Shown: positions 1 to 64,000 of the stretch, one piece after another
Numbering within the stretch: position 1 is the stretch's first letter
Layout: each line of letters begins with the position of its first letter
From: Dehalogenimonas sp. WBC-2
GTDB taxonomy: Bacteria; Chloroflexota; Dehalococcoidia; Dehalococcoidales; Dehalococcoidaceae
NCBI GenBank assembly: GCA_001005265.1
Contig: CP011392.1
Span: 1,111,902 to 1,175,901 of the forward strand
Direction: 5' to 3'
DNA: 64,000 nucleotides
The notes under the pieces: generated by a model
The model's database searches: none
What the model was told of the DNA's origin: nothing
The model's input: the letters and a program-made list of their open reading frames with translations, nothing else
Translations under genes and position numbers: made by a program

Positions 1-496
1 TGCTTGACTGGGCCTCTTCCTTATCATTATGGATCATTAATTCACACTTGATGATTATCTCCCGGGACGCAACATCAGCGAGGTCCGCCAAAGTGCTTTT
101 CAGGCCAAAAAACTTGCGATGGACATCGTCTGCCCAGGTGATCTCTTTTACAAAGTAGCGGTCCAGCGCATAGAGTTCAAGATAGATATTATTCGCGCTG
201 GCAAAAGCGACGGCGCTTTTTAACGTTTCCGGTTGGATCGGCTGGATATATACTGTCTCCCCGCGGCTCATGTCATAGACCAAAGCTCCGTCAAAGAAAA
301 TATGCGCACTGTCAAGCTCCAGTTCCTGAAGTTGTCTGCGGCAGGCATCAATGACCCGGCCGGTGGCAATGGCCACTCTGACCCCGGCGGCCTGCGCCGC
401 CTTGACTGTTGATTTATCAGCATCTGAAATATTCCCACTGGCATCAACTAACGTGCCGTCAAGGTCAATTACCACCAATTCATATTTCCGGCTCAA
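1..496 (-). CDS. HAD-superfamily hydrolase, Cof/HAD-IIB-like (3' end runs off the window)
   Basis: The minus-strand frame is open to the window edge. From TTG at 496 it reads LSRKYELVVIDLDGTLVDASGNISDADKSTVKAAQAAGVRVAIATGRV... This gives HAD motif I (DxDGT) and an ATGR motif. GTG at 505 is an alternative start. Confidence 0.7.
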   Translation of the reverse strand, partial: MSRKYELVVIDLDGTLVDASGNISDADKSTVKAAQAAGVRVAIATGRVIDACRRQLQELELDSAHIFFDGALVYDMSRGETVYIQPIQPETLKSAVAFASANNIYLELYALDRYFVKEITWADDVHRKFFGLKSTLADLADVASREIIIKCELMIHNDKEEAQSS

Positions 497-562
497 GGCA
501 ATCACTCCGTATTAATCTAAAACCAAATCATATCAGAATTGCATTTTTGGGTTTTAGCCATG

Positions 563-591
563 CTGACAGGTGAACTCTATTCAGGTACAAT
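563..591 (+). promoter_or_regulatory. Putative sigma70-type promoter of mutS (CTGACA-17 nt-TACAAT)
   Basis: CTGACA at 563-568, a 17-nt spacer, TACAAT at 586-591. The mutS ATG (598) starts 7 nt after the -10 and has no Shine-Dalgarno sequence. Confidence 0.45.
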
Positions 592-597
592 ACCTGC

Positions 598-3147
598 ATG
601 AGTGACAGCAGCCTCACACCGCTACGCGCCCAATATCTGAACGTCAAGAAACTCTACCCCGACGCCATTGTCTTCTTCCGCCTGGGCGATTTCTATGAGA
701 CTTTCGACACCGACGCGGAATTAACTGCCCGTGAGTTAGAAATCGTACTGACCGGCCGGGAGATGGGCAAAGGTGTGAAAGTGCCCATGGCCGGTATCCC
801 CTATCACGCCGTGGACAACTATCTAGCGCGGCTTATCAACCGCGGTTATAAAGTCGCCATTTGTGAACAAACCAGCCGCACGGGTGATGCCAAAGGCTTG
901 ATGGAAAGAGAAGTAGTCAGACTGGTCACACCGGGCACCGTGATCGAGCCGGGGTTGCTTGACGGCAAACGGAATAACTACCTGGTGGCCTTGGCGCCGG
1001 GGGTCGACGATGTTGGCATTGCATTCATTGACATTACCACCGGTGAATTTGCTGCGGCGCAAATCACTGCCGCACGGCTTGAGGCAGAACTCCACCGCCT
1101 GCACCCCGCTGAGGTCATCCTGCCGGAAAATTCCGGTTATTATCCTAAATTCAAAGCGCCGGTCACCCGGTTGGATAGCCGTGATTTTGATTTGGACTTC
1201 GCCACCGACATACTCAAGGAAACCTTCGGCGTAAGCACACTGGAGGGTTACGGTGTGGCCAACTTAGCGCTGGCTACCGCCGCAGCAGGCGCTATCATCG
1301 CCTATCTCAAAGAGACACACAAAGAGGTTATCAACAACATCAGTCACTTGAGCGCCTATTCGGTTAGCGATTACATGGCGCTGGAAGAAAGCACCGTCAC
1401 CAACCTGGAAGTATTCCAAAACGCCACCACCCGCGCCGTCACCGGTTCATTGCTCGGCATACTTGATGTAACTCGCACACCCATGGGCGCCAGGCTGTTA
1501 CGACGGTGGCTGGGGCAACCACTTTTAAACTTGGAAGCCATAACCGAGCGGCAGAACGCCGTGGAATGGTTATTCCAGAACCACCAGGTACGCTCAGAGA
1601 TAGAGCGATGGCTCAAATCTTTCCCGGATCTGGAACGGTTGGCCAACCGCGTCCGCAGCTTCACTGCCCTGCCGCGGGAAATAATCGCTCTCAAACGTTC
1701 GCTGGAGGCGGTACCGGAGCTGAAACGGGCGCTAAACAACGCAGCGGTAATCAAACTCAAAAACGATCTAAAAGAACAACCGAACATCATCGCTCTTATT
1801 GAGAGCGCCATTGAGTATGAACCATCCGGCCTGGTCGGTGAAGGCGGTGTCATTCGCGCCGGATTTTCTGCCCAACTGGATGAACTCCGCAGCCTGGCCT
1901 CCGGGGCCAAAAGCCATATCGCCAGGCTTGAATCACAGGAGCGGGCCAGCACCGGCATCAAGAACCTCAAGGTAGGTTACAATCAGGTTTTCGGTTACTA
2001 TCTGGAAGTATCTGCCGCCAATCTGACCCAAACGCCGGAGCGTTTCATCCGCAAACAGACCCTGGCCAACGCTGAACGCTACATTACACCGGAGCTTAAA
2101 GAGTATGAAGCCCAGATACTCACGTCCCGTGAGCGCCTGTCGGAAATGGAAACGGCGCTCTACCGCAGGGTGTTGGGTCAGGTCGGTGAATCCGCCGATG
2201 CCCTGCTGCTGCTGGCTGACGCGGTAGCGCGCCTGGACACGCTCAACTCCTTTGCTTCAGTCGCCAATGCTAATCGTTATGTCAAGCCGTCTATCAATGA
2301 TGGTATCGGCACACATATAATTCAAGGGCGGCATCCGGTCGTTGAAGCTAATTTACCATTAGGACAGTTCATCGCCAATGATACTATCCTCTCCCCTTCT
2401 GCAGGTCAGTTAATCATCCTCACCGGCCCAAATATGGCTGGGAAATCAACCTATTTAAAGCAGACAGCCATCATCACCCTCATGGCTCAGACCGGCTCCT
2501 TTGTGCCGGCCGCCAGCGCTGAGATCGGCCTGTGTGACCGCATCTTCACCCGCATCGGCGCCCATGAAGACCTGGCAGCCGGGAAATCCACTTTTATGGT
2601 TGAGATGGTAGAAACGGCCAACATCCTGACCAACGCCACTTCCAAAAGCCTGCTGATCCTTGATGAGATAGGCCGCGGCACCTCCACTTATGACGGTCTG
2701 GCCATCGCCCGAGCCGTGGTGGAGTACATCCATGACCATCTGAACGCCAGAACATTATTCGCCACCCATTATCATGAACTGGTAAACATGGCTGACAGCC
2801 TGTCCGGGGTGCGTAACTGCAATGTGGCGGTGTCGGAGGACAAAGGCGAGGTGGTATTCCTGCATAAAATCGTGCCCGGCGGCGTAGACAAGAGCTACGG
2901 CATCCACGTAGCTAAACTGGCCGGGCTGCCCAAACCGGTCATCAAACGGGCCAGCGAGGTGCTTTTAGAACTTGAATCGGTCAAAGATAAAACAGCGGCC
3001 AAAAAACCCGCCCCGACACCGCAACTGTCCCTATTCCAGCCTCCGCCGCCTCAGGTGGTCAGCGAGTTATTGAAACTAGATATAGATTCGCTTACCCCAC
3101 GGCAGGCGCTGGAGATGTTATACCAGCTAAAGGGGCAGATACAGTAA
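598..3147 (+). CDS. mutS: DNA mismatch repair protein MutS
   Basis: 849 aa. N-terminal mismatch-binding GDFYETF, Walker A GPNMAGKSTYLKQ, Walker B/DEIGRGTSTYDG, and a C-terminal QLSLF beta-clamp-binding-like motif. Confidence 0.97.
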   Translation: MSDSSLTPLRAQYLNVKKLYPDAIVFFRLGDFYETFDTDAELTARELEIVLTGREMGKGVKVPMAGIPYHAVDNYLARLINRGYKVAICEQTSRTGDAKGLMEREVVRLVTPGTVIEPGLLDGKRNNYLVALAPGVDDVGIAFIDITTGEFAAAQITAARLEAELHRLHPAEVILPENSGYYPKFKAPVTRLDSRDFDLDFATDILKETFGVSTLEGYGVANLALATAAAGAIIAYLKETHKEVINNISHLSAYSVSDYMALEESTVTNLEVFQNATTRAVTGSLLGILDVTRTPMGARLLRRWLGQPLLNLEAITERQNAVEWLFQNHQVRSEIERWLKSFPDLERLANRVRSFTALPREIIALKRSLEAVPELKRALNNAAVIKLKNDLKEQPNIIALIESAIEYEPSGLVGEGGVIRAGFSAQLDELRSLASGAKSHIARLESQERASTGIKNLKVGYNQVFGYYLEVSAANLTQTPERFIRKQTLANAERYITPELKEYEAQILTSRERLSEMETALYRRVLGQVGESADALLLLADAVARLDTLNSFASVANANRYVKPSINDGIGTHIIQGRHPVVEANLPLGQFIANDTILSPSAGQLIILTGPNMAGKSTYLKQTAIITLMAQTGSFVPAASAEIGLCDRIFTRIGAHEDLAAGKSTFMVEMVETANILTNATSKSLLILDEIGRGTSTYDGLAIARAVVEYIHDHLNARTLFATHYHELVNMADSLSGVRNCNVAVSEDKGEVVFLHKIVPGGVDKSYGIHVAKLAGLPKPVIKRASEVLLELESVKDKTAAKKPAPTPQLSLFQPPPPQVVSELLKLDIDSLTPRQALEMLYQLKGQIQ

Positions 3148-3262
3148 GGGGCTTTTCGACCCCTAAATAGCCGTTCGTTCCAGGCATGCGGAGTGGCAAT
3201 GCTTCAAGTCTCTCCATTGTCATCCTACGCAAAAGCGAAGGATCCACGTTCCCACGTATCCA

Positions 3263-3550
3263 CCCCCCGTCATTGCGAGGCGACGCCGCCTGTCCAGCCT
3301 GCCCCGAGTTAGCACTCGGGGAGCGAAGCGTGGGGAAGCAATCCCGGTCCTCTATTAGACATTTGAATTGGTATTATTTGAATATTGGCATTCTCTTAAC
3401 AATGCGTTCGCCCTGTTTATCCCGAGTTTGCACTCGGGGAGCCTGTCGAATAATCCGTTAACAATACGTTCGCTCTGAGCTTGTCGAAGAGTCATCCGCT
3501 TTAATGGTGCCCCCCGTCATTGCGGGGTTACTACCGAAGCAATCTCGGTA
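3263..3550. repeat. Cluster of REP-like intergenic repeat units (gtcattgcg...gaagcaatc units and CCCGAGT-loop-ACTCGGG hairpins)
   Basis: Units at 3263-3347, 3401-3500 and 3509-3550. Hairpins CCCCGAGTtagcACTCGGGG (3302-3321) and CCCGAGTttgcACTCGGG (3421-3438). Related copies at 29465-29607, 29782-29846, 46500-46634 and 50089-50143. Confidence 0.8.
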
Positions 3551-3554
3551 TAAA

Positions 3555-3740
3555 TTACGCTACGTTACTCCGGTTCTCCATATCTTTCACCTTTTGTTTG
3601 AGACCATCTAATTCGTCTTTCATTCCCTTTTCTCGCCTTTTCTGATAAGCCCGTATCAGAAAAAAGACCAGTACCACCGGAAAGATGAACAGCAGGACAT
3701 TTAAAACTATGATAAAAAATTCCAAAGGGCCGAAATGCAT
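3555..3740 (-). CDS. Small membrane-anchored protein with charged coiled C-terminus (unknown function)
   Basis: 61 aa. One hydrophobic helix (FFIIVLNVLLFIFPVVLVFFLI) followed by a KRREKGMKDELDGLKQKVKDMEN tail. Promoter cassette P1 lies directly upstream. Confidence 0.55.
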   Translation of the reverse strand: MHFGPLEFFIIVLNVLLFIFPVVLVFFLIRAYQKRREKGMKDELDGLKQKVKDMENRSNVA

Positions 3741-3775
3741 ATCTGTACTCCCTTCAACCGGTATCCAGTACCAGG

Positions 3776-3810
3776 ATTATATCCCCCCCAACATGAAGAA
3801 AAAGTGAATT
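3776..3810 (-). promoter_or_regulatory. Promoter cassette P1: direct repeats TTCAC-N6-TTCAT, then GTTGGGGGGGA, then TATAAT (read on the minus strand)
   Basis: Plus-strand gtgaa at 3804-3808 and atgaa at 3793-3797 (11-bp period). The -10 is attata at 3776-3781. Homologous to P2, P3 and P4. Confidence 0.6.
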
Positions 3811-3972
3811 GAGGTAAAACCTTAAAACCCATTGCTTGAGCACCGCAGCTTTCTCCCCTCCCCCTCCATCCACCCCGCGCGGACTATCACCACCGCCGCT
3901 ATCAGCAGGACAATTCCGACGTATTTCCTGATTAAAGCGCTTTTCATCTCACCCATGATCTGTGGTGTCCAT

Positions 3973-5070
3973 TCATGGTACCGGTATTCCTGCATAGACC
4001 GTGCCGTCAGCGGTTATGGTATAGGCAAATTTGGTATCCCGCACCAGGTACATTCCAGGGTCGTTAACGCCTCCCGTCTTCCCTCCCACTGGTATAATCT
4101 CGTTGTCATAAGCCACCACCGTGCCGTTGCCTTCAATCAGCGCCACCGTCACCGCCACTTTCACGTTATGCAATTCTGCCTGAAGTTCATCCATGTTAGG
4201 TTCCGTCGGCGGTGGTGGATTAGCCGGATCGGGGATACTGTCCGTAACGTCAATTGCCGCCAGCGCCTCGTCTGGCAGGGTGATACTTACCGGCTGGTTA
4301 ATACTGGTGTAGGTGATTGAAGTGACCTGTGTCTGACTCATGTCCCCGCTGACAAAAACGAGTGATGTATCCATCCTGGCTGGAAGATAATTTTCAGTGT
4401 TCACCCAGATGGTGACCTGTACCTGTTCCGGCTTGGGCTGGTTCGGGTCTGCCATCATGTCGGCTACTTCCTCAGCGGAACCGCCCAGGTATTCCAGTAT
4501 TTTTTCTGTGCTTGGCGTCACCTTGATTTTATAGGCCTGATTGCCGTTGACCGTTTCGGTACCCTGCAGTTCTACCGCCGCCCCTTCCGTCAGTACCGGA
4601 ATTTGGCCGGAAGTGTTATAAGAGTACCAGACCTGATCCCTCTGTTCGGCGGACAGAACCAATTTTTCCCAGACTCCGGATTCATTTCCCAGGTCGGACC
4701 GGTCTACCTTGGTGTATATAATGCCGTCAATCATAAATGTGCGTCCCTGCAAATTGCCGTGGCTGGTTTCACTTGTTATGTCCATGAACAGCTTTTTACC
4801 GGGGGCATCTATAGTCATGGCGTAGGTTGTGACCATATGTTGACCGTCCATACCGCCGCCGGACAGGGTCGCTGTCATGTCATAAGTAACCTCATAAGTC
4901 TTTATTCCGGCGGCTGCGGTTACAAGTGATGCCATAATCTCATCAACGGAGATATTGTTAGACACGTCAGTGGGTGATGGGTCAGCTTCTACCTCAGCGC
5001 AGCCGCTTAGCAGCCCGGCCGTCACAATCAGAGCCGGTACTGTTCCGGCCATTACCTTATTCCATTTCAT
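3973..5070 (-). CDS. Lipoprotein, possibly LolA-like fold, with Pro-rich linker and C-terminal beta domain (function unknown)
   Basis: 365 aa. Signal peptide plus lipobox LLSGC. PANPPPPTEP linker. Promoter cassette P2 lies upstream. The fold assignment is a guess from the sequence pattern only. Confidence 0.6.
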   Translation of the reverse strand: MKWNKVMAGTVPALIVTAGLLSGCAEVEADPSPTDVSNNISVDEIMASLVTAAAGIKTYEVTYDMTATLSGGGMDGQHMVTTYAMTIDAPGKKLFMDITSETSHGNLQGRTFMIDGIIYTKVDRSDLGNESGVWEKLVLSAEQRDQVWYSYNTSGQIPVLTEGAAVELQGTETVNGNQAYKIKVTPSTEKILEYLGGSAEEVADMMADPNQPKPEQVQVTIWVNTENYLPARMDTSLVFVSGDMSQTQVTSITYTSINQPVSITLPDEALAAIDVTDSIPDPANPPPPTEPNMDELQAELHNVKVAVTVALIEGNGTVVAYDNEIIPVGGKTGGVNDPGMYLVRDTKFAYTITADGTVYAGIPVP

Positions 5071-5107
5071 AGCCTGCCTCCACCTTTGGGATTCACTATT
5101 TTCCTGA

Positions 5108-5150
5108 ATTATACCACCCCAACATGAACGGGAGATGAAGAAAGAGTGAA
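5108..5150 (-). promoter_or_regulatory. Promoter cassette P2: three direct repeats (TTCAC, TTCAT, TTCAT at 11-bp period) followed by TGGTATAAT
   Basis: Plus-strand gtgaa at 5146-5150, atgaa at 5135-5139 and atgaa at 5124-5128. The -10 is attata at 5108-5113 with an extended TG. Confidence 0.6.
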
Positions 5151-5359
5151 TTTGGATAAATTTTTAAAACCCCTTGTTGGAGCACCGCAGTTCCTACATT
5201 CACTCAAGTGCCGAACCGCCACGACCAAAGAAACAATTATAATGTAACCAGCAAAATAACTATGCTGTATAGATACAGCATTCAGACTCTCCTATGGGTA
5301 ATCGTTCCCATGGCGCTTTCTCACCTTTTCCCGTGATCTTGAACGGTATACCTACCTGC

Positions 5360-5587
5360 TTATCGGCTATTCGATAACCGCTTTATCCCCGCGTAAATTA
5401 AAAGAATGACGCCGATAAGCACAAATGTAAAATTGGTACTAACAAGAACGTTTAACGACGTTGATAAAACTTCAATCACAAGGGGCGTGGTGATCAAGGT
5501 TACGGCAATGACAATTATTTGTTCTAGGTTTGTATTAAATCCTGCGTATTTGATACTATCGCTCTTCTGACTAGTGTCTTTTCCCAT
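5360..5587 (-). CDS. Small membrane protein (2 predicted TM helices), unknown function
   Basis: 75 aa with two hydrophobic stretches. Lies in an AT-rich patch. Confidence 0.4.
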   Translation of the reverse strand: MGKDTSQKSDSIKYAGFNTNLEQIIVIAVTLITTPLVIEVLSTSLNVLVSTNFTFVLIGVILLIYAGIKRLSNSR

Positions 5588-5660
5588 GATAATCTCTCTT
5601 CCTATTTTGTTTTCGCTAGTTTTGCGGTGTTAATAATAAACTATGATCTGACTTAAATGA

Positions 5661-5698
5661 AGACTGAGGGAGCGGTAAACATACCGCTCCCTCAGTCT
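5661..5698 (-). terminator. Stem-loop downstream of the 5704..6507 gene
   Basis: Perfect 16-bp stem AGACTGAGGGAGCGGT / ACCGCTCCCTCAGTCT with a 6-nt loop, 5 nt after the stop codon. The U-tract is weak. Confidence 0.5.
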
Positions 5699-5703
5699 GG
5701 GGG

Positions 5704-6507
5704 TTACTGCCAATCTATCTGGATACTCGTCCACATTGTATAGTCTGGAGACCAAGAATGAACCGCCGATCCAGCAGCAAAAAGAGGAGATGATGCTTGA
5801 CCGTAAGTCTTGACTCTTACTTGGTAAGTTGACCCGGGAGTGAGATATGCTCCAATGGCTTCATAAAAATATCCGCCATAATCAGACCATTCCTGATTAG
5901 TGGTTATATTATACGGCGTGTTAGTGTTTAGATGATACCATTGGCCACCTGAATATTCGTACAAAGACACCGTCACTGTGTATGTGGCAGACGAATTGAC
6001 GCCACCAATTATATCAGCCCAAGTGAAGCCGTTATACCTTACGTATGCATATTGTGATCCACCTGATCCAGATACAGTGAAGGTCTCGCCGGTATATGCC
6101 CATGCGTATGCTTCACCTGAGGTGAAAAAACCACCTACCATATCGATTTTATTTCTGTTAAAATCAATATCAGCTTGATAGGCAAGATCAAACAAACCGA
6201 TTTTTTCGCCATAAGCATCACCAATGGTTGCTACATATATCGTACGATCAACTCCTTTCTCAATCGAGACTGAACGCGTCCCGGCACCAGAACTATCTTT
6301 CAATGTCGCAGCATAGCTGGCGTCACTTGCTTTTTTCCCCCAAGTCTCTGAGATTAGTAGGGCGATATCAGCATCAACAGTTTTTGCTTCTTTCTCAGAT
6401 ATTTTTGTAAAGAAAACAAGGATGCTATGGAGTGTATCTATGTCCATTGAGAGGATTTCGTCTTTGCTAAGTTGGTTGATCTTGGAGGTTAGGTTATATA
6501 TTACCAT
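5704..6507 (-). CDS. Hypothetical protein, Y/W/G/T-rich beta-type C-terminal half, no signal peptide
   Basis: 267-aa ORF in an AT-rich patch. It starts 6 nt after the stop of the 83-aa membrane ORF. I recognise no family. Confidence 0.55.
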   Translation of the reverse strand: MVIYNLTSKINQLSKDEILSMDIDTLHSILVFFTKISEKEAKTVDADIALLISETWGKKASDASYAATLKDSSGAGTRSVSIEKGVDRTIYVATIGDAYGEKIGLFDLAYQADIDFNRNKIDMVGGFFTSGEAYAWAYTGETFTVSGSGGSQYAYVRYNGFTWADIIGGVNSSATYTVTVSLYEYSGGQWYHLNTNTPYNITTNQEWSDYGGYFYEAIGAYLTPGSTYQVRVKTYGQASSPLFAAGSAVHSWSPDYTMWTSIQIDWQ

Positions 6508-6513
6508 TAGAAC

Positions 6514-6765
6514 CTATTTCTTATTCCCGCTTATCTTCATCTGTTTGCCGTTAAATACCCTCACCATAGAAAATATAAACATAGTGATTCCCAGCGGAAA
6601 TAAATATGAGCCGAAACTTAGCGGTCCCAGGAACGAGATGCCGGTTATGACCACTCCTATGATAGCAATGGTCAACCATGGTGCCTTGTTTCTGGTTTTG
6701 ATACTGGCAAGTACCCAAAACAAAAGGGCAATAAGTACGCCAGTTATAACTAAGTACAACAACAT
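6514..6765 (-). CDS. Small integral membrane protein (about 3 TM helices), unknown function
   Basis: 83 aa, strongly hydrophobic. Tightly linked to the 5704..6507 gene. Confidence 0.45.
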   Translation of the reverse strand: MLLYLVITGVLIALLFWVLASIKTRNKAPWLTIAIIGVVITGISFLGPLSFGSYLFPLGITMFIFSMVRVFNGKQMKISGNKK

Positions 6766-6938
6766 TTTATCTAACTCCTGTCTATCTTAAATATTTTTAT
6801 CTTAATGAATAGCACCAGTGATGGACTTGCTACTCACAAATGACTCAGTGAAATCCAGTTTCTAAAACTATTCTATGCATTTCTATTTAAGTATTTCATA
6901 TTTTGATTCATTCTAATACGGAAGATAGTAATATATCA

Positions 6939-6975
6939 GGATGGTGGAAGTAATAATCTTTCACTTCCACCATCC
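6939..6975 (-). terminator. Stem-loop downstream of the 6991..7821 gene
   Basis: 13-bp stem GGATGGTGGAAGT / ACTTCCACCATCC with an 11-nt loop, 15 nt after the stop codon. Confidence 0.5.
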
Positions 6976-6990
6976 CTCTGATTGAAAAAC

Positions 6991-7821
6991 TTACGCTAGT
7001 TCCCGATATCCATTAGCGTCTATCCATCCGCCTTGCACTAGTGTACCACTAAAATCGGACCAGTAATTCCAACCACCTGGCCAAGCGTTAACTTGTATTT
7101 TTTGCCAGTGGTTGTAATAGAGGTAACCACCTTCTCCAGGTGATGCAAAAGTAGCATCACAATTAATATGAACATCCCCATCAGAACCATTGGGATCCCA
7201 TCCACTGCCTAATGAGTACCTTTGCCACCAAGGAAAAACAGGATTAATCCATCCGTCATAAAACCAATCGCTTCCACCCCAGACATAACTGCCGTCATCA
7301 TAATAGTTCATTCCTGCTTTAACAGTAGTTATATCCCAAGAAACGACATCATTGTAGTCTTGTTCCGCATACATATGATAATGAATCGTGGAATCTAACA
7401 TACTATTCAAACGAGCAGCGTTTGCTAGATTAGGTTGTTCTAGTTTAGGTTCTTTGAGATCATAGGCTTTTGTTTGATCAGGGATTGGAGCATTGTCATA
7501 AGTGATTTGATCAACAATTAGTTCTCCATTGTCATTTACCTTTAATCTAACACTGGAGTGGCTAGCAGCGTCTGTTCCTGGAACAATGATACGAACATAT
7601 GGGAAATATACTCCTTCTTCACCTCCGTCCATCGTAACTATTTCTCCTGTTGCCACTACAGAACCGATGGTAACAGCTTTTTGCATACCGTCAACAATGA
7701 TGAAGATATGATTTGTATCCGGGGATTTTTCATCCGCCGCCGCCACACCGCCCCCACCCATCATCCCCACCAGGAGACTCAGTGACATGAAAACCATTAG
7801 AAACCGTTTCTTGAGCTTCAT
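6991..7821 (-). CDS. Secreted W/Y/G/D-rich protein of unknown function
   Basis: Start chosen at MKLKKRFLMVFMSLSLLVGMMGGGGVAAA (signal peptide), preceded by AAGGAAAG. The longer ORF to 7875 is rejected because the paralogous leader at 12755-12837 differs by indels that are not multiples of 3. Confidence 0.6.
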   Translation of the reverse strand: MKLKKRFLMVFMSLSLLVGMMGGGGVAAADEKSPDTNHIFIIVDGMQKAVTIGSVVATGEIVTMDGGEEGVYFPYVRIIVPGTDAASHSSVRLKVNDNGELIVDQITYDNAPIPDQTKAYDLKEPKLEQPNLANAARLNSMLDSTIHYHMYAEQDYNDVVSWDITTVKAGMNYYDDGSYVWGGSDWFYDGWINPVFPWWQRYSLGSGWDPNGSDGDVHINCDATFASPGEGGYLYYNHWQKIQVNAWPGGWNYWSDFSGTLVQGGWIDANGYRELA

Positions 7822-7938
7822 GGTATTGCTTTCCTTTCGTTTATTTAATGCCATTGGTTGCCAATTGAAACCCATTACACATTCATTGGAGTCCTCGCTT
7901 TTGCCTGTCGTGTATCGGTTATAGGCTGGTTATTCCCT

Positions 7939-8499
7939 CTATGCCCAAATTGACGACGCCCGGTCATTCCACCCCTGGAAGGTGAGCATAGTCCATGAGG
8001 AACCTGGCGGCATGTAGAAAGAGGAACCGCCGTAGTTTTCATAGTCATAAAGCGTGACGCCGCGGCTGTCACATATTTTGGCGGATGAAATGACGTTGTT
8101 AAACGTGCCCAGGTAATCCAATTCAGTACCGGGAGAAACGATCAGAGGCTCGCCTCCCACATAAAACACATCGACATAAAATTTGGAGGAGGTCAAACCG
8201 GTTGAGGTGATAACAACATTATCCAACGGGTCAAAGACGGGCCCGTACTCACTCTCCACAAAGGCTTCGAGCGCCTTCGCCGTGGTGAAGGCGTAGAGTG
8301 TCCCACTTTTATCCACGGTGAACCGTAGCCGCTGCCCGTCGAAAAGGTTGATCTCTTCAGACTCATACCTGACGCCGTCTATGATGACCGGGTGCATCGG
8401 TGCCACGTGTACAATAGCCGCCTTCAGCCTCGGCGGACATGGGGTACATGGCCTCAACCCCAGATGGTCTGAGGGGCTGTACTTTGGTATCATTGACAT
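7939..8499 (-). CDS. Beta/gamma-crystallin domain protein (probably missing its signal peptide because of a frameshift)
   Basis: The C-terminus has two Greek-key signatures: YVDVFYVGG...FNNVISS and YDYENYGG...WNDRASS (Y/FxxxxY/FxG ... N/D-x-x-SS). The 5' end overlaps the signal-peptide ORF 8363..8623 in another frame. Confidence 0.6.
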   Translation of the reverse strand: MSMIPKYSPSDHLGLRPCTPCPPRLKAAIVHVAPMHPVIIDGVRYESEEINLFDGQRLRFTVDKSGTLYAFTTAKALEAFVESEYGPVFDPLDNVVITSTGLTSSKFYVDVFYVGGEPLIVSPGTELDYLGTFNNVISSAKICDSRGVTLYDYENYGGSSFYMPPGSSWTMLTFQGWNDRASSIWA

Positions 8500-8623
8500 G
8501 TGAGTCCTTTTGGGTGTAATTTTCTGGCAAGGTAGCGGCAGAGGTGATACTGGATGCGGGAATTGCCAGTAAAATTGCGGCGCACAAACTCAAGAGCAGT
8601 TTCTTCATTTCTAATACCTCCAT
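8363..8623 (-). other. Signal-peptide-encoding 5' ORF fragment, likely the displaced N-terminus of the 7939..8499 gene
   Basis: MKKLLLSLCAAILLAIPASSITSAA is a clear Sec signal. The tail of this frame (AEAEGGYCTRGTDAPGHHRRRQV) looks non-native. Confidence 0.4.
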
Positions 8624-8647
8624 CGGTTATCTTTTATCACCGTGAAT

Positions 8648-8679
8648 AGCATAGCACCCCAAGATGACCGGGAGATGAC
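8648..8679 (-). promoter_or_regulatory. Promoter cassette P3: GGTCATCTCCCGGTCAT direct repeats followed by TGCTATGCT
   Basis: Plus-strand atgac at 8675-8679 and 8664-8668 (11-bp period). The -10 is agcata at 8648-8653. Lies in the 95-bp divergent region between the secreted-protein ORF and the response regulator gene. Confidence 0.6.
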
Positions 8680-8718
8680 CAACCCAAAGCTGGACTTAGG
8701 GTAAACTAAGGTACTGGT

Positions 8719-9393
8719 ATGAAAATTCTACTGGTCGAGGATGATCAAAAGCTCTGCCTGACTCTCCGGAAATCGTTGGGCGAAGCCGGGCACGTGGTTG
8801 ATTTTGCCCATGATGGCGAGACCGGACTCCTCTATGCCGCAACCTCGGAATATGATCTGCTCCTTTTGGACGTGATGCTGTCTGGTGAAAAAGACGGCAT
8901 TGATGTATGCCGGTCTTTAAGACAGCAAGGGTTCATCTTGCCTGTTATCATGCTGACCGGCAAAACCCACGTCAGAGACCGGGTGGACGGTCTGGACGCT
9001 GGGGCAGATGATTATGTCCTCAAACCATTTTCAATCACTGAACTGAAGGCGCGCATCAGGGCGCTGCAAAGAAAGCAGTTGCCGGGCACATCAACGCTCA
9101 TTGAAATTTCGGATGTCTCAATTGATACCGTCACTCACCTGGTCACAGCGGGCGGCAAGCCGGTAGACCTTCCGGCCATAGAATACCGGGCGCTGGAATA
9201 TTTCATTTCCAATCCGGCCAGGGTGCTCACCCGGACAATGCTGGAGGAGCATGTTTGGGGCGGAGAGACTGATAATAGGTCCAATACTGTGGAAGCGCTT
9301 ATAAAAAGGCTGCGCCAACACCTCGGCTGGGATGCCCTGACCGGCCCGCTTCAGACCGTACGTGGACAGGGTTACAGGCTAAAGCCGTCATGA
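8719..9393 (+). CDS. OmpR/PhoB-family response regulator
   Basis: 224 aa. Receiver domain (LVEDD, LLLDVMLSG, KPF) and winged-helix output ending VRGQGYRLK. Confidence 0.93.
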   Translation: MKILLVEDDQKLCLTLRKSLGEAGHVVDFAHDGETGLLYAATSEYDLLLLDVMLSGEKDGIDVCRSLRQQGFILPVIMLTGKTHVRDRVDGLDAGADDYVLKPFSITELKARIRALQRKQLPGTSTLIEISDVSIDTVTHLVTAGGKPVDLPAIEYRALEYFISNPARVLTRTMLEEHVWGGETDNRSNTVEALIKRLRQHLGWDALTGPLQTVRGQGYRLKPS

Positions 9394-10757
9394 GACTCTG
9401 GCTGAAAAGCGTCAAGTTCAAGCTGACGGTTTTATATTCATTAGTCCTCGTGGCTGTTCTGGTCGTTTTTGGCCTTATTTCCTGGGCGTTCTTATCCTTC
9501 GGTTTGTTCAATAACCTAGAGGACTCGTTGGCGGCAGATTTCTCCAGCGTTAAAGACAACATCCAAAGAAACACTGGTGACGACCTGCCTGAACTGCTTG
9601 CTGAACTGGAACATGGGCTTGCCGGTTCACTTTTTGTTTACGATATCGCATCGGCAACATTATTCGGAAACCATTTCGATACAGATGCTGTCCGAGCAGC
9701 CCTGATTGATTTTATACCTCTAGGCGAAACGGCTCAGATCAAAAAAAGTCCTGACGGTCAGTTTCGCATGTATATTGCGCGTTACGACCAGGAGGCGGCT
9801 CCAGACAGGCTCTTGATAATTACCCGTCATGCCGGTTACATCTACGACACGCTTGAGGATTACAAGAACGTTCTTTATACACTGATTCCTTTTGTCATCG
9901 TCATCGCCGGCGTCTCTGGTTACTTCCTTGCCAGCCGCTCTATGAAACAGGTGAAGGTGATCACCGCCACCGCCAACGGCATTGATCCCGCTGACCTCAA
10001 AGACCGCATCCCCGTCAGGGGCAATGATGAACTGGGGCAATTGTCGCGCACCCTCAACTCATCCTTTGACCGCATCCACGGCTTCATTGACCGGCAGCGG
10101 CAGTTCGCCGCAGACGCCACCCATGACCTGAAGGCGCCCCTGACCAATATCAAGACACAGACTGAGGTGGCGTTGGACCGGAACCGTCCGGGTGCAGAGT
10201 ATCGGGACACCCTGCGCTCCATCGCCGAGGACACGGAGCAGATGGAGTCCATCGTTGAAGACCTGCTGACCCTGGCCAGTCTGGATACTGCGCCGGATGC
10301 CCAACACAGCACTCGCTTTGATCTTTCCAATGTTGCTGAGGACGCCCTTGACGGCTGGGAAGTCCCCTGCGCCGCCAAGGGCTTGACCCTTGCCCGCCGC
10401 ATCCAACCGGATATTGAGATAACCGGGGAACCGCTGGACTTCCAGCGTGTCTTGGGTAATCTCCTGGAGAACGCCGTCAAGGCTACCAGCGCGGGTGGCG
10501 TCACCGTTACCATGAACGAGAGCGGCGGAATAATCACCCTGACCGTAACTGACACCGGTATCGGTATCGCCCCGGAACACCTGCAAAAGATATTCTGGCG
10601 TTTCTACCGGGTTGACCGTCATGCTAAGGGCAACGGTCTGGGTCTGCCCATCGTCCAAGGCATCGCGGAGATGTACGGCGGGCGGGTGGAGGTAGAGAGT
10701 GAGGTGGGGCGAGGCACGGTGTTTCGGGTGGTCATACCTGCTCAGGACAGAGCTTGA
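9390..10757 (+). CDS. Sensor histidine kinase (2 TM, extracytoplasmic loop, HAMP, HisKA, HATPase_c)
   Basis: ATGA start/stop overlap with the RR gene. H-box ATHDLKAPLT, N-box LLENAVKA, DTGIGI, GNGLGLPIV. Confidence 0.93.
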   Translation: MRLWLKSVKFKLTVLYSLVLVAVLVVFGLISWAFLSFGLFNNLEDSLAADFSSVKDNIQRNTGDDLPELLAELEHGLAGSLFVYDIASATLFGNHFDTDAVRAALIDFIPLGETAQIKKSPDGQFRMYIARYDQEAAPDRLLIITRHAGYIYDTLEDYKNVLYTLIPFVIVIAGVSGYFLASRSMKQVKVITATANGIDPADLKDRIPVRGNDELGQLSRTLNSSFDRIHGFIDRQRQFAADATHDLKAPLTNIKTQTEVALDRNRPGAEYRDTLRSIAEDTEQMESIVEDLLTLASLDTAPDAQHSTRFDLSNVAEDALDGWEVPCAAKGLTLARRIQPDIEITGEPLDFQRVLGNLLENAVKATSAGGVTVTMNESGGIITLTVTDTGIGIAPEHLQKIFWRFYRVDRHAKGNGLGLPIVQGIAEMYGGRVEVESEVGRGTVFRVVIPAQDRA

Positions 10758-11072
10758 GCCAGCCGCCAGATATTTTTCTTTCTCTCCTTTCTTCTTTCAG
10801 CCACATCTACACTGTGAATGTTTTATGGATTTCCAAAAGAACAGAATCACCACCAACAACAGTTATGGCAATAACCAAAACTGGCTCACTCATATTATTT
10901 CTGGGGTTGTTTTTAATTTAGACCTCCTAATCAGTCTCTTTTTCCACGATAACCTCTTTCGTAGTTCTTTAACTTGTTATTCGGCGATAATGATAAACCA
11001 TGATATATAACTAAAACTACAGAACTGGGACTGTTTATTTACCACTACCACTGCACAATAATTACTACCAAT

Positions 11073-11627
11073 CTATTTGGACGGAACAACCAGATCACCA
11101 ATCTTTACATCAAGTATTGGTGTGAAGGAAATATCCCCACTGGGTAGTGTATTAACAGAACTACCAGTATCGAAGATGACCACCAAAAATGGAATAATGG
11201 GTATTGAACCCCTTTTATTGCGGATTTCAAAATCAATATCTAATGTAATATTGTTGTTTGTAATACTAGCGGTGGTAATTTTGCCATCCTTGAAGGTGAC
11301 GCTAACGCTGTCTATAGCCAAACGAATTTGTGAATATTTGGCATTTCTCAAGTTATCCGTTGCTATAGAAAACTGAGAGTCTTTAATTTCCATGAGGTTG
11401 AAGGTGTTGCGAGTTTCATTAATTTCAATTACAGTCCATTTTTGCGCCGAAACTTCATAAACTTGAATACTTGATAATGTCACTGCCACAGCGTCTATAT
11501 CTTTATATAAAACATTTGAACTGACATAGATATCGATCTGTGACTTAGGAGAAATCAAACCACAACCTGAAAGAAGCATCAATGATAGTATTAGCAGTGT
11601 ATGAATTGAAGAAAGATACTTGGACAT
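11073..11627 (-). CDS. Lipoprotein, DUF4382-like
   Basis: 184 aa. Lipobox LLSGC. The pattern ...VTLSSIQVY...W..I......FNLMEI.......A...L....YSQIRL...SV.V matches my recollection of DUF4382. Confidence 0.6.
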   Translation of the reverse strand: MSKYLSSIHTLLILSLMLLSGCGLISPKSQIDIYVSSNVLYKDIDAVAVTLSSIQVYEVSAQKWTVIEINETRNTFNLMEIKDSQFSIATDNLRNAKYSQIRLAIDSVSVTFKDGKITTASITNNNITLDIDFEIRNKRGSIPIIPFLVVIFDTGSSVNTLPSGDISFTPILDVKIGDLVVPSK

Positions 11628-11654
11628 TTTGTTACCTCCTTAATTGGTGTGCGT

Positions 11655-11683
11655 GAATTGGGCGGGTTATCCCCGCCCAATTC
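11655..11683 (-). terminator. Stem-loop between the 11711..12754 and 11073..11627 genes
   Basis: 12-bp GC-rich stem GAATTGGGCGGG / CCCGCCCAATTC with a 5-nt loop. No clear U-tract on the minus strand. Confidence 0.4.
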
Positions 11684-11710
11684 AATTTATGCCGTAGACT
11701 TGATGGGTAT

Positions 11711-12754
11711 TCAGTTGTTCGTGTTCAATGTTACTGTGCTCCCCGACGTGGAAACGGACAAACCAGTGAGATTTGGGAAATTGTTACTGTTCACTGTTGT
11801 GCTGCAAGAGTAACTTACAGTTGAATCGTCATGTTTCAGTGCAATATTCGTAAAAACAGTGTCGCCTGGGACATCGCTATTATAGTAGATATTATACCCT
11901 TCGAGTGTCCAGTAATGGCGTAAACCAAATATACCATCATGTCCAAAACCTGTTTCGACGTAAAAACCCGATGTTTCACCGGTAGTGAGATTTTTGATCT
12001 GTACTCGCCATTCTTCCCACGGGACTATCTGATACATCCATCCTTCCATTTGGTCGTTAACACTGCAATCAATAGAAGAGGCTGCATAATCATTCCCAAA
12101 TGTTTGAGCAAACCACGCTCTTCCTGTCCATGCATGACTTCCTCCTTGATTCCATTCCAACACTGGTTGAATTATTTTATCTCCTGCCCATGGTTCAATG
12201 CCACTAAATAGAAAATCTATTGCAGAGGACGAAGGGTTCTGAGCAAATGATGGAACAATCCATTTACAATAGCTTTCATCTATGCGAAGGCCTGTGTCAT
12301 GCGCATCTTCTATCCACCCATTGCCCGCACTAGGTACTGTGAGACGGGAGACTTTACTTTTATCTCTAAAGGATTTAGGCTCGATAACCGTAAATAAAAC
12401 CTCTCCATTTTTAATGATAACGGTACTATTCCCCGTATCCCGAATGTGAACGTCGTTTGGCACGGAAAACACATGTGTCGCTATTTTTTCTCCCTGTGGA
12501 GTAATTATTGATGTTGCATTTGCATCATTCGTCTTGAAAAGGAGTTGGCCGTCGGACGAGAAAACATTGGTAATACCGGATTCAAGTTGTTCAACAATAG
12601 AGCCTTTAGGTATCTTCACCCCATCATTACCAGTGCTAAATCCATTGTTAACAACAACGTATTCAGTGGCCGCCGCCACACTGCCACCCCCCAGCATCCC
12701 CGCTAGGAGTGTCATTGTGCAGAAGACTGTCAAGAACCTTTTTTTGAATGACAT
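11711..12754 (-). CDS. Secreted protein, C-terminal half possibly a glutamic-peptidase (G1/eqolisin)-like beta-sandwich
   Basis: Start chosen at MSFKKRFLTVFCTMTLLAGMLGGGSVAAA, a signal peptide paralogous to that of the 6991..7821 gene. C-terminal motifs WIVPS, FSGIEPW, IIQPVLEW, KNLTTGETS, WTLEG and TVFTNIAL resemble the G1 family order. Confidence 0.6.
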   Translation of the reverse strand: MSFKKRFLTVFCTMTLLAGMLGGGSVAAATEYVVVNNGFSTGNDGVKIPKGSIVEQLESGITNVFSSDGQLLFKTNDANATSIITPQGEKIATHVFSVPNDVHIRDTGNSTVIIKNGEVLFTVIEPKSFRDKSKVSRLTVPSAGNGWIEDAHDTGLRIDESYCKWIVPSFAQNPSSSAIDFLFSGIEPWAGDKIIQPVLEWNQGGSHAWTGRAWFAQTFGNDYAASSIDCSVNDQMEGWMYQIVPWEEWRVQIKNLTTGETSGFYVETGFGHDGIFGLRHYWTLEGYNIYYNSDVPGDTVFTNIALKHDDSTVSYSCSTTVNSNNFPNLTGLSVSTSGSTVTLNTNN

Positions 12755-12892
12755 TTTAGCTTTCCCTTCGTTTATTTTAATACCGTTGGCTGCCAATTGA
12801 AGCATTTATACATTCATCGGAGTCCTCGCTTTCGCCATTCCCAGTTGACGTGATTTTGATTAACCAACATCATGGCTTTTAGGTCACGGAAG

Positions 12893-12924
12893 ATCATAGC
12901 ACTCCAACATGACCGGGAGATGAC
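12893..12924 (-). promoter_or_regulatory. Promoter cassette P4: GGTCATCTCCCGGTCAT direct repeats followed by TGCTATGAT
   Basis: Plus-strand atgac at 12920-12924 and 12909-12913. The -10 is atcata at 12893-12898. About 70 bp is nearly identical to P3. Confidence 0.6.
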
Positions 12925-12960
12925 CAGCCCAAAGCTGGATTTAGGGTAAACTAAGGTACT

Positions 12961-13413
12961 ATGGCCATTTTATACGCTGCCCTCGGTCCGCAGGGACGCG
13001 GCATGCCGTGTCCACCCGTAAACAGTGTTTTTCCACAGCAAATCGTAAGGTACCATCTCGTCCGCCCACCACATCATTCTCCGCGAAACCGGAGGGGAGT
13101 TGTAGTGTATTTCGTAGGGTCTCTCGTAGGGGCCGATCTGAGATCGGCCCTATCCCCAGCCCTGTCCGGCGCAAACCGAAGTGTTTTCTTCTTCTAATTC
13201 GTCATCTTGGAAGCTTGTCCCCCCTCTCCGTTGACGGAGAGGGGGCTAGGGGGTGAGGTTTCGCATCTGCCGGGTTAAACTTGAAGCCTGTCCCCATAGC
13301 GCGACATCGGTATGCTATTCCCCAAGTATGTCTGCCGGATTGATCTTCTTTACAATGTTATTGACCATGTATCCCCCCTCTCCGTTGACGGAGAGGGGGC
13401 TAGGGGGTGAGGT
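12961..13413. repeat. Intergenic mosaic of palindromic repeat units
   Basis: Hairpins GGACGCGGCA/TGCCGTGTCC (12994-13013) and TAGGGGCCGATCT/AGATCGGCCCTA (13127-13152). Two identical 42-nt units cccccctctccgttgacggagagggggctagggggtgaggt at 13218-13259 and 13372-13413. Confidence 0.85.
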
Positions 13414-13455
13414 AGACTCCCCAAAAATAAATGCCCAAAAAGTTCCAAAACCCCA

Positions 13456-13484
13456 TTGACAATCACAATCATGAATACTACTAT
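13456..13484 (+). promoter_or_regulatory. Promoter module copy A (TTGACA-17 nt-TACTAT)
   Basis: ccaaaaccccaTTGACAatcac is shared almost exactly with copy B (29689) and copy C (46243). GGAG at 13507-13510 precedes the TTG start at 13517. Confidence 0.6.
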
Positions 13485-13516
13485 ATATCTATTAATTATT
13501 AGAACAGGAGAACACA

Positions 13517-13948
13517 TTGAACCAACCAAACGAATCCCCGGTCAAACGCAAGCGCGGCGCTCAGCCGGGCAATAAGAACGCCAGAACCCACGGCTTTTAC
13601 TCAGCATACGCCCGCTGCTGCCGTGCGGCTAAAGAAGAAAAGATCCACCGGGCCGCCGATATTGCCCGTATGGATCGGGATATCGCCGCCGCCCGGGCTA
13701 AGCTGGCGGCGGTCGTCCGCCACACCCCGGATAATTACCGCGTTATCCTGCTGGCAGTAGGCTCGGTCGCCCGGCTCTACTCTGCCAGATACCACCGCGG
13801 CGAGGCTATAAAAACTGCCGTCCTGGACGCCCTCAGAGAGTCCAGGCTGCCGCCGCGTCTAACCAGTGCGGCCCTGGAGGCGGCGGTGGTGGCGGCCAAT
13901 CTTTCACCGGCGCCGTCATTAGATTCAAATATCCAATCCCACGATTAG
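13517..13948 (+). CDS. Hypothetical basic protein with N-terminal GNxNAxxHGFYS motif
   Basis: 143 aa, TTG start 6 nt after GGAG. KRKRGAQPGNKNARTHGFYSAY, then an Ala/Arg-rich helical region. No family confidently recognised. Confidence 0.55.
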   Translation: MNQPNESPVKRKRGAQPGNKNARTHGFYSAYARCCRAAKEEKIHRAADIARMDRDIAAARAKLAAVVRHTPDNYRVILLAVGSVARLYSARYHRGEAIKTAVLDALRESRLPPRLTSAALEAAVVAANLSPAPSLDSNIQSHD

Positions 13949-14031
13949 GCCAAAGCTGAATTACGGAATTGTTTTATCACATTTATTTTTTTAGAAAAAA
14001 ATCGTCATCCGCGCACCGCCGCTTATCGCTC

Positions 14032-15309
14032 CTATTCATACCTGAGCGCTTCCACCGGGTCCAGCATGGCGGCTTTATTGGCCGGATACAAACCGGCCAG
14101 CAGGCTCACCACCGTGGTCAAGGCTATCACTCCCGGAATCAGCCAGGCTGAAAAAGCCGTCAGTTCAAAGCCGGGATAGTCCGAAAGGAAGGTCCGTGCG
14201 CCGATATAATTGATCGCCTGGCCCAAAAGCAGCGCCAGTCCGCCGCCGATAGCTCCACCGAAAAATCCCAGCGCCGCCCCTTCCATTGTGAAAAGAGAGC
14301 GGATATTGCCCCGGGTAGCCCCGACGGCCTTCATGACGCCAATCTCACGGGTGCGTTCATGAATCGCCATCAACAGCGTGTTGATGATGCCGATAGCCGC
14401 CACGATAAGAGCGATAATGCCAAAGGCAGAAAGGCCTATCTGGATAACACTGAAGACACTGTTGATCTGCGCCAGTATGTCATCCGGGGTGGTGGCGCTG
14501 AATCCCAGGTCGCGCACCGCTTGAGCGACAGCCGCCGTCTGCGACGGGTCTGTCGTCTTTATCTGAAGGACATAACCCGGCTGTGACTCAGAATAGCGTA
14601 ACGGATTGTCCTGATAGTAGCGCGCCATCTCTATTGCGTCCGCCTGCGGTATCAACAATTCAGCGCTGGAAACCTGTTTATCAATTATGCCAACGATGGT
14701 AAAAGTGTAATCCTGGGAGGCGAAATTATAAGCGATCTGTTTGCCAACATTGACCGTGACCTGCCGGCCTATAACCGACTCATCGTCGGGCCAGCCGAAA
14801 GCATCCAGATAATTATAAGCGATAAGGGCTACCCCTCTGTCGGAGTCACTAAAGCTGGAGCCCTGAAACAACGGACGAATATCAGCTTCATAAGCAGCCA
14901 CCCCGGAAACATTAACCGTGTAAATTTTTTCGGAATCATCCGGTTTAACGTAACGGGCCGATACACTCACCAGGTAATCTACCCGTTCAACACCAGGTAT
15001 GGCTTTCAATTTATCGACATCTGCGGCGGTGAAAGGAGTGATGATTGTCGTTTCGGAGGTATTAATCTCCTGCGGCCCGCCACCGCCCATGAAGCTATCA
15101 GCATCAGGACTGGATGAGGCAATAACGGCGGTATCCGGAAAACTCAACCCAAACTGACCAACGACGAATGACTGAAGACCGGTACCAAGTGAAACTACCA
15201 GGGAAATCAGCGTGGCACCGATGACTACCGCCGCCACCGTCAGTGCCGTGCGAAGTTTTCGGCGCCACAGGTTGGAAAAGGCCATGCTGAATAGTTCATT
15301 AATTTTCAT
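14032..15309 (-). CDS. ABC transporter permease, FtsX/MacB-type
   Basis: Start at MKINELFSMAFSNLWRRKLRT (typical FtsX-family N-terminus). Large extracytoplasmic domain and a C-terminal 3-TM FtsX domain. 11-nt overlap with the ATPase gene. Confidence 0.88.
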   Translation of the reverse strand: MKINELFSMAFSNLWRRKLRTALTVAAVVIGATLISLVVSLGTGLQSFVVGQFGLSFPDTAVIASSSPDADSFMGGGGPQEINTSETTIITPFTAADVDKLKAIPGVERVDYLVSVSARYVKPDDSEKIYTVNVSGVAAYEADIRPLFQGSSFSDSDRGVALIAYNYLDAFGWPDDESVIGRQVTVNVGKQIAYNFASQDYTFTIVGIIDKQVSSAELLIPQADAIEMARYYQDNPLRYSESQPGYVLQIKTTDPSQTAAVAQAVRDLGFSATTPDDILAQINSVFSVIQIGLSAFGIIALIVAAIGIINTLLMAIHERTREIGVMKAVGATRGNIRSLFTMEGAALGFFGGAIGGGLALLLGQAINYIGARTFLSDYPGFELTAFSAWLIPGVIALTTVVSLLAGLYPANKAAMLDPVEALRYE

Positions 15310-15979
15310 TTTTGTCTCCAGTGATAAGTCCGTCACGCATGGTGATGACCCGCCGGGCCCGTCGGGCAAGCTCCGCATCATGGGTAGCCACAATCAAAGT
15401 GATATTTTTCTCACTATTGAGATTGCTCAACAAATCCATGATGCGGCTGCCGTTGGCGGTATCCAGATTACCGGTCGGTTCATCAGCAACGATGATACTT
15501 GGATCAGTCACCAGCGCCCGCGCAATACTGACGCGCTGCCGTTCGCCGCCAGACAACTGGTTGGGCAGATGGTCAGCGCGATGCCCCATGCCCACCGCTT
15601 CCAGAGCGGCTTTAGCCCGGGTCAGCCTCTCGGCTTTAGCGACGCCACTAAAGATAAGAGGGATGGCTACATTCTCCAGGGCATTATAGGTAGGATGAAG
15701 ATGGAATGACTGGAAAACAAAGCCGACATTGTTATTACGATATTCTGCCAGTTCCTTATCAGATGCCCGGCTTAAATCTTTTCCTTCGACGACAATACTG
15801 CCGGACGAAGGTGTGTCGAGCCCTCCGACAAGGTGCAGCAGCGTGCTTTTGCCAGAGCCGGATGGCCCGACAAAAGCAGCGAATTCGCCCTTTTCCAATT
15901 CAAGACTTACTCCGGCCAGTGCGTGAACCGTTTCCTCTCCAAGGTGATAATCTTTTTTGAGGTCTTTAACTTCAATCAT
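15299..15979 (-). CDS. ABC transporter ATP-binding protein (MacB/LolD-like)
   Basis: Walker A GPSGSGKST, signature LSGGERQRVSIARAL, Walker B IIVADEPTGNLD. Confidence 0.93.
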   Translation of the reverse strand: MIEVKDLKKDYHLGEETVHALAGVSLELEKGEFAAFVGPSGSGKSTLLHLVGGLDTPSSGSIVVEGKDLSRASDKELAEYRNNNVGFVFQSFHLHPTYNALENVAIPLIFSGVAKAERLTRAKAALEAVGMGHRADHLPNQLSGGERQRVSIARALVTDPSIIVADEPTGNLDTANGSRIMDLLSNLNSEKNITLIVATHDAELARRARRVITMRDGLITGDKNEN

Positions 15980-15994
15980 TTCATTCCCAATCTA

Positions 15995-16789
15995 TTAATC
16001 GCGGCGGCTAAAAGCAACCGCCGCCAATGTCAGAAATATCACGCCAAGAACCACTACTACCATCATATCATCCAAAACACTCATCGTATGTCCAAATACG
16101 GTAACGCTGACTATTGAATCGGCACCCGGGGCGCCTAAGAATAGTTGACGGACCGCGTCGGCCCCATAAGTCAATGGATTGACTTTAGAAAGAGCCCCCA
16201 ACCAGGCCGGCACATTTCCTAATGGGAAGAAGACGCCGGAGGCAAACATCAGGGGCAATAGAAGCACCTGCATGACCATCTGAAAGGCTTGCTGGCTCCT
16301 CATACGGGAACCCAGCAAAAGCCCTAACCCGGAAAAAGTCATAGAGATCAAGACCAGAACCGGGATGAGTTGAACAACCAATGCCACGTCAATAGAAACA
16401 TCTAAAAACGGTGCCAGCACCAACATTATCAGCCCTTGGAACAGAGCGATCACCGCCGTGCCGATAGCTTTGCCGGCAATGATGCCGCCGCGGGGCAGGG
16501 GTGCGACCAGGACTTCCTTTAAAAATCCAAATTCTCGATCCCAAACAATAGTTAATCCGCTCATTAGCGATACCTGAAAAGCAGTCATGGCAATTATTCC
16601 GGGATACATGAATTGAGTGAAATTTACGCCCGGGATCAAAGCGCCGATGGTATTAGAAAAACCCGCGCTGAATACTATCAATAATAAAACCGGCATGCTA
16701 AACGAGGAAATCAGGCGGGTACGATTACTTAAAAACCTCAGCAGTTCACGATAGGCGGTAACCCAGATAGCTCTTAACACTAAACTCAT
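15995..16789 (-). CDS. ABC-2 type transporter permease
   Basis: 264 aa with 6 hydrophobic segments. ATGA overlap with the upstream ATPase gene. Confidence 0.85.
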   Translation of the reverse strand: MSLVLRAIWVTAYRELLRFLSNRTRLISSFSMPVLLLIVFSAGFSNTIGALIPGVNFTQFMYPGIIAMTAFQVSLMSGLTIVWDREFGFLKEVLVAPLPRGGIIAGKAIGTAVIALFQGLIMLVLAPFLDVSIDVALVVQLIPVLVLISMTFSGLGLLLGSRMRSQQAFQMVMQVLLLPLMFASGVFFPLGNVPAWLGALSKVNPLTYGADAVRQLFLGAPGADSIVSVTVFGHTMSVLDDMMVVVVLGVIFLTLAAVAFSRRD

Positions 16790-17790
16790 CAGTGCATACC
16801 TCCGGTCATCTTGCGTCTCCGACGCACCATTGCCAGCGGGTCAGCGCTTTCCTCCCGGATTTCCCGGCCGGTATAGTTAAGGAACACATCATCAAGAGTC
16901 GGCCGACGGACTCCTATAGAGGTTAGTCGGCCGTGAAAACATTTTACGAATTCGGGGATGAATTCATCGCTGTTTGCCACGCTGAATACCACGCTTTCAG
17001 CCTTGACCTGGGCATCAATTCCATAATGCTCTTTGATTTCCTGGATCGCAGCCTGGTTGTCCGCGGCTTTGATGGTAACCACATCTCCCCCGATACCATC
17101 CTTTAAATGTTCAGGACTATCTAAGGTAATGATCTTTCCATGGTCTATAATTGCGATACGATCACAGTTCTCAGCTTCTTCCATATAATGCGTAGTCATA
17201 AAAATAGTAAGATTGGTTTGCTGCTGGAGCCGTTTAATATGGTCCCATATGTTGCGTCGCGTCTGCGGGTCCAGGCCGATTGTCGGCTCATCAAGAAACA
17301 GTACTTTAGGCTGATGCAACAGGCCACGGGCGATCTCCAGGCGCCTTTTCATACCGCCGGAGAATGTACGGATGGCGTCCTTGCGCCGGTCCCACAGTTC
17401 CACCATTTCCATCAACTCTTGTATCTTGGATTCCCGATTTGCAGCCGGTATGCCATAAGCGTAAGCGTGGAAACGTAAATTCTGCTCGGCATTGAGATAA
17501 TCATCCAGTGTCGGTTCCTGAAATACCAGACCAATGGAACGGCGCACATCATCCATTTGGGTTTCAACATCAAATCCGTTAACTATCGCCTTACCGCCGG
17601 TCGGCTTCAGCAGTGTGCATAACATATTAATGGTGGTAGTTTTGCCTGCCCCGTTTGGCCCAAGGAATCCAAATATTTCACCCTGTCTTACTTCAAATGT
17701 GGCATTTATCACCGCCTTAATCTGCCCGAACGAGCGGCTGAGATCGGTTACCTCAATGACATTCTGGATATTATTAGTCTCAATCATCAA
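16789..17790 (-). CDS. ABC transporter ATP-binding protein (DrrA/ABC-2 subfamily)
   Basis: Walker A GPNGAGKTT, signature FSGGMKRRLEIARGL, Walker B VLFLDEPTIGLD, and a C-terminal extension typical of DrrA-like ATPases. Confidence 0.92.
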   Translation of the reverse strand: MMIETNNIQNVIEVTDLSRSFGQIKAVINATFEVRQGEIFGFLGPNGAGKTTTINMLCTLLKPTGGKAIVNGFDVETQMDDVRRSIGLVFQEPTLDDYLNAEQNLRFHAYAYGIPAANRESKIQELMEMVELWDRRKDAIRTFSGGMKRRLEIARGLLHQPKVLFLDEPTIGLDPQTRRNIWDHIKRLQQQTNLTIFMTTHYMEEAENCDRIAIIDHGKIITLDSPEHLKDGIGGDVVTIKAADNQAAIQEIKEHYGIDAQVKAESVVFSVANSDEFIPEFVKCFHGRLTSIGVRRPTLDDVFLNYTGREIREESADPLAMVRRRRKMTGGMH

Positions 17791-17819
17791 ACTATTTCCT
17801 CCGTCAATCGAAAAATGAG

Positions 17820-18320
17820 TTACCGCTCCTGAAAAATGGTCTCGATATCACAGCAGGCTTTTTTGATTGTTTCCTTGATCCTGAGCATTTGCTCGCTGGA
17901 GAGATTCCCCATTTTCTGTCCAAAGAGTTGGCGTAATCGGTGTAATTCATCGATTATTTCTTTCCATTCATTCTTGTCGAAGTTTCTGGATCTGCGCTCG
18001 GCAATCTTTTGAAGATGTTGAATGATCTCCGAGCGTTGCCCAAGGAATTCAAGGCCGGATTTAGTAATAGTATAGGTTTTTTTACCTTCATCTTCGGTTG
18101 AAGTCACAAAACCTTTATCCTGCAACTTTTGTAATATAGGATAAACGCTTCCAGGGCTGGGAGAATAAAAACCGTGAAACCTTTCTTCAAGTGCCCGTAT
18201 CAAATCATAGCCGTGAGTCGGCTTATCTTTCAGCAAATCTAACAATACGAATTTTAAAACGCCTTTTTCAAAAAAACGACGCGCCCGCACCGGACCGAAC
18301 GGCGGCCAGCCAGGAACCAT
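17820..18320 (-). CDS. PadR-family transcriptional regulator
   Basis: LKFVLLDLLKDKPTHGYDLIRALEERF...SPGSVYPILQKLQDKGFV is the PadR winged helix. The start is uncertain: ATG at 18320, with 18356 or 18401 also possible. Confidence 0.85.
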   Translation of the reverse strand: MVPGWPPFGPVRARRFFEKGVLKFVLLDLLKDKPTHGYDLIRALEERFHGFYSPSPGSVYPILQKLQDKGFVTSTEDEGKKTYTITKSGLEFLGQRSEIIQHLQKIAERRSRNFDKNEWKEIIDELHRLRQLFGQKMGNLSSEQMLRIKETIKKACCDIETIFQER

Positions 18321-18481
18321 ATGCCTTCTGATGCAAACTTTTTGCAGTAAACTCATACGATATATCGTAACATGTCGTTTTAGATGCGTCAAATACGACA
18401 ACCGTAGCCCGAAATGTGAGAGGATGCACGGATGTTATCCGGCGCATAGATCATTCAGCTAAAGATGCTTACTGAGTGGAA

Positions 18482-19921
18482 CTAAGTAACTTCCTGCACT
18501 TTTAGAAGATTGGTTGTGCCCGCCACCCCCAGCGGCGCCCCGCCGGTGACGATGATGTTATCCCCCGCCTTGGCCAGCTTAAGTTTTTTACAAACCTTTA
18601 CCGCCGTGGCAAAAAGATCATCGACCGTTTTAGGCGTAGGAATCTGGCTGGCCTGAACCCCCCAATTCAGAATTAAACGGCGGCAGATGTCGCCATTGGG
18701 TGAAATAGCCAGTATCGGCGCGCTGGGTCGGTATTTAGCCACGCGTCCGGCTGTTGAACCGGATGAAGTAAAAGCAACGATAGCGGCTGCTTTCAAACGC
18801 CGGGCTGTCAGACAGGCGTTATAACTGATTAATTCCTCGGTCTGATCGGTCAGCCAGCTATCACGCTCGGCGATCCACAGGTCGTAGGGCAGTGTTTTCT
18901 CGGTTTCCATGGCCACTGCGGACATCATGGTCACAGCTTGAACCGGATATTTACCGATAGAGGTCTCCGCAGAAAGCATCACCGCGTCACTGCCGTCCAG
19001 AATAGCGTTAGCCACGTCAGATACCTCAGCCCGGGTAGGCCGCGCAGCATTGATCATTGATTCCAGCATCTGTGTGGCGGTTATCACCGGTTTGCCGGCG
19101 CGGTTGGCCTTATGAATAATCTCCTTTTGCACCAGCGGCAGCCGTTCCAATGGAATATCCACCCCCAGGTCCCCCCGCGCCACCATAACGCCGTCAACTT
19201 CAGCCAGGATGGCGTCAAAAACATCTACCGCCGCGCCGCGTTCTATCTTGGCAATAAGAAGAATATCAGCACCGCGCTTTTTTAGAATCTGCCTTACCTG
19301 GATAACATCAAGCGGGCGGCTGACAAATGAAAGAGCTACAAAATCAGGACGCTGGCTGATGGCAAAATTGATATAACCCTTCAGTAAGTCAGACATAAAG
19401 GGGATGCTGGACTTGCGTCCTGGTATGGCAATGCCCCGCCCGGCCGTTAATTTACCGCCCACCAGAATAGTGCAAACGGTGTCGGTTTCGGTAACTTCAA
19501 CACATTTCAGTTGCATCGCGCCATCATCCAGGAGCACCAGATCATTGACCCGGACGTCCTTTGCCAATGTCGGCAAATTAACCGATACCTCTTTTTCATC
19601 TCCGATTACCGACCTGGCAGTTAAAACAATAGTATCGCCTTTAATCAGTTGAACACTGGGTTGCGCCAAAGCCCCTGTCCGGTATTTAGGCCCCGGCAGG
19701 TCAATCATCACCGCCACCGGCGTACCCAGACGCTTGGACTCAGCGCGGACCCGCTTTATCTGTTCTGTATGCTCCTCTAAATTGCCGTGGGACAGGTTGA
19801 ACCGGGCTACATTCATCCCGGCGCTTATTAGCTCAGCCAGCGTTTCTGAGGAAGCGGTCGCCGGCCCGATGGTGGCGACTATTTTAGTACGGCGGCTTGC
19901 GGCTGTAGATTTATGTTTCAT
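18482..19921 (-). CDS. pyk: Pyruvate kinase
   Basis: RRTKIVATIGPA, MNVARFNLSHG, KIERGAAV, MVARGDLGV. Start at MKHKST is preferred; the ORF extends to 19939. Confidence 0.95.
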   Translation of the reverse strand: MKHKSTAASRRTKIVATIGPATASSETLAELISAGMNVARFNLSHGNLEEHTEQIKRVRAESKRLGTPVAVMIDLPGPKYRTGALAQPSVQLIKGDTIVLTARSVIGDEKEVSVNLPTLAKDVRVNDLVLLDDGAMQLKCVEVTETDTVCTILVGGKLTAGRGIAIPGRKSSIPFMSDLLKGYINFAISQRPDFVALSFVSRPLDVIQVRQILKKRGADILLIAKIERGAAVDVFDAILAEVDGVMVARGDLGVDIPLERLPLVQKEIIHKANRAGKPVITATQMLESMINAARPTRAEVSDVANAILDGSDAVMLSAETSIGKYPVQAVTMMSAVAMETEKTLPYDLWIAERDSWLTDQTEELISYNACLTARRLKAAAIVAFTSSGSTAGRVAKYRPSAPILAISPNGDICRRLILNWGVQASQIPTPKTVDDLFATAVKVCKKLKLAKAGDNIIVTGGAPLGVAGTTNLLKVQEVT

Positions 19922-20034
19922 ATTAAAATTATCCCACAAGCAGCGCTACTGCTCAAGGTTTAGGCGGAAAGGTTTTGAGTCACATGATATAATACAGGGG
20001 CAGATACCAAAATATTTGAAAATGAAGGCAATCA

Positions 20035-20265
20035 ATGCTAAAAAAAGGCGACCGGATTTCCATATCGTACCGCAAGGGCAAGGACACAAAGGGCAATTAT
20101 ATTCTAGATACTCTTCCCGACGCAGAAGTTGAAGAATACACCGGGAGTATCCTCAGGGTAAGAACATTTGAGAAAGTGCCCGGTCCTCATGGTGATGAAG
20201 TCGAGATCAAACATTTTACGTTCGATGTGAATTCACCGGAATTCGTCGGAGCCATCCCGGACTAG
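20035..20265 (+). CDS. Small hypothetical protein
   Basis: 76-aa ORF with a weak GAAGG ribosome-binding site. No recognised motif. Confidence 0.35.
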   Translation: MLKKGDRISISYRKGKDTKGNYILDTLPDAEVEEYTGSILRVRTFEKVPGPHGDEVEIKHFTFDVNSPEFVGAIPD

Positions 20266-20470
20266 CCGCTTTAACCCCGCTTTTATTAACCATCTTCACC
20301 CCGAAACCATTTGGCAATTTTCGTTCGATTGTTTGCCATCCCGCCACACTTAAAGAATTCGTCAGGATTATTAAAAAAGGACGGCAACCAGTCAAAATAA
20401 TGATTGCCTCTCCGCCCGTTGCGTTATATAATCATAGACCACTTGATTTAGAACCGGAGGGACCTTCACT

Positions 20471-21598
20471 ATGCGCTTGTCTTGTCTTCAGGAAAATCTG
20501 GCCAAAGGCTTAAGTGTCGTCGGCCGCGCCGCCGCCGTGCGTTCCACTCTGCCGATCACTTCCAACGTGCTCATCTCCACTGATGAGGGCCGTTTGAAAC
20601 TGGCCGCCACCAACCTGGAAATGGCTATTTCATGCTGGGTCGGCGCAAAAATAGAAGAGGACGGCGCCACCACCGTTCCGGCCAAGTTGCTGAGTGAATT
20701 CATCACTTCGCTGCCTAATGACAAGATTGACATGACCCTTTCCGCCAAAAAGACCCTGACTCTTAAGTGCGGCCGTTTTGAGGCCCGCATGTCCGGTGTT
20801 GATGCCAAGGACTTCCCCCCCATCCCCCGGGTTGAAAACGGTATAACCGCCAAGGTTGATGTCGCTGAGTTCAAAAAAGGCGTCAGCCGGGTCGTCTTCG
20901 CCGCCGCTACCGATGAATCCCGCCCTGTCCTCACCGGTATTGACGCTGAGTTTGACGGTTCAGTCCTCACCCTGGCCGCCGCTGACGGTTTCCGTCTGGC
21001 GGTCTACAAAATGGCGCTGGCTGAGCCGGTATCACAAAAGGTGAAGGCCATAATCCCGTCCAAAACCCTGGCCGAGGTCAGCCGCCTTATCGCCGATGCT
21101 GATGATTCTATCGCCATCACCATTGACACCCAAAAAAGCCAGATATTGTTCAAACTCAAGAATATAGAGCTGGTTTCTCAGTTGTTGCAGGGTACTTTCC
21201 CTCAATACTCCCAGATCATCCCGCAGTCTCACACCACCCGCGCTGTATTGGACGTGCCCCAATTCCAGATGGCCGCCAAAACCGCCCAGATATTCGCCCG
21301 TGACGGCGGCGGCATCGTCCGGCTCATTATGACCCCCGGCGGCAAGGCCCCCGGCCGTCTGTCCATTACCGCCCGCTCAGAGGAGATTGGTGAAGACCAG
21401 TCAGAGCTTGATGCCGCGGTTTCCGGTGATGAAGCCAAGATAGCCTTTAACGGCAAGTACCTGCTGGACGTGCTGAACGTTCTATCTGAGAACCAGGTGG
21501 CGCTGGAAGTTACCGGTCCCTCCAGCCCCGGCGTTATACGGCCTCTGGGGACGGATAATTATATTCATGTGGTAATGCCCATGTTCGTGCAGTGGTAA
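20471..21598 (+). CDS. dnaN: DNA polymerase III beta subunit (sliding clamp)
   Basis: 375 aa with the typical three-domain clamp length. N-terminus MRLSCLQENLAKGLSVVGRA...LPITSNVLI. GGAGGG ribosome-binding site upstream. Confidence 0.93.
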   Translation: MRLSCLQENLAKGLSVVGRAAAVRSTLPITSNVLISTDEGRLKLAATNLEMAISCWVGAKIEEDGATTVPAKLLSEFITSLPNDKIDMTLSAKKTLTLKCGRFEARMSGVDAKDFPPIPRVENGITAKVDVAEFKKGVSRVVFAAATDESRPVLTGIDAEFDGSVLTLAAADGFRLAVYKMALAEPVSQKVKAIIPSKTLAEVSRLIADADDSIAITIDTQKSQILFKLKNIELVSQLLQGTFPQYSQIIPQSHTTRAVLDVPQFQMAAKTAQIFARDGGGIVRLIMTPGGKAPGRLSITARSEEIGEDQSELDAAVSGDEAKIAFNGKYLLDVLNVLSENQVALEVTGPSSPGVIRPLGTDNYIHVVMPMFVQW

Positions 21599-21619
21599 TT
21601 AATACATCATCGTTTGATA

Positions 21620-21654
21620 AGAAAGCCTGGCACAAAACGCCAGGCTTTCTTTTT
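21620..21654 (+). terminator. Rho-independent terminator of dnaN
   Basis: 12-bp stem AGAAAGCCTGGC / GCCAGGCTTTCT, 7-nt loop, then TTTT. Confidence 0.8.
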
Positions 21655-21700
21655 GAAGGATCATCGTAAACTTGAATCGTGATTAACGAGGTGATTGCAA

Positions 21701-23611
21701 ATGAGTTGGCATAGAAATCTATCTCAAGAGCAAAAAGAGAAAGCACAGCATTTCGGTTCACATGCCAGATTATTAGCTGGGCCAGGCACGGGTAAAACCC
21801 GAACCATGACTGCAAGAGTTGCATACCTTCTGGAGGAACGGGGGATTCCTTCCGACCAAATCCTTACTCTCACTTTTACACGAGCCGCTACAAGCGAGTT
21901 CAGAAAGCGTCTGGTTGAATTATTAGAACAACCAACTATCCCCAAAGTAAGCACTCTACATTCATTCGCTCTTCAATCACTTCTGCAACTTGGTGCAGGA
22001 AATCGCCTCCCTTCTCCCATAAGAATCGCGGATGATTACGAAGAAAGAGAAATTATTGAAGAGGACATTAAAGATATACTTGAATTGCATCGGGTGAAGG
22101 ATGCACGAGACCTAATAGATCTCCTATCCGCTGACTGGGAGATGCTAACAGCTGATGCGGATGACTGGGATAATCGTTTCCCTGACCCTAGATTCCTCGG
22201 TGCGTGGAGAGAACATCGAACAATATATGGTTACACTCTCCAAGCCGAACTTGTTTATCAATTGAAACAAGCCTTAGAGGAGGGAGCAAGAAGACTTGTC
22301 AACCTTCCAACCCATGTTTTAGTAGATGAATACCAAGATCTCAACGCCTGCGACTTATCCATCGTTCAAAATCTAGCGCGAAATGGTGCCCAGTTATATG
22401 TTGCTGGGGATGATGATCAGAGTATTTACGGTTTTAGGCATGCCGATCCCACTGGTATTCGCCGATTTTTAACAGAATACAACGGGTCAGTGGGGTTGAC
22501 CCTCTCGGAATGTCATCGCTGTGGCCAAAACATCCTTTCTATTGCAGAGTACGTGGCAGAACAAGATATACACAGACTCTTAAAACCCTTGACTCCTTGT
22601 CTTGGACGTCCAGGAGAAGTTCATCTATTGAGATTTGGTGATTTTCCTGATGAAGCCAATGCAATCGCGCAAATTTCCCGCTGGTTAATCGAAACCAAAG
22701 GCGTCACAGTTGACCAGATTTTGGTATTGGTCAGGTCCGACAATCATCGCAGATTCTCCAATCCGATTCGTACCGCTTTTCAAAATCAGGGAATTCCAGC
22801 GTCAACGATAGAAGACCCACTAAATGTGTTTGAACAAAAACAAGGCCGCAAGTTTATCTCCTTTCTTCGTTTAATGGTAAATCAAAACGATAATCTAGCT
22901 TGGCGAAACCTGATTATGATTCGCGAAAACAATCTTGGAGATGTCGCCGTCACAAGTATTTATGAAATTGCTCGAGATAGGGGGGGTACTTTCTTCGAAG
23001 CCATCTCTCTCATCGCTGACAGCCCTTCGCTCATACCCAGACAGGGTGAATTGATAAAAACAGAATTTGAGACCATAACGAACCTGCTCGGTAGACTCAA
23101 CACAGAACATGAACGGCTTGAAAATCTTACTGAGTTCATAAATTGGATGATTAACGACTTACTCGCTCTCCAAAATGTCGAAGAAATAATGATAATCATA
23201 GAACGTATTCTTGCAGAGAACCCTGGCATCTCGCTTGAAGATTTTCTCCGAGCACTTACTTCTCCAATGCATGAGGCAGAACAAATTCGAGTAAAAGGAA
23301 TGGTCAATATTATGACCATGCATCAGGCGAAAGGACTTGACGCAGAAGTTATATTTGTGGTCGCGGCAGAAGATGAGTATATTCCCGGACGAGCCCAAGG
23401 CAACGAAATCAATGATGAGCGTAGGTTGCTTTACGTATCCCTCACTCGCGCACGTTCTTTTCTTTACATCACTTACTGTAATCAAAGAACAGGGGTTCAA
23501 CAACATACAGGTAATTCAACTTTCACAGCGCAACGCCATCTAACACGATTTCTCAGTGGTGGTCCTATTCGTCCCAAGTCGGGTGGGACATATCTCGCTA
23601 CTCTTGTATAG
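21701..23611 (+). CDS. UvrD/Rep-like SF1 helicase (accessory, AT-rich gene)
   Basis: LLAGPGTGKTRT (Walker A), VLVDEYQDLN (motif II), YGFRHAD, MTMHQAKGLDAEVIFV, LLYVSLTRAR. ATG at 21701 is preceded by GAGGTG. Confidence 0.85.
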   Translation: MSWHRNLSQEQKEKAQHFGSHARLLAGPGTGKTRTMTARVAYLLEERGIPSDQILTLTFTRAATSEFRKRLVELLEQPTIPKVSTLHSFALQSLLQLGAGNRLPSPIRIADDYEEREIIEEDIKDILELHRVKDARDLIDLLSADWEMLTADADDWDNRFPDPRFLGAWREHRTIYGYTLQAELVYQLKQALEEGARRLVNLPTHVLVDEYQDLNACDLSIVQNLARNGAQLYVAGDDDQSIYGFRHADPTGIRRFLTEYNGSVGLTLSECHRCGQNILSIAEYVAEQDIHRLLKPLTPCLGRPGEVHLLRFGDFPDEANAIAQISRWLIETKGVTVDQILVLVRSDNHRRFSNPIRTAFQNQGIPASTIEDPLNVFEQKQGRKFISFLRLMVNQNDNLAWRNLIMIRENNLGDVAVTSIYEIARDRGGTFFEAISLIADSPSLIPRQGELIKTEFETITNLLGRLNTEHERLENLTEFINWMINDLLALQNVEEIMIIIERILAENPGISLEDFLRALTSPMHEAEQIRVKGMVNIMTMHQAKGLDAEVIFVVAAEDEYIPGRAQGNEINDERRLLYVSLTRARSFLYITYCNQRTGVQQHTGNSTFTAQRHLTRFLSGGPIRPKSGGTYLATLV

Positions 23612-23798
23612 CCTATAACTAATCGAACCTCCAAATCCAAATCTACAGCCACTTTTCTTTATCCAATACAAACACATATAGCTAAGCACTACAAATACAC
23701 GTGTTGCGAATTGTAGTGCTTGCTAAGTGCATGCTTGCTTGCAAGCTTCTACTTTAAAATTTCAACATTATAGCGTTGAGGAGTGATAGAATATCCCT

Positions 23799-24116
23799 AT
23801 GGAAATGTCATCCGGAGTTCGCGCTCTCTTCGAATCCCTAAAGGTTGAGTTCACCAAATTCGGCAAGTTCGACGTTGAAGAGAAGAACACATCCTATCAC
23901 ATTACTCATAAAGGAGCTTTCGCCGGGATTCACCCGCGCAAGAGTTATTTGATACTCAATATTGTCAGTTCTTCACCGATCAAAAGTCATCGGGTCGCAC
24001 ATCTGGAACAGGTCTCCAAATCAAGGTTCCATAACAAGATAAAGATCGAAAAGGAATCTGACATCGACGACGAACTCATTGATTGGCTCCGTCAAGCATA
24101 TGAACTGATGTCATAA
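23799..24116 (+). CDS. Small hypothetical protein, DUF5655-like (from memory)
   Basis: 105 aa. The pattern ...FAGIHPRKSYLILNI... resembles DUF5655 family members as I recall them. Not verifiable here. Confidence 0.45.
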   Translation: MEMSSGVRALFESLKVEFTKFGKFDVEEKNTSYHITHKGAFAGIHPRKSYLILNIVSSSPIKSHRVAHLEQVSKSRFHNKIKIEKESDIDDELIDWLRQAYELMS

Positions 24117-24169
24117 CTCTAATACCCCCCCCGTACCCCTCCACCCCGTCTTAGTGGTAACATTACCCC

Positions 24170-25744
24170 ATGCCCGCCGCTAAAGAAGACCTGTCCCATG
24201 TAGAACTCAACCACCAGTTTGTCCAGGCGCTGGAACTTATGGAGCGCAGTGATAAAAGTGTGTTCGTCACCGGACGCGCTGGCACTGGCAAATCCACCCT
24301 GTTGACCTGGTTCCGCCAGACCACAGCCAAAAAAGCTGTCGTACTGGCGCCAACCGGCGTGGCGGCACTTAACGTCAAAGGCCAGACCATTCATTCCTTC
24401 TTCGGCTTTAAACCTGATATCACCCTGGACAAGATCCGGAAACGCAGCGTTAGAGTCAACGTCTATCGCAAGGTGGAAACCATCGTCATTGATGAGATTT
24501 CCATGGTTCGGGCAGACCTCTTGGATTGCGTTGACAAGTTCCTCCGGCTTAACGGACGGGACCCGGAGCGGCCTTTCGGCGGCGTTCAGATGATCTTCAT
24601 CGGTGATCTTTACCAGTTACCGCCAGTCATAACCAGTGCGGAGCAGAAGGCTTTTCAGGAACTTTATGAGACGCCCTATTTTTACAGCGCCCGGGTTTTT
24701 AAGGCCTTTGAGATGGAGCTGTTGGAACTGGAAAAGGTTTACCGTCAGCGTGACCAGAGTTTTATCGATATTCTAAACGCCATCCGTAACAACTCCATCA
24801 CCCCGGAAGGACTTGCCCAGCTCAATGAACGCTACCTGCCGGATGCACAGCCGCCCGCCGATGCCGGTTACATCTGTCTAACTACCACCAATGCCGCGGC
24901 CGGTGACATCAATACCGCCAGGCTGGACGGGCTGAGAGGCAGGTCATATCAGTTTAGTGCCAAAATTGAAGGTGAGTTTGCCAAAGAGTATCTACCGACC
25001 AAAACCGAGCTTGAGGTCAAAGTTGGCGCCCAGATAATGATGCTCAATAACGACACCATCGGACGCTGGGTCAACGGCAGCATCGGGCGGATCACCGCCA
25101 TTGAGCGGGATAATGAGGATTATGTCATCTACGCCGAACTTGCCAGCGGCAAGGAAGTGGAGATCAAGCCCTTCACCTGGGAGATATACCGATTCTTCGT
25201 CGATGGCGGCCAGTTGCAGTCAGAAGCCGCGGGCTCCTTCACCCAGTACCCGTTGATGCTGGCCTGGGCAGTGACCATTCACAAGAGTCAGGGCAAGACT
25301 TTTGACAAGGTCATCGTCGATATCGGCCGCGGCGCCTTCGCCTGCGGCCAGACCTATGTTGCCCTGAGCCGCTGCACCACGCTGGAAGGCATCATTCTTA
25401 AAAAGCCCATCCTTAAGAGGCATGTCATGACCGACTACCGTGTCATGAACTTCCTAACCCGTTACCGCTACCGGGAAGCGGCGGGGGTCTGCCCTGTTGA
25501 TAACAAAGTGGCGATTATCAAAGCCGCCATCGAGGATGGTCTGGCGCTCAAAATCGTCTATCTCAAACCCAATGATGAAAAATCCTGCCGGACTATCATT
25601 CCCCGCGACGTCGGTGAAATGAGCTACCGCAATAAGCCATACCTGGGCGTGCAGGCATTCTGTCTGACGCGGAATGAGGAACGTGTTTTTCGGGTGGACC
25701 GCATACTGGAACTGGAGACAGTCGAGCGACCGGATTCATTTTAA
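24170..25744 (+). CDS. Pif1/RecD-like SF1B helicase with C-terminal WYL-like domain
   Basis: GRAGTGKST Walker A, IVIDEISMV Walker B, IFIGDLYQLPPV, AVTIHKSQGKTFD, YVALSRC. The C-terminal 80 aa LKIVYLKPNDEKSCRTIIPRDVG...PYLGVQAFCLTRNEERVFRVDRILELE fits the WYL pattern. Confidence 0.85.
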   Translation: MPAAKEDLSHVELNHQFVQALELMERSDKSVFVTGRAGTGKSTLLTWFRQTTAKKAVVLAPTGVAALNVKGQTIHSFFGFKPDITLDKIRKRSVRVNVYRKVETIVIDEISMVRADLLDCVDKFLRLNGRDPERPFGGVQMIFIGDLYQLPPVITSAEQKAFQELYETPYFYSARVFKAFEMELLELEKVYRQRDQSFIDILNAIRNNSITPEGLAQLNERYLPDAQPPADAGYICLTTTNAAAGDINTARLDGLRGRSYQFSAKIEGEFAKEYLPTKTELEVKVGAQIMMLNNDTIGRWVNGSIGRITAIERDNEDYVIYAELASGKEVEIKPFTWEIYRFFVDGGQLQSEAAGSFTQYPLMLAWAVTIHKSQGKTFDKVIVDIGRGAFACGQTYVALSRCTTLEGIILKKPILKRHVMTDYRVMNFLTRYRYREAAGVCPVDNKVAIIKAAIEDGLALKIVYLKPNDEKSCRTIIPRDVGEMSYRNKPYLGVQAFCLTRNEERVFRVDRILELETVERPDSF

Positions 25745-25832
25745 GGACTCCAATCCTTTCATAGTCTTTCCCCGCTGTTTTGTGGAACTTCTAATCGGGG
25801 ATATAATGACAATTATGAAAGGAGACACCAAC

Positions 25833-25940
25833 ATGTGCGATCATTGCAGAACCCACCACCCGGAACTTTTCACCAACAAACCGGCGGCCAAACCGGAACC
25901 GGAGAAGGTAAAGAAAGCGCCAGCCCCCAAAGGAAAATAA
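25833..25940 (+). CDS. Possible 35-aa Cys/His-containing Lys/Pro-rich small protein
   Basis: TATAAT at 25802-25807, AAGGAG at 25819-25824, ATG at 25833. Reads MCDHCRTHHPELFTNKPAAKPEPEKVKKAPAPKGK. Confidence 0.35.
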   Translation: MCDHCRTHHPELFTNKPAAKPEPEKVKKAPAPKGK

Positions 25941-26066
25941 AACCCTCCGGCTAAACGGCAAAGCACCCTCACCCGGTAAATAACCTAGAAACGGGCCGTC
26001 TTGTGGTGTTGCCTGTTGTGAACGATGCCTTGCGACGGTAATAGTGCCTCAGGAAACCGGTTTCGT

Positions 26067-26489
26067 TCAACTGTTTGTCGCGGGTGTTGCACCGCAGGCA
26101 TAACAAGAACCGCGATGGACACAGATAACACCACCGCAGTTGGCGCAGCGCCAGCGCTTGTTCTCACTCTCAGTGAAAGCGGTTATTCCGTTGTTTCGAA
26201 TGTTTTCAAGATTCTCAATCATACTCATTGAGTATTTGGTGCGGTAACGGAGATCAAGCTGTTTCAACCGCCTGCAAGGGTACTTTGGGCATTCATAACA
26301 AAAGCCGGATTCGGTTTGTGCCAGCAACTCGCAGTTTTTAATACCGCAACGCTGGCAAGAGACTCGCTTTTGGGTATCTTCACTCTGGCAGCCGGGACAA
26401 TGGCGTTTTTCTCTTAAGTATCCCAGACAGATGCCGCAATTCATCCCGCACGGAGCAATCAGTTCCGTTTTAATTTCTATATTCATCAA
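26067..26489 (-). CDS. Cys-rich DUF3795-like protein
   Basis: APCGMNCGICLGY...HCPGC...CQRCGIKNC...CYECPKYPCRRL matches the DUF3795 cysteine pattern as recalled. Confidence 0.7.
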   Translation of the reverse strand: MMNIEIKTELIAPCGMNCGICLGYLREKRHCPGCQSEDTQKRVSCQRCGIKNCELLAQTESGFCYECPKYPCRRLKQLDLRYRTKYSMSMIENLENIRNNGITAFTESENKRWRCANCGGVICVHRGSCYACGATPATNS

Positions 26490-26560
26490 TCATTTATCGT
26501 TTCTCATATGATTACCACACGTCCACAAAACATCATCACTATCAGATGCTAAAACTTGGG

Positions 26561-27646
26561 TTAACGGTCTTTTTTAAATTGTTTAACCATTTTGGAGAAT
26601 CTCTTGCCGCGCATTTTTTCTTGAAGGCGCGAGTTCTGGTCTTCCTTCGCCGCTAGAAAAAGAAGCTCTTTCTTAATTTTATGATAACTCTCCAAGCGTG
26701 ACGGATGAAGATGCCCATTATTCAAAGCCTCCAAAACAGCACAACCGCTTTCACTTTCATGCCTGCAATTGTTAAAACGGCAATCCAGAGCCATTGCTTC
26801 AATATCGCCGAAAGCACCTTGAAGGTCTTCTTCACTGCCCCAAATCTGTATTTCCCGCATACCGGGCGTATCAATAACGATGCCGCCGTCAGCCAGCAGG
26901 ATGAGTTCTCTCTTTGTGGTGGTATGCCTCCCCTGACGATCATCTCCCCGTACTTCCCCGGTCTGCTGCCGTTCGCTACCCAGTAAGGCATTGACCAGCG
27001 CTGATTTGCCGGCGCCGGAAGAACCAAGGAAAGCCGCGGTGCGGCCTTCGGTCAAATATGACCTCAAAATGTCCAGGCCAAGCCGCTCCTTGGCACTCAC
27101 AGGGTGAATGGCTACCCCCGGCGCAATAGACTGAACGGCACTGATGTAATCATTCACATCGTGACATATATCTATTTTGTTCAACACAATCACCGGCACG
27201 GCGCCGCTATTCCAGGCAAGGACAAGATAGCGTTCAATCCGTCTGAGATTGAAGTTCCGGCCGCCGTCCAGGCCGCTGACAATGAATACGTTATCCACGT
27301 TGGCAGAGACAACCTGTTCTGCGGTCAATTCACCGGCCACTTTGCGTGAAAACTTACTCTTGCGCGGCAACACCACCTGAATTATGCCTTTATCCTCACC
27401 GGGTAATGGTTTAACCGCCACCCAGTCACCGACGGCCGGAAAAACATTGTCCAGGCCGCCGTGCCGCCGTAATTTTCCGGCTATCACACCCGTCAACTCT
27501 CCGTCCGCAGTGATTAATTGACAGGAGCCTTTTGACTCAGAAATCACCCGTGCCGGAACCGTACCAGGTTCATTCAGCACATCAAATTTCTCCTGAAAAA
27601 AAGTCCCCCAACCCAGACGGGCCAACGGTTTATTTGTATCATCCAT
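26561..27646 (-). CDS. rsgA: Ribosome small-subunit-dependent GTPase A
   Basis: Circularly permuted GTPase: NKID (G4) precedes GSSGAGKSALVNALLG (G1) and DTPG (G3). C-terminal zinc motif CRFNNCRHESESGCAV. Confidence 0.93.
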   Translation of the reverse strand: MDDTNKPLARLGWGTFFQEKFDVLNEPGTVPARVISESKGSCQLITADGELTGVIAGKLRRHGGLDNVFPAVGDWVAVKPLPGEDKGIIQVVLPRKSKFSRKVAGELTAEQVVSANVDNVFIVSGLDGGRNFNLRRIERYLVLAWNSGAVPVIVLNKIDICHDVNDYISAVQSIAPGVAIHPVSAKERLGLDILRSYLTEGRTAAFLGSSGAGKSALVNALLGSERQQTGEVRGDDRQGRHTTTKRELILLADGGIVIDTPGMREIQIWGSEEDLQGAFGDIEAMALDCRFNNCRHESESGCAVLEALNNGHLHPSRLESYHKIKKELLFLAAKEDQNSRLQEKMRGKRFSKMVKQFKKDR

Positions 27647-27733
27647 AGTGGATCATTATATCGCACACGTTAACTAACTGACATACGCATTTGTAACATC
27701 CAGCGTTACTGTCCCAGGATCACTCCAGTGCTT

Positions 27734-27928
27734 TCACTCTTTGTTATTGATTAGGGGAATCATGAAAATGATACAGGCGATGAAAAAGATTATTCCGCCT
27801 GTCAGACTGAAACCATCGCCATTTTTAGCCGCCGATGCGATAAAAAAACCGGCGCAAAACAGAAAAAGGATCCAGCCTGCCAGATGATATTTACGTTCAG
27901 AATTAATATCAGCCTCCTCTATAACCAT
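27734..27928 (-). CDS. Small membrane protein (2 TM)
   Basis: 64 aa with two hydrophobic helices, directly upstream of rsgA on the same strand. Confidence 0.4.
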   Translation of the reverse strand: MVIEEADINSERKYHLAGWILFLFCAGFFIASAAKNGDGFSLTGGIIFFIACIIFMIPLINNKE

Positions 27929-28112
27929 CGGTTTCCAAAATAAATTAAGCGCCTGTCAACACCGTCTCTGGATATGATAAAAGCACGCTCCTTCAAGCAA
28001 TGTCCCCCATAATAATCCGCCGGTAATGATGGTTGCAACAACCATGTTAATAGTATTGACCATAACCGTAATATGGTATATTGTTAACGCATAATTATAT
28101 TGGAGGTGAGTC

Positions 28113-28448
28113 ATGGATGACAGCTCTACCGGGTTAAAACCAAATGTCGTCGGCCTGTTGTGTTATCTTTTTGCCTGGGTCAGCGGCTTGGTATTGTATC
28201 TGGTTGAAACCAAGAGTCAATTCGTGCGTTTTCACGCTGCCCAATCAATCATCGTGTTTGGCTCTATCAGTATTGCCACCATTGTTCTCACAGTGATTCC
28301 TTTTATCGGATGGGCAATCAACGCCCTATTGGGTTTGTTGTTCGTCGTATTGTGGATAATTTTAATGATAAAAGCCTATCAGGGCGAAAAATATAAATTA
28401 CCTATCGCCGGAGATTTGGCTGAACAATGGGCGGCTAAAAAAATCTAA
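28113..28448 (+). CDS. DUF4870-like membrane protein
   Basis: 111 aa, 3 TM. The LLCYLF...FVRFHAAQS motif is typical of this family as recalled. Confidence 0.65.
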   Translation: MDDSSTGLKPNVVGLLCYLFAWVSGLVLYLVETKSQFVRFHAAQSIIVFGSISIATIVLTVIPFIGWAINALLGLLFVVLWIILMIKAYQGEKYKLPIAGDLAEQWAAKKI

Positions 28449-28475
28449 CAACGTAATTGAAGCTTTATATCCGTA

Positions 28476-28506
28476 GAGGACAGGTTTTTTACCTGTCCTC
28501 TTTTTT
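28476..28506 (+). terminator. Rho-independent terminator
   Basis: GAGGACAGGT-ttttt-ACCTGTCCTC followed by TTTTTT. Confidence 0.85.
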
Positions 28507-28629
28507 CATGATTATTGTCAGCTGGTTTAGCGTCGGTCCGGCAATATGTTTTAGTAACCCCTATCTCTCACCCCTTTTTACCGTTATATTTTGTGGAACC
28601 CAAATCAAATAAAAAAGGAGAAACAGACA

Positions 28630-29370
28630 ATGAAAAATGGCATCAAGATTCTGGTCTCAGCGATACTGGTAGTAGCGCTGGGGATCGGCGCCATCGGATG
28701 GGCAACTGCTCAAGCCGGTGAGGTTATCAATACTACCCAGCAGGTCGGCATCTGGGTCAACGGTAGCGGTAAAGTTGTCGCCACTCCGGACGTGGCCATT
28801 ATCTCTATTGGCGTGCAGGTTGAAGCTGTCACCATAAATGAAGCCAACCAGGAAGCCGCCGCCGCTATGGCCGCTCTGATAAATACCCTCAAGACCCAAG
28901 GCGTTGCTGATAAAGACATCAAGACCCAAAACTACAATATCTATCCCGTTTATGACTATGACAAAGACACGGGCAAAAGCTCAATCAGGGGCTATCAGGT
29001 TTCCAATACAGTTGAAGCTAAAATCCGTGTTATCGCCAACGCCGGTCAGATCGTCGATGCTGCCGTCGCTGTAGCCGGTGACGCCATCCGCGTCAACAGT
29101 ATCTACTTCACCCTCGACGACCCCACTGCGTTGGAAGCTCAGGCCCGGGAACTCGCCCTCCTGGACGCTAAAGCCAAAGCTGAACAGATCGCCAGCGTAA
29201 CCGGAGTCAGCCTGGGTAAAGTCAGCTATGTCAGCGAGACCACCAGCGGTACTTCCCGCATTGATGCCCCTGCTTATGACAAAGCCGGTATGGAAAGCTC
29301 AGTCACTCCAGTTCTGCCCGGTGAGACCAATGTGGTCGTCATAGTACAGGTGATTTTCAATATAGACTAA
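28630..29370 (+). CDS. SIMPL/DUF541-domain secreted protein
   Basis: Start at MKNGIKILVSAIL (AAGGAG ribosome-binding site). Signal peptide. ...GYQVSNTVEAKIR...PGETNVVVIVQVIF resembles the SIMPL family. Confidence 0.75.
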   Translation: MKNGIKILVSAILVVALGIGAIGWATAQAGEVINTTQQVGIWVNGSGKVVATPDVAIISIGVQVEAVTINEANQEAAAAMAALINTLKTQGVADKDIKTQNYNIYPVYDYDKDTGKSSIRGYQVSNTVEAKIRVIANAGQIVDAAVAVAGDAIRVNSIYFTLDDPTALEAQARELALLDAKAKAEQIASVTGVSLGKVSYVSETTSGTSRIDAPAYDKAGMESSVTPVLPGETNVVVIVQVIFNID

Positions 29371-29394
29371 AAGCCATTCCCCGCCTGAAATATA

Positions 29395-29436
29395 CGGCAG
29401 CGTTCCGCTCATCCCGGAACGCTGCCGCTGTTTTTT
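29395..29436 (+). terminator. Rho-independent terminator
   Basis: 13-bp stem CGGCAGCGTTCCG / CGGAACGCTGCCG, then ctgTTTTTT. Confidence 0.8.
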
Positions 29437-29464
29437 GCCTTGCTTGAGTGTAATCGAATGATCC

Positions 29465-29607
29465 TCTGTTTATCCCGCCTGTCCCGACTAGTCAGGGAGT
29501 TAGCACTCGTGGAGCCTGCCCAATGATCATCATCTCTAAACCGTCATTGCGAAGTTTCGCCGAAGCAATCTCGGTTCCCAATGTAGGGACACGGCATGTC
29601 GTGTCCT
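29465..29607. repeat. REP-like repeat units (same families as 3263-3550 and 12994-13013)
   Basis: Contains gagttagcactcgtggagcctgcc, ccgtcattgcgaagtttcgccgaagcaatctcggt, and the hairpin GGACACG-gcatgt-CGTGTCC. Confidence 0.8.
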
Positions 29608-29688
29608 CTCTATCCGGAAAGCTTAAAAAGTATTTATTCCACGCTCATTCTCTGCATAAAATAAACCTTAAATAGTTCCAAAACCCCA

Positions 29689-29717
29689 TTGACAATCACC
29701 TGGGGCTGAGGTATCAT
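29689..29717 (+). promoter_or_regulatory. Promoter module copy B (TTGACA-17 nt-TATCAT) with no ORF behind it
   Basis: gttccaaaaccccattgacaatcac is identical to copy A. The downstream gtatttgtattatttg is shared with copy C. Confidence 0.55.
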
Positions 29718-29997
29718 CCGTTCTGTATTTAGTAATTATTATAGAGAGTATTTGTATTATTTGGTTCCCACACAACCCTTACTGTCATTGCCAGGAGCTA
29801 AGCGACGTGATTTATGCCCGAGTGTTAGGCGAGGGTGCAATCTCACTTAAACTGCCAACCGAAACTGTGCCTGGAACTTCAACTACCAACTGAATTGTTG
29901 CTTTGAATCAAAACTCCAGATCAAAAAATGGGTGTATTTGTGTCAAAACAATTCACCCATTACATCCTGTGGAATTTGAGATTTGAAATTTTTTTAC

Positions 29998-31473
29998 TTA
30001 TTTTACCAGTGCACTTAGTCGCTCAACGATACGCACCATGCCCAGCGTATCCTGGCCGCAATATACAAGAAGATCATTAAAAATTTGCATTTTTTCCGCC
30101 TCCGCCATCCCGCCGAAGGCCGCGGCCACAAAACGCAGGCTGGCTACTTGTCCGTTGCTGATGTTCAGGTCTTTATAGCTTATGCCAGTCAAAGCCGGCA
30201 ATACATATTTCAACGAAGCGCTACCGCGCTGCACCGGGTGATAATAGTGAAAGGCACGGAAAGGCACGATGAGATCAACCATACGGGTTACAACATCATT
30301 CACCCAGTCAATGTATTCCGGGAAGGCTTCTCCCAGTTTCCTGAGTACGCCTTCCTCAAAGCTCTGGTTGTAAACAATGACGCAGCCGCCCTCCCCGAGC
30401 ATCGTTCTCAGGGCTGCCAGAAATGCCGGACGGGGATCATCTCCGCCTTGTGCCAGGAAATGATGATGCAGCGGTTCAATACCCGGTCCGTTAACGCTGT
30501 GGAGAGAAAATTGAAAGGGGATATTCTGGTACGGCCGGGTACCGTCAAACAGCGGTATCGCCATGGCGAAAGTCTCAAAATCCAGATAATAATGCGGGTA
30601 TTTTAGAGTTTCTAGAAATGATGTTACTCCGTCAAAATCAACGTGGGGCTGACCACACTCGACACAACCCCGCTGGATAAGCTGCTTTTCATTCAGCTTG
30701 AAATCCGCCGGAATATCAATAATGGCACACACGCCGCTGTGAAGGAGGTCATCCATCTTTGCGCCGATACGGTACAGGTCGGTTACCGGATGTTCCGGCA
30801 ACACTGCCCAGCACTCGTCTTTTAACGGACAATCGTAAGGGGCACCGCATGCTCGGCCGATACTTGGGGCAGGACATGGCCCGGCCATAGTCTCCAGCAT
30901 GCCTTCCACCATATCGGACATACCTCCGGCCAGTTCAAGAACGTCCTCGGTGATGTCCTCCGTAACCAGCAGCGCCGCCGGGTCAATGTCACCCTGTTTA
31001 ACAAAGTCACGGTTGATATGCGTTAAGAAGCAGCGGTTAACCTCAATGCCGGATTGGCCGCAAACATAGCGCTGGAAGGCTACATCGGCAATATTTTCAT
31101 CCTTGACCGATGTGCTGCTCTTAACCTCGATGATATCCCAGGCGCCGTTATCCGACGGGTTGAGGATATCGATGCGGGCGTATAGTTGTCCGGACTGAAA
31201 TGCCGCTTCAAAAATAGGCTTGCGATCATCCAGACGCACCTTGGTCTCAGTCAGCATCTCCCGAAAACCGAGACCAGCCATATCAATCCCGCCGGGATAC
31301 AGCCTCTTGGCTATATCTCCGACCTCGTGCCCCTGGTCGAAGGTATGTTGGGTCACCATGTCGGGCTGAGGTATTCGCTGAGGCTCATTAACATACACCC
31401 ATAGATAGCGCGGACATTGCAGCCCGGCCATGAATTTGGATTTGGTCAATAACTTAGCGGAGCGGTTTCTCAT
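29998..31473 (-). CDS. DUF2779-domain protein (predicted PD-(D/E)xK nuclease plus RNase H-like exonuclease fold)
   Basis: 491 aa. N-terminus LTKSKFMAGLQCPRYLWV is characteristic of DUF2779 as recalled. DIIEVKSST fits a D...E-x-K nuclease motif. Confidence 0.7.
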   Translation of the reverse strand: MRNRSAKLLTKSKFMAGLQCPRYLWVYVNEPQRIPQPDMVTQHTFDQGHEVGDIAKRLYPGGIDMAGLGFREMLTETKVRLDDRKPIFEAAFQSGQLYARIDILNPSDNGAWDIIEVKSSTSVKDENIADVAFQRYVCGQSGIEVNRCFLTHINRDFVKQGDIDPAALLVTEDITEDVLELAGGMSDMVEGMLETMAGPCPAPSIGRACGAPYDCPLKDECWAVLPEHPVTDLYRIGAKMDDLLHSGVCAIIDIPADFKLNEKQLIQRGCVECGQPHVDFDGVTSFLETLKYPHYYLDFETFAMAIPLFDGTRPYQNIPFQFSLHSVNGPGIEPLHHHFLAQGGDDPRPAFLAALRTMLGEGGCVIVYNQSFEEGVLRKLGEAFPEYIDWVNDVVTRMVDLIVPFRAFHYYHPVQRGSASLKYVLPALTGISYKDLNISNGQVASLRFVAAAFGGMAEAEKMQIFNDLLVYCGQDTLGMVRIVERLSALVK

Positions 31474-31620
31474 AGATTTAATCTCTCGTTGATCTCACCA
31501 GCATTGAACTTCGACAATAAGGCGATTTTGATTCTCGTGGGAACACGGACACCGCTTAGCCGATTTACACAAGGCCCTATGAGCCATTATAACATGAGCT
31601 CAGCTGCAAAGAGGGCGAGA

Positions 31621-32397
31621 TTATATTTCGGTACGAACGTTGTTGATTGCCTCAGTAACACCGCGGGTAACAGCCCGGGCAATAAGCTCGCCCAGTTTGA
31701 CCTGCCCGGAGACATAGAAACAGCGGTCGCCGGTACCAGGTACAATGCATATCTGGTCAGTGCTGGTGCCTGTCGCCTGCCACTGCGGGTTATAAGAACT
31801 CCTGATATCCAGATCCTGAAGTGCCGCAGTCTTGGCCTCGGTGATGGTAATAAAACTGGAAGCCATGGCCGCCTGCCCCAGGTCAGCGGAGGTAAATACA
31901 ATGATATTGATGGTGCCAAAAGGCTGCCACAACCCCTTACGCTCCATGCCATATGCAGCATCACAACCAACCCGGATAGCATTGGTTTTAACCCCTGCTG
32001 TAACCCAGGCCTGCACCCACAGTTCCTCAAATCTCTCTTCCACCATGACATGCTTATGCATATCAACGCCGGTAAACAGCAAGGCTACTTTTTGACCAGG
32101 AACTATCTGTCGTAGCATTTCACGATGTACATTGCGGGTATAGTCCCAATAAGTTTGCTTCGTATTGTCTACGGCGTGCCATGATTCCTTGGGATGGTAG
32201 CAATTGAGAACGGCGGTTACTTTGCGGTAGCCCTGGTAGGCACACAGGACATGCCGCGGTTGCGGAAGACTAAATATCAGAGTGTTGGCCGGACACTCCC
32301 AAACCTCATGGTTAATAATTTCGGCTTTGACACCATGGAAATCCCCTAGTGATTCACGCGATGTTACCTTGGATATATTTCTCATATCTTTAACCAT
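31621..32397 (-). CDS. cbiZ: Adenosylcobinamide amidohydrolase CbiZ-like
   Basis: GTINIIVFTSADL...AMASSFITITEAKTAALQDLDIRS...ATGTSTDQICIV matches the CbiZ family. ATG at 32397 overlaps the upstream radical SAM stop by 8 nt. Confidence 0.8.
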   Translation of the reverse strand: MVKDMRNISKVTSRESLGDFHGVKAEIINHEVWECPANTLIFSLPQPRHVLCAYQGYRKVTAVLNCYHPKESWHAVDNTKQTYWDYTRNVHREMLRQIVPGQKVALLFTGVDMHKHVMVEERFEELWVQAWVTAGVKTNAIRVGCDAAYGMERKGLWQPFGTINIIVFTSADLGQAAMASSFITITEAKTAALQDLDIRSSYNPQWQATGTSTDQICIVPGTGDRCFYVSGQVKLGELIARAVTRGVTEAINNVRTEI

Positions 32398-33799
32398 GCA
32401 TCGGCCGGGTGACATAGTACCGCCACCAGAACCGGAAAACCCTGAAAAATTCTTTGGGACTCCAGTTGACTGGTATGTAAAAAGCCAACATTCCATGCCG
32501 GACTGCAAAACTCATTCGCCGCCAGAAATAATACTTAACCAGCTTGCGCTTGAACTCGGCAGTCATCTCCTTGGGAACTTCTCCCCACTTTATACCGCAA
32601 TCAGGCTCAGATATGAACGCCGCCCACTCCTCGGTAGACTGGGGAGGTTCCAGGCCGTGCTGAACGCAATAATTATACAGCTCAGTGCCGGGGTAAGGCA
32701 GAAAACTGACGTATTGGTACGGTGGGTTGCCCAACTCTTTAATCAGTTGCTTGGTGTCTTCAAAATCCTCAATGGTTTCAGTAGGCAGTTCAGAGATAAG
32801 GTACAGTTTGGGCAATATCCGATATTTAACCAGTAGTTTGAATGTCTCTTTGATATCTTCCAGCCCGGCAGTCTTACGGATAAATTTAAGCAACCGTGGT
32901 GAGCCGCTCTCTACCCCAAAGCCCACCGAGGCGCAGCCGCTTTTCTTCATCAGACTTACGTCCTCTTCTGTCAGGCCTGCGCGGGCGTCGCAATCCCAGC
33001 GGATCTTCATCTTCTTTTCAATAACCAACTGGCAAAAGCGATGGAGCCGCGGCCGGTTGTGACAAAAATCGTCCTCGAAAAAACGAAAGAGGGTTACGCC
33101 ATAGCGTTTCTTGAGAATCTCCATCTGACCCACTATTCGGTCGGCGGAGAACTCTCCCAGTTGGCCTTTATGGAAAGGTGGATTGTAGCAAAAAATGCAC
33201 TTTGACGGACAACCGCGGGAGGTATTTAATGACTTTTCCCAATAGTCATCCATGGGCACAAGGTGCCAGGCGGGATCAGGCAGTTCATCCAGGTTCTTAA
33301 TGAAAGGACGGTCAGGATTAATGATAACCTGGCCGCTCTTCTTGAATGCCAGTCCCTTGATATCTACCAGGTTTGCCGGTTTGCCTTTATCAAGATGTTC
33401 GGCCAGTTCCAGCAGCGTATACTCACCGGGACCGATTACCACAAAATCAACATATCCCTCACTTAAAGTTTGTTCGGTCAACATACTGGGATGGACGTTA
33501 CCCCAAACAATCTTAATCTCCGGATTGAGACGTTTGAACTCCTGTGATTGCTCGATAGCCTCATAGATAATGCCACCCACCGAAACCGAAAAACCAACTA
33601 TTTGTGGATCAAAGCTACTGTAGTAATCAGCGGCTTTAAGACTATGCACCTGCTGATCCCAGATACGCACTTCGTGTCCTGCCTTCTCCAGTACCGCCCC
33701 GATGTAAAGCAGTGAATTTGGCAGCACCGTCGGCTGTAAAGACCGGGTGCCGAAAAAGCTCTTGAAACGTTTGGCGGGGTTAACCAGCAGGATACGCAT
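32390..33799 (-). CDS. B12-binding-domain radical SAM protein (class B), paralog 2
   Basis: 469 aa. N-terminal Rossmann/B12-type domain (MRILLVNPA...LLYIGAVLEKAGHEVRI). Radical SAM cluster motif RGCPSKCIFC (CX3CX2C). Confidence 0.88.
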   Translation of the reverse strand: MRILLVNPAKRFKSFFGTRSLQPTVLPNSLLYIGAVLEKAGHEVRIWDQQVHSLKAADYYSSFDPQIVGFSVSVGGIIYEAIEQSQEFKRLNPEIKIVWGNVHPSMLTEQTLSEGYVDFVVIGPGEYTLLELAEHLDKGKPANLVDIKGLAFKKSGQVIINPDRPFIKNLDELPDPAWHLVPMDDYWEKSLNTSRGCPSKCIFCYNPPFHKGQLGEFSADRIVGQMEILKKRYGVTLFRFFEDDFCHNRPRLHRFCQLVIEKKMKIRWDCDARAGLTEEDVSLMKKSGCASVGFGVESGSPRLLKFIRKTAGLEDIKETFKLLVKYRILPKLYLISELPTETIEDFEDTKQLIKELGNPPYQYVSFLPYPGTELYNYCVQHGLEPPQSTEEWAAFISEPDCGIKWGEVPKEMTAEFKRKLVKYYFWRRMSFAVRHGMLAFYIPVNWSPKEFFRVFRFWWRYYVTRPMHG

Positions 33800-33976
33800 C
33801 AGCGTTAGACCCTTAACCCAAGACTAAAGTTTTTGACCAATTTCAAATCCTAAATTCCAGCAAATCATTAATATGGGTTAAAAATCATGTGTTTCAACCA
33901 TATAATATCTCTCAGTCTATTCTCTTTATTAGAATAACATCTTGGAGAAGTCTTAAGAAATTATTGCACCAGAACG

Positions 33977-35392
33977 TCACCTGAGTTGTCCTCTTATGCT
34001 GCCTTCGGGCAGCGGGCGGGTATTAAAATAGAGCAAGAAACGTTTCAGTCCTTTGACCAGCGCCACAGGCGTTGGAGTGAGACGGGTAAAATAGAAAGGC
34101 ATGTGTCGTAACGCAAAACGCAACGGACGGAGAAAGTAGAAGTGCCGCAGATCATCCAGTGCTTTATCCAACATCTCCGGTGGCACCTTGAGATATGATG
34201 GGTTAATTGCACGCAGAGTAAGCACACCAGCCCATTCAGCCAGGGTTGCAGGTTCTTTAATCAAGCCTTCATTAACAATGTAGTCATACAGCACCGTACC
34301 TGGGAATGGCATATATGGCATATACTGATAAGGTGGTCGATCCAGCCTTTTTATAAGGTTTTGTGTCTCCTGGAATTCCTCGATTGTTTCTGATGGTAAT
34401 TCAGCTATGAAGTACAGGCGCGGCATGATCTTGTGGCGGGCGAGCCGTGCGATAGTCTCTTCCACAGCTCTAATGGTGATACCCTTTTTGATGAACTTGA
34501 TGATGCGAGGCGAGCCGCTTTCAATACCAAGCCCGACAGATAGACAGCCGGCCTTGGACATCAGTGCAATATCTTCGTCTGACAGGCCGATACGGGAATC
34601 GCAATCCCACTGTACCGGCATCTTACGTTCAATCATCAGCTCGCAAAACTTGCGCAGCCTATCCCTGTTACAGGTAAAAGTGTCCTCAAAGAAACGGATA
34701 AATTTAACACCATACCTGGTATAAAGATGTTCGATTTGGCTAACGATACGTTCGGCGGATAGGTCGCCGGAGTAACCCTTGTAAAACAGCGGTGAATAAC
34801 AAAAAGTGCACTTTGAAGGGCAACCGCGGGAGGTATTTAATGATTTTTCCCAGTAACTAAGTACATCAATCAAATGCCACGCCGGATCGGGTAATTCGTC
34901 CAGGTCTTTAATAAACTCACTTGGCTCATTGATGACCAGTTTGCCGTCATCTTTCCACACCAGGCCTTTGATCTCAGCTATAGACGGCGCGCCGGTTTCG
35001 AGATACTTAGCCAACTCAACCATAAGGTACTCACCCGCACCGACGCACAGGTAGTCAATGTATTCTTCTGCGATAGTCTGCTGCGGCAGAACACTGGGAT
35101 GGACATTGCCCCAGATAGTCTTGACACCGGGCAGCAACACCTTGAATTCCTTGGTCTGCTGAATGGCCTCAACAATGTTAGGGCCGGAAAGCACCGAAAA
35201 ACCTATTAATTGAGGGTTGAAATCTGCAATGTCTTTCGGCTCACGCAAATCCACCTGGTTATCATAAATGCGCACTTCATGCCCGGCTTGCTCCAACACT
35301 GCAGCGATATAAAGCAGGCTGTTGGGAAAAACGCTGTGACGGCCAAAAGCATCGAAGTTTTTACGCGCGGGATTAACCAGCAGAATTTTCAA
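33977..35392 (-). CDS. B12-binding-domain radical SAM protein (class B), paralog 1
   Basis: Start set at TTG 35392 (GGAGA 7 nt upstream), giving MKILLVNPARKNF collinear with paralog 2. RGCPSKCTFC motif. Roughly half the residues are identical to paralog 2 by eye. Confidence 0.85.
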   Translation of the reverse strand: MKILLVNPARKNFDAFGRHSVFPNSLLYIAAVLEQAGHEVRIYDNQVDLREPKDIADFNPQLIGFSVLSGPNIVEAIQQTKEFKVLLPGVKTIWGNVHPSVLPQQTIAEEYIDYLCVGAGEYLMVELAKYLETGAPSIAEIKGLVWKDDGKLVINEPSEFIKDLDELPDPAWHLIDVLSYWEKSLNTSRGCPSKCTFCYSPLFYKGYSGDLSAERIVSQIEHLYTRYGVKFIRFFEDTFTCNRDRLRKFCELMIERKMPVQWDCDSRIGLSDEDIALMSKAGCLSVGLGIESGSPRIIKFIKKGITIRAVEETIARLARHKIMPRLYFIAELPSETIEEFQETQNLIKRLDRPPYQYMPYMPFPGTVLYDYIVNEGLIKEPATLAEWAGVLTLRAINPSYLKVPPEMLDKALDDLRHFYFLRPLRFALRHMPFYFTRLTPTPVALVKGLKRFLLYFNTRPLPEGSIRGQLR

Positions 35393-35632
35393 TATCGGTT
35401 CTCCGAAAGTGTCTAGGGCTGATGACAGCGGACATCGGTCTATTGCAAATGACGATAGACTCCGGCGATGATCCACATTGCCATATAAACGACAATAACA
35501 GCGGCAATTAAGAATTCCATACGTGTGTATTATGGCTTATCCAGCAAGGCGAGGCAAATTACACCACCAACCAAAAGCGAATTCCGGTAACTGACTGACC
35601 CTGAGGCACCGAAAATGCTATAATATACGGCT

Positions 35633-37855
35633 TTGAAAAAGGATTTACTTGAAGGCTTGAACCCTGCCCAGCGAAAAGCCGCCGAGGCTATAAATGGCCC
35701 GGTGCTCATTCTTGCCGGCCCCGGCTCGGGCAAAACCCGGGTTATCACTTTCCGGATCGCTTATCTGGTACAGGTGGTGGGCATAAACCCTCATCGAATA
35801 CTGGCGGTGACCTTTACCAATAAGGCAGCGCGGGAAATGCGGGAGCGTCTGGAAAAACTGACGCCCGGCTCGGTAAACGACATGACCATGGGCACTTTCC
35901 ATGCCATCTGCGCCGGTATACTCCGGCGTGATGGTGAAGCCATCGGCATCGGGCGGGAGTTCGTCATCTTTGATGCCGATGACCAGGAAAAACTCCTGAA
36001 ACAGGCGGCCATCGAGAATGATATCGACCCTAAAAAGTTCCCGCTGAAAAAGATTGCCGGTGTCATCAGTCAAGCCAAAAGTCAAATGTTGACCCCCGAA
36101 CAGTTCCAGAATCAAGCCAAGAGTTATTTTGAGGAAATCGTGTCCCGTATGTATGAGCGTTACGAGAAAATGCTCCATCAGAACAATGCGTTAGATTTCG
36201 ATGACCTGCTCCTAAAGACTGTCTTTCTTTTCAAGCGCCAGCCGCATATATTGAAACGTTACCAGGAACGCTACCTTCATATCATGGTTGACGAGTTCCA
36301 GGATACTAACCTGGTTCAATATGAACTGGTAAAATTATTGGCCGCCCAACACCGCAATATCGCCGTAGTCGGCGATCCCGACCAATCCATCTATTCCTGG
36401 CGGGCTGCAGACCTCAGAAATGTCTTCAACTTTGAGCGGGACTTCTCTGACACTCAAGTTTATTATTTGGAACAGAACTACCGCTCCACAGCTAAAATCC
36501 TGGAGGCCGCTTCCGGCATTATCGCCGATAACCGCGCCCGCAAGGACATTAAGCTGTGGACCGAAAATGAGTCCGGCGCGCCAGTATGCCTCATTGAAGC
36601 CTACAATGAACAGGAAGAAGCTCAGATGGTGGTACGTGAGGCCGAACGTCTGACTGCCTCCGGGAATTATCGCCTGGCTGATTTGGCCGTTCTGTACCGG
36701 ACAAACGCTCAAAGCCGCGCCTTGGAAGAAGCCTTTATTCGCTACGGAGTACCCTACAAGCTGGTGGCCGGTACCCGCTTCTATGAACGCCGTGAAGTTA
36801 AGGATCTTATTGCATATTTCCGCCTGATTCATAATCCCGCAGACAGCATCAGCCTGGCACGCATTATCAATGTTCCACCGCGTGGACTGGGCGAGCGTTC
36901 TATCCAGGAGATGCAGACCTGGGCCCGAGTAAAAGATATCTCCTTCTATGAAGCACTCAAACTATCTGCCTCTGGCATTGACAAACCACCGCTTAACTCC
37001 CGCGCTCTAGCCTCATTTGATATTTTTTTTAGCACTATCAGGTCATTCATAGATGCTAGTAATCACAGTCCTGTGCTGGAGTTATTTGACCTGGTGCTGG
37101 AAAAGAGTGGTTATCTGGCTTATTTGAAAACACAGCCAGATGGCGAGGAACGCCTTGAAAATATCGCCGAGTTACGCACCGTCACCGAGCAGTTCAATAA
37201 TCTGCCACCGGGTGAAGCCCTGTCCCCCTTTCTGGAAAGCGTCAGCCTGGTTTCCGACGTTGACACTTTAGAAGAGACCGAAGGGGGCGTAACACTGATC
37301 ACCCTGCACCAGGCCAAGGGACTTGAGTTTCCAGTGGTATTCATCGTCGGTCTGGAAGAGGGCGTGCTGCCGCACTTCCGCTCCCTTGATGACCCAACTC
37401 AGATGGAAGAGGAGAGACGATTGTGCTACGTTGGCGTCACTCGCGCCAAGCAACGGTTGTATCTTCTGCGCGCCTTCCGGCGCAGTCTGATGGGCAGCAG
37501 TATGACCAACCCGCCGTCGCGTTTTCTGGGAGCTCTTCCAGCACACTTAACAACAGAAATGGGTATCCGGGAGGAGACACCTAAACCGCAACCGGTACAA
37601 CAAAAGAAACTTTATGAATATGCCGCTCATCCGCCTCAGCCTCAGGTGGAAAGCCGCCGCCCGGTGACTCCATCCGGCACTAAACCATCTGCACCGCCGC
37701 TTAAAACCGGGGATAAGGTCAGTCATCCTGTCTTCGGTGACGGAGTGGTTATCAGCACTCTTCCTGTCAAAAGCGATTATGAAATTGTGGTCTCATTTAA
37801 AACAGAAGGCTTGAAGAAACTACTTTTGAGCTTTGCCAGGCTCACAAAGCTATAG
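35633..37855 (+). CDS. pcrA: ATP-dependent DNA helicase PcrA/UvrD
   Basis: LLEGLNPAQRKAAEAINGPVLILAGPGSGKTRV, MVDEFQDTN, YRSTAKIL, TLHQAKGLEFPVVFIVG, CYVGVTRAK, and a C-terminal Tudor-like tail GDKVSHPVFGDGVV. Confidence 0.93.
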   Translation: MKKDLLEGLNPAQRKAAEAINGPVLILAGPGSGKTRVITFRIAYLVQVVGINPHRILAVTFTNKAAREMRERLEKLTPGSVNDMTMGTFHAICAGILRRDGEAIGIGREFVIFDADDQEKLLKQAAIENDIDPKKFPLKKIAGVISQAKSQMLTPEQFQNQAKSYFEEIVSRMYERYEKMLHQNNALDFDDLLLKTVFLFKRQPHILKRYQERYLHIMVDEFQDTNLVQYELVKLLAAQHRNIAVVGDPDQSIYSWRAADLRNVFNFERDFSDTQVYYLEQNYRSTAKILEAASGIIADNRARKDIKLWTENESGAPVCLIEAYNEQEEAQMVVREAERLTASGNYRLADLAVLYRTNAQSRALEEAFIRYGVPYKLVAGTRFYERREVKDLIAYFRLIHNPADSISLARIINVPPRGLGERSIQEMQTWARVKDISFYEALKLSASGIDKPPLNSRALASFDIFFSTIRSFIDASNHSPVLELFDLVLEKSGYLAYLKTQPDGEERLENIAELRTVTEQFNNLPPGEALSPFLESVSLVSDVDTLEETEGGVTLITLHQAKGLEFPVVFIVGLEEGVLPHFRSLDDPTQMEEERRLCYVGVTRAKQRLYLLRAFRRSLMGSSMTNPPSRFLGALPAHLTTEMGIREETPKPQPVQQKKLYEYAAHPPQPQVESRRPVTPSGTKPSAPPLKTGDKVSHPVFGDGVVISTLPVKSDYEIVVSFKTEGLKKLLLSFARLTKL

Positions 37856-37956
37856 ACCTTCAAGCCAGCAATTCAAATAATAATATCCTATCATCAGAAG
37901 TACTATTGACTACGGCTTATGTCCTTGTCATCTTAATCCTGTGGGGTAAAGAATAG

Positions 37957-38088
37957 ATGACTGTGCCTTTTGAGAAACTCCTGGAATTCATCGTTGCCAG
38001 GAAGGCCACTGACCTCTAACTGACCGTAACTGTGCTGCGTATTGATGGTGAATTGATTCCGTTACCGGAAATTCCGCCATTAGTATAA
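37957..38088 (+). pseudogene. Remnant of a pilT-like (type IV pilus retraction ATPase) N-terminus
   Basis: Reads MTVPFEKLLEFIVARKATDL*LTVTVLRIDGELIPLPEIPPLV*. It mimics the PilT N-terminus (...ASDLHL..G..P..RIDGEL) but has an in-frame TAA where His is expected and stops after about 43 codons. Confidence 0.45.
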
Positions 38089-38174
38089 AGCGAGAAGAAT
38101 CGGACTTGCGAACATATTTCTCTTGCCTATAGTCGTTCACCCTGATATAATAATCACAATTTAATAAGCATCCT

Positions 38175-38263
38175 ACCTTTAACAAACAGTCCTGTGAGGC
38201 TGGCAAGGGAGAGCGGAAATAACGTGTGTACCTCTTGCTGGCAAGGTTGGCGAGAGGTTTTTT
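38175..38263 (+). promoter_or_regulatory. PyrR-binding anti-antiterminator hairpin plus intrinsic terminator (pyr attenuator)
   Basis: CCTTTAAcaaacAGTCCTGTGAGGCTggcAAGG (38175-38208) fits the PyrR RNA site (UUUAA...AGUCCAGAGAGGCU...AAGG). The terminator CCTCTTGC...GCGAGAGG plus TTTTTT (38231-38263) ends 2 nt before the pyrR ATG. Confidence 0.8.
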
Positions 38264-38264
38264 A

Positions 38265-38801
38265 ATGCCTTTAAAAACGGTAATGATCACTGAAGACATT
38301 CGGCGAACGCTGTCACGCATCGCCCACGAAATAACTGAGCGCAACAAAAACACTGAATCACTGGTGCTTGTTGGTATGCAGACCCGCGGCGTACCGCTAG
38401 CCAACCGCCTGGCTGCCCTTATAAGTGAATTCGAACATGTTAAAGTGCCGGTAGGTTCGCTTGATTTCTCCCTTTACCGTGATGATCTTAACCGCCGGAA
38501 TTTCAATCCACAGGTTAAATCCACAGACATACCGGTCAACATTGATAATAAAATCATCATCCTGGTGGATGACGTGCTCTATACCGGCCGCTCTACCCGT
38601 GCCGCCATGGATGCGCTTATTGATTTTGGGCGGCCGCAAGTTATCCAACTGGCGGTACTTATTGATCGCGGCCATCGGGAATTACCCATCCGCGCCGACT
38701 ATGTTGGTAAAAACATTCCTTCCGCCGCCACTGAAGAAATTAGGGTGAAACTGGCTGAAACTGACGAAATAGATGAAGTATTGATTGCAACAGGTGAATA
38801 G
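38265..38801 (+). CDS. pyrR: Bifunctional pyr operon regulator / uracil phosphoribosyltransferase PyrR
   Basis: [24 protein letters not shown].. and the PRPP-binding loop [18 protein letters not shown]. Confidence 0.93.
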
Positions 38802-38802
38802 T

Positions 38803-39774
38803 ATGAAGAACGATACACCAGCAGCGAGTGCTACAGGCTGGAGTCACCGCCATTTGCTAGACGTGGATGATTTCACGCCGCAGGAGTTTGAACTGGTGTT
38901 CAAAACCACCGACGCCATGAGTGAAATACTTTCCCGTCCCATTAAGAAGGTGCCGGCACTTCGCGGACAAACAGTGGTCAATCTCTTCTATGAGAACAGC
39001 ACCCGCACCCGTGCCTCTTTTGAGATTGCCGCCAAGAATCTGTCTGCAGATGTCTTAAATGTCACTGCCTCTGCTTCAAGTGTGGCCAAGGGTGAAAGCC
39101 TTATCGATACACTTAAGACACTGGAGGCACTCGGGGCCAACATAATAGTCATGCGCCACCAGTTCTCCGGCGCGCCTAACCTGGCCGCCAGATACAGCAA
39201 GGCCAACATCATCAACGCCGGCGACGGCTGGCACGCCCACCCAACCCAGGCACTGCTTGACCTGTACACTATCAGGCAACACAAGAGGAATCTGAAGGGA
39301 CTCAAGGCAGCTATTATCGGTGATGTCCGTCACAGCCGGGTGGCCCACTCTAATATCTGGGGTATGACACGCCTTGGTATGGAAGTTACCCTGTGCGGAC
39401 CTCCGACGCTGTTACCATACGGCCTCAATAGCGGTGATTATTTCCCCCGGATAACACTCGAATCCAACATCGAAAAAGCTCTGGATGGAGCCGATGTGGT
39501 CATGGCTTTAAGGCTTCAACGGGAACGCCAGCAAAGTGGCCTCCTGCCGTCTGTGCGAGAATATGTCCAACGCTACCAGATCACACCTGAACGCCTCAAG
39601 CGTGCGGCTAAAGATGTCCTGGTAATGCACCCGGGCCCGGTTAATGAAGATGTCGAACTGGCTGCTGAATCGGCCTACGGCCAAAGATCGGTAATAAGTG
39701 AACAAGTCCAAAACGGCGTAGCGGTACGCATGGCCATCTTATATCTTTTAAGCGGCAGGCAGAGCGAACTATGA
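38803..39774 (+). CDS. pyrB: Aspartate carbamoyltransferase catalytic subunit
   Basis: [13 protein letters not shown] (STRTR carbamoyl-phosphate motif) and [14 protein letters not shown] ribosome-binding site before ATG 38803. Confidence 0.95.
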
Positions 39775-41072
39775 AAAACATCTTGATAAAGAACGGACAT
39801 CTCATTGATCCGGCTCAGGGCATTGACGGCAAGTTCAACATAACTGTCACTGACGGTAAGATCGCCTGGGTAGGCAAAGGCGAACCTCCTCAAGGTAATT
39901 ATGAGACCATTGATGTCATCGGACACACGGTCACTCCAGGCTTTATAGACCTGCATACCCATTTACGCCAACCTGGTTTTGAAAATAAAGAAACTATAGC
40001 CAGCGGGACAAAAGCTGCGGCACGCGGCGGTTTCACTACAGTCTGCGCCATGCCGAATACCAACCCTGTCATCGACAATCGCCCAACTATAGATTATGTC
40101 AACTCTGTCGCTTTAAATGAGGCGATTGTGAGGGTCTTACCCATTGGATGCATCACCAAAGGACGCCTAGGTGAAAGCCTGGCCAATCTGGCTGAAATGG
40201 CTGACGCAGGAGTCATCGGTTTTTCTGATGACGGGTCGAGTGTCCCAGGTGCAAGGCTGCTCAAGCAAGCCATGGAATACTGTACCGCCCTTGGACTACC
40301 GATCATCGAGCACTGTGAGGATCTCAGCCTCGCCGAAGGCGGTCAGGTAAATGAAGGCCTTATCGCCACAAGGCTGGGGTTAGCCGGCATACCCAATGCC
40401 GCAGAGGACATCATCGTTGCCCGTGATATCTCCCTGGCCAGGCTGACCGGAGCACGGCTGCATCTATGCCACATTAGCACCAGAGGCGCCGTCGAACTTA
40501 TCCGGCAGGCCAAAACCAATGGAGTTAAAGTGACCGCCGAGGTCACCCCACACCACCTCACCCTAACCCAGGAGCGAGCGCTAGGTTATGACACCAGCGC
40601 CAAGGTGAACCCGCCATTACGGACACAAGCCGATATAGATGCCCTTGTTGAAGGACTTTCAGACGGCACACTTGATGCCATTGCCACCGACCATGCCCCC
40701 CATACCGATACTGACAAGTGCTGTGAGTTCGCATTGGCGCCATTCGGTATCTCGGGACTAGAAACGGCCTTTGGCAGTCTAATGAAACTGGTACACGGCG
40801 GCAAGCTGCCGCTGCCTGTGATCATTGAGAAATTGACCGCCGCGCCGGCACAAATCATCGGTGATAAACACGGCATCAGCGGCAGTCTTAAGTTGGGCGA
40901 TCCGGCCGACATCGTCATCTTCAACCCAGATGTCGAATGGGTGGTTGATACAACCAAATTCGTCTCCAAAGGCAGGAATACTCCTTTAGCGGGAGAAACC
41001 CTTAAAGGTAAGGTTATAATGACCATCTTCGGCGGCAATATCGTATTTCAGGAAGAGTTGAAAGGACACTAA
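39771..41072 (+). CDS. pyrC: Dihydroorotase
   Basis: [13 protein letters not shown] (HxH metal site), the ATDHAPH motif, 433 aa. Confidence 0.93.
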
Positions 41073-42173
41073 ATGACCAAACGCGGCATACTGGTACTGG
41101 CCGATGGCTCAGTCTTTGAAGGCAACAGCTTCGGAGCAGAGAAAGACGCTTTCGGCGAGGTAGTCTTTGCCACCAGTATGACCGGCTATCAGGAAATGCT
41201 GACTGATCCCTCCTTTGCCGGGCAGATTCTGATACCTACTTACCCTCTTATCGGCAATTATGGCGTCAACCCTGCCGACATTGAATCAAACCGTCTCCAG
41301 GTGCGGGGATTTGTGGTGCGGGAGGTATGCTCCGAACCCAGTAATTACCAGTGCGCCGATACCATCAATGATTATCTTATACGTGGCGATACCCCGGGTA
41401 TTTGGGGTCTGGATACCCGCGCTATCACCCGCAAGCTGCGCTGCCACGGCGTCATGATGGGCATGATCACCAGCGACAAGACACCAGGACAGGCTCTGGA
41501 ACTGCTGAGAACCGCTCCGGATTATAGTGCCACTGATTTTGTGAAAGAAGTCAGCACCAGGGAACCATACGAGTGGGATGCTGAGAATCTACCCACCAGT
41601 GCCCCGCGCGTTGTCCTGTTAGACTTGGGCTGTAAATTCAATATTATGCGCATCCTAAAAGATCTCGGTTGCCGTGTAACCGTTTTTCCATGCACCACCA
41701 CCGCCAGCGATATGCTTTCAATTAACCCCGACGGGATAATGCTTTCACCTGGCCCCGGTGACCCGGAACTCCTGGACTACGCCGCTGAGACGGTAAAAGG
41801 TCTCATCGATAGCCGCAAACCTATCATGGGCATTTGCCTGGGTAATCAACTTGTGGCCAAAGCCTTCGGCGGGCGCAATTTCAAGCTTAAATTCGGCCAC
41901 CGCGGCGGTAATCACCCGGTTAAAGACCTGCTCAATGGCCGTATCCATATCACCTCCCAGAACCACGGCTATGCCGTTGACCCTGAATCCATCCAAGGCA
42001 GCGGTCTGGAAATAACTCACATCAACCTCAACGACGGTACGGTTGAAGGCATGCGACACCGGACACTACCAATCTTTACCATCCAGTATCACAGTGAGGC
42101 ATCTCCCGGGCCGCTGGACAATATCTACTTATTTGAACAATTCATGCGTATGATGGGAGCTTCCTCCAGATGA
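41073..42173 (+). CDS. carA: Carbamoyl-phosphate synthase small (glutaminase) subunit
   Basis: GICLGNQL catalytic Cys elbow, and [10 protein letters not shown] with His/Glu of the GATase triad. Confidence 0.95.
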
Positions 42174-45100
42174 CCAAACCTTCTAAAGTCCTGATCATCG
42201 GCAGCGGTCCCATTATCATCGGCCAGGCGGCAGAATTCGACTACGCTGGCACCCAGGCATGCAAAGCCATGCGCGAGGAAGGCGTCATCTCGGTCCTGAT
42301 TAACTCCAACCCCGCTACCATCATGACCGATGAAGAGATCGCGGATATCGTTTATATTGAACCGCTGACAGTTGAATCAGTGTCACGTATTATCGAACGT
42401 GAACGACCCGACGGGCTGTTGCCAACGCTGGGCGGACAGACTGGTCTCAACTTGGCTATTGAACTGTCAGATGCCGGAGTATTGGAAAAATATAACGTCC
42501 GGGTTCTCGGCACACCTATTGAAACCATCCGCAAGGCTGAAGACCGGGAGTTATTCAAGTGTTTACTGCTGTCAATTGATGAACATGTAGCACCGTCACG
42601 CACCGTGACTGACGTAGCCGCAGCCAGGCAAGTGGCCGTAGAGTTGGGATTACCCCTAATCATCCGTCCCGCCTACACCATGGGCGGCACTGGTGGAGGC
42701 ATCGCCAGTAATATGGATGATTTTGATGAGATAGCCGCCGGAGGCATCGCCGCTTCTCCGATACACCAGATACTCATCGAAAAATCGTTGGCCGGCTGGA
42801 AAGAGATAGAGTACGAAGTAATGCGGGACGCCGCCAATAACTGCATTACCGTCTGTAACATGGAAAACTTTGATCCCGTAGGCATCCACACCGGTGATTC
42901 CATCGTCATTGCGCCATCGCAGACGCTCACCAACAAAGAGTACCAAATGCTACGGACAGCCAGTATCAAGATCATCCGGGCGCTTGGTATTGAAGGCGGC
43001 TGCAATATCCAATACGCCCTAGATCCGATAAGCGCCAATTATTATGTCATTGAGGTCAACCCCCGCGTGAGCCGCTCATCTGCCCTGGCATCAAAAGCTA
43101 CCGGTTATCCCATTGCCCGGGTGGCGGCCAAGATAGCCGTGGGTAAGACGCTTGACGAGATACCCAACGCCGTCACCGGTAAAACAGCGGCCTCCTTTGA
43201 ACCGGCACTGGACTATGTGGTAGTCAAGATCCCGCGTTGGCCGTTTGACAAGTTCGCCACCGGTGACCGTATTATCAACACTCAGATGAAAGCAACGGGT
43301 GAGGTCATGGCCATCGATCGCACTTTCGAGGCTGCTCTCCAGAAGGCGGTCAGGAGTCTGGAATTCGGTAAGAAATCAATACTGTGGGAAGACCCGGAAT
43401 GGGAACTGGGTGATGACATCTCAGGTTATCCCCTAAAACCCACTGATATCCGCCTCTGGTCTGTCATGGCAGCCTTGAGGCGCGGCATCACCCCCCTGCA
43501 AATCTTCGACGTAACTAAAATAGACCTGTGGTTCCTTAAAAAGCTGTTGAATATCGTCAGCATGGAAAAACGGCTGCTATCGGAGACACTGGGGCCGGAA
43601 CTGTTGCGCCAAGCCAAGCGTCTGGGCTTCGGTGATGAACAGATTGCCACCTTGGGCGACCGGTTGCCGGAACAGGTGCGGGAGCTGCGCAAGCAATGGA
43701 ATATTCTGCCGACTTATAAGATGGTGGACACCTGCGCCGCCGAGTTTGACGCTGAAACGCCCTATTTCTATTCAACATACGAATCTGAAAATGAAGCGAT
43801 ACCGGATGATTGCCAAAAAGCCTTGGTTATCGGTTCCGGCCCTATCCGCATCGGGCAGGGTATTGAATTCGACTATTGTTCGGTACACGCCGCCATGGCC
43901 CTGTCCAAAGCAGGCTATCAGTCTATCATGGCCAACTCCAACCCGGAGACAGTGTCGACCGATTTCGACACTTCAAACCGGTTGTATTTTGAACCGCTTG
44001 ACGCTGAAAGCGTCCGCGACATTCTGGATAACGAAAACCTTGGTTGCGCAAACCTCACCCCGTCAATTTGCCAGTTCGGCGGTCAGACCGCCATCAACAT
44101 GGCTGGCACGCTGACTCAAACCGGCAATCCAATTATCGGTTCAAGCGCCGAGACCATTGATCTGGCCGAAGATCGTCGCCGCTTTGAAGCCTTCCTGTCG
44201 GAACTGGATATTCCCCAGGCGCCGGGTGCCGGCGTCACCACACTGGACGAAGGCTTGAACGTAGCCAGCCTTATCGGCTATCCGGTGTTGGTGCGCCCCA
44301 GCTACGTGCTGGGCGGACGCGCCATGGAGATCGTTTATGACGCCACCGAATTGGTGCGTTTTATGAAACTGGCTATGGATCTGCAAACTGGCCATCCGAT
44401 ACTCATCGACAAGTACCTCATGGGCAAAGAGGTTGAGGTGGACGCCATCGCTGACGGTGAACGGGTGCTCATCCCAGGCATCATGGAACATATTGAACGC
44501 GCCGGGGTTCATTCCGGTGACTCAATGGCTGTTTATCCCGGTCTCGGGCTGACATCGGAAGAGACCGGCACCATTGTGGACTATACCAGCCGTATCGGGC
44601 TGGCGATGAACATCCGCGGATTGATGAATATTCAGTTTGTCATCACCAAAGAAGAAGGACACAGCAAAGTATATATCCTGGAAGTAAATCCTCGCGGCTC
44701 TCGCACCGTACCCTTTCTATCTAAGGTGACCGGTGTTCCCATGGTAGATGTCGCGGTCAATGTGATGCTCGGCAAAAAGCTCCAGGAACAGGGGTATGAT
44801 GGCGGTTTATGGCCACCGCAACCATTGGTAGCTATAAAAGCGCCTGTTTTTTCAATGTCCAAGCTTATCGGTGTCGATACTTACCTGGGGCCGGAAATGA
44901 AATCAACCGGTGAAGTCATGGGCATTGATCATGATTTCAACGGCGCACTCATCAAAGCGCTTATGGCTGCCGGTCTGTCACTACCGCCTGAAGGCAGTAT
45001 GCTATTATCCATTGCCGACCGCGACAAAGCTGAAGCACTGCCTATTATTCGAAAATTGCATGCTATAGGTTATAATCTCTATGCTACCGAGGGTACAGCC

Positions 45101-45391
45101 GCCATGATTGAAGTGGCCGGGTTGCCCGTAAAGCGTATTTCTAAAAAATTATCTGAAGGCCATCCTAATATCGTGGACATGGTTAGAAACGGAACGGTTA
45201 CCGGTGTCATCAACACCTCCACCGGCGGTCGCGTGCCGCTCAGGGATGGTTTCCATATTCGCCGCGCTGCCGCTGAGAAACGTGTTCCCTGCTTTACCTC
45301 CCTTGACACGGCCCGTGTAGCCATTGACGCCCTGGCCGACAGGGGCCACAATTACAGTATTAAATCAGTCCAGGAGTATCGTAATGGCTGA
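42170..45391 (+). CDS. carB: Carbamoyl-phosphate synthase large subunit
   Basis: 1073 aa. Duplicated ATP-grasp halves ([22 protein letters not shown] and [20 protein letters not shown]) and a C-terminal MGS-like domain. Confidence 0.97.
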
Positions 45392-46172
45392 GGCCAAACC
45401 ATTTCTAGGAACTGCCACGGTACTTTCAAACGATACCGTAATGCCCGGCGTCTTCCAACTGCGCCTCCTGTGCCCCAACATCGCCACAACCGCCAAACCT
45501 GGCCAGTTCGTCATGCTTAAATGCGGTGATAATCACTTGTTGCGGAGACCGATAAGTATCTCGGACGCTGACTCTTCCAGCGGTCAAATAGGTTTGCTCA
45601 TTGCCAGCATCGGTAAGGGTACCGGCTGGCTGGCGCGCCGCTCGCCCGGTGAAGAACTGGACATCCTCGGCCCGCTCGGTAATGGCTTTATCATTAATGA
45701 AAACGCCGGTAAATTGCTGCTCATCGGTGGCGGCATGGGCATTGCTCCACTCAATTTCCTGGCTAAAAAGGCGAGAGCGTCCGGCAAAAAGGTAACACTG
45801 GTGCTCGGTGCCCGCACCGGCGAACTCCTCTGTCCATCATCTCACCTACCGGAAGTGACGGAATGCGTCTTTTACACTGAAGACGCCTCAACAGGTATTC
45901 AGGGACGCGTTACAGACTGCCCCGACAACTACGTCGCTGAAGCTGCCCAGGTCTTTGCCTGCGGCCCGCTGCCGATGTACCGGGCGCTGGTGAAAGACCC
46001 CCGTTTCAGCACCAAATCAATGCAAATATCGCTGGAAGTCAGGATGGCTTGCGGCATAGGGCTATGCTACGGCTGCACCGTCAACACAAAACACGGCTTG
46101 AAACAGGTGTGCCAGGACGGCCCGGTATTCAAGATAGGCGACATCATCTGGGAAGAATTAGCCGACCTTTAG
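45384..46172 (+). CDS. pyrK: Dihydroorotate dehydrogenase electron-transfer subunit PyrK
   Basis: ATG at 45384 overlaps the carB stop (ATGGCTGA). FAD/NAD ferredoxin-reductase fold ([17 protein letters not shown]) and a C-terminal 2Fe-2S motif [11 protein letters not shown]. Confidence 0.9.
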
Positions 46173-46242
46173 TGCAAAAATCCAGAACATATTGGACTTC
46201 TCAAAGGCAGAGAATAAACCCTTAAAAAGTACCAAACCCCCA

Positions 46243-46271
46243 TTGACAGCCGATAGCACTGGTGTTAACAT
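46243..46271 (+). promoter_or_regulatory. Promoter module copy C (TTGACA-17 nt-TAACAT)
   Basis: accaaacccccattgaca plus the downstream gtatttgtattatttg shared with copy B. Followed by the AT-rich hairpin AAAACAACCGGTTGTTTT at 46332-46349. Confidence 0.5.
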
Positions 46272-46499
46272 GTGTTCTCTGTTTATTGATTTGTTAAAAA
46301 GAGTAAGTATTTGTATTATTTGTTTCTTCCGAAAACAACCGGTTGTTTTTGCCAGTTTTAATCGTAAAATAGGGAGGTTGTTTCAGTTGTTTTCACTCTC
46401 TGACCTGAAGACCGGACGTTAGTTGTAGTGACACACGGCACCTGTCCAGAGCGAAGAGTGGGATGCCGTATCCGCCTAGTCTGAAAGATTCAAAAAGTA

Positions 46500-46634
46500 T
46501 AACCTATACATCGTTGCGAAGAGAAAAACAGAACCTGTTCGGTTCCCTTTTATCATTCCAGGCAAAAGCGGAGAATCCACCAATACGTTCGCTCTGCCTG
46601 CCCTGAGCTAGCACTTGGGGACCCTGCCGATGAC
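46500..46634. repeat. REP-like repeat units
   Basis: Contains a degenerate gttgcgaag...ggttccc unit and aggcaaaagcggagaatccaccaatacgttcgctctgcctgccctgagctagcacttgggg. Closely related to 50089-50143 and 3401-3500. Confidence 0.75.
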
Positions 46635-46682
46635 TTTCCTCATTTATTCGTATTAATAAGGAGTGTAGCAAAGCGCTAGAAT

Positions 46683-48032
46683 ATGACAATACAAGCACTA
46701 CAAAAACAGCACATCATTGTCATCGGCGGCGGCGCTGCCGGACTGATGGCTGCCGGACGGGCGGCAGAGTTGGGAGCGCCGGTCATTCTCCTTGAGCGAA
46801 TGGAAACTCCAGGCAAGAAACTGCTGATCACCGGAAAAGGCCGCTGTAACATAACCAATACTGCCCCATTAAAAGAGTTTTTAGCCGCATTCGGCCTCAA
46901 TGGGAGATTCCTCCACGGGGCTTTCCACCGTTTCTTTCGTGACGAACTACTGGATTTCTTTCACCACCGTAGTGTGGAGACAAAAGCCGAACGTGGTGGA
47001 CGGATATTTCCAGTATCAGATCAGGCTTCTGATGTTGTTGATGCTCTTGCATCTTATGCCAGGGAACATGGCGTAGAAATCAGGCTGAACAGCCGTGCCG
47101 CTGCCGTCGAGCGTGATGAACATGGTATTACCGGCGTACGTTTGGAAAACGGGGAGTATCTGCCCGCTACCGCCGTCATCATAGCGGCCGGCGGCTCTTC
47201 ATTTCCAGCCACCGGCTCCTCCGGTGATGGTTTCAACCTGGCAACGAAACTCGGTCATAAGGTAAACCCGCTCTATCCTGCGCTGGTGCCGCTGGTCATC
47301 AGGGAATTCAGTTTCGCCATAGCCTGTCAGGGCGTCAGCCTCAAGAATGTCCGACTGACCGCTTTCGCCTGCGACAAATCTTCGATTCCGGATACCACTA
47401 TCGCACATGACTACGGACGCGGTACCGGTTGGGAGAAGTCGCCGCCGAAAGTCATCGAGAGCCGTTTCGGGGAGATGCTGTTCACTCACTTCGGCATCGG
47501 CGGTCCGATAACCCTGCTCATGAGTCAGGCAGTGGCCCGTGCGCTGGAGACAGGACCAGTGTCAGTGAGCATCGACATCAAACCGGCGCTGACCAAAAAG
47601 GAACTCGAAGCAAGACTGCAGCGTGAATTCTCGGCCTTCCCAAAGCGGCAGTTACCGGCCATCCTTCGGGAACTACTGCCGGACAAGATGGTCGAACTCA
47701 TGGCCGGAGTATCTGGTATTCCCCTGGGCAGAACCGGCGCCAATATGACCGCTGAGAATCGCACCGGCCTGGTGAAGCTGCTAAAAGAACTTTCATTCGA
47801 TGTGAAAACCACACTGCCCTTGGGCGCGGCGATGGTGACTGCCGGTGGTGTTGAACTTAACGAAATCGACCCACGAACGATGTCATCCAAACTGGTACCC
47901 GGCTTATATCTGGCCGGTGAGGTTCTGGACCTTGACGCCGATACCGGCGGCTACAACCTTCAGGCGGCTTTCTCGACCGGGTGGGTGGCGGGAGAATCGG
48001 CCGCGCGGTTTATAGGTTTCACAAAATCTTGA
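46683..48032 (+). CDS. NAD(P)/FAD-dependent oxidoreductase, HI0933/BaiN-like family
   Basis: N-terminal dinucleotide fold IIVIGGGAAGLMAAGRAAELG, GKGRCNITN, and C-terminal GLYLAGEVLDLDADTGGYNLQAAFSTG. Confidence 0.85.
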   Translation: MTIQALQKQHIIVIGGGAAGLMAAGRAAELGAPVILLERMETPGKKLLITGKGRCNITNTAPLKEFLAAFGLNGRFLHGAFHRFFRDELLDFFHHRSVETKAERGGRIFPVSDQASDVVDALASYAREHGVEIRLNSRAAAVERDEHGITGVRLENGEYLPATAVIIAAGGSSFPATGSSGDGFNLATKLGHKVNPLYPALVPLVIREFSFAIACQGVSLKNVRLTAFACDKSSIPDTTIAHDYGRGTGWEKSPPKVIESRFGEMLFTHFGIGGPITLLMSQAVARALETGPVSVSIDIKPALTKKELEARLQREFSAFPKRQLPAILRELLPDKMVELMAGVSGIPLGRTGANMTAENRTGLVKLLKELSFDVKTTLPLGAAMVTAGGVELNEIDPRTMSSKLVPGLYLAGEVLDLDADTGGYNLQAAFSTGWVAGESAARFIGFTKS

Positions 48033-48082
48033 TTTCACAACTTCCTGAGCTATAATAAGTCAAGCTTGCTATTAGGAGATAT

Positions 48083-49051
48083 ATGAAAAAAATAGCCGTC
48101 CTCACCAGCGGCGGAGACGCTCCAGGTATGAACGCTGCCATCCGCGCCATAGTGCGGTGTGGGATATCTAACGGGTGGGAAGTAACTGGTGTTAATCAGG
48201 GTTATACAGGCCTTATAAACGGCGATTTTCGTCCGCTCAGAGCACGCGATGTCTCTGGCATCATCCAGGCCGGGGGCACTATACTCGGTTCAAGCAGATC
48301 CCCGGAGTTTGAAACCGAACCGGGCAGACACAAGGCTTTGGATAACTTGAAAAGGAATCAAATTGGAGCTTTATTTGTCATCGGCGGTAACGGATCGCAG
48401 ACCGGAGCCCACCTTCTTAACCAAATGGGGTTCCCGACTATTGGTGTGGCCTCAACCATCGACAACGACCTTTACGGCACCGATCAAAGCATCGGAGTGG
48501 ATACCGCTCTTAATATTGCGCTGGAGGCTATTGACCGCCTCAAGGTGACCGCTACCTCTCACCACCGGGCCCATATCGTGGAAACAATGGGCCGGAATCA
48601 GGGTTACCTTGCACTCATGGCCGGTATCGCCGGCGGCGCGGAATACGTGGTCATCCCCGAAATTGAAACGACCCCGGAAAAAGTTGCCGAGGTCATCAAG
48701 TCTACCTACAACCGCGGTAAATCTCATTGTCTCATTGTGGTCGCCGAAGGTGCCTATTGGAATGCTGAGCGACTGCTGTCCCATTTCAGAGAAAATGCCG
48801 AGTTAGGTTTCTCATTGCGGGCAACAATATTGGGTCATGTCCAACGCGGTGGCGCTCCCACTGCCTTCGATCGGTTGCTGGCCACAAGGATTGGGGCTGC
48901 GGCCATTGATGAACTGGAAGCTGGAAATTCAGGCGTGTTATTAGGCTTGGCCTGCGGTGAGATCAAGGCAACTCCTTACTCAGAAGTGACAGGCCACCAG
49001 AAAACCTTTGATCTGACTTTCCTGGATACTGCCGAGAAACTTGCCCGTTAA
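48083..49051 (+). CDS. pfkA: ATP-dependent 6-phosphofructokinase
   Basis: KIAVLTSGGDAPGMNAAIRA, IGGNGS, TIDNDL, ETMGRNQGYLA, LGHVQRGG. Confidence 0.95.
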   Translation: MKKIAVLTSGGDAPGMNAAIRAIVRCGISNGWEVTGVNQGYTGLINGDFRPLRARDVSGIIQAGGTILGSSRSPEFETEPGRHKALDNLKRNQIGALFVIGGNGSQTGAHLLNQMGFPTIGVASTIDNDLYGTDQSIGVDTALNIALEAIDRLKVTATSHHRAHIVETMGRNQGYLALMAGIAGGAEYVVIPEIETTPEKVAEVIKSTYNRGKSHCLIVVAEGAYWNAERLLSHFRENAELGFSLRATILGHVQRGGAPTAFDRLLATRIGAAAIDELEAGNSGVLLGLACGEIKATPYSEVTGHQKTFDLTFLDTAEKLAR

Positions 49052-49085
49052 GATCAATGTGATTTTTATGACCAGGAAAAATAAA

Positions 49086-50048
49086 ATGACTACTCTCATT
49101 CTTACCCGGAAAGATATCTCCGGGCTTATCACCATGAAGGAAACCTTAAAAGCTGTTGAACGATCCTTCACCGATTATACTTTAGGCAGGGCAATTATGC
49201 CGCCAAAAGCATACCTTACCCTTGAAACCGGGGATTTCCGCGCCATGCCTGCCGCCATACCTGGTGCTGCCGGAATGAAATGGGTTAACGTCCACTCAGG
49301 CAACGCAACAAAAGGGTTACCCAGCGTTATGGGTATCATTATCTATTCGGATCCGTACACCGGATACCCTTTGGCTATTATGGACGGCACACAAATTACC
49401 GCCTACCGTACCGGTGCTGCCGCTGCTATTGCCAGTAAATACCTGGCCCTGAAGGATGCCAACAGTCTGGGACTTATTGGCACTGGTAATCAGGCTGATA
49501 CACAACTCATGGCCCACCTTGAATACTTCAAATTCAATGAAATCCTGGTTTATGACCGATCAGTCGAGGCCGCAGAAAAATTCAAGGCACGTCACCCTAA
49601 ACTACCGGTCAAAGTTACAGGGTTGGAAATTGCCTGCAATGCCGATATAGTATGCACACTGACACCTTCACGGACGCCCTATCTCAGAAGAGAATGGCTT
49701 AAATATGGGGCTCACGTCAATGCCATCGGTGCCGATGCCCCAGGCAAACAAGAACTTGAACAGGCGGTATTGGATGGGGCGATGGTCGTTGTAGATGATA
49801 TTTACCAATCCACTCACGCCGGAGAACTCAATGTCCCAATTGCCCAACGATTGTTTTCTGAAAGCCAGATATTTGCCACCCTGGGAGAATTAACCTCCGG
49901 TCAGAAACAGGGCAGATCCAATGATTCTGACATTACCGTTTTTGATTCCACCGGCTTGGCCATCCAGGATATCGCCTGTGCAAAGCTAATCTATGAAAAG
50001 GCGCTTTCGCGCAATTTAGGCCAATTTTTCGATTTCATTCAGAATTGA
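49086..50048 (+). CDS. Ornithine cyclodeaminase / mu-crystallin family protein (possibly an archaeal-type alanine dehydrogenase)
   Basis: ITAYRTGAAAAIASKYLA and LGLIGTGNQA (Rossmann fold) are typical of the OCD/mu-crystallin family. ATG at 49068 or 49041 are alternative starts. Confidence 0.85.
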   Translation: MTTLILTRKDISGLITMKETLKAVERSFTDYTLGRAIMPPKAYLTLETGDFRAMPAAIPGAAGMKWVNVHSGNATKGLPSVMGIIIYSDPYTGYPLAIMDGTQITAYRTGAAAAIASKYLALKDANSLGLIGTGNQADTQLMAHLEYFKFNEILVYDRSVEAAEKFKARHPKLPVKVTGLEIACNADIVCTLTPSRTPYLRREWLKYGAHVNAIGADAPGKQELEQAVLDGAMVVVDDIYQSTHAGELNVPIAQRLFSESQIFATLGELTSGQKQGRSNDSDITVFDSTGLAIQDIACAKLIYEKALSRNLGQFFDFIQN

Positions 50049-50088
50049 TGGTTTATATCTCTGGGAATTTCTTCAAGTTTTCTGACTC

Positions 50089-50143
50089 TAGGCAAAAGCA
50101 GAGAATCCACTAATCACCGTTCACCCTGAGCGAAGTCGAATAA
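50089..50143. repeat. REP-like repeat unit
   Basis: aggcaaaagcagagaatccactaatcaccgttcaccctgagcgaagtcgaataaac. A paralog of 46559-46634. Confidence 0.7.
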
Positions 50144-50291
50144 ACTTCAATCATCAAAAAGCGTGTATTTTTGTCAAAACAATTCTATCTACTCCCATCA
50201 GTTCAATATAATATGGACGCTTTTTCGGTGTTGTAAAATCGTATTCCAGAGACTACAATAAATAATAATATTAAGAAAACAGGACATCTAG

Positions 50292-51842
50292 TTGGGGGAA
50301 AAGATAATTCCAACCCATTTTAATAATGAGGGATTTTACCAGACCATTTTTGAGAACGCCACAGATGTTATTCTACTGTGGGAATATATTGAACGAGAAA
50401 ATATATTCCGGATTATTGAAGCCAATCCCATTGCTTGTGAACGCTATGGCTATACACATGAAGAATTTATCGGACTTAGCGCAAAAGACCTGAATACAAC
50501 TGAGAGTTATGAAACCAGCAAAGCAATAGCCACACGGCTGTTAGAAATTTGTCAGGCAAGATTTGAACTTGTTCATGTAACCAGAGACGGGCTTCCCATT
50601 CCTTCCGAAGTGTCATCACATCTTTTTAAATTTAATGGTAGGATTTTAGTTGTCTCGGTAGCGCGTGATATTGCGGAGAGAAAAAAACAGGAAGCTACTA
50701 TCCGGCAACTGGCCAATTACCCATTATCTAATCCTAATCCTGTCTTAAGTGTCACATCTGAAGGTGAAATTATTTTCGCGAATCCCGCAACTGAACCACT
50801 TCTTGAATGCTGGGGAACGCAGCAGGGCGGAAAGGTGCCATCATCGCTGCAAAAAACTATCGCTGAAATATACAAATTGAATAGCAAGACAAATATTGAA
50901 TTCTCTTGTGGTAGTCAGATTTTTTCCCTGACTATCCAACCTAATATTAACGAGGGCTATCTTAACATCTATGCTCTTGATATCACCGAACCGCGCCAAA
51001 AGCAGGCCGAAATAGAAAGCTATCAGCAACGACTTGAGGAATTAGTGGCAGTCCGTACCCAGGCTCTGAACGAAGAGATTGCCACGAGGCGCAAGACAGA
51101 AGATGAATTAAAGATATTGTACCAGCGGGAGCAGGAATTAAGCTCGGCTCTTAAACAACAAATTGATGAGCGCGTCCTGTTCACCCGAGCCCTGGTTCAT
51201 GAACTAAAGACTCCGTTAACTCCCTTGTTGACTGCATCTGATTTCTTGGAAGACCACCTTACAGATGAAATATCTCTGGGTTTTGCCAGAAACATTCACG
51301 CTGGGGCTCTTAACATGGAAAAACGTGTTAACGAACTCCTTGACCTGGCTCACGGCGAAGTGGGTACTCTCAAACTTACCTATAGTAATTTCAACCTGGT
51401 AGATCTTCTGTCAGAGATTGGCGAATACGTAAAACCGGAGGCTATGCGTCGCGGTCAAAAACTTGAGCTTGATGTACCCGTCCAGCCAGTATTATTACAA
51501 GCTGACCCTGACCGTTTGAGACAGGTGATCACTAACCTGCTCTCTAATTCATTCAAGTTCACCCGCCGAGGTGGTCAAATCAAGTTGCGTGCCATCACAG
51601 AGCCTGATGCTGCCATCATATCGGTAACTGATACCGGTTCAGGTATAGATGCCGCTGATCTACCCTACTTGTTCCAGCCATACCACCTTGGTCAAAAATC
51701 AGAAAAAAGCAGGCTAAGCGGCCTCGGTCTTGGGCTTGTTCTCTCGCGGATGATCGTAGAATTGCACGGTGGACAAATTTGGCTCAAGAGTGCCAAAGGT
51801 AAAGGCAGTACCTTCAGTTTTAAAATACCATATACCAAGTGA
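50292..51842 (+). CDS. PAS-domain sensor histidine kinase (cytoplasmic)
   Basis: TTG start. PAS-like N-terminal domains, a coiled linker, H-box VHELKTPLT, then NLLSNSFKFT, DTGSGI and GLGLGLVLS. Confidence 0.9.
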   Translation: MGEKIIPTHFNNEGFYQTIFENATDVILLWEYIERENIFRIIEANPIACERYGYTHEEFIGLSAKDLNTTESYETSKAIATRLLEICQARFELVHVTRDGLPIPSEVSSHLFKFNGRILVVSVARDIAERKKQEATIRQLANYPLSNPNPVLSVTSEGEIIFANPATEPLLECWGTQQGGKVPSSLQKTIAEIYKLNSKTNIEFSCGSQIFSLTIQPNINEGYLNIYALDITEPRQKQAEIESYQQRLEELVAVRTQALNEEIATRRKTEDELKILYQREQELSSALKQQIDERVLFTRALVHELKTPLTPLLTASDFLEDHLTDEISLGFARNIHAGALNMEKRVNELLDLAHGEVGTLKLTYSNFNLVDLLSEIGEYVKPEAMRRGQKLELDVPVQPVLLQADPDRLRQVITNLLSNSFKFTRRGGQIKLRAITEPDAAIISVTDTGSGIDAADLPYLFQPYHLGQKSEKSRLSGLGLGLVLSRMIVELHGGQIWLKSAKGKGSTFSFKIPYTK

Positions 51843-51851
51843 GGAGAGAAA

Positions 51852-52532
51852 ATGAAAATCCTGATCGTCGAAGATGATGTCGCCATTGTGGAGTTGGTTA
51901 GCCTGTGTTTAAAGGTCAGCTGGCCGGATGCAATAATAATATTCAGCGGCCTGGTGGAAGAAGGCATAGAGCTTGCCAAGGCTGAATCACCGGATCTTAT
52001 TATACTGGATTTAGGATTGCCCGATAAAAGCGGCCTGGAACTTCTTAAAGAGGTCCGCAAAACATCTTCAGTCCCGATAATAATTCTTACCGTACGAAAT
52101 GAAGAATCAGATGTCGTCCGCGGACTGGAACTCGGGGCGGATGACTATATTACCAAGCCATTCCGCCAGATGGAATTCGTTTCCAGAGCCAAAGCTCTAC
52201 TGCGTCGTCAAAATACTAACGATAGCAACTCACCGGTTAATATCGGCCCCTTCCGTTTTTCAGGCTCCCGGCGTCAGGTTGGTATTGATGGAAAGACTAT
52301 TAAACTCACTACTACCGAAGGAAAAATTCTTTATAGCCTGACTCAAAATAATGGTAAACCGGTATCGCATCAGGATCTGTCGTTAACGATATGGGGTGAG
52401 AAAACGCCGGATGCGGCCAACTCTATCCGCGTTCATATTCGAAATTTACGCCAAAAACTAAAGGGTGTCGGTCTTTCAGATATCGTGGCCACCAAGTCAG
52501 GAGCCGGATATTTCCTTAGAAAATTGCCCTGA
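51852..52532 (+). CDS. OmpR/PhoB-family response regulator
   Basis: Receiver domain (IVEDD, IILDLGLPD, TKPF) and a winged helix ending TKSGAGYFLR. Confidence 0.92.
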   Translation: MKILIVEDDVAIVELVSLCLKVSWPDAIIIFSGLVEEGIELAKAESPDLIILDLGLPDKSGLELLKEVRKTSSVPIIILTVRNEESDVVRGLELGADDYITKPFRQMEFVSRAKALLRRQNTNDSNSPVNIGPFRFSGSRRQVGIDGKTIKLTTTEGKILYSLTQNNGKPVSHQDLSLTIWGEKTPDAANSIRVHIRNLRQKLKGVGLSDIVATKSGAGYFLRKLP

Positions 52533-52604
52533 CCATGCGCGAATGTCTTTAACCCAGATGACAAAGGAAAAGTGAATTTCAATGGTTGCCATAAACCTGA
52601 GCTA

Positions 52605-53876
52605 TTAGTTAATAGCAGGAGTTCTGTATTGTCGTTTGCCCCAGATATAAAACGCGAACCCTGCTAACATAATTACCCCGGCTATCGGCGCCCACAAGGC
52701 CATACGCCCGTCAGGTGCGGTACTGTCTAAGAGAACTCCCCCAAGTGTCGGTCCCAATGAAATGCCTAATGTTTCTGCCAAACCATAGAAACCCTGATAC
52801 CGGCCACGCCAACTCGGCGGTGATAGCTCACCAACAACAGCCATACTCACTGGAGAAAACAATACTTCACCTAAAGTGATAATAGCCATAGCCATCAATG
52901 CCATGCCATAAGCACCCACCAATCCGAGCGACAGGTAACCCACAGCATAGACCATCATGCCTAACAAAAGCGCCGTAGCCCGCGTCATTTTACCCACCCA
53001 TCTGGTCACAGGGTACTGCATAGCCACCACCAGGATAGCATTCAACGTCAGCAGCGAACCATACTGCACCGTAGTGAATCCGATCCGATCGACAGTATAC
53101 ACAGAAAGTGTGCTTATGAATTGGCCTAATCCCATAAAAGCGATAATACTGATTATTGTGAAACCTAGAAAAGTCCGATCCCGCGCGGTAACCAACACGG
53201 CGCTGAAAGATACCTTTTCTGTATTAAAACTAGCAGAGCTTTCCTTTAAAAAGAAGTATGTCAATCCCAGTGCAATTGCGCTAATGATCGCTCCACCACC
53301 GAATAACCAGCCGTAAGATGTCGCCAGCCAAAAATAGCCTCCGATGACTGGTCCGAAGCCAAACCCCAGATTCTGACCCATGCGAAGCAGACCATAGCCC
53401 TCTGCCAACCGTGCCTTGGGCATCAAATCTACAACCAATGCCGAGGTGGCCGGGCGTGACGACATAAGAGCACTGCGAACCAATATATATATTGCCACAA
53501 TACTCCATACCGGAGCATCAATATTAACCATTACTGCCATAACAATATACAGGAATGCACTTAAGAACATGCTCCAGAGAATAAGCGGACGCCGCCCAAG
53601 ACTGTCTGAAAGCATTCCGGCATACATCTGTACTGCAGCGGCAACCAGGCCGCTCCCAAGAATAAACAGCCCTACCATTGTCATGGGCACGTCGCGTTGT
53701 TGATGCAGGTACAGAGAGAGGAACGGCAGTGAAAGGGAAAACCCCGCCGAGTTTAACACCCCGATGAGAGTAACCAACCAGATACCAGGCGGAAAGCGCC
53801 GGAATAATGGGCCTGAAAACAGGCTTTTGGGGATGCTTATACCCAAGTCATTTTCGGGCAATTTTATTAGTCCCAA
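52605..53876 (-). CDS. MFS transporter
   Basis: 423 aa, about 12 hydrophobic segments. MFS loop motif GMLSDSLGRRP between TM2 and TM3. Confidence 0.88.
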   Translation of the reverse strand: MGLIKLPENDLGISIPKSLFSGPLFRRFPPGIWLVTLIGVLNSAGFSLSLPFLSLYLHQQRDVPMTMVGLFILGSGLVAAAVQMYAGMLSDSLGRRPLILWSMFLSAFLYIVMAVMVNIDAPVWSIVAIYILVRSALMSSRPATSALVVDLMPKARLAEGYGLLRMGQNLGFGFGPVIGGYFWLATSYGWLFGGGAIISAIALGLTYFFLKESSASFNTEKVSFSAVLVTARDRTFLGFTIISIIAFMGLGQFISTLSVYTVDRIGFTTVQYGSLLTLNAILVVAMQYPVTRWVGKMTRATALLLGMMVYAVGYLSLGLVGAYGMALMAMAIITLGEVLFSPVSMAVVGELSPPSWRGRYQGFYGLAETLGISLGPTLGGVLLDSTAPDGRMALWAPIAGVIMLAGFAFYIWGKRQYRTPAIN

Positions 53877-53958
53877 TTTGTTAGTATGTTTGGAAAATAT
53901 CCATCAATGTACTCCCAAATGGGTTTATTATCAAGGTACCCCATAGGTACCAATTTAA

Positions 53959-54849
53959 TTATTCGGAGATGTCTTTACAGGTATCAAAATGCTTTGCGAG
54001 AAATGCAAGCACTTTTTCTCGTATTAACGGATAATCGTGCCAGTTATAATCATGTCCAGGAGCACCTATATATAGAAGAACGTTCCCGGGTGCTTTGGGA
54101 TTCCTTCCAAAAATGGCGGCAATATTAGCCATGATAGCCCGACGCCAGTGTCCATAACTAAAGGCATCCGGTACGGTTCCATTACTCCGCAGATTCATAA
54201 TGCGCCCATTCTGGTAGGCTTTATACCAGAATGGCGGTCCAAACTCGATACTGAAAAGTCTGGATTCATCAGCCATTAATCGCATTACCTGGTTGGACAT
54301 AACTGTGCCATTACTCTCAGCAGTTAAAAGAACTTTTAAGTTAGGCAGGTGATTCCATAAAAAACGTAGCCGGAGTGCCAATTCACTCGGTTTGGCGATT
54401 GATTTGGCTCCGGCGTTCAATATTTCACTGATATAACCACGCAAACTGCGGAAAGCACGTTGGTAACTCAACACACTTACGGAACATTTCTTTGACACAA
54501 GATGTGACTCGATAGCGTTAATAATAGTCGCATATCCGGATGCTTTGTCCAGTGACGTCCAGCCATATCCCCCTGAGTTAAAGAGGACAAGTATATTAGT
54601 ATTTTCCAGTGTCTGATATGTTGCCAACATGTCAGAGGCCAGCCGGAGCTGCTTGACCCGGTCGTGTCTGTGGAGTGTTTTCGCCATTGCCAGAGCATCT
54701 TCTCTTATAGGCTGTGGAATATTGGTCGGCGCACCGGTTAACAATGATAGACCATTACGTGCCTGCCGCATTAAACCGGGTTCCGGCATCTGCCAGGCCA
54801 AGACCACAACGACACCAATCACACCTAGGATAACCAATGCAACAAACAT
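53959..54849 (-). CDS. Membrane-anchored hypothetical protein, possibly an alpha/beta-hydrolase fold
   Basis: N-terminal TM helix. Candidate nucleophile elbow TAESNG (AxSxG) and C-terminal GAPGHDY. The assignment is weak. Confidence 0.5.
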   Translation of the reverse strand: MFVALVILGVIGVVVVLAWQMPEPGLMRQARNGLSLLTGAPTNIPQPIREDALAMAKTLHRHDRVKQLRLASDMLATYQTLENTNILVLFNSGGYGWTSLDKASGYATIINAIESHLVSKKCSVSVLSYQRAFRSLRGYISEILNAGAKSIAKPSELALRLRFLWNHLPNLKVLLTAESNGTVMSNQVMRLMADESRLFSIEFGPPFWYKAYQNGRIMNLRSNGTVPDAFSYGHWRRAIMANIAAIFGRNPKAPGNVLLYIGAPGHDYNWHDYPLIREKVLAFLAKHFDTCKDISE

Positions 54850-54855
54850 AATGGT

Positions 54856-56055
54856 TTAACCTTGTCGGGAGGAAATAAGCCGTCCCAGGGCTACATCTAA
54901 TAAATTAACGGCTTCATCAATTTCACTTCGGCTGATAATTAATGCCGGCATCAACCTCAGAGCATTTGGCTTGACATCGTTAACTAAAAGTCCCTGTTCC
55001 AGACACTCAGAAGCAAGTTCTTTAGCAATATCCCGGCTAAACTGGACGGCTAAAAGTAACCCTTTCCCACGGATCTGAGTAATAACACCATCATATTTGT
55101 CTTTCAGATTTGTGAGTTTTCCCTCAAGATACTGCCCCATTTCACAGGCATTTTGGGGTATATTATGATCAATCATGAACTTAACTGTGGCATATGCGGC
55201 TGCACAGGTGACCGGATTTCCACCAAAAGTAGAACCGTGTTCTCCTACAGAAAAAACAGAAAACTTGTCCTTGGCCATAATAGCCCCAATTGGGAGACCA
55301 CCGCCCAATCCTTTGGCCAGAGTCATAATGTCAGGGCAGAGATTGAAATTTTGATAAGCAAATAGTGACCCCGTCCGCCCGATGCCTGTCTGAATTTCGT
55401 CAAGAATAAGAACCAGGCCTTTTTCATCACACCAATCTCTAACCTGTTTAAGATAACCAGGCGATGGGGTGTTAACCCCACCTTCACCTTGCACCGGCTC
55501 CAGCATCACAGCGCAAACGGTTTGTGTCGTCGCCTGCTTAATGGCTTCAATATTGTTATATTCAACGTTTATGAACCCCGAGGGTAGCGGAGTATATGGT
55601 TGCTGGTACTTCAGTTGTCCGGACGCCGAAACCATAGCCAATGTACGACCATGAAAAGAACCAGTTGTTGTGATAACTTCATAAGCACCGCCGAGTTGCA
55701 GCTTCCCATACCGTCTTGCCAGTTTTACCGCCCCCTCAGAGGCTTCGGCTCCTGAATTACATAGAAATACCTTGTCAAGATCGCTATTTTTAACCAGGAG
55801 TTCAGCTAACTGTATTTGGGGCTTGGTATAATAATGATTCGAGGTCTGAATGATCTCGCCAACTTGATGCCTCACCGCCTCCACTACAACCGGATGACAA
55901 TGACCTAAAGAATTCACCGCCCAACCAGCTACAAAATCAAGATAGCGTCGTCCGTGTTCATCCCAAACATAACTGCCCACACCTTTGACAATAGTCAGCG
56001 GTGCTCGTTCCACCGTATGCATAAAGTATCGTTTTTCCAGCCCCATCCAGTCCAT
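54856..56055 (-). CDS. argD: Acetylornithine aminotransferase
   Basis: Class III aminotransferase: LILDEIQTGIGRTG and the PLP-lysine motif DIMTLAKGLGGGLPIGA. Gene context is argJ-argB. Confidence 0.92.
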   Translation of the reverse strand: MDWMGLEKRYFMHTVERAPLTIVKGVGSYVWDEHGRRYLDFVAGWAVNSLGHCHPVVVEAVRHQVGEIIQTSNHYYTKPQIQLAELLVKNSDLDKVFLCNSGAEASEGAVKLARRYGKLQLGGAYEVITTTGSFHGRTLAMVSASGQLKYQQPYTPLPSGFINVEYNNIEAIKQATTQTVCAVMLEPVQGEGGVNTPSPGYLKQVRDWCDEKGLVLILDEIQTGIGRTGSLFAYQNFNLCPDIMTLAKGLGGGLPIGAIMAKDKFSVFSVGEHGSTFGGNPVTCAAAYATVKFMIDHNIPQNACEMGQYLEGKLTNLKDKYDGVITQIRGKGLLLAVQFSRDIAKELASECLEQGLLVNDVKPNALRLMPALIISRSEIDEAVNLLDVALGRLISSRQG

Positions 56056-56071
56056 ATTTTATCCCTTCACT

Positions 56072-56845
56072 CTAGATAGTAAGTGTAGTTCCTGTACCGC
56101 CAAAAGTAATCTCATCATAAAGAATATGCGGTTTTCTACCGTCAATAATACTTGCAGTAGTACCTGCAGCGCTAGCACGTCTAGCAGCTTTGATCTTGGG
56201 TATCATGCCTCCGGTAGCTACACCGGTATTTACCAGCATTTCTGCATCTATAGTACTAATTGATTTAATATGGTTTCCGGCTGCATCTCTTATCCCAGCC
56301 ACATCGGTTAAAAATACCAAACGCTCGGCTTGTAGCGCAGCCGCCAATTCACCCGCTACAGGGTCAGCATTGATATTTAACAATCGCACCAAGTCTTCAT
56401 CTGTGTTGAGAGAAACTGGTGAAATCACCGGCACCATATCATTATCCATGAGTGTTTTGATGACAGTCGGATCAACTCGGGCCACATCGCCCATATAACC
56501 CCAATCAGTTCCACGGGGTTTTCCAGAAACCAGACCACCGTCAACCCCGGAAAGGCCTACAGCCTTAACCCCCAGACCAAGTAATAATGCTGTAATTTCT
56601 TTGTTTACCAGACCCGAAAGAACCGCAGCCACGACATCGATGGTATCTTCATCTGTAACACGCTCACCCATTACAATCTTGGTGGCAATGCCAAGGCGCT
56701 TCAACCAACTATTGACCACTGTGCCGCCACCATGGACCACTACCGGATACCAACCTTCCAGTTTAAGCCGGGCAACATCTTCAAGAGACGTATCGCGGCT
56801 TCCCAGTACTGACCCTCCCAATTTGATAACAATAGTCTTATTCAT
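56072..56845 (-). CDS. argB: Acetylglutamate kinase
   Basis: VIKLGGS, VVVHGGG and NINADPVAGELA motifs. Confidence 0.93.
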   Translation of the reverse strand: MNKTIVIKLGGSVLGSRDTSLEDVARLKLEGWYPVVVHGGGTVVNSWLKRLGIATKIVMGERVTDEDTIDVVAAVLSGLVNKEITALLLGLGVKAVGLSGVDGGLVSGKPRGTDWGYMGDVARVDPTVIKTLMDNDMVPVISPVSLNTDEDLVRLLNINADPVAGELAAALQAERLVFLTDVAGIRDAAGNHIKSISTIDAEMLVNTGVATGGMIPKIKAARRASAAGTTASIIDGRKPHILYDEITFGGTGTTLTI

Positions 56846-56864
56846 TGCAATACCTGTTATTGAA

Positions 56865-58070
56865 CTACGTCGTATAATCTGCGTTGATCCTGATATATTC
56901 AGCGCTCATGTCACAGCCCCAACCGGTGACTGATGCTTGCCCCAATCCAAGGTCAAGGTGGATAAAAATATCTTTGCCTTGCAGTTGGGCTGCGCTTGTT
57001 TTCTTGTCAAAAGATATTAGTGTTCCGTTCTTTAATATCTCCACGTTGCCTATCGATAAATTGACACATGCCGGGTCAAAGCGGCTGCCACTTCTGCCTG
57101 CAGCAGCGAGGATTCGTCCCCAGTTAGGGTCACCGCCATAGACTGCAGTTTTAACCAGGGGAGAAGACAGTATAGTCCGCGCTACCTTTCTGGCATCCAA
57201 TTTTGAAGCAGCACCCGAAACAACTAGTTCTATGAGCTTGGTTGCGCCTTCTCCATCACGAGCAATAGATTTTGCCAAATGCACACACACGTATTTAAGC
57301 GCCCTGGTAAAAGCCAGGTAAGCGTTTGTCCCTTTTTTTATCTCACTCCCCGACGCCCCGTTGGCTAGAATGAAAACACTGTCGTTGGTTGACGTATCGC
57401 CGTCAACTGAAATAACATTGAAAGATAAGTCCACCGCCCGCTTAAGAGTGGTTTTCAGTAATCTACTATCCATTATGGCGTCGGTGGTAATAAAAGCCAG
57501 CATGGTAGCCATGTCCGGGTGAATCATACCAGAGCCTTTGGCACAACCACCAATCGTGAAACCGTATTCAGGAACATTCACCGCTATTTCTTTGGCCACC
57601 AGATCAGTAGTCATAATCCCACGAGCAAAATCATGACCTCCATCGTCTGAAAAGTTCATGTTTTCGATACCGGCTTTGATCTTTTCCATCGGTAAGCGAA
57701 CCCCGATAACGCCGGTACTGGCAACAAGAACCCTTGCAGGGTCAATTCTTAATTTGTCAGCAGCTAACTGTGTCATTAGCTGGCTATCAATGTAACCGTC
57801 TTTACCTGTACCAGCATTGGCGCAACCGGCATTGACGATAATTGCCTGCGCTTGACCTGAACCAATATGTGTTTCTGAAACCAACAACGGTGCCGCTCGA
57901 AAGCGGTTACAGGTAAACACTGCAGCAGCGTTCGCAAGTTGACTTGATGTCAAAAGGACTAAATCGAACTCACCCATCCTCTTCTTGATTCCAGCCGCAA
58001 TTGCCCCTGCTTTAAAACCTGCAGCAGAAGTCAAAGAACCTCTGGAAATGATATCTAGTCCATTATCCAT
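56865..58070 (-). CDS. argJ: Bifunctional glutamate N-acetyltransferase / amino-acid acetyltransferase ArgJ
   Basis: Autoproteolytic site PDMATMLAFITTDA, KGSGMIHP, C-terminal NADYTT. Confidence 0.93.
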   Translation of the reverse strand: MDNGLDIISRGSLTSAAGFKAGAIAAGIKKRMGEFDLVLLTSSQLANAAAVFTCNRFRAAPLLVSETHIGSGQAQAIIVNAGCANAGTGKDGYIDSQLMTQLAADKLRIDPARVLVASTGVIGVRLPMEKIKAGIENMNFSDDGGHDFARGIMTTDLVAKEIAVNVPEYGFTIGGCAKGSGMIHPDMATMLAFITTDAIMDSRLLKTTLKRAVDLSFNVISVDGDTSTNDSVFILANGASGSEIKKGTNAYLAFTRALKYVCVHLAKSIARDGEGATKLIELVVSGAASKLDARKVARTILSSPLVKTAVYGGDPNWGRILAAAGRSGSRFDPACVNLSIGNVEILKNGTLISFDKKTSAAQLQGKDIFIHLDLGLGQASVTGWGCDMSAEYIRINADYTT

Positions 58071-58467
58071 TTAAGTGATGATAGAATATAGCATAGCTTT
58101 ACGAACAGGGCAAAAACAAAATAGGAAACACTCATTGTAATATAGACAATATTATTCAACGTTGTTGCTAGTGGAGACTTCTAGGCGGACTGCCAACCGT
58201 ATGCTAAAAAGTTACGCTTTGATATTGGGTAGTATTCGACACTTTGATGTCGTAATAGATTGATGTGCCGTAACTAATCGATTTAACTTCCTTATCCAGC
58301 TGATTTAGTTTCAGATCGCACTTTATTTTTGCCATTGGTTGCCAAAATAATGCTAGTCAAGTACTAATACTTATGATATACTCATGGAACTATTTAACCC
58401 GTAAAAAATAGCGGGTTAATCTGCCTAAAATCAGAATGCGGCTACTATTCTTTAAAAGGGGGAGTTA

Positions 58468-60786
58468 ATGCCGGAAAACTCAGTTCTTATCGTCGACAGC
58501 GATCCCGCTACCAAGGACACCGCCGCTTGGCTCAAAGGCGCTGGCTTTCGCGTAACTACCGCATCAACAGGTGAAGAAGCTCTAAACTTGATTGACAATC
58601 AGGATTTTAGCGTAATGCTTTTAGACATGCGACTACCAGGGAAACATGGACTGGGTGTGCTACGTGAAGTCAAAGTTAAACGTCCATGGCTACAGACTAT
58701 TGTTACTACTGACCATCCCTCAGTTGAATCAGCGACTGAAGCCTTAAAACAAGGGGCTGTTGATTACCTGGTTAAACCGGTATCTCCCCAAGATCTAGCA
58801 CAACTAGTTAAGGATACTATTAAATCGGCAGCCAAACAAAAAATGGCAGCCGTTCAAATCAAATCCAAGGCGGCACCTAGCAAAATGCTTCCTCAAGCCA
58901 CCTTCGTGATTAGCTGTGACAGCCTTAAAAATTTGGTCAACAGTCTTATCAAAGAGCGTGAAGCTATCGGTGTGAAGACCAAGAATGGCAAATTCACTTA
59001 TGGCAAGATCAAGAACTACGATGAACTAATGCTGGATTACGATGTCACTGTTAATCCCCCCACAGCCTTTTTTATCCCTGCCTGTGAGACCATTCTGAAA
59101 TATAAACTCGGAGATAACCCTGAAATTGCACCAGTGACCGATATCACACCACGTGTCCTCATTGGTGTTCACCCTGATGACATTAATGCCATCAACCTCC
59201 TTGACGAAGTTTTCATGACTGGCAATCCTGATCCAAACTACACTGCCCGCAGGCAGAATACCCTCATCATCGGTGTGGACGTACTCACTCCGCAACCAAC
59301 TTCTTTTGCCCCGAGTATGGGCTCACATCTGGCCGAAAGTGGTTTTGATTTACTGCTCACCGATATTGGTAATGTCAGTTATATGGTCACTGTTGGTTCC
59401 GATGCAGGGGCCCAGGTGCTGGCAAAATACGCTCAAGTACGTGAACCGACTATTGCCGAAACAGCACGTCAAAAACAGGTCAGGGATGAAGCATTATCCA
59501 AATACCGGCTCTTTTTGGATATGCCCAGAGAAAAGATCCCCCATCTTTTGGAAAACAATTACGACAATCCCTACTGGATGTCGCGGTCTGAGGGTTGTCT
59601 AAACTGCGGTTCTTGCATTATGGTCTGTCCCACCTGCTTTTGCTTTGATGTACAGGATGATATTTCACTGAACATGATTGACGGTGAGCGGGTTCGCAAA
59701 CCCGATGGCTGTATGCTGGTTGATTTCTCAAAAGTGGCTGCCGGTGCCAACTTCCGGGGCGATAAAATGAGCCGTTTCCGCCACCGCATGTACCACAAAG
59801 GCAAGTATATCCTGGACCGGTACGGCAAATTCGGCTGTGTCGGTTGCGGCCGGTGCACCGTTACATGTCTGGCCGAAATCGCCAGCCCGCTTGAAGCATA
59901 TAATTCCATCGCTGACAGCGAAAAGAACAAGGAAAAAGCGCGACGGACAATCACAAATACCCGCCCCCAGCCGGACCTTTATCTGCCGCACCTGGCCAAC
60001 ATAGTTAAAACTACGTCGCTTTCAAATCGGGAGAAGCTTTTTGAGTTTAAGCTCAAAGACGGCACTGCTCTCGGTCATCGGCCAGGGCAGTTCGTTGAGG
60101 TCTATGTCTTCGGGATCGGTGAATCACCCATCTCTCTGACTTCGTCACCCACTCGCGACCACACTTTTGAAGTGGCGGTGCGGAATGTCGGCAATGTCAC
60201 CGGCGCACTGCACCGTCTTGAAGAGGGGTCTGCAGTGGGCATACGCGGCCCATTTGGTAACGGTTTTCCGCTGGAACAGATGGAAGGTAAGGATCTGCTT
60301 TTCATTGCCGGCGGCATTGGTATTTTTCCGTTGCGGTCCCTGATTCAATACGTCCTTGATCGGCGTGAAGATTACGGTAAAATCAACCTGTTGTTCGGCT
60401 CCCGTTCACCTTCTGAGCGCGTCTTCGCAGACGACATGGCTCAATGGGCCGCCGCTCCTGATGTTACTTTATTGGAAACTGTGGATAAAGGTGATGAGAC
60501 CTGGACAGGCAACGTCGGCGTTATAACCACGCTTATCCCTAAAATTCAATTTGACCCCAGGCGAACAGTGGCTGTGGTGGTTGGGCCACCGATCATGTAC
60601 CGCTTCGTCATCAACGAACTTAAAAAACGCGATGTGGCCGATGATAACATCATCGTCTCCTTGGAACGCAAGATGAAATGCGGTGTCGGTAAATGTGGTA
60701 ACTGCCAGATCAACGGCGTATATGTCTGTCAGGAAGGCCCGGTTTTCAGTATGACCCGGCTACGAACTTTAAGGGAGGCCATCTAA
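58468..60786 (+). CDS. Fusion protein: response-regulator receiver domain + 4Fe-4S (sulfhydrogenase beta/AsrA-like) + FAD/NAD(P)/2Fe-2S (gamma/AsrB-like) diaphorase module
   Basis: Residues 1-120 form a REC domain (IVDSD, LLDMRLPG, TTD, VKPV). The middle has CLNCGSCIMVCPTCFC and CVGCGRCTVTC. The C-terminus has RPGQFVEV, SPISLTS, FIAGGIGIFPL and CGVGKCGNCQ. Confidence 0.85.
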   Translation: MPENSVLIVDSDPATKDTAAWLKGAGFRVTTASTGEEALNLIDNQDFSVMLLDMRLPGKHGLGVLREVKVKRPWLQTIVTTDHPSVESATEALKQGAVDYLVKPVSPQDLAQLVKDTIKSAAKQKMAAVQIKSKAAPSKMLPQATFVISCDSLKNLVNSLIKEREAIGVKTKNGKFTYGKIKNYDELMLDYDVTVNPPTAFFIPACETILKYKLGDNPEIAPVTDITPRVLIGVHPDDINAINLLDEVFMTGNPDPNYTARRQNTLIIGVDVLTPQPTSFAPSMGSHLAESGFDLLLTDIGNVSYMVTVGSDAGAQVLAKYAQVREPTIAETARQKQVRDEALSKYRLFLDMPREKIPHLLENNYDNPYWMSRSEGCLNCGSCIMVCPTCFCFDVQDDISLNMIDGERVRKPDGCMLVDFSKVAAGANFRGDKMSRFRHRMYHKGKYILDRYGKFGCVGCGRCTVTCLAEIASPLEAYNSIADSEKNKEKARRTITNTRPQPDLYLPHLANIVKTTSLSNREKLFEFKLKDGTALGHRPGQFVEVYVFGIGESPISLTSSPTRDHTFEVAVRNVGNVTGALHRLEEGSAVGIRGPFGNGFPLEQMEGKDLLFIAGGIGIFPLRSLIQYVLDRREDYGKINLLFGSRSPSERVFADDMAQWAAAPDVTLLETVDKGDETWTGNVGVITTLIPKIQFDPRRTVAVVVGPPIMYRFVINELKKRDVADDNIIVSLERKMKCGVGKCGNCQINGVYVCQEGPVFSMTRLRTLREAI

Positions 60787-61535
60787 TGAGACCTAAAGTG
60801 GCTTTTTTCGATTTCACCAGCTGCGAAGGCTGCCAGCTTGACGCCTTAAACTTGGAGGTCGGCGAGTTGTTAGGACTTCTGGGCGCAGTGGATATTGTCA
60901 ATTTCCGTGAGATAAAGACTGACCGCTCCGATGACTACGATATTGCTTTCATTGAAGGCAGTATAACCAAGGAATCCGAAATCCCCCGCATTCAGGCTAT
61001 CCGCAACCAGGCAAAAGTATTGGTAGCACTCGGTGCTTGTGCCTGTACCGGAGGCATTAACTGCATGAAAAATGCCTATCCTATGGAAGACCTCCTTAAA
61101 GGGGTTTACGGTGAATGCGCCGAGTACTATAACACTATCCCGGCACGCCCAATCAGCGCCGTGGTGCCGGTGGATGCTTACATACGTGGCTGTCCGCCAA
61201 CCACTGCGGAATTCGTTAAAGTAGTTAAATCTCTCCTATTAAGCAAAAGACCGGATATCCCCAATTACCCGGTCTGCACCGAGTGCCGTATGGCCGGTAA
61301 CGTCTGCGTCTTTCAACGCGGGGGTACCTGCATTGGACCTGTTACTCGTGGCGGTTGCGAGGCACTATGCGTCAGCGCCGGACGTTTCTGCTGGGGTTGC
61401 CGTGGCCTGGTGGATGATCCCAATACCAACTCTGAGAAAGACATCCTGGCACGTTACGGCCTCACTATAGATCAGATACTAGAACGTTTCAAAATTTACA
61501 ACTCCTATTCGGAGGTCTCTAAATGTCAGAGCTAA
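60786..61535 (+). CDS. [NiFe] hydrogenase small (delta-type) subunit, group 3
   Basis: TAATG overlap with the upstream gene. MRPKVAFFDFTSCEGCQLD, GACACTGG, GCPP and C-terminal Cys clusters are typical of short group 3 small subunits. Confidence 0.88.
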   Translation: MRPKVAFFDFTSCEGCQLDALNLEVGELLGLLGAVDIVNFREIKTDRSDDYDIAFIEGSITKESEIPRIQAIRNQAKVLVALGACACTGGINCMKNAYPMEDLLKGVYGECAEYYNTIPARPISAVVPVDAYIRGCPPTTAEFVKVVKSLLLSKRPDIPNYPVCTECRMAGNVCVFQRGGTCIGPVTRGGCEALCVSAGRFCWGCRGLVDDPNTNSEKDILARYGLTIDQILERFKIYNSYSEVSKCQS

Positions 61536-62794
61536 AAATCAAGGTTAACCAACTCACACGTGTCGAGGGGCACGGAAATATTCACTTGGAAGCTACCGAT
61601 GGCAAGCTAGATAGAGTGCTGTGGGAAGTCACCGAATCACCCCGGTTCTTTGAGTGGATGCTCAAAGGCCGTAACTACGACGACGTGTCCACCATCTCCT
61701 CCCGCATCTGCGGCATCTGTTCCATTTCCCATACCACCGCCTCCCTCCAGGCCACCGAGTCTGCCTTCGGCGTTAAGCTGACCGAACAGGCATGGCTTCT
61801 CAGAAAACTTCTCTATAATGCCGAAATGCTAGAAAGCCACGTATTGCACGTGCTATTCCTCATCGCACCTGACTTCCTGGGAGCTGATTCGGTCATTCCC
61901 CTGGTGGCCACTCACGGCGATATTATCGTTATGGCGGTACGTTTGAAGAAACTGGCTTATAATCTGGCCGATATTCTTGCCGGACGCAAGACTCATCCCA
62001 TCACCCCTATCGTCGGTGGCTGGAGCAAATTGCCAGACATTGACGAACTCAAAGCTATCCGCGAACGGTTGGAAAAAGCCATGGAAGATATGGACACCAT
62101 GGTAGCCGTCGTCAAATCGGTGGCGCCAATGATCCCTGATTTCCAGCGTCCCACCGAATATATCGCCCTTAAAGACTCCAAGGAGTATTCCTTTATCACC
62201 GGCAAGATCGCCTCCAGCGATGGCGGTACTTTCCCCCTGGAAGATTATAAACAGATAACTAACGAGTTCTGCGTGCCTCATTCTTCGGCAAAATTTGCCA
62301 AGCACAAGCGGGATTCATATATGGTGGGAGCTCTATCCCGCTTCAACCTTAACTCCGAACAGCTTTTACCCAAAGCTAAAAAAGCTGCCAAAGAGTTAGG
62401 CATAAAAGCCCCTATCCATAACCCGTTCTTTATCTCCGTAGCACAGACGGTAGAAACTGTGCACGCCATGGAAGACGCTATCAATATCATCGATAAACTG
62501 TTAGCCAGAGGCCTCCATGAAGAAGAGGTCAAGGTCAAACCACGCGCCGGCCGCGGTGTCGGTATTGTAGAAGCGCCGCGCGGCATACTCATCCACGATT
62601 ATACCTACGATGAGAGCGGCAACATCGTTTCGGCTAACTGCATCATTCCCACCGGTCAGAACCACCTGTCTATCCAGAAAGATTTCGACGCACTGGCACC
62701 TACCATCCTTGACAAACCCGAGGACGAAATCCGGCACACTCTGGAAATGCTGGTGCGCGCCTATGACCCATGTATCTCCTGTTCAGTCCATTAA
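61523..62794 (+). CDS. [NiFe] hydrogenase large (alpha) subunit, group 3b-like
   Basis: 423 aa. RVEGHG, L1 motif RICGICSISH, and C-terminal DPCISCSVH, which is the very end of the protein. Confidence 0.92.
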   Translation: MSELKIKVNQLTRVEGHGNIHLEATDGKLDRVLWEVTESPRFFEWMLKGRNYDDVSTISSRICGICSISHTTASLQATESAFGVKLTEQAWLLRKLLYNAEMLESHVLHVLFLIAPDFLGADSVIPLVATHGDIIVMAVRLKKLAYNLADILAGRKTHPITPIVGGWSKLPDIDELKAIRERLEKAMEDMDTMVAVVKSVAPMIPDFQRPTEYIALKDSKEYSFITGKIASSDGGTFPLEDYKQITNEFCVPHSSAKFAKHKRDSYMVGALSRFNLNSEQLLPKAKKAAKELGIKAPIHNPFFISVAQTVETVHAMEDAINIIDKLLARGLHEEEVKVKPRAGRGVGIVEAPRGILIHDYTYDESGNIVSANCIIPTGQNHLSIQKDFDALAPTILDKPEDEIRHTLEMLVRAYDPCISCSVH

Positions 62795-62810
62795 CGACCA
62801 GACAGCAGTT

Positions 62811-62850
62811 AAATGGGGGGCGTTCTGTTGAAACAGAACGCCCCCCATTT
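62811..62850 (+). terminator. Strong (bidirectional-capable) terminator hairpin
   Basis: AAATGGGGGGCGTTCTGTT-ga-AACAGAACGCCCCCCATTT. A perfect 19-bp stem followed by actTTaaTTTT. Confidence 0.85.
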
Positions 62851-63038
62851 ACTTTAATTTTCATTCCGCGTAATTGTGGCCTCCCCTTACTCATAATGAT
62901 GAAGACTCTGCAACAGCATCACCGGCTTATCAAGACGGGTAGAAGGACGATTCTGGGTTCGGACTAAGCGAGTACTAGCGCCCCCAACCCTTTTTATAGC
63001 ATAATATAGCTACTTCTCGATTGTAAGAAAGGTCTTCT

Positions 63039-64000
63039 ATGACTGAAAAAGTGGTACTGGCCTATTCCGGCGGCATTGACACCTCAGCGGCAATCCCGTG
63101 GCTTAAAGAACACTACGGTATGGACGTTATCGCGCTTACCATAGATGTCGGTAATGAACGTGACTTCACCGTTATCCGTGATAAGGCGCTTAAAGTAGGC
63201 GCTATCGAAGCTATTGTCATTGACGCCAAGAAGGAGTTCGTAAAAGATTATATCTTTCCGGCACTGGCCGCGGGGGCTATGTATGAGAATGAATACCCAC
63301 TGGCAACGGCATTGGGCCGGCCGCTTATAGCTAAGTTGATGGTTGATGTAGCCTTAGAAAAAGGAGCCACTGCCATCGCCCACGGATGCACCGGCAAGGG
63401 CAATGATCAGGTGCGCCTTGACGTGGCCACCGCCGCTCTGGCTCCCCACCTTAAAGTGATCGCCCCGGCAAGAGAATGGGGTATGACCCGCCAGGAGACC
63501 ATTGAATACGCCAGGAAATTCAAAATACCGCTGCCAGTGACCGCAAAAAGCCCCTACTCAATAGACGAGAATCTGTGGGGCCGCTCCTGCGAATGCGGCG
63601 TTCTTGAAGACCCCTGGGTGGAACCGCCAGCGGATGTCTTTGCCTGGACGCGTGAGACAAAGGACACGCCGCAAAAACCATCTTATATCACCATCGGTTT
63701 TAATAAAGGCGTACCAGTGTCTCTTAATAATCGCCGTATGGACGGGGTTGCCCTGATATCAACATTGAACGATCTCGCAGGAAATCATGGCATTGGCCGC
63801 ATTGACCATGTAGAGAACCGTCTGGTCGGAATCAAATCACGAGAAATCTATGAAGCTCCGGCAGCAACACTGTTGCTCAAAGCTCATGCCGCTCTTGAAG
63901 ATATGACTCTGGCCAAAGACCAGGCGCGCTTTAAACAGAAGGTATCCCAAGAATACGCCGATCTTATTTATAACGGTTTATGGTTTTCCGCACATAAATC
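63039..64000 (+). CDS. argG: Argininosuccinate synthase (3' end runs off the window)
   Basis: [17 protein letters not shown] (the AYSGGLDTS ATP-binding signature), then ...[13 protein letters not shown]. The frame is open to the window end. Confidence 0.93.

Follow-up and report, generated by a model that had tools for sequence, protein, structure and literature searches.

The electron-transfer half of a predicted [NiFe] hydrogenase in Dehalogenimonas sp. WBC-2 is encoded as a single polypeptide that begins with a response-regulator receiver (REC) domain. Comparison with related proteins leads us to favor, with moderate confidence, a reading of the whole family as response regulators whose output is the hydrogenase, with the Dehalogenimonas protein as a reduced, atypical, and possibly kinase-independent form.

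The REC-HydB-HydG triple-fusion gene occupies positions 58468..60786 on the forward strand of the window, the whole 64-kb stretch of DNA analyzed here. Its open reading frame, taken from the ORF list and translation, spans 772 aa plus a stop, and the ATG start is preceded by AAGGGGGAG. The three-part organization given in the preliminary description was borne out by Pfam and NCBIfam domains. Residues 4-120 (58477..58827, forward strand, like the remaining parts of the operon) form a REC domain of the NtrC/CheY type, delimited by Pfam PF00072, CheY mapping, and AlphaFold. A linker follows (residues 121-150; 58828..58917), made up of the end of alpha-5 and a Lys/Ala/Gln-rich tether. The HydB/ShyB/AsrA-like beta module (residues 151-475; 58918..59892; NCBIfam, PDB 9nez_B, and Foldseek) is joined by a second linker (residues 476-505; 59893..59982), modeled by AlphaFold as a helix at 474-496 followed by a low-confidence stretch, to a HydG/ShyC/AsrB-like gamma module (residues 506-772; 59983..60783; Pfam, PDB 9nez_C, and Foldseek). 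Within the 772-aa protein, Pfam reports Response_reg at 6-114 (E 1.6e-22, above the gathering score), Fer4_22 at 377-471 (7e-30), FAD_binding_6 at 511-598, NAD_binding_1 at 612-714, and DHODB_Fe-S_bind at 733-765. The NCBIfam matches are ShyB/HydB-like at 150-472 and ShyC/HydG/AsrB-like at 503-768.

The beta module combines an N-terminal alpha/beta domain with the Fer4_22 dicluster domain (NCBIfam ShyB 7.5e-61) and carries invariant cysteines at 377, 380, 383, 387, 390, 392, 415, 457, 460, 463, and 467. It matches PDB 9nez_B with its cysteines aligned (E 9e-45; target-normalized Foldseek TM-score 0.78). The gamma module comprises an FAD-binding barrel, an NAD(P)-binding domain, and a C-terminal 2Fe-2S site (C738, C743, C746, C754), and matches 9nez_C (E 2e-59), with target-normalized Foldseek TM-scores of 0.84-0.86 to 9nf0_C and 9nez_C. 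All FeS and 2Fe-2S cysteine ligands align with those of the beta and gamma subunits of P. furiosus SHI. With its cofactor ligands conserved, the fusion protein is, by homology, the electron-transfer half of a predicted H2:NAD(P)+ group-3b enzyme.

Together with the fusion gene, two further genes probably constitute a translationally coupled three-gene operon. The hydrogenase small (delta) subunit gene (60786..61535; 249 aa; Pfam Oxidored_q6, NCBIfam HydD 2e-56, and ShyD 3.5e-43) overlaps the fusion-gene stop by 1 nt, and the [NiFe] hydrogenase large (alpha) subunit gene (61523..62794; 423 aa; NCBIfam ShyA/HydA and PDB matches) overlaps the delta gene by 13 nt. The large subunit scores 1.8e-86 against ShyA and 5e-79 against HydA, versus 7e-49 against VhuA and 3e-42 against FrhA. 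Its closest solved relatives are the T. kodakarensis cytosolic NiFe hydrogenase 5yxy (2e-69) and the alpha subunit of P. furiosus SHI, 9nez_D (6e-69). Both Ni-Fe ligand motifs are present, SRICGICS (RxCGxC) and DPCISCSVH (DPCxxCxxH), and comparison of C-termini places the end of the chain exactly at ...DPCISCSVH, without a C-terminal extension. The order beta-gamma-delta-alpha is retained, with beta and gamma fused and the REC domain in front. All four parts fall below the NCBIfam equivalog cut-offs, so the operon is classified by its sequence as a distant member of group 3b, a predicted cytoplasmic NAD(P)-linked [NiFe] hydrogenase of the Pyrococcus SHI type.

Consensus scans on the forward strand marked both ends of the operon. 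A promoter-like element of putative function (TAGTCA-N17-TATACT with a TG-extended -10; 58354..58386) lies inside a ~35-nt block, CTAG(T/C)CAAG(T/G)ACTAAT(A/C)CTTATGATATACTCA. The block is near-identical in the window and in two other Dehalogenimonas genomes (L009 and L010), 5' of the orthologous gene, and the intergenic sequence around it has diverged among the three. An intrinsic-terminator-like hairpin (62810..62851; 19-bp stem, 10 G-C pairs, T-rich tail) closes the operon, and an argG-like gene begins ~300 nt beyond. An Rfam scan of the operon and its leader found nothing.

A comparative-genomics paper lists a three-gene operon, Dehly_0927-0929, as 'F420-reducing hydrogenase homolog' (PMC13390414, Table S1). 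In all likelihood it is the operon described here: the large subunit of D. formicexedens, annotated under that name, is 89% identical to that of the window. The label misfits because the large subunit scores 291 bits against ShyA versus 145 against FrhA, and a flavin/NAD(P) diaphorase partners it in place of FrhB. Measured against the cut-offs for an F420-reducing enzyme (Frh; group 3a), the operon reaches 145 bits against 392 for FrhA and 53 against 245 for FrhG; FrhB is absent from it, and a HydB/HydG-like partner is present. The same paper leaves the receiver domain unmentioned and enters Vhu-Hdr separately, as a cluster of eight genes (PMC13390414, Table S1), which rules out identity with the Dehalococcoidia 'Vhu' hydrogenase. 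No D. mccartyi protein occurs among the best 120 matches of the fusion or of the large subunit. AsrA (2e-32) and AsrB (1.5e-64) are homologous to the beta and gamma modules, respectively. The operon nonetheless differs from AsrABC in its NiFe hydrogenase partners, encoded 3' of the fusion, in the absence of the AsrC sirohaem subunit, and in scores below the Asr cut-offs (AsrB 218 bits against 289; AsrA 112 against 323).

The fused architecture is widely shared among close homologues. All of the best 120 (58-100% identity, 99-100% coverage) combine PF00072 with PF17179, PF00175, and PF10418, and the triple fusion was found in 130 of the sequences retrieved from NCBI, JGI, ENA, and Logan assemblies, with complete Dehalogenimonas genomes among them. 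Every named source is Dehalogenimonas, Dehalococcoidales, or Chloroflexota, and the few sequences with a source name are the basis for the wider family's taxonomy. A genome-collection scan with the single fusion protein returned four loci, only in Dehalogenimonas. Just one 50%-identity cluster representative with the triple fusion occurs among 1.84 billion representatives, which points to a tight clade.

Beyond this clade, other arrangements exist. Beta and gamma are encoded by separate genes in P. furiosus and many relatives, and in the P. furiosus SHI structure they form separate chains (367 and 292 aa) without a signaling domain, as had been stated beforehand for characterized group-3b enzymes. 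REC-HydB and REC-HisKA-HATPase-HydB fusions, with named examples in Planctomycetota, head canonical four-gene beta-gamma-delta-alpha operons. REC-less beta-gamma fusions (e.g., P0122, 53% identity) lie close in a neighbor-joining tree of the HydB domain, which carries no bootstrap and whose deep nodes are not resolved, leaving it compatible with one or several origins of the REC fusion; their proximity indicates that the receiver is dispensable for the enzyme. In REC-less operons of other lineages, a stand-alone REC and a kinase are encoded after hycI. A Rosetta-stone match of this post-hycI REC to the fused REC was rejected at only 25-38% identity, and it represents a separate family linked to HycI-REC fusions, HycI being a maturation protease.

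The receiver itself is predicted by AlphaFold to adopt the (beta-alpha)5 pattern (E-H five times, pLDDT 78-89), and its closest solved relatives are the NtrC1, NtrC, FixJ, and LuxO receivers. Its key residues are D10, S11 (the CheY D13 position), D53 (the phospho-acceptor), T81, D82 (T+1), Y100, K103, and P104. Alignment to CheY finds D53, T81, Y100, K103, and P104 intact, and the conservation survey of the acceptor Asp suggested earlier recovered D53 in 120/120 of the best homologues, along with T81 (120/120), Y100 (119/120), and K103 (118/120). The preliminary view of a canonical REC with an intact acidic pocket therefore stood for D53, T81, and K103 and failed for two positions whose substitution it had overlooked. 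'IVDSD' places D10-S11-D12 opposite CheY D12-D13-F14, with Ser replacing the Mg-binding Asp of the Mg2+-binding acidic pair (CheY D12/D13), and 'TTD' places Asp at T+1. All nine Dehalogenimonas sequences have S/A at the CheY D13 position (9/9), where every other triple fusion has D (121/121). At T+1, the same nine carry Asp and 120/121 of the others carry Ala; Asp was not found there in the other 162 family members examined. In CheY numbering, D12, D13, D57, and T87 are each present in 121/121 non-Dehalogenimonas triple fusions and K109 in 119/121, and 19/19 REC-HK-HydB proteins have the canonical receiver residues. Changes at the CheY D13-type Mg ligand usually abolish or greatly reduce phosphorylation of receivers. 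D12, which follows D10-S11, might compensate, with D10-S11-D12 still supplying two carboxylates if loop geometry differs, so that a loss of phosphorylation in Dehalogenimonas is unproven.

A candidate partner accompanies the operon in relatives. A histidine kinase is encoded within 1.7 kb of it in six of nine distinct non-Dehalogenimonas loci (31-1629 bp; L003/L004, L006, L015, L017, L018, and L046), and the remaining three (L001/L002, L005, and L016) have no kinase nearby. At L015 the kinase is co-directional, in the order HK, REC, REC-beta-gamma. The operon-adjoining kinases are mutual full-length orthologues (37-69% identity over 296-410 aligned aa), versus 24-31% in alignments of ~220-320 aa to the other kinases compared, both window kinases included. 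They share an N-terminal TM region forming a conserved sensor, HisKA, and HATPase_c. Five non-Dehalogenimonas loci also encode a stand-alone REC paralogue directly upstream, 60-81% identical to the fused REC (74% at L003). Neither the kinase orthologue nor the REC paralogue was found in the 64-kb window (of a ~1.7 Mb genome) or in the L009 and L010 flanks. Both window kinases are paired with OmpR-type regulators, and neither is orthologous to the operon-adjoining kinase. The closer one (50292..51842) ends 6.6 kb upstream of the fusion and has its regulator at 51852..52532, just as the preliminary description had reported.

The retention of a dedicated kinase beside the operon in relatives suggests phosphorylation-based control of hydrogen metabolism. 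From the observed architecture, conservation, neighborhoods, and kinase orthology, we infer phosphotransfer and an effect of the receiver on enzyme activity. In relatives, the dedicated membrane histidine kinase would phosphorylate the fused receiver and also the near-identical single-domain REC paralogue encoded just upstream, a possible competitor, phosphate sink, or partner. Depending on its phosphorylation, the receiver would then change either how electrons pass between NAD(P)H and the NiFe site or how the enzyme oligomerizes, and so place the production or consumption of H2 from the NAD(P)H pool under post-translational control. Phospho-control had been raised as one of three possibilities for the window protein; it is best supported at the family level, by the phospho-site, the kinase, and the REC paralogue, and is weaker in Dehalogenimonas.

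In the AlphaFold model, the REC domain is tethered to the beta N-terminus through a predicted flexible linker of ~25 residues. The alpha-5 helix is long (107-127), pLDDT falls below 50 for residues 123-137, and the linker has the lowest mean column identity among segments of the homologue alignment (0.63). The domains fold in the full-chain model (pTM 0.45) with no confident REC-to-enzyme docking. Such pTM and linker pLDDT values leave the regulatory mechanism unconstrained by the model.

A broader form of this reading, advanced more tentatively, would have group-3b hydrogenases of several phyla hard-wired into two-component phosphorelays, with the Dehalogenimonas form 'locked' or kinase-independent. 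It would cover beta subunits bearing a receiver or a receiver plus kinase core, the adjoining kinase and REC, and the HycI-linked REC family, with named examples in Chloroflexota/Dehalococcoidia and Planctomycetota.

On the Dehalogenimonas branch, fixed differences affect 10.8% of REC positions versus 2.7-7% elsewhere in the protein, and those near the active site include E12D, I80T, A82D, and Y83H. REC identity within the genus is 84%, similar to that of the other domains. By this comparison, the REC is the fastest-changed domain on the branch, yet well conserved within the genus. Taken with the S/A and Asp substitutions and the lack of an adjoining kinase or REC paralogue, this pattern makes it most likely that the receiver has been kept as an atypical module rather than a canonical phospho-switch. 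It may be locked or independent of a kinase, or it may draw its phosphate from acetyl phosphate or an orphan kinase.

It is unlikely, in our assessment, that the canonical switch operates in Dehalogenimonas too, with D53 receiving its phosphate from acetyl phosphate or from an orphan or distant kinase, and with S11 and D82 only tuning the kinetics. The retention of D10, D53, T81, Y100, K103, and P104, an extra D12 that could substitute, and purifying selection on the REC domain in the genus are consistent with such a switch, and a cognate kinase could sit beyond the 64-kb window. However, the direct Mg ligand is S/A in every Dehalogenimonas sequence, the T+1 Asp is absent from all other family members examined, and the kinase orthogroup and REC paralogue are missing from the window and both additional flanks.

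Information could also flow in the opposite direction, with H2 or NAD(P)H redox sensed by the beta, gamma, and NiFe parts altering the attached REC or kinase core and feeding a phosphorelay, in function akin to the H2 sensors HoxBC-HoxJ or HupUV-HupT. For REC-HK-HydB proteins the direction is ambiguous: they head full hydrogenase operons, around which extra single-domain RECs and more kinases cluster, and a paralogous stand-alone REC adjoins the triple fusion. Yet the standard layout of a regulator with an output puts the REC at the N-terminus and the effector after it, the Dehalococcoidia kinases beside the operon have a conserved TM sensor region of their own, and the complete catalytic diaphorase is kept in an enzyme of group 3b, not of the group 2b sensors. 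Moreover, no conserved DNA-binding or other output partner was found in the loci neighborhoods. The redox-sensing device proposed beforehand thus draws some support from the REC-HisKA-HATPase-HydB fusions elsewhere and is not favored for the window protein; overall, we consider sensing quite improbable.

Slightly less credible again is a purely structural role, in which the REC would serve family-wide as a pseudo-receiver for hydrogenase dimerization or assembly, without signaling. The long alpha-5 running into the linker, like that of dimerizing NtrC1/DctD-type receivers, the altered Dehalogenimonas pocket, and the viability of REC-less enzymes would suit this role. Against it, the phospho-site Asp and Thr are invariant and the Lys nearly so across the 121 non-Dehalogenimonas sequences, which is hard to explain without phosphoryl chemistry, and the conserved kinase orthogroup adjoins most of the relatives' loci, co-directionally in one. 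The degenerate scaffold of the preliminary description is a live option for the Dehalogenimonas protein only (D13 to S/A, T+1 Ala to Asp, no adjoining kinase or paralogue). Finally, there is practically no chance that the 772-aa ORF arose through a sequencing or assembly error joining a response-regulator gene to separate hydB and hydG genes. Nothing was found in favor of such an artefact: the check suggested for such a frameshift rules it out by an uninterrupted ORF in 120/120 best homologues and in complete genomes, the architecture is equally uninterrupted in the 130 sequences from NCBI, JGI, ENA, and Logan, and the linkers align collinearly, with their lengths conserved.

P. furiosus SHI, or sulfhydrogenase (9nez, 9nf0), and T. 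kodakarensis 5yxy share the four modules and the gene order with the window operon, and are the proteins that beta, gamma, and alpha match best by sequence and fold, with all cluster ligands conserved. The window enzyme differs from SHI in its beta-gamma fusion, its REC at the beta N-terminus, and its large subunit without a C-terminal extension, and its host is a bacterial mesophile. The arrangement of N-terminal REC, linker, and enzyme is that of the CheB methylesterase, the PleD/WspR diguanylate cyclases, RpfG, and PorX, which the relatives of the fusion also resemble in having a dedicated kinase nearby and a canonical phospho-site. Unlike in those proteins, the putative output is a redox subunit with several cofactors, belonging to a hetero-oligomeric hydrogenase, and no such output of a response regulator was found in the literature searched. 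The NtrC1, NtrC, DctD, LuxO, and FixJ receivers are the closest solved or curated REC relatives (E 1e-16 to 1e-11) and share the long alpha-5 entering the linker; the fusion differs in having no AAA+ or DNA-binding output and, in Dehalogenimonas, in its D13 and T+1 substitutions. HoxBC-HoxJ and HupUV-HupT (group 2b) also tie a [NiFe] hydrogenase physically to two-component signaling; there the hydrogenase is the sensor, the kinase is bound non-covalently, and a separate regulator acts on transcription. In the fusion, by contrast, what is covalently attached to the catalytic group-3b enzyme is the receiver or, in other lineages, a kinase core. Full-text searches found no description of a receiver-hydrogenase fusion, in literature that covers subscription journals thinly, so an earlier mention is possible.

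The regulation described so far for [NiFe] hydrogenases is, to our knowledge, essentially a matter of transcription or maturation. Group-3b enzymes are widespread and bidirectional. A receiver on the diaphorase together with a conserved adjoining kinase would mean that cells switch the enzyme on or off directly. Dehalogenimonas is an organohalide respirer relevant to bioremediation, and its 'F420-reducing hydrogenase homolog' is re-annotated here as a group-3b enzyme of the NAD(P) type that carries a signaling domain. The canonical relatives and the S11/D82 variant of Dehalogenimonas offer a natural comparison for the role of the receiver, and the partner kinase and D53 variants would provide a handle on the signal to which the group-3b enzyme responds. 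If the proposed reading is true, the family would represent an undescribed class of response regulators with H2/NAD(P)H redox catalysis as their output, and phosphorylation would switch hydrogen metabolism post-translationally.

The fusion gene occupies positions 58468–60786 of the plus strand as an uninterrupted reading frame encoding 772 amino acids, and it opens with an ATG preceded by AAGGGGGAG. Pfam places Response_reg at residues 6–114 (E = 1.6e-22), Fer4_22 at 377–471 (7e-30), FAD_binding_6 at 511–598, NAD_binding_1 at 612–714, and DHODB_Fe-S_bind at 733–765. In NCBIfam, residues 150–472 match the models for ShyB and HydB, the beta subunits of sulfhydrogenases, and less strongly that for AsrA; residues 499–768 match those for ShyC and HydG, the gamma counterparts, and for AsrB. 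Every score for either module lies below the equivalog cut-off. Both resources bear out the three-part anatomy of the preliminary description, in which a receiver (REC) is followed by HydB/AsrA-like and HydG/AsrB-like parts. Its statement that beta and gamma are separate subunits in characterised group 3b enzymes agrees with the structure of Pyrococcus furiosus SHI (9nez, 9nf0), where they form distinct chains of 367 and 292 aa. These chains align to fusion residues 172–473 (beta) and 500–762 (gamma), and all cluster-binding cysteines are kept. A full-chain AlphaFold model matches them with target-normalised TM-scores of 0.78 for beta and 0.84–0.86 for gamma; the model has a disordered linker and low inter-domain confidence (pTM 0.45). 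Elsewhere in the window, a PyrK-like protein of 282 aa (45324–46172), a HydG homologue that follows carB in a pyrimidine biosynthesis cluster, is an ordinary gamma-module paralogue outside the fusion finding.

The small subunit gene (HydD/ShyD-type, 60786–61535, plus strand) overlaps the fusion stop codon by one base, and the large subunit gene (ShyA/HydA-type, 61523–62794, plus strand) overlaps the small subunit gene by 13 nt. A terminator-like hairpin with a 19-bp stem lies past the large subunit gene (62810–62851, plus strand). Upstream, a promoter-like site occupies 58354–58382 on the plus strand. Its hexamers fall within a stretch of some 35 nt (58354–58386), CTAG(T/C)CAAG(T/G)ACTAAT(A/C)CTTATGATATACTCA, which lies about 85–120 nt 5' of the start codon and is the sole part of the 400-nt intergenic region kept in the two other Dehalogenimonas genomes compared (L009 and L010); the remaining leader has diverged. 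The stretch might in addition serve as a binding site for a regulator. Given the gene overlaps, the hairpin, and the conserved promoter-like site, the three genes form an operon with the fusion as its first product.

For the large subunit, the best matches are the group 3b alpha subunits of Thermococcus kodakarensis (2e-69) and P. furiosus (6e-69), followed by Mvh (6e-60); F420-reducing enzymes match far more weakly. On sequence grounds, the enzyme is a divergent group 3b, NAD(P)-linked [NiFe] hydrogenase. In PMC13390414 (Table S1) and in databases, the operon is named a "Cofactor/Coenzyme F420-reducing hydrogenase homolog". Since its sequence assigns it to group 3b, this label is probably a misannotation. 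Identity with the Vhu-Hdr cluster is ruled out by the same table, where Vhu-Hdr forms a separate entry.

All of the best 120 homologues (58–100% identity, 99–100% coverage, 759–798 aa) carry PF00072 together with PF17179, PF00175, and PF10418, and pooling all searches yields at least 130 sequences with the REC-HydB-HydG architecture. This bears on the question of distribution raised in the preliminary description, and its concern that a frameshift had artefactually joined separate ORFs is refuted by the identical layout in 120 of 120 homologues, leaving that explanation a vanishingly small chance. Named sources are Dehalogenimonas spp. (82–96% identity to the window protein) and Dehalococcoidales and Chloroflexota MAGs. 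Among the matches listed from a search of 1.84 billion cluster representatives, P0121 stands for the one additional cluster, at 50% identity, in which the triple fusion occurs. The best 150 representative matches also include REC-less beta-gamma fusions (598–656 aa; P0122 at 53% identity), gamma-less REC-HydB proteins (463–504 aa), and REC-HisKA-HATPase_c-HydB proteins (740–746 aa). A profile search added further members of the last two types, whose named sources are Planctomycetota or Phycisphaerae. Automatic annotations already carry the domains, as "response regulator receiver protein" or "NAD(P)H-flavin reductase/CheY-like chemotaxis protein".

Genes of these last two types stand first in hydrogenase operons. 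The order [REC-HK-HydB]-HydG-HydD-HydA is found at loci L007, L013, and L037, and [REC-HydB]-HydG-HydD-HydA at L014; on three short contigs (L008, L022, L089), the latter order can be followed for two or three genes up to the contig end. The kinase-containing proteins measure 731–754 aa and are encoded at L007 150–2390 and at L013 8001–10241, the latter identical to L037 5983–8223; P0137, P0145, P0279–P0291, and P0302–P0310 are of the same type. At L013, two Cache-HAMP kinases and two single-domain RECs precede this gene. A representative-library match, P0264 (479 aa), fuses an ATP-grasp_5 domain to a HydB-like module and so adds a further uncommon N-terminal partner of the FeS subunit.

Receivers were aligned to CheY for 121 triple fusions outside Dehalogenimonas, 19 REC-HK-HydB proteins, and nine Dehalogenimonas sequences. 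In the 121, D12, D13, D57, and T87 are invariant, the residue after the conserved Thr (T+1) is Ala in 120 and Gly in one, and K109 is Lys in 119 and Arg in two. The 19 kinase-containing proteins keep every one of these residues, with Gly at T+1 throughout. In Dehalogenimonas, D12, D57, T87, and K109 are retained in all nine, D13 is replaced by Ser (five) or Ala (four), and T+1 is always Asp. Position T+2 has changed from Tyr to His (eight) or Ser (one), and the residue past the acidic pair from Glu to Asp in all nine. The acceptor Asp, whose conservation the preliminary description had proposed to check, is present in every receiver of all three groups. The "apparently intact acidic pocket" was misread for the window protein: its IVDSD motif corresponds to D10-S11-D12 and its TTD motif to T80-T81-D82, so that S11 holds the CheY-D13 position. 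In receivers, that position is the direct Mg2+ ligand, and without it phosphorylation is as a rule severely impaired; the residue at T+1 governs access to the phosphorylation site.

REC shows the highest frequency of fixed differences separating Dehalogenimonas from the remaining sequences (13 of 120 positions, 10.8%, versus 2.7–7% in other domains), and several of them, E12D, I80T, A82D, and Y83H, lie around the active site. Within the genus, REC identity (84%) is comparable to that of the HydB N-domain (82%) and HydG (88%). With its high share of fixed differences, yet a conservation within the genus that resembles that of the catalytic parts, REC seems to have shifted in function and then come under purifying selection rather than to have decayed.

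Custom HMMs were used to annotate 94 fetched loci, nine of which are distinct triple-fusion loci outside Dehalogenimonas. In six of the nine (L003/L004, L006, L015, L017, L018, and L046), a kinase lies 31–1629 bp from the operon, and five of these six have a stand-alone REC gene directly upstream (gap −112 to +12 nt). At L015, kinase, stand-alone REC, and fusion gene share one orientation, and their ends overlap. The stand-alone REC is 60–81% identical to its best-matching fused REC; in L003, comparison with the fused REC encoded at that same locus gives 74%. The six kinases are full-length mutual orthologues (37–69% identity over 296–410 aligned aa) and share 24–31% identity, over alignments of about 220–320 aa, with both window kinases and the other kinases compared. 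In the four whose start codons were called by the source, inspection by eye shows a common N-terminal hydrophobic, apparently transmembrane region. Neither this kinase nor the REC paralogue occurs in the window, L009, or L010 within the DNA at hand. As the preliminary description had noted, no kinase adjoins the operon: the nearest (50292–51842) is paired with an OmpR-type regulator (51852–52532), and a second such pair lies at 8719–10757. The 50292–52532 pair (516-aa kinase plus regulator) recurs 4.7–5.4 kb upstream of the L010 hydrogenase operon and is not found in L009.

Across the family, the observations agree with a true two-component pathway in which the receiver is covalently joined to the hydrogenase. 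The phospho-site Asp and Thr are invariant and the Lys nearly so outside Dehalogenimonas, the adjoining kinases form one conserved orthogroup accompanied by a tandem REC paralogue, and two-component parts recur as fusions to the beta N-terminus. The hydrogenase is taken as the output because REC, linker, and effector follow the usual response-regulator layout. The receiver could govern the passage of electrons between NAD(P)H/FAD and the NiFe site or, alternatively, oligomerisation through a long alpha-5 helix typical of NtrC1/DctD-type receivers; the tandem paralogue could be a phosphate sink, competitor, or dimer partner.

For the window protein, the altered pocket and missing partners point to an atypical receiver, which might be locked, might work independently of any kinase, or might receive phosphate from a small-molecule donor or distant kinase. 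Speculatively, Asp at T+1 might make up for the missing Mg ligand or imitate phosphorylation. That the Dehalogenimonas receiver is still a canonical phospho-switch seems unlikely on these grounds, even though the window covers 64 kb of a genome of about 1.7 Mb and D12 might replace the lost Asp. Less probable is a hydrogenase acting as input, in a sensor role like that of HoxBC-HoxJ: the REC-HK-HydB fusions suggest it, but it sits less well with the order of the domains, with a diaphorase that is complete, and with kinases that have a transmembrane sensor region themselves. A pure scaffold role of REC across the family is more doubtful still, contradicted by an active site that hardly varies and by the linked kinase genes.

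At L003 (2814–9989) and L004, the stand-alone REC and the REC-beta-gamma operon are immediately preceded by a complete Hdr/MvhD(FlpD)/group 3c-like NiFe hydrogenase operon that includes a HycI gene, so that two cytoplasmic hydrogenases cluster around one set of signalling genes. Many REC-less four-gene group 3b operons have the order beta-gamma-delta-alpha-HycI-REC-kinase (tails at L034 9903–12780 and L041 5837–8801; same layout at L048, L052, L056, and L066). This REC is a single domain of 125–138 aa, and the kinase is PilS-like with six transmembrane segments, with or without GAF, then HisKA and HATPase. The family shares 25–38% identity with the beta-fused type and is itself fused to HycI at L013 (13377–14174) and L037 (Pfam HycI plus Response_reg), and apparently at L062 (6679–7533), which hints at two-component control tied to the maturation protease. 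The cluster at L014 (1374–13755) combines REC-Pyr_redox_2 (629 aa), REC-HydB, and REC-FolD (THF_DHG_CYH, 430 aa) with two REC-only proteins, a Cache-HAMP kinase, and a sigma-54 regulator; five of its six RECs are paralogues of the beta-fused type (50–66% identity).

The Dehalogenimonas large subunit also differs. In the window (62765–62794), L009, and L010 it stops at the His of DPCISCSVH, and 53 of the 54 other group 3b large subunits compared carry a 5–11-residue C-terminal extension (exception, L063). About half of the loci with extended subunits have a HycI-type protease gene within the fetched DNA, and none was found near the operon in the window. This suggests maturation of the large subunit without a protease in Dehalogenimonas. 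Genome streamlining across the genus is reported in PMC13390414, and the lost extension and altered receiver would fit a general trimming of accessory functions in small genomes.

Response regulators with enzymatic outputs, such as CheB, PleD, and PorX, have a similar layout and differ from the fusion in output class; full-text literature searches returned no description of a receiver fused to a hydrogenase subunit. The case is somewhat less clean in Dehalogenimonas sp. WBC-2, because the receiver is atypical there, but at the family level the fusion is of real interest for hydrogenase regulation.
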